This document shows positions 1-20,000 of a DNA stretch of 20,000 nucleotides, piece after piece. Below the pieces are notes generated by a model, which did no database searches, was not told where the DNA came from, and worked only from the letters and a program-made list of their open reading frames with translations. Numbering within the stretch: position 1 is the stretch's first letter; each line of letters starts with the position of its first letter. The stretch is taken from contig MU271403.1 of NCBI GenBank assembly GCA_021432655.1, forward strand, positions 53,057 through 73,056, read 5' to 3'. The stretch comes from Atractiella rhizophila. Taxonomy: Eukaryota. Both the position numbers and the translations under genes were made by a program.

Positions 1-3008
<3,008 letters not shown>

Positions 3009-3334
3009 CTTTTATCGCTTCTTATAACTGTTACTCTAGTTCCCGCCTTTCGTATTCCTTTATAACTGAGATTGCCTCAGTAAGAGAGTAAGAGGATCCC
3101 TGCAAAATACAACTTAAAAATAACCAATACTCTGTTCAAAAAAGTTGAAGAGCGTACAGAAATCTCGTACGTACACATGTCTCTTGTTGCTTTTAAAATA
3201 TCACGTGGTTATGTCATCATTACCAAACAGTGAAAAAGAACATTCCCATTATCGATATTATTGCAGTTATCACAGTCATTAGCGAACGAGAATAGAACGT
3301 CAGCTCAACGGCCTAAATCCAACGCCACGACGAA
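3009..3334. promoter_or_regulatory. Divergent promoter region between SPB1 and the BTB gene, with an E-box/Cbf1-like ATCACGTGG at 3200-3208
   Basis: 326 bp AT-rich spacer between head-to-head ATGs (3008 on -, 3335 on +). CACGTG is seen directly; its function is inferred. Confidence 0.55.
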
Positions 3335-5700
3335 ATGTCGCAACTTATCCTGGAAGAAGACGACCCTCGTCTTTACTCCCTCCACTCCCAATACATGGAG
3401 GTTAGTTGTCTGCTTTCTCTCAGGAATAAATTGTTCCTACATTGTGATGTTATAGACCAAGTTTAGATGGAACATCTCACGAGATAACAGTCTCGCGCTC
3501 CTTTCGCCCGTCAACGGACGCCTCAGACAAGCCATGATCCGCTCTCCCACCTTTGGAGCTCGCAGATGGCGCGTCATGTTGATGGTGCGTCATTTCATCA
3601 TTTTATTTCCGTCTTATATCCTTTTTGTTGGAGGTACCTATCTGATTCGCTGTTTCCAGCTGATAGAGCGGAAGCTAGTCGTTGCGCTCCAGACGGTCGT
3701 CACGGACGAAGATAGGGACATCGATCCCATCCAGACACACAGATGGTGGAGCTCGTCCTCACCCAGCACGCTGACTATCGTCGAGGACCCACGGTACATG
3801 GTCGAGGTCCGTTTCCTCCTCAAACTTTCCTGCATCAGTCCTGCGAGGCTTTTATGCTGATCACTCGCTCTTTAGCTCCAACTCATCGACCAGAACGGTC
3901 ACACCTCACAGATCGTCCAGACCGGAGGAGACCAGTTCCTGAATAACCACCATGAGTCGGGGACGGAAGTCAGGTATCCCACACCTTCCCTTTCTCCTAA
4001 GCTCCAGCTCCACACTCATTGACCACTGCTCCTTCGAATGACAGAGTACATCTAATGGACGACCTCGAACCGGAAGGAAAGCCAATCTACAAACAACACC
4101 TCGAAGCCGTGTGTCCCCTCCATCCTGCCTCCCCCTCGTGTTGCCTCAAAAACTGAAACTTCGTGGAACAGGGCGGCAGTTTCCGAATGGAGATCTCCAT
4201 CTTCGAATCGGGGCGGTTCAAGTCTTTATCATACGAAGAGGCGCACCCGGAGAGTGTCGAGCTGAAGAAGTCGTTACAGGCTCAAGAGGCGCAGTGTCGG
4301 TTTCTGTCTCATTCCGCAAAATCCTTGCTTGTCACGTTGGACGATGAGACTATGGCCGATACTGTGTTTGTGTTTTATCGAGGTAAAGAAAACGGAAAGG
4401 GAAGCGGTGGAGGAGAGACTGATACTGATAGAGAAGGGAGCAAAGGAGGAGATAAGGGGGAGAAGAGAATTTATGCTAAGATGTCGGTGTTGAAGACTCT
4501 ATGCGAATACTTTGAGGACATGTTTGAGAGCGGACTGAAGGAGTGTACGGTCGATTGGGAGGAGGCGGAGGGAGGAGGAGCGAAACCATTGGAATGGAAC
4601 AAGAAAGGGGAGGAAGGGAAGGAGGACGAGAATGGGAAGGAGGCGGAGGGTGACGTGAGGAGGAAAGCTGACGAGAGGATGTCAGTCAGCGAGGAGTCTT
4701 GTGCGTCTCACCTCCCTTGTTATCCCAATAACATGAGCTGAACCGACAGAGATAGCGACGGAGAGTGAGGACGAGGAAGGCCCAGACGATGACTCCGATA
4801 TCGAGGAAGATGAATACGACTTCCATCCTCAAGCTGTACGTGTCTCTTCCACTGCCTCAAGCTATCGATGATGGTCTTTCTTTAGAGAAAAGAAGTGAAC
4901 ATCGCGAAGATGTCACAAGTACCCATCCGACACGCGGCGTACATATCCTACTATGCCCTCCTATACTTTCTCATCTCCGGGTAGGCCACTTCCATCCCTC
5001 CCCACTCCATGAATGGGAGCTGACATTTGCGTACGCGTCTGGTGAAAAGACGGATAGATTTTGCCTCCATCCGCTCCTCCTCATCCTCCACTTCGAGCAT
5101 ATCATCATCCACAGCTTCGTTAGTTCCCTCTACAGACAGGAGGAAGGTCCTATCTTCCCTACAAGAGGCAGGAGCGAACGAATTCGGGATCGCACCCTGT
5201 TACCCCGTCAGTCCAAAGTCGATGTACAAGCTCGCAGACCGTTTGTCACCTCAATCCCATCCCATCCATTTAGAATGTTTATTTGAGATGCTAAATTGGA
5301 TGGTGGATAGGATACCGATTGGACTCTCTGAAGGAGCTGTGCTTCGTACACATCAAACAGTCCCTCGACGTCAATAACGTCGTGATTGAGATCTTTAGCG
5401 CGTTTTCGAGTACTTATGACAGTGTGAGGAAACTGCAGATTCAGTATTTGACCGAACACTGGGTGCGTCTTCCATCCCTCCCTGAATCGGTTAAAATAGC
5501 ACGATTGACTGGGTCATTGTTTTGGTGGGATGTAGGAAGAAGTTAAGAATACAGTGCAGTGGAAGAACTTGGAGAACAACATCAGTCCCGGACAGATTTC
5601 GATTTGGTGAGCTTCTTATCCCCTTGAGTCGATTAGAGCGCGTTAGCTCATGCTGGATCTGTTGTGCAGGCGAGAAATATGTGAAAGCCTTCGTCCTTAA
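3335..5700 (+). CDS. BTB/POZ-domain protein with a MATH-like N-terminus and BACK-like C-terminus (putative Cul3 adaptor), about 550 aa, 12 exons
   Basis: Exons 3335-3400, 3456-3584, 3660-3806, 3876-3973, 4045-4108, 4172-4700, 4756-4835, 4886-4980, 5050-5240, 5311-5462, 5536-5606 and 5670-5700 total 1653 nt in frame, all GT-AG. BTB motifs: ADTVFVF..RIYAKMSVLKTLCEYFEDMFESGLKE, IRHAAYISYYALLYFLISGRIDFASIRS, SPKSMYKLADRYRLDSLKELCF, LDVNNVVIEIFSAFSSTY. The N-terminal FRWNI..SPTFGARRWRV is MATH-like (weaker call). Confidence 0.85.
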
Positions 5701-5861
5701 ATGCAGCTCAGTGCCTGGTTCCAGCGTCTGTAAAGTTGATACTCTTATGCTGTTGTTATTTTACGCATTGTTCGTAGTACTCTTGCATATGATCCGTCTT
5801 CTCATAATATCATATCAGTATCCCAATTATCCCATTTGGGACTTGAAATGAAACCTCAATC

Positions 5862-5874
5862 CCACGTGACATTT
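5862..5874 (+). promoter_or_regulatory. E-box/Cbf1-like motif CCACGTGACATTT about 50 bp upstream of RTT109
   Basis: Seen directly. It nearly matches CCACGTGATATTT on the minus strand upstream of SPB1. Confidence 0.35.
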
Positions 5875-5918
5875 AACACCAACTTCTTCTTCGTCCAAGT
5901 CGGGAAGGTTCGACAAAG

Positions 5919-7451
5919 ATGTCGACGAAAAGCACTCTGCTCGCGCACCTGCTTAACTCGCTAGCCACTCTCCCAGGCACACACAGCTACACCCTTCGCA
6001 TCCTGCGCTCGAGGCCCAAACGCTCGCACTCTGCCTTCCCCTACGCGTCCAATCCCAACGCCAAAGTCTACGTCGAAGAGCTCCTCGTCCTCCTCACCTC
6101 AACCTCTGCCTCTACTTTACCCAACACTCGCACCACACCACATAACCATGAACATCCACAAGAACACCCGCATGAAGGTGTGTCTGAACATAAATACGAC
6201 CAAGAAGACGGCGTGCCAATCTTCGGCCTCGAAGCACACATCTACACCGTCCCTAGCACCTCCACTGCGCTCGTCTACATCTCAAAAGTGGACACTACCG
6301 GCCTGCTCCCTCCCAATGAGGGCAAAGGGGCAGCGGGGACCATCACCGCTGCGTTCGTGTCGTACTTCCTCTCTCATCCGCACCGAGGCGTGACATCCAC
6401 GAGAATCCACGTCTTTGCACGCTCACAGAGCCAGTACCTGTTCCCTGGAAGCGCGGAGAACGTGCATAAGAAGGAGAGGTTGCTGGATGATAAACGCCTC
6501 TGTGGATGGTGGAAGCGTGTGCTGTCGGAAGGGATTGAGCGTGCTGGTCTTAAACTCACTTCTTCGCTTTCGGATAAGGTCGTGGCAGCTGGATCAGAGG
6601 AAGGACGAGTGCGAGCCTGGTTCTTGCTCCCAGGGTTCGAATACATAGAAGCGAAACGGTTCGTGAACGATGACAACTCCAGTGGATGGACGTACGGACA
6701 CCCCTACACCACCCTCAGCTCTCCAGTGCCTCTTCCTACCTCTACCCAATCCGAATCATCCGCTCTACCTCGACTGGGCGACCTCGTGCCCTCTTTCCCA
6801 GACGATCCAAAATCTCGTTTCCTCAACTCGCTCACAAGCTCCCGTCTGAACCCGGCGGGGGAGAGGAATGATTGGGACGAGGAGATGTACGGGTTGAGGA
6901 CCGAAGGGGCGGGCTCGATGAAGAGGGTGGAGGTGGAGAGGGAGAGGGAGAGGGAGAGGAAACGGTTGGAAGAGGTCGAAGGCGGAGCGGACGAGTTTTG
7001 GGAGAGGATGGCGTGGAGACAGGAGTGCTGTGATGGACATGTTGGTGGATTCTTTGTCGTTGCGAGAGAGGAGAAGGAAAGTCTATCGTCGATTGGTGCT
7101 GGTGAACATACCGTTTCCCTCGCACCTCATCCCATGTCATTACCGACAGTCAACTACATTCCACTCTGGTCCACAGTCCACAACCTATCTTACACCACTC
7201 CATCCCTCCAATCTGGATCACTCGTAACCTCATTCGCTCGCTGGGTGGAAGAATTCAAAAGCTTAGCCACAAAAGAAGGATCTGAAGGAAGCGAAGAGGG
7301 CTGGAAAGCAGAATGCGAAGGTAAAATCCAGGTCAACAACAAAGACGTAGATATTGGCACAGAGAAGGGAAAAGGAAAGAGGAAGGAAGCCGAGAAGGAG
7401 GAGCAGAAAGTCAATACGCTCGTCCCGAGAAAAAAGAAAAAGGTTGCTTGA
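5919..7451 (+). CDS. RTT109: Histone H3K56 acetyltransferase Rtt109 (KAT11), 510 aa, single exon
   Basis: Uninterrupted ORF with the Rtt109 motifs LVYISKVDTTG, HVFARSQSQYLFPGSAEN..KK..LLDDKRLCGWWKRVL, FPDDPKSRFL and DEFWERMAWRQEC, ending in a basic VNTLVPRKKKK (NLS-like). Confidence 0.96.
   Translation: MSTKSTLLAHLLNSLATLPGTHSYTLRILRSRPKRSHSAFPYASNPNAKVYVEELLVLLTSTSASTLPNTRTTPHNHEHPQEHPHEGVSEHKYDQEDGVPIFGLEAHIYTVPSTSTALVYISKVDTTGLLPPNEGKGAAGTITAAFVSYFLSHPHRGVTSTRIHVFARSQSQYLFPGSAENVHKKERLLDDKRLCGWWKRVLSEGIERAGLKLTSSLSDKVVAAGSEEGRVRAWFLLPGFEYIEAKRFVNDDNSSGWTYGHPYTTLSSPVPLPTSTQSESSALPRLGDLVPSFPDDPKSRFLNSLTSSRLNPAGERNDWDEEMYGLRTEGAGSMKRVEVERERERERKRLEEVEGGADEFWERMAWRQECCDGHVGGFFVVAREEKESLSSIGAGEHTVSLAPHPMSLPTVNYIPLWSTVHNLSYTTPSLQSGSLVTSFARWVEEFKSLATKEGSEGSEEGWKAECEGKIQVNNKDVDIGTEKGKGKRKEAEKEEQKVNTLVPRKKKKVA
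6935..6959 (+). repeat. (GAGAGG)x4 coding microsatellite encoding ERERERER in RTT109
   Basis: Tandem hexamer visible in the sequence. Confidence 0.7.
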
Positions 7452-8236
7452 TATCTTGGTCCTTCTTGGTGTGCGTTCACTTCCTTTCCCTCATACGCAT
7501 GAAAGAGAGGCTGATGCAGAGATAGATTCTTGGTTAGCAGGAGTTCTGGTTCTCATTTGTAATAACAAGCTGAATTTCTAACTTTCGACCATCTGACTTT
7601 GCAAGGGAAGAAACAATCATCCTAGCTTGATCTCCATCTCCATCTCTTCGACTTGTGCCATAGTCCTCATCCTCCTCTGCATGCCCTTGTGAATCGCAGG
7701 ACTGACAGCTCATAGTGTCCCTAACTAGTAGACGTAGAGTCAGAAAGAAGTGGATGTTCAAGAGCTGGTGTGCGAGAGGACTTGGGAGTCGCGAGGAGAA
7801 ACAAGATGGAGTAAACGGCGTAAAGCTTTCACTACCAGCATCTGACAAAAGAGTATACCTTCCAATTTTCTGACTTTCGCCAAGGCTGTCACCACTGTTA
7901 CAATGCTCCTGCCTTGGAGGATTACCGGGAGGGCAAGTTCTGAACACTGCAAATGCTAAAGTATTGAGCAGGATTCTGAGAGGCAAGATTGATGATGACC
8001 ATGTCATTATGCACCATTGAATATTGAACCTAAGCACGACAAACGAATGACGAAAATTGATTAATACAACCGAATCAGGGTGAAAGATGCAAGCATGCGT
8101 AGATATCGTGTAACGTTACTTTACAGAAATAAAACGTGTCTGTTCCCCTGTCTCTGTCAGTGCTGGACGATCTGGTGGCACGGATCGGGGCAATACTCAC
8201 CAGCAATGAACCTCATACCTCCGTTCACCTCTCCAC

Positions 8237-11200
8237 TCAGCTCCCGTCAGACGTGCCTTCATCCACGTTCACCTCCTCACTCACAGGTGCGGCTCTTCTT
8301 GCGGGCAATGGAGGAGGCTGAGAATTCCTGGGTTCCTGGTCAATCGTTGCTTCCTCTTCGTTCTCTTTCGGCTTAAATGAATCGCTGCCTATCCCAAACC
8401 GATGGCTTTCATCCAGTTTCCTCGGCACCGCCATCATTGTCATCTTCCCATACATCGGTGTCGGAGGCGACATGCCATACGGTGAGGGTGATGGAGAGGA
8501 AGGAGTCGGGCTCTGAGGGATCTTAGGGAGTGGCAGAGTGACCGAGCCGTTTAACATCGTCGACACAGGGGTGGAAGTTGGCGGTGTTGGCGTAGAGGTC
8601 AAGGAAGCAGGGTACTGTGGTTTCGGAACATCGTAGGGATCATATCTCTCCACCGTCCCCATGCGTGAAGAAGTAGAAGGAGGGGAGGAAAAGGCCGTGA
8701 TCGATGTGGTTGGTACAGGCACCGGTGGGATGAACGTGCCCATGGACGTGGCAGAAATGCTTTTTCTCTTCTCGCGCGCTTGCTCCGAAGGATGTGGTCG
8801 TGACATCGGCTGATGGCTTTGAGGCGGAGGAGGGAGAGTCGGGAGGTCTAGAAGCGGCGCCACCTTGGCCGGGGTATATCCCTCCTCCTCATCCCTTAGT
8901 TTCGACGCCCTATAATCCTTGTAACTGACTTCTCTCTCTCCTCCATTTAGGTGCCCAGCCCCCACATCGAATTTGAGAGGATCCCTCTCCAGCTCCTCTG
9001 CCTCTTCCCCGCCTCCACCAATCGGTGTCCCGCTACCGCTCCCGTTCATCGAAGGAGAGGGGGAATTACCGGCCATCTTTCTCTTCTCCGCCCAATTCTT
9101 TCCCCACTTCCTCATCGCGTCCATTCCCGCCGCTATGGCCTGCTTATCCGTCGCCTTCGCTTTCCAAGTATTGAATACCGAACTTGCAGAGCTATTAGAA
9201 GGAGAGGCGGACAGATTCGACGGCGATCCAGACGACATAGTAGAAGCGGAGGAGGAGGGGAGGTTTAGACTGCCACGGTCGACGGACATCGAGGACTCGT
9301 GTCGGCGGGGCGGAAGGGCCGGAGGATGGAGAGGTTTCTTGGGGGTCGACGTTGATGTGGTTGCGGAGGTGGTTGAAGTCCTGGAAGAGGTTGACGGTGA
9401 GCGACCGAGTGGGAATTCCACAGAAGCAAGCTCTGTCGATGACGGTATTGATGTTAAGGTGGAGTCGGTTGGGGGATTAGCATTAGGAGCAGAAGGTGCA
9501 GAATTGGTCCGAGTTCTTTGTTCTCGCTCTCCATCCTCCTCTTCCTCCCTCGAGATCTCAGGGACGACGGCGCTCTTGGACCTCTCCCTTGTTGGACTAG
9601 CGACCTCAGGTTCGTCCTCTTCCCGGCTGCTCTCTTCCACAGCTAAGAGCGCGTCGTGCCGTTCAGGGGTCTCCACCGTAGGTAGGGGCAATGTCACCAC
9701 ATTTTCTGTCCTCCCGCTCACATCCACACCTGCTCCCTCCTTCTTCAATATCTCTCTCAGTGTCCCAACCGCATCTCTCTCCTTTCTCTCCTCTCCCTCA
9801 CCCACGTCCTCCGCCACACTCGACGGTCTACTCCGTTTACCGCTACCTGCAGCAAAAATTGATGGGTGTTTGAGATCCCTGTTAGGATGTGGGGAAGCGG
9901 AGGCGGGAGAATCATCTTTCTTCCCAATCGAAGAGAACCAGCTCTTCCGTCTACTATGTTCCCGCTCCCCATTCACCCCTATTGAAGAGGAAGAAGCGTT
10001 CGTTGATTCACGGAGTGTTGCAGCACGATTCGCAGCCCAAGACGAGAGTGAGAATGAGGAAGAGGAGCCTTCAGGATTAGAGAAGAGAGGGGCGGATTTG
10101 GCCGAGCTAGGTTTCTCCTTCCTATTCCTTAGCCTTTCGTCCTTTTCAATCCCCACACCTGTCCCTTCCGTCCTCTCGTCCTCTGACGAGTTGTTGTTCG
10201 TCTGAGGGGAAGATGAGGAAGCAGTCGCGGTCTCGCGTTCTAATTCGTCTACAGTGTGCACCTCGCTCGGTTTTGTCGGTATCGTCCTCTCTTTCCGAAG
10301 GGCTGGTGCCCACAGTCCACCTCGTTGAGGATACCCTGCAGTATTGAAGAATGGTATATCGTCCAGATGGGGCACGACCAAGGACTCGGCAATCTGGCGA
10401 ACCCACCAAATCAACCTCATACTCATCACAGGGGCAAAGAGCGGTTGTGTTAATTTGGGAGAGCGAAGTGAGACTTACCACTTCTCGTATGCGCAACTCG
10501 ATCTGATTCAATATCATCCCCCACCCAATCTTCCTCTGACTGACCACCGGTTCCGTAGCCATCGTTATCCTAGGCATGGTTGCGAATCCGAACCAGAGCC
10601 TATTCGACGGCGGTTTCTTGATCTTGAGCACCAGTTGGCCCTCCAGCTCCTTCAAGACGACGGCGAGGACGAGGGGTACGGAGTACGATTTGAGCCTCTG
10701 ACCCAGGTTGATCGTCGCCACCGCCTCGATCGTTATCCGCACTTCTCCCTTGTACGACACGTCGAGCGACATGCTCGCCTCCCCCTGGGCGGTCAAGTCT
10801 TGAAGCAGAGGTCGAGTGAAGATGGGGACTGAGTTGCCGACGGACACTTCTCGTATTTGAACGTCGGAAAGGAACGTCGGCTTCTTGACCCGGTTGATCT
10901 TCCGCATCAACCTGGAAATGATCCAGGCCTCGATGGCTTCGGTGCGGTAGACGCTGAAGAAGAGCCTTCCGAGCATCGCGTTGATCCATCGACTGTGAAG
11001 AGAATCGGGAGGACGATCGATGCTGTGGGTAAGCTCGAGCATGTCGAGAGAAGAAAAGAGGAGACGATCGCGTTCGATTTCGGTGGAAGACGATGGAGAG
11101 GCGTGGGAGGGGTGCGAGGGGGACAACTTGGAGGCGTAAATGAGGTCATGGTACCAATCTTCTTTCTCTGAATTGGTCTTCGCGAAAATATACCATTCCT

Positions 11201-11849
11201 TCTCCCCTTCCTCTTCTTCCTCCACACCTTCTGGCGGCCTCGCTGTATCCTCCTCCTTCTCTCCTTCTCCTTCCTCTACCTCATCGTCTTTGGAAAGCTT
11301 CTCAGACTCAGACTTCTTCTGAGCTCGAGGAATAAGACAAATAGCCTTCCTCTTTGCGAACAGCTCTCCCTCCAACCCGTCTTCCTCAGGCACTATGCGC
11401 ACCTCATAACCACCCAAATCGAGTGCATCCACACACTCCCTCTCCTCCGCATCCGCATACAAATACAACACATTCCTCTTCAACACCGCATTGAACGTGT
11501 CCTTCGGTTTAGCACGCTTCGGGTCCTTGGATCTCGCGTCCATGAAGGAGCGGTAGCCAGAAACCATGAGGGAAACATAAGTGTCCGCTGTCTGGGATGG
11601 CGCATAGGTGTGTCTGATGGTGAGCCAGCCCGCGCGTAACAGGGTGACCTCTCCCTCCTTTGGCTCTTCCTTTGAGCTGACTGAGGTCGAAAACGACTCG
11701 AGCGGGATGGTGTCTGAGGAAGGATCCGTGGCAGAGAGGTTGGCAGGGGTTGAGAAGGCGTAGAAGAGCGCGAGAAGGATGGCAGCCCAGATGGGGACGA
11801 AAGTAAGGCCGCCTAGGAAGTAGATGATCCACAGTGCCAGTGCGCCCAT
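8237..11849 (-). CDS. NVJ2: Nvj2/TEX2-like membrane-contact-site lipid-transfer protein (N-terminal TM, PH-like and SMP domains, long disordered tail), about 1175 aa, 2 exons
   Basis: Exons 11849-10479 and 10393-8237; intron gtaagt...cag of 85 nt. TM: MGALALWIIYFLGGLTFVP. PH-like: RAGWLTIR..FNAVLKRNVLYLY..ELFAKRKAICL..SEKEDWYHDL. SMP: RWINAMLGRLFF..KINRVKKPTFLSD..LKIKKPPSNRLWFGF..EPVVSQRKI..IAESLVVPHLDDIPFF. The tail is S/P/E-rich. Confidence 0.9.
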
Positions 11850-12557
11850 CTTGTGCTGGCAGCTGCTCTTGCTGGTGAGGTCCTTGGGTGGATGTCGCAA
11901 CTGGGTTCCAGTAGTGACGTACTCAACACGTTTGGGGAACACGTAGTTTAGTCTTCTTACACTGTGCCGACTCACAAGAGAGCCAAAGCTCTCTCGCATG
12001 GGCATATACCAAGCTGGAAGTCAAGGCATTTGATGTATCCCTTACAGTCCCGTGCCACTAGTCCTGTTGTCGAATGCCTGCAGCCTCCAGTGATTATGTA
12101 TAAGGGCCATTGTGCACCGTTTATTCACATATACCCTCAAGTCATTCTCAGTAAGAGCGAACCTCCCACGCTTTCCAAGCGGGATAATCGTGTCAAATTG
12201 CTACTGCAACACAGTAAACGCAGTGGGAGTTGCGCCCCCGTCCTGTGTACCGTACAGTAGCGTAGTGCTATGCTGTTGGAACCCGAGACGAGGAAGAAAC
12301 CCAAGTTGGGCTACACGTTGTTCTCGGGTATCGTACCCGATGGAATAACTGCAGAAGGGATCGAGCCAGTGGAGAGGAATGTGCAGCCTAGTCACAGCGC
12401 CGGGGTCGAGAAAAAAGGTCGGGCAAGTTTGCAAAAAATGGAGTTCTGCGTTCACCTATCGTTTTTACTACGTGGTGAAGGGTATTATTATCTGTTGTCA
12501 CAAAAAGTCAAAAAGTCAGATAAATACTAAAATGAGTAACGAAAGTGCCAACCTGTT

Positions 12558-13441
12558 CTAGCCATTCAACTTCACTTCATAGCCACCATCGCTATCCTTT
12601 TGGTTCATCACGAAATTGTCGAGACTCAATCCAAATCGTCCCAAAATATCATTACCCAGATCTTTAAGCTTTCCGACCACTTCTTTTGTTTCCCGCGCTT
12701 TAGCAGCGTCGATCAATGGTTCCAACGCCTGCAGTTTCGCTTGGATTTGCGCATCGCTCGGTCTGCCTGACGACAAGGGGAGGGACAATAGTCTTGTATA
12801 ATCTATTGTTGACAGGATCAATTTGCAGAACTCAACAAACGCAGGATACACACCTTCCTGTGCTGAGACTAAGGATGACCAGGTCCCAATGCTGCTATTG
12901 GCTATTGCGCGCCGATGGATGGCTTTTACGAAAGTATCGTCGTCCCGAAGTGCTGCAGGATAGACGTCAGTTCTTAAATCTGATGGACTTTGAATCAACT
13001 CACAAAGGGTACACTCTTCAACAGCTTCGGCATATCGCTCCTATGAAGTAAAAATTATCAAAGATAGAACTACACGTGAAAGCAGCAAGATCTAAGCAAG
13101 AGATCCTATTTTGCAAAAATGGTGTTTCACCAAAGAATGAAAGTATTGAAGTGACGAAGGAAGAGAATTCTCACCAATTTAAGCAGTCCTTGAGCTTTGT
13201 TCGCATGCAGTATTATCCTAACATCCTTCAACTTCTTCTGTATATCCTGCAACTCGACCTTTTCATTGCCAAAATCTTCCGGTAGATCCCCCAAAGCCTC
13301 TTCGTATGCGTCCAAAGCTGCCGTGTATTGTTTCTCCCTGATTGCAGAATTGCCACGCTCTTTAGCCTCAAGAGCATATGTAAGGGCTTGAGTCAGCAAG
13401 GACGACGTCGGCGCTGACGGGCCAGCTATGGAGTCGTTCAT
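12558..13441 (-). CDS. TTC1: Tetratricopeptide repeat protein 1 (TTC1)-like co-chaperone, about 215 aa, 4 exons
   Basis: Exons 13441-13175, 13040-13004, 12952-12854 and 12802-12558 total 648 nt in frame. TPR motifs: AKERGNSAIREKQYTAALDAYEEAL, ILHANKAQGLLKLERYAEAVEECT, FVKAIHRRA. The C-terminus EVVGKLKDLGNDILGRFGLSLDNF..GGYEV is characteristic of TTC1. Confidence 0.88.
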
Positions 13442-13845
13442 CTGAATGGCTAAGCAATCAAGATCGTATCCGGCCCTCACTGAGACTGACTGGAAGCTGC
13501 TGGAAGGATAGTAGATGAGATCGATGCGTGCGGCGACTGGCAACACTACGAAGTCCGAGTCTGAGTTGATCGAGAAATTTGAACTGCCTGCTTTAGGATA
13601 GCAGCCCTGCTAGTGGTTATTGTGCCACACTCTCTTCGGCGCTGTAAATGTGTTAGAATAGTGATGGAAATCCAGCAAGCTGAGCACGTATGACATAAAG
13701 AGACAGGTCGTAAGAAGAGTTCATCAGGACTGAGAGACAACTTGGATTTTGGAACTGATTTCTGAGAAAGGAGAAGAGAAACAGGCAATTACTGGCGAAA
13801 AGGGAAAAGGAGGGTCACGAAACAATTTAGTAGAATGTCATTACG

Positions 13846-14791
13846 TCAACGTGTTCCAGAGATGGCTGAGAGAATTTTGACGAAACCTGGCAATAAATCG
13901 GACAAGCTGCATTTTTTCAAATGTATAAGCATCTCTGCTGGTCGAACGAACGGTCTCGATCCTAGATGTTCGTCTTCCTCCACAGCATCCATTGGACGAA
14001 TGTATTCTGAATGAAACCATTGAAAAGGTCTCCGACAAGTACACTGGTTATGTGCGAAAACAACGCCGAATACCCATGCACTCCTAGCCTCCTTCGTCTT
14101 GGACCAAGGGTAGACCTTCTCCTTACGAAAGCGAACGCACGGATACAGGTGCTGTGAAAGAAGGATATGGTTTACATCCCAAGGGGAGTATTTGCTGGCG
14201 GAAAGAGGAACAAGGCGAGACCCTTCTACTCGAAGGAAGAGGTCTTCACCCAGACCCAACTGGATATATCCCGGGACTCGCTGATGAGCTCGGATCTTGA
14301 CCATGAATGCATTTTGATGAATTGTAGGATGTAGTAGCGGGGGCAAAGAAGGGGAGTCCGATACCATGGACGTTTGGTTGAGCTGGAAGTGACCGATTTC
14401 TGGCACAGGATCTTTGTTCTGTTGGGAACTCTCTTCCACTGCCGTTCGTTCGTTCGTAGTGGCATGGAGCGAAAGGTTAGAGGATGCGGGAAGGTCAAGG
14501 CATTGGTAGTTCGATTGTGAAATCGCTGTCGTGCCCGAAACGTCTGGACTTTGTCCAACTGCACCAAACATTCATGTCTGTGTGGATGGACCACGGTACT
14601 TACCAAGGGCGCAAAGAAACTGAGCGAATCTGAGGTAGTTCATTATGTGGTGATAGCGGTGAGGATCTAAACGAGCATTAGCAACCTTGGAAATATAAGT
14701 TGCACTGACCTGTGAAAAGAAGACGAGACAGCTGGATATAAAGGGGGTCAAGAGTTGTATCCACTCCTGAATACTGGAAGTGGTTATCCAT
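13846..14791 (-). CDS. Hypothetical orphan protein, 3 exons, about 285 aa (330 aa if the in-frame ATG at 14926 is used); possible degenerate SH3-like domain
   Basis: Exons 14791-14710, 14666-14604 and 14558-13846. Intron 14709-14667 (gtcagt..gctaat..ttag) and intron 14603-14559 (gtaagt..gcag, which removes an in-frame TGA) join three separate ORF-track fragments into one frame of 858 nt. Confidence 0.6.
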
Positions 14792-15625
14792 GATGAGGAA
14801 TTGGTTCTCAAGGTTGCTTTTGATATAGATCTGGTGGCGGGAGGCTTTGAAGCTGGTGCAGTGGCGGAGGCGCAATCGGACCCTCCGCAAGTAGCCACAG
14901 ATCCATCTTTCAACAAGTCGAGACATCGGGGGAGCCTTCCTTTCGTTTGCCAGAATGCAGCTGAGGTGACAAGTTACGTTTGGGTTATGATACGGAAAGG
15001 AGGCTTACAAAAGATATGACCAAACTTCGGAAGCGCAACAACACCTGGAGATGCTAGCATCTCTGCCATGTTCATCAGCAGACCCGCCAGGGTCGTACTT
15101 CCAAAACCTGATAGTAACCATCGTGCACCGGCAAAGATCGCTTAGGACAGTCCCAAATGATGAAAAAGTGAAAAAGTGGTATGGGCAAAATTTGAGTGTC
15201 GAGATCGTCTTTTATAACGATCTGTCAAACCCCGCACAATCCTGGGCAAGTGGTGCAAACAAACGCGAAATGTAGGCTAAGCTACATGTCTCGTTGGTTT
15301 CGGCAGTTCAACTAGCCTGAGTATCCGCCCCCATCAACCTGCACCTCTCTGGTGCAACAATCGTCGATGTCAAGTCATGAACGCAACTGCAGATCCGTTG
15401 AACGACTTCTTGAGTCAATATGCAACATTCAGTCAGTGCAATTTGAATCGCTTTTCATTGACAGCCTACATTATTGACATATCTGAATATCTGATTCACA
15501 GGAGTATTACCTACCAAAAATCAGTAGTAGGATGTTTGAGCCGCTATGGCTCGAGTCTAGCAGAAAGAATGCCTGTTGACCTCCTAACCCATAGTCTCTG
15601 AGATGAACATACTGATTGTAATGAA

Positions 15626-18600
15626 TCAAGATTTTTCTTGTCTGGGGGGACGATCCCCCAGGGCACCGATGTCGTGAATCTCACTCCAAAGATTGAGAGG
15701 GTGTATGGGCATGTTCTTGTGTGCCTCGAAGCTTTTGATGAGTTCTCTCGCGTCAGCAGTATTCCTTCGGCCAGCTAACGACCCAGGAGGCGGATGTTGG
15801 CCTGGTATCTTGGTAATTCCTGTCAAGTTGTCGTCCGGCGGTGGCTGTTTCCGCCGTCGGAATAATGATTCCGTTGCGGCTGTAGCTTTCTTCTCCTTCT
15901 TTGCCACTTCGCTCTCCAGTCGTCGTAGAGTAGACTTGTACTTCGAGTCTCGATGCCGAAATCCGTCAAGGTACATCTTTATTGCGCTATCCAATATGTT
16001 TCAATAATGCGCCGATATTCAATGTCAATACACTTACCCTTCTTGTATGGCTCCCACTTCCTCGACCGGTCGTTGTAAAACAGCAATGTCCTCTTCTGCC
16101 TCCAATGGCCGCACCACACCGAATGTATTGATCCGCTCTCGTATCATGTGATTAGTAAAAACTGGCCGCTGGACATGTGGATTAATATTGCTGTTCAGAA
16201 GAGGGGAAGAACGTACGTGGAATGGCTGCAACGAGGTATAGATGCTATGCCTCTGGTCAACTTCTGTTGCATGCAGACAACGAAAGGGCGAACGTCTTAT
16301 CCAATCCTCTGACTTTGTTTCTTGGTCCTTCGACCTTTTTGTCGAGCCTGAGGACGCTAAGTCTCCTACTGAGAGCGACTCCTCCATTATTCGGCTCTTC
16401 GGTCTGTACAGGGGTGTCGGGTACTGCTTGCACCCATTTTGTGAAGCTAGCGACGCTCCGGAAGAGGTATTTGGCAGGGGTAGTGAATGAGAAGAGGATG
16501 AAGTCGTGGCATACGCCGTCGTAGATTTGTAGGTGGATGTCTGTTGGGCGATACTGTAATGCCTTCTGCGTGTATTCTGCCTGTGCATCTAGAAGAGATT
16601 GGCGAATGGGATACTTCGAGGGGTTTGAGGCCCTATGCGAAAGCTACTCTGTTGTTTAGCCCTTCTCATTGAGGTGGCTGAAGAACACACATATATGATC
16701 TCATCCCGCAGGCGTTCTTTATCACCGCAGGTGATGAGCAAAGGAGGTAATCCTGTGACAGTCTATCGGCAGGCTTCCATCGATATCATCCAACTTACCT
16801 CCCAAACTAGGCTGCATCAATGGGTTCACATATCGATAACACAGTTGTTCTGTTGTGGCATACATTTGAATCTGTTCGGAGAGCTCGATCGTTTTACCGT
16901 CAATCATGACCTTGAGGAGGCCGTCATCGTCTGCCTTCTCCTCTCCAGTAGCTTCGTCAGGTCGCTGTTTATCGCCCTTCTTCGGGCGGATTGATTCACT
17001 GACGATAGGTCGGAATCGTTTGCTCTCTGGATGGGGATGGGGCAGCGACGGCACTGGCCATAGAGCGGAGGGCTTGTGGACGAATCCGTAGTGTGCTGTA
17101 CACCATTTCGTCACTTTAAACTGAACTGAAACAGTGTAACATACGCAAGAAGTCCGTGTCTGCGTTCGCGATGACGGATGGAAAAGAGTGAGTGAGGTCG
17201 CACCAAGGGCTTATGAGGACTCCTCCAGCAGGAAGGGGGAGGTCTAGATCTCGTAGCACGCAGAGAAGATTTAGAGCGAGGTTTCCACCAGCCGAGTCAC
17301 CCGCAATTACGATCTTGTTCGGGTCGATGGCACGATGTTTGGCATCTTTCGGTGGGCGAATCAGGTATAGATACGCGGCGAGGACGTCTGCCAAAGCACA
17401 AGGGAAAGGGAACTGTGGTGCCAGCCGATAGCGAACGGCGAATGCTCGCCCTCCCATCTTGCGCGCATGTCGCCAGATGGTATATCTGCCAATAGAAAAG
17501 TGGTCACAACGGAAAGGAAAGGACCGCAGAAGGTATGCTTGCCTGTGAGTATTGATATCTCCCCAGTAGAAACCACCTCCCTGTTTCTCTCGTTCAGGTC
17601 AAGGAAGAAGAAGCAGAAGCAGCTCACGCTGTCTGCCTTTCAGCAAACGAGAATAGACATGGCAGGAATGACCTACTGAATGTACAGAATGACAGGCATG
17701 CTGTCCAAATGCTCCTCGTACTCTCCTTCATCATGCTCCGTCCGCTCAGCCTTTGGCAATTGCTGCTCTCTAGCCGCTTCGATTCCACTAGGCAGCTTCT
17801 TTTCATCCTGAGAACTGGTATTCGGTGTCGTGATCGTACTTTGCGGGAGGTTCGGATGCTGACTTGCATTAGACGTCCTCCGCATGAAAGAGGAGAGCTT
17901 TTGCCCAATGGAGGGTCTACGCGAAAGTTTGGAAGAAGTGGTAGGGGGAGAAGAAGGCGTCGTTGGCGGCGCTGATTTCGAACCTTGGAGGGGAACTGAG
18001 TCTGGTGGGTTTGCTGGTGCTGGTTGCGGCGGATGTTGACGGCGAGAGCCGAGGACGCGTGAAAAGAATTCGAAACCCTCCCCTCCCGTCGGACTCATAG
18101 GCTCGTTATCGTCCAATGAGGCTGACGAATCTTGAGGCAGATCCGGCCCTTTCCAGTCCCTGCTCCAAGATTCCCTCAGCCGTCGACTTGGTTAATCTAG
18201 AGGAAGCCGCACCGCTTCATTGATATCCATTCTGCTTCAACCCCATTAATGAGACGTCGCCTCCACCATTGAGTTCCACCAAAGACCTTGTTCATGTCCT
18301 CTTCTCCAATAGCTTGCACAATGTAGTTGTCCGCATCCTTACAAGACTCAGCAGAGATGATCGTTTTGAGGACGAGAATCCCTGGACAACAAAGGCTCTT
18401 CAGAGTAGCCGAGAGAGAGAGCAAAGATTCGACTCACAAGGAGGAGATGGTACATAGGCTTCTGAAAAGCGCTGTACATCTTCCACAGTATGTCGTGCCA
18501 GCCGTTCATTGAAATCTGGATTCCTTCAACTCTCCTCCCTTCGAAGAGGAGAGAAATCACCTCGCATAACATGGAAAGCTGCATCATAAGCAAACTCCTT

Positions 18601-18778
18601 ATTCGCCGGCCTGTCCAGCTACTCAGCTTCTAGAAAGAAAGGAATGAGGAGAGGCACACAGGTCATGAGAGTGAGAGGGCATCAGAAAATGCTTCGCCGT
18701 GGTCTTTGTGAGCTCCGTGAGGCCGCCCAAGCCCACAGTAAAGGTGTTGAGAGGCGGCTGCAGGTCTGGAAAGGGCAT
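15626..18778 (-). CDS. Hormone-sensitive-lipase (GDXG / Abhydrolase_3) family esterase/lipase, about 835 aa, 14 exons including a 1-nt exon
   Basis: Exons 18778-18660, 18610-18561, 18515-18438, 18381-18213, 18159-17677, 17628, 17580-17543, 17485-17145, 17095-16799, 16752-16691, 16643-16294, 16244-16217, 16168-16038 and 15986-15626 total 2508 nt in frame. Motifs: VILYIHGGGFYWG, YRLAPQFPFPCAL, nucleophile GDSAGG, ISPWCDLTHSFPS, GLPPLLITCGDKERLRDE, LQIYDGVCHD. Confidence 0.92.
17486..17542 (-). other. GC-AG intron (57 nt) in the hydrolase gene
   Basis: CAC AG|gcaagc...ttggcag|A TAT ACC ATC TGG CGA CAT. Removing it gives NTHRYTIWRHARKMGGR. Confidence 0.75.
17628..17628 (-). other. Predicted single-nucleotide micro-exon (C) of the hydrolase gene
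   Basis: The minus strand reads ATT CA|gtaggt...agacag|C|gtgagc...aaacag|GGA GGT GGT TTC, with flanking introns of 48 and 47 nt. Including the C gives I-H-G-G-G-F. Confidence 0.82.
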
Positions 18779-19095
18779 CTTGGTCGTTCAGTTCCTGGTC
18801 GTTCGCTATGCACTTTTATTCACAGTTGCAACGCCTTGTCCCGTTTCATACTTTCATGTGCCGCCGGCCTTCCACTTGGCGCAGCGCGTCGCGACACGAC
18901 ATTATTCACTTTCTTTCTTTCATCCATGTCAATTGCTCTTCTACCGATTTCAGTGAACTTGCGAAATATATGTTGCAATTTATGGTGGTGATACTAAACT
19001 ATTTGACGGCATCCTACAAGAAATAGGAACTCAGACAGAGTTCTTCAGTCATCCTCGTCCATCCCATCTGATCCGCTTGTCTTCCTAAGCTCTCC

Positions 19096-20000
19096 TCATG
19101 GCTGGACATTTTCAGCCTTCCTAATTTCGGCATTGTAACGAGCTGTGCCGCAAAAAATTGCGTGAGAAACTCGCAGGCAGAGTAAGCGGCGAACACCCAG
19201 ACTTACCTTCTTCAATCTTTCTCAGATTCTGCTTAACCATCACGAGCTTATCCCTGTCTTTCTTCGGAACGCTCGGTTCAAGTTTCAGCATTTCTAACAC
19301 CATCAACAACATTAGAACACAAGGATTGGGAGAAGAGCGAAACGACAGACCTCCCAACACAGCTCTGACAAGGTCAGCCATGTTTACTCCCTTCAAATCA
19401 GCTCCCCATCCAGCTACTGATAGCCTCATGACCTCACCCGTAAAATCTGCCATGCCTTCCATCCAATCTGTCGGGGTGAGCAGTATGTTCGGAGGAAGAG
19501 AGGGTCGTATTGGAGGAGGAGGATAAGCCGCTATGTCTGGATTCGAAGGCCGCAAGAGGAGGAAAAGCCAATGGTAGAGGAGCTGACTCTCTATCTTCCA
19601 CACATAAACAAAAACTCTTCATACAACCTAGCAAGTATAAAGACAAAGAGCTTACGAACTCCTGCAGGCCGCTCTTCCAAGCATGACCAAATCTCCACTC
19701 CATCCCCTTCATGTCCTCCTCCACACAAGCAGCTTCCACCTCCTCCCCTACACGCCTCCACAACCCGTAGATTTCCCGTGTCTGCTCCAAAGCGCCACGA
19801 AAAACGTCAGTCGGTGGGGAAGACTTCACGCGGTGGAGGTGGAAGATGAGCCGCTTCGAATGGATGGTCACGTCGCGAGAGGTCTTGATCAGTCGCTCCC
19901 GTCGGTCATACGCTTTGTTTAGGGAGTCCTTGTATGATTGGAAGATTGTTTGGGTGCGCGTAGTGCTTGTAGCTGGAGTGGAATCATGATGAGGCGGAGG
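19096..20000 (-). CDS. TSNAX: Translin-associated factor X (TRAX, catalytic subunit of C3PO); the 5' end lies outside the window
   Basis: Exons >20000-19656, 19594-19351, 19293-19207 and 19142-19096 stay in frame. Motifs: YDRRERLIKTSRDVTIHSKRLIFHLHR, SGLQEFIE, DWMEGMADFTGEVMR, KLVMVKQNLRKIEEARY..IR. Confidence 0.9.

Follow-up and report, generated by a model that had tools for sequence, protein, structure and literature searches.

In the genome of Atractiella rhizophila (Pucciniomycotina, Atractiellomycetes), the single base C at position 17628, read on the minus strand of the window (the whole stretch of DNA that was analysed, 20,000 nt), was very probably a genuine internal exon of one nucleotide, and it was included in both transcript contigs which crossed the site. 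The gene, located on the minus strand at 15626..18778, encodes an alpha/beta hydrolase of the Abhydrolase_3 (HSL) type. HGG(G), lying upstream of the nucleophile, is the oxyanion-hole motif of HSL-type (Abhydrolase_3, family IV) esterases, and the C supplies the last base of the His codon in this motif. That a one-nucleotide exon completes this codon had been proposed by an earlier, sequence-only reading, and the proposal was borne out by contigs of two sequencing runs (X3 and X5) and by an open frame of 835 aa; the coordinates and the sequence statements that came with it were all correct on the minus strand.

Gene and exon structure

The gene model was built by mapping the public protein onto the window and combining it with the joints seen in RNA. 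Seven introns were supported by RNA (contig of run X3), and the boundaries beyond these introns were taken from the public protein model. The following features were placed, all on the minus strand.

15626..18778, minus strand: whole coding region with 14 exons and 13 introns, CDS of 2508 nt and 835 aa with the 1-nt and 38-nt exons (assembled model, no internal stop)
17677..18159, minus strand: upstream exon (exon 5), ending with ...ATT CA in phase 2 (mapping of the public protein; X3 piece 17677-18150 with 0 differences)
17629..17676, minus strand: intron I5a, 48 nt, donor gtaggt, acceptor acag (sequence; absent from the X3 and X5 contigs)
17628..17628, minus strand: very probable one-nucleotide exon (C), third base of the His codon CA-C in HGGG (sole base flanked by AG and GT; RNA contigs X3 and X5)
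17581..17627, minus strand: intron I5b, 47 nt, donor gtgagc, acceptor acag (sequence; absent from the X3 and X5 contigs)
17543..17580, minus strand: 38-nt exon, coding GGGFYWGDINTH and the two leading bases of an Arg codon (pieces of the X3 and X5 contigs)
17486..17542, minus strand: GC-AG intron, 57 nt, donor gcaagc, immediately downstream of the 38-nt exon (X3 joint 17485->17543, ends CT..GC on the plus strand)
17145..17485, minus strand: exon with the Abhydrolase_3 core including GDSAGG, the nucleophile elbow (Pfam PF07859, E 8.8e-27; covered by the X3, X4, X5 and X8 contigs)

The best protein match of the large downstream exon (17146-17484) was an 'alpha/beta-hydrolase' of Atractiella rhizophila (P0001) with 100% identity, and Pfam PF07859 was matched both by the open reading frame of the window (E 8.8e-27) and by the second public protein of the gene, P0121 (E 7.1e-31). 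The closest solved relatives of one ortholog were bacterial HSL-family esterases and human hormone-sensitive lipase. GDSAGG, the stretch around LRDE and a C-terminal His were invariant columns in an alignment of 12 sequences; by analogy, GDSAGG, the acidic residue of LRDE and the C-terminal His are predicted to hold the residues of the catalytic triad. When the upstream exon (141 aa) was used as query against proteins of near length, no match at E <= 0.001 was obtained.

Sequence arrangement around the probable one-nucleotide exon

The upstream exon ends at 17677 on the minus strand with ...ATT CTG TAC ATT CA in phase 2 and is directly followed by gtaggt; reading through this donor gives CAG TAG, which is a stop at once. 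The downstream exon starts from 17580 with GGA GGT GGT TTC TAC TGG and is preceded by ...aacag. The gap between them (17581-17676) is 96 nt long, and its removal as a single intron would lead to a frameshift. In the middle of the gap ag-C-gtgagc was located (17630-17622, minus strand), in which the C is 17628, and a script check revealed that this C is the sole base of the 96 nt with AG before it and GT or GC after it.

The two introns produced in this way were said by the sequence-only reading to match the other 11 introns of the gene in size, and measurement gave the same result. The other 11 introns are 49, 45, 56, 53, 57, 49, 46, 47, 49, 48 and 51 nt long, and both I5a (48 nt) and I5b (47 nt) fall within this range of 45-57 nt, while a single intron of 96 nt would be an outlier of about twice their length. 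A putative branch element CTGAA was found by eye in each of them, 11 nt before the 3' end of I5a and 13 nt before that of I5b; in the other introns of the gene, similar YTRAN-type elements, also picked out by eye, are located at a distance of 9-18 nt from the end.

An origin of the pair through tandem duplication of one intron found no support, with I5a and I5b reaching a score of 6 and rank 2 among 78 intron pairs, of which the top score was 9; the search for further copies of I5a or I5b in the window returned only 13-nt matches. The RNA fold of the 136-nt region was too weak to be meaningful (z = -1.27), and so was the local hairpin that encloses the C with both of its splice sites (dG -15.3 kcal/mol, z = -1.81, with 7 of 200 shuffles as good).

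Transcripts across the site

Part of the gene was present in 24 sequencing runs, and the contigs of four of them (X3, X4, X5 and X8) were aligned to 16200-18150. These were assembled contigs, not raw reads, in which minor isoforms, splicing intermediates and the order of splicing are invisible. One contig of 2504 nt was obtained from run X3, from which every intron of the aligned stretch was absent. It was aligned to the window in seven pieces covering about 1700 bases, with 100% identity, 0 other letters and 0 gaps. The contig skips exactly 17581-17676, and between the two pieces stands one letter, at record position 1724. Five further introns were confirmed in full by the same contig, including the GC-AG intron at 17486-17542, together with the 3' boundary of one more.

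A second contig was found in run X5, which has another organism label and belongs to another study. This contig is 343 nt long and differs from the window at 5 positions, its source being a slightly diverged organism, and it carries the identical joint with the identical letter. The inserted letter in both contigs is G on the plus strand, namely C on the coding strand. A loose end of the X5 contig is also consistent with the GC-AG intron at 17486..17542. No contig across 17520-17717 was present in the two metatranscriptomes X4 and X8.

The C was included in 2 of the 2 contigs crossing the site. Since the X3 and X5 contigs both hold a single extra C, the mature mRNA reads ...CA, C, GGA..., and it contains a base which is contiguous with neither flanking exon in the genome. 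A mature mRNA with exactly one extra C, which had been named beforehand as a check of the one-nucleotide exon, was thus seen in two contigs from two runs. With I5a and I5b both removed and CA, C and GGA joined, the mRNA codes for His-Gly-Gly-Gly.

Reading frame and public protein models

When the 1-nt and 38-nt exons are both included, a frame of 835 aa stays open, with the local reading ...VILYI-H-GGGFYWGDINTH-R-YTIW.... The other ways of processing the gap interrupt it. Leaving out the C produces a stop at codon 354, as expected from the frameshift which the sequence-only reading had announced; retention of I5a brings an immediate TAG, and retention of I5b a stop at codon 370. An alternative exon of 5 nt, using the nearby acceptor ggcag, was tried and rejected: the frame is not restored and a stop is reached at codon 377, in agreement with the earlier statement, and the single extra letter in the RNA contradicts it. 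The GC-AG intron at 17486..17542 could be retained in frame without any stop.

Two public records, P0001 and P0121, exist for this gene. Both are 822 aa long, they come from two contigs of the assembly and they are identical at 820 of 822 residues; the window agrees with P0121 at both residues which differ from P0001. In both models the sequence reads ...LYIQ/YTIW..., with donor 17676 joined to acceptor 17486 by an intron of 191 nt. This join drops the 1-nt and 38-nt exons, 39 nt in all and in frame, by which the His is changed into Gln and the rest of the motif is deleted. Only the corrected mRNA encodes the HGGG motif, which both public models lack, and the expectation that gene predictors would miss the exon thus proved right. 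The 822-aa form looks like the predictor's way round the frameshift, and it was without support in the RNA contigs crossing the site (2 contigs, in which rare isoforms can be hidden). As 13 residues are missing and the His is read as Gln in both records, a function prediction or an expression experiment starting from them would deal with a dead enzyme; the 835-aa model corrects the two public protein records. The case argues for a test for one-nucleotide exons in annotation pipelines wherever adjacent exons disagree in phase across a gap of twice the usual intron length.

The 822-aa form could also be taken as real, in which case the 1-nt and 38-nt exons would make up a regulated cassette, either both included to give an active enzyme or both left out to give 822 aa lacking the oxyanion-hole motif. 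The join from donor 17676 to acceptor 17486, which stays in frame, and the weaker GC donor of the adjoining intron would fit such a switch. Such a cassette would extend the possible on/off switch of the sequence-only reading, in which leaving out the C alone shifts the frame. The cassette is unlikely all the same, for the two exons were fully included in 2 of 2 contigs across the site (contigs drop rare variants), and a predictor's bypass of the frameshift is a sufficient explanation of the 822-aa form.

Orthologs and related loci

For comparison, P0001 and 11 orthologs were aligned, the 12 sequences being taken from 120 hits. The 13-residue segment which is missing in P0001 was carried by all 11 aligned orthologs in a colinear position, with His at its head in 9 of the 11, and the part coded by the 38-nt exon aligns to the GGAYYFGSVNTH of the orthologs. 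HGG stands at the corresponding place in 103 of the 120 hits. With a profile of the 11 orthologs the corrected protein scored 860.0 bits versus 803.6 bits for the public model, and the Pfam Abhydrolase_3 match started at profile position 22 in P0121 versus position 1 in two orthologs.

In 17 of the 120 public models, unusual residues stood in the place of this His.

Using the alignment of 12 proteins, 80 related loci were collected by a metagenome scan. The one-nucleotide arrangement was found in 0 of the 80, of which most come from distant fungi or are cDNA-like and hence are little informative on the age of the exon. LY.HGG was in one piece in 79 of the 80 loci, and no close relatives of Atractiella were present among these 79. 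One of the loci (L019), whose nearest proteins are of the Microbotryomycetes type, has the motif inside an open frame of 465 codons and may be cDNA. In the remaining locus (1 of 80, L055), nearest to Rhizoctonia- and Naganishia-type proteins, introns are located at other positions, and by homology a 13-nt exon lies in the same motif.

The 13-nt exon of L055 at the same motif, taken with the unusual residues that public models show for the His of HGGG, led to a wider idea. The 1-nt and 38-nt exons might form, together with the weak GC-AG intron, an in-frame cassette of 39 nt tuning the activity of the enzyme, and the HGGG region might be a hot-spot of repeated ultra-short exons in basidiomycetes. 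This is a speculative proposal with a low probability.

Genomic sequence and second copy

If in the true genome the upstream exon ended with an additional C, or the 38-nt exon began with one, and this base had been lost by an assembly error, a single 96-nt intron would remain and there would be no one-nucleotide exon. The mRNA predicted in this case is identical to that seen, and RNA alone cannot separate both readings. An error of this kind is nevertheless very improbable. The X3 transcript equals the window at every other of about 1700 bases, so the indel must have hit a splice junction exactly, and the resulting 96-nt intron would be about twice as long as the other 11 (45-57 nt). The centre of the gap also speaks against it, where the base flanked by AG and GT is the same as the 'missing' one. 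In composition shuffles of the 96-nt gap, a central AG-Y-GT with both halves of 40-56 nt occurred in 555 of 20000 cases and a central AG-C-GT in 4267 of 300000, while a central AG-C-GT with a GTRAGY donor appeared in only 41 of 300000.

The contigs (Logan) of DNA run X1 contained a share of 1.00 of the sampled 31-letter words from 16200-18150 and those of DNA run X2 a share of 0.98, although both runs may be the assembly's own source and hence not independent of it. The second copy (P0001, on the other contig) was given the same 822-aa model, which suggests, indirectly, that the same sequence is present there.

As the assembly contains the gene twice, in near-identical form on separate contigs (P0001 and P0121), the transcripts could also have come from another copy or allele with ordinary structure, the copy in the window being a frameshifted, non-functional allele. 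Such an origin is more improbable still: the X3 contig equals the window over all aligned exons and shows no difference from it at 16557-16559, where the P0121 allele has a Leu codon and P0001 has Val; the same evasive gene model was made on both copies; and in the window all 13 introns are intact, as is the remainder of the frame. Insertion of the C by post-transcriptional RNA editing or by polymerase slippage is formally compatible with the extra base and has nothing specific in its favour, and it can practically be dismissed given a canonical AG-C-GT in the middle of the gap, two halves of standard intron size and no homopolymer at either junction. Insertional editing of such kind is not known for fungal nuclear genes.

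Possible order of splicing

For a genuine one-nucleotide exon the removal of I5a and I5b has to be explained. Each of them would be recognised as a unit by intron definition, the expected mode for introns of 45-57 nt. The acceptor of I5a and the donor of I5b overlap within 5 nt, which would probably give no room for two spliceosomes at once; as two spliceosomes cannot sit on overlapping sites, steric reasons suggest that I5a and I5b are removed in succession. A canonical intermediate would result whichever of them went first. If I5a were out first, the bases before the second donor would change from AG-C to CA-C. CA-C is closer than AG-C to the usual exon-side donor consensus, and the second donor would thereby come marginally nearer to it. 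Sequential splicing of I5a and I5b, which the sequence-only reading had also proposed as probable, is therefore a plausible, though inferred, route.

Comparison with known one-nucleotide exons

One-nucleotide exons are known but rare. The remark of the sequence-only reading that they are very rarely documented holds as far as their rarity is concerned and has to be modified in that printed cases exist, including a fungal gene family and 13 exons annotated in Coprinopsis. No printed literature on one-nucleotide exons in Atractiella or Pucciniomycotina was found, and the present case is the first found in Pucciniomycotina and likewise the first in an alpha/beta hydrolase. It extends the very short list of one-nucleotide exons by one with RNA support. 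With both introns near the lower size limit of the gene, it would also offer a compact natural substrate for splice sites which are 1 nt apart.

The stwintrons (spliceosomal twin introns) of fungi, in which two U2-type introns are spliced consecutively (PMC5587772, PMC6616335), might be thought of for two neighbouring introns. In a stwintron, as described in these reports, the inner intron breaks the donor, the branch point or the acceptor of the outer one and no remainder is left, whereas I5a and I5b have complete signals and leave one base behind in the mRNA, by which a stwintron was ruled out.

In plants, a single-nucleotide exon of Arabidopsis APC11 was shown by mutating the base (Guo & Liu 2015, PMC4674806), and 1-nt microexons of APC11 and VPS55 are reported to be conserved across land plants (PMC8831610). 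What these accounts describe is shared by the Atractiella gene: one base flanked by AG and GT between two introns, required for the frame and appearing as an 'extra' base in the cDNA. The exon is missed by the reference annotation in the APC11 case and in Atractiella alike. The introns in the plant genes are long, with a gap of 422 nt in APC11, in contrast to the minimal 48 and 47 nt of Atractiella, and APC11 has the mutational proof, whereas RNA contigs and sequence carry the Atractiella case. Unlike the bases of APC11 and VPS55, as reported there, the Atractiella base is a C within a codon of the catalytic motif of a hydrolase.

Among fungi, a 1-nt exon was reported for the P450 gene CYP621A of Fusarium and presented as 'the first for ... 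a fungal gene' (Nelson & Syed 2026, PMC12940212). According to that report, CYP621A has much in common with the Atractiella hydrolase: a fungal nuclear gene with a 1-nt exon in the codon of a conserved motif, a gap of about twice the usual intron, support from public RNA data and public models which are wrong at the site. CYP621A, as described, is a P450 of Ascomycota with the base G (AGGGT) in the middle of a Gly codon, conserved in 20 orthologs; the Atractiella gene, by comparison, belongs to Pucciniomycotina and to Abhydrolase_3, has the base C (AGCGT) as the third base of a His codon, and its conservation was seen only in the transcript of one close relative.

The long-read annotation of Coprinopsis cinerea lists '1 nt, 13 exons in 13 genes' (PMC12230235). 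Coprinopsis cinerea is, like Atractiella, a basidiomycete with short introns, and in both the gene models break if ultra-short exons are omitted. What that source gives is a genome-wide tally, and an ortholog of the hydrolase could be among its 13 genes.

Gene copies and public protein models

The hydrolase gene (window 15626-18778, minus strand) was found in the assembly as two copies on separate contigs, whose public protein models, P0001 and P0121, were identical at 820 of 822 residues. His38 and Leu562 identified P0121 as the copy present in the window, and the two copies are probably two haplotypes. The HGGG segment was absent from both models, each of 822 aa.

At the motif position, a normal HGG was missing in 17 of the 120 public orthologs (P0001, P0011, P0012, P0014-P0017, P0019, P0026, P0050, P0042, P0071, P0088, P0070, P0085, P0113 and P0102). 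Among these 17, the His was replaced by Trp in nine Sporobolomyces models and by Phe in one, and by Pro in two further models and Thr in another; the surroundings of HG|GG were garbled in three agaricomycete models, and the segment was absent altogether from one. Some of the odd residues may be true substitutions, while other models may reflect wrongly placed splice sites or overlooked tiny exons.

A predicted split motif in a metagenome locus

The motif region was also predicted to be split, in a different way from the Atractiella gene, in a related metagenome locus (L055), with Rhizoctonia- and Naganishia-type proteins as the closest orthologs of its contig.

L055:3439-3589, split HGG motif region, by homology

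Homology predicted the order CAC GGC, a 70-nt intron, a 13-nt exon (3509-3521) and a 68-nt intron, and this splicing would yield HG|GAYY|WGSINTHRY.

Introns and local structure of the hydrolase gene

A GC-AG intron was located directly 3' of the 38-nt exon that follows the one-base exon, and its retention would keep the frame, adding 19 codons with no stop.

Window 17486-17542, minus strand, GC-AG intron of 57 nt with donor gcaagc, confirmed by the joint of an assembled contig of RNA sequencing run X3 (CT..GC ends on the plus strand)

A potential local hairpin (window 17606-17642, minus strand) could enclose the one-base exon together with the splice sites on either side of it, the first intron's acceptor and the second intron's donor. 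Its folding energy was -15.3 kcal/mol (z = -1.81), and 7 of 200 shuffles folded equally well, a signal too weak to call.

In the soil metatranscriptome X4, one 182-nt contig (window 16200-16361) read unspliced across the intron at 16245-16293, and it represents either pre-mRNA or contaminating DNA from a near-identical Atractiella in the sample.
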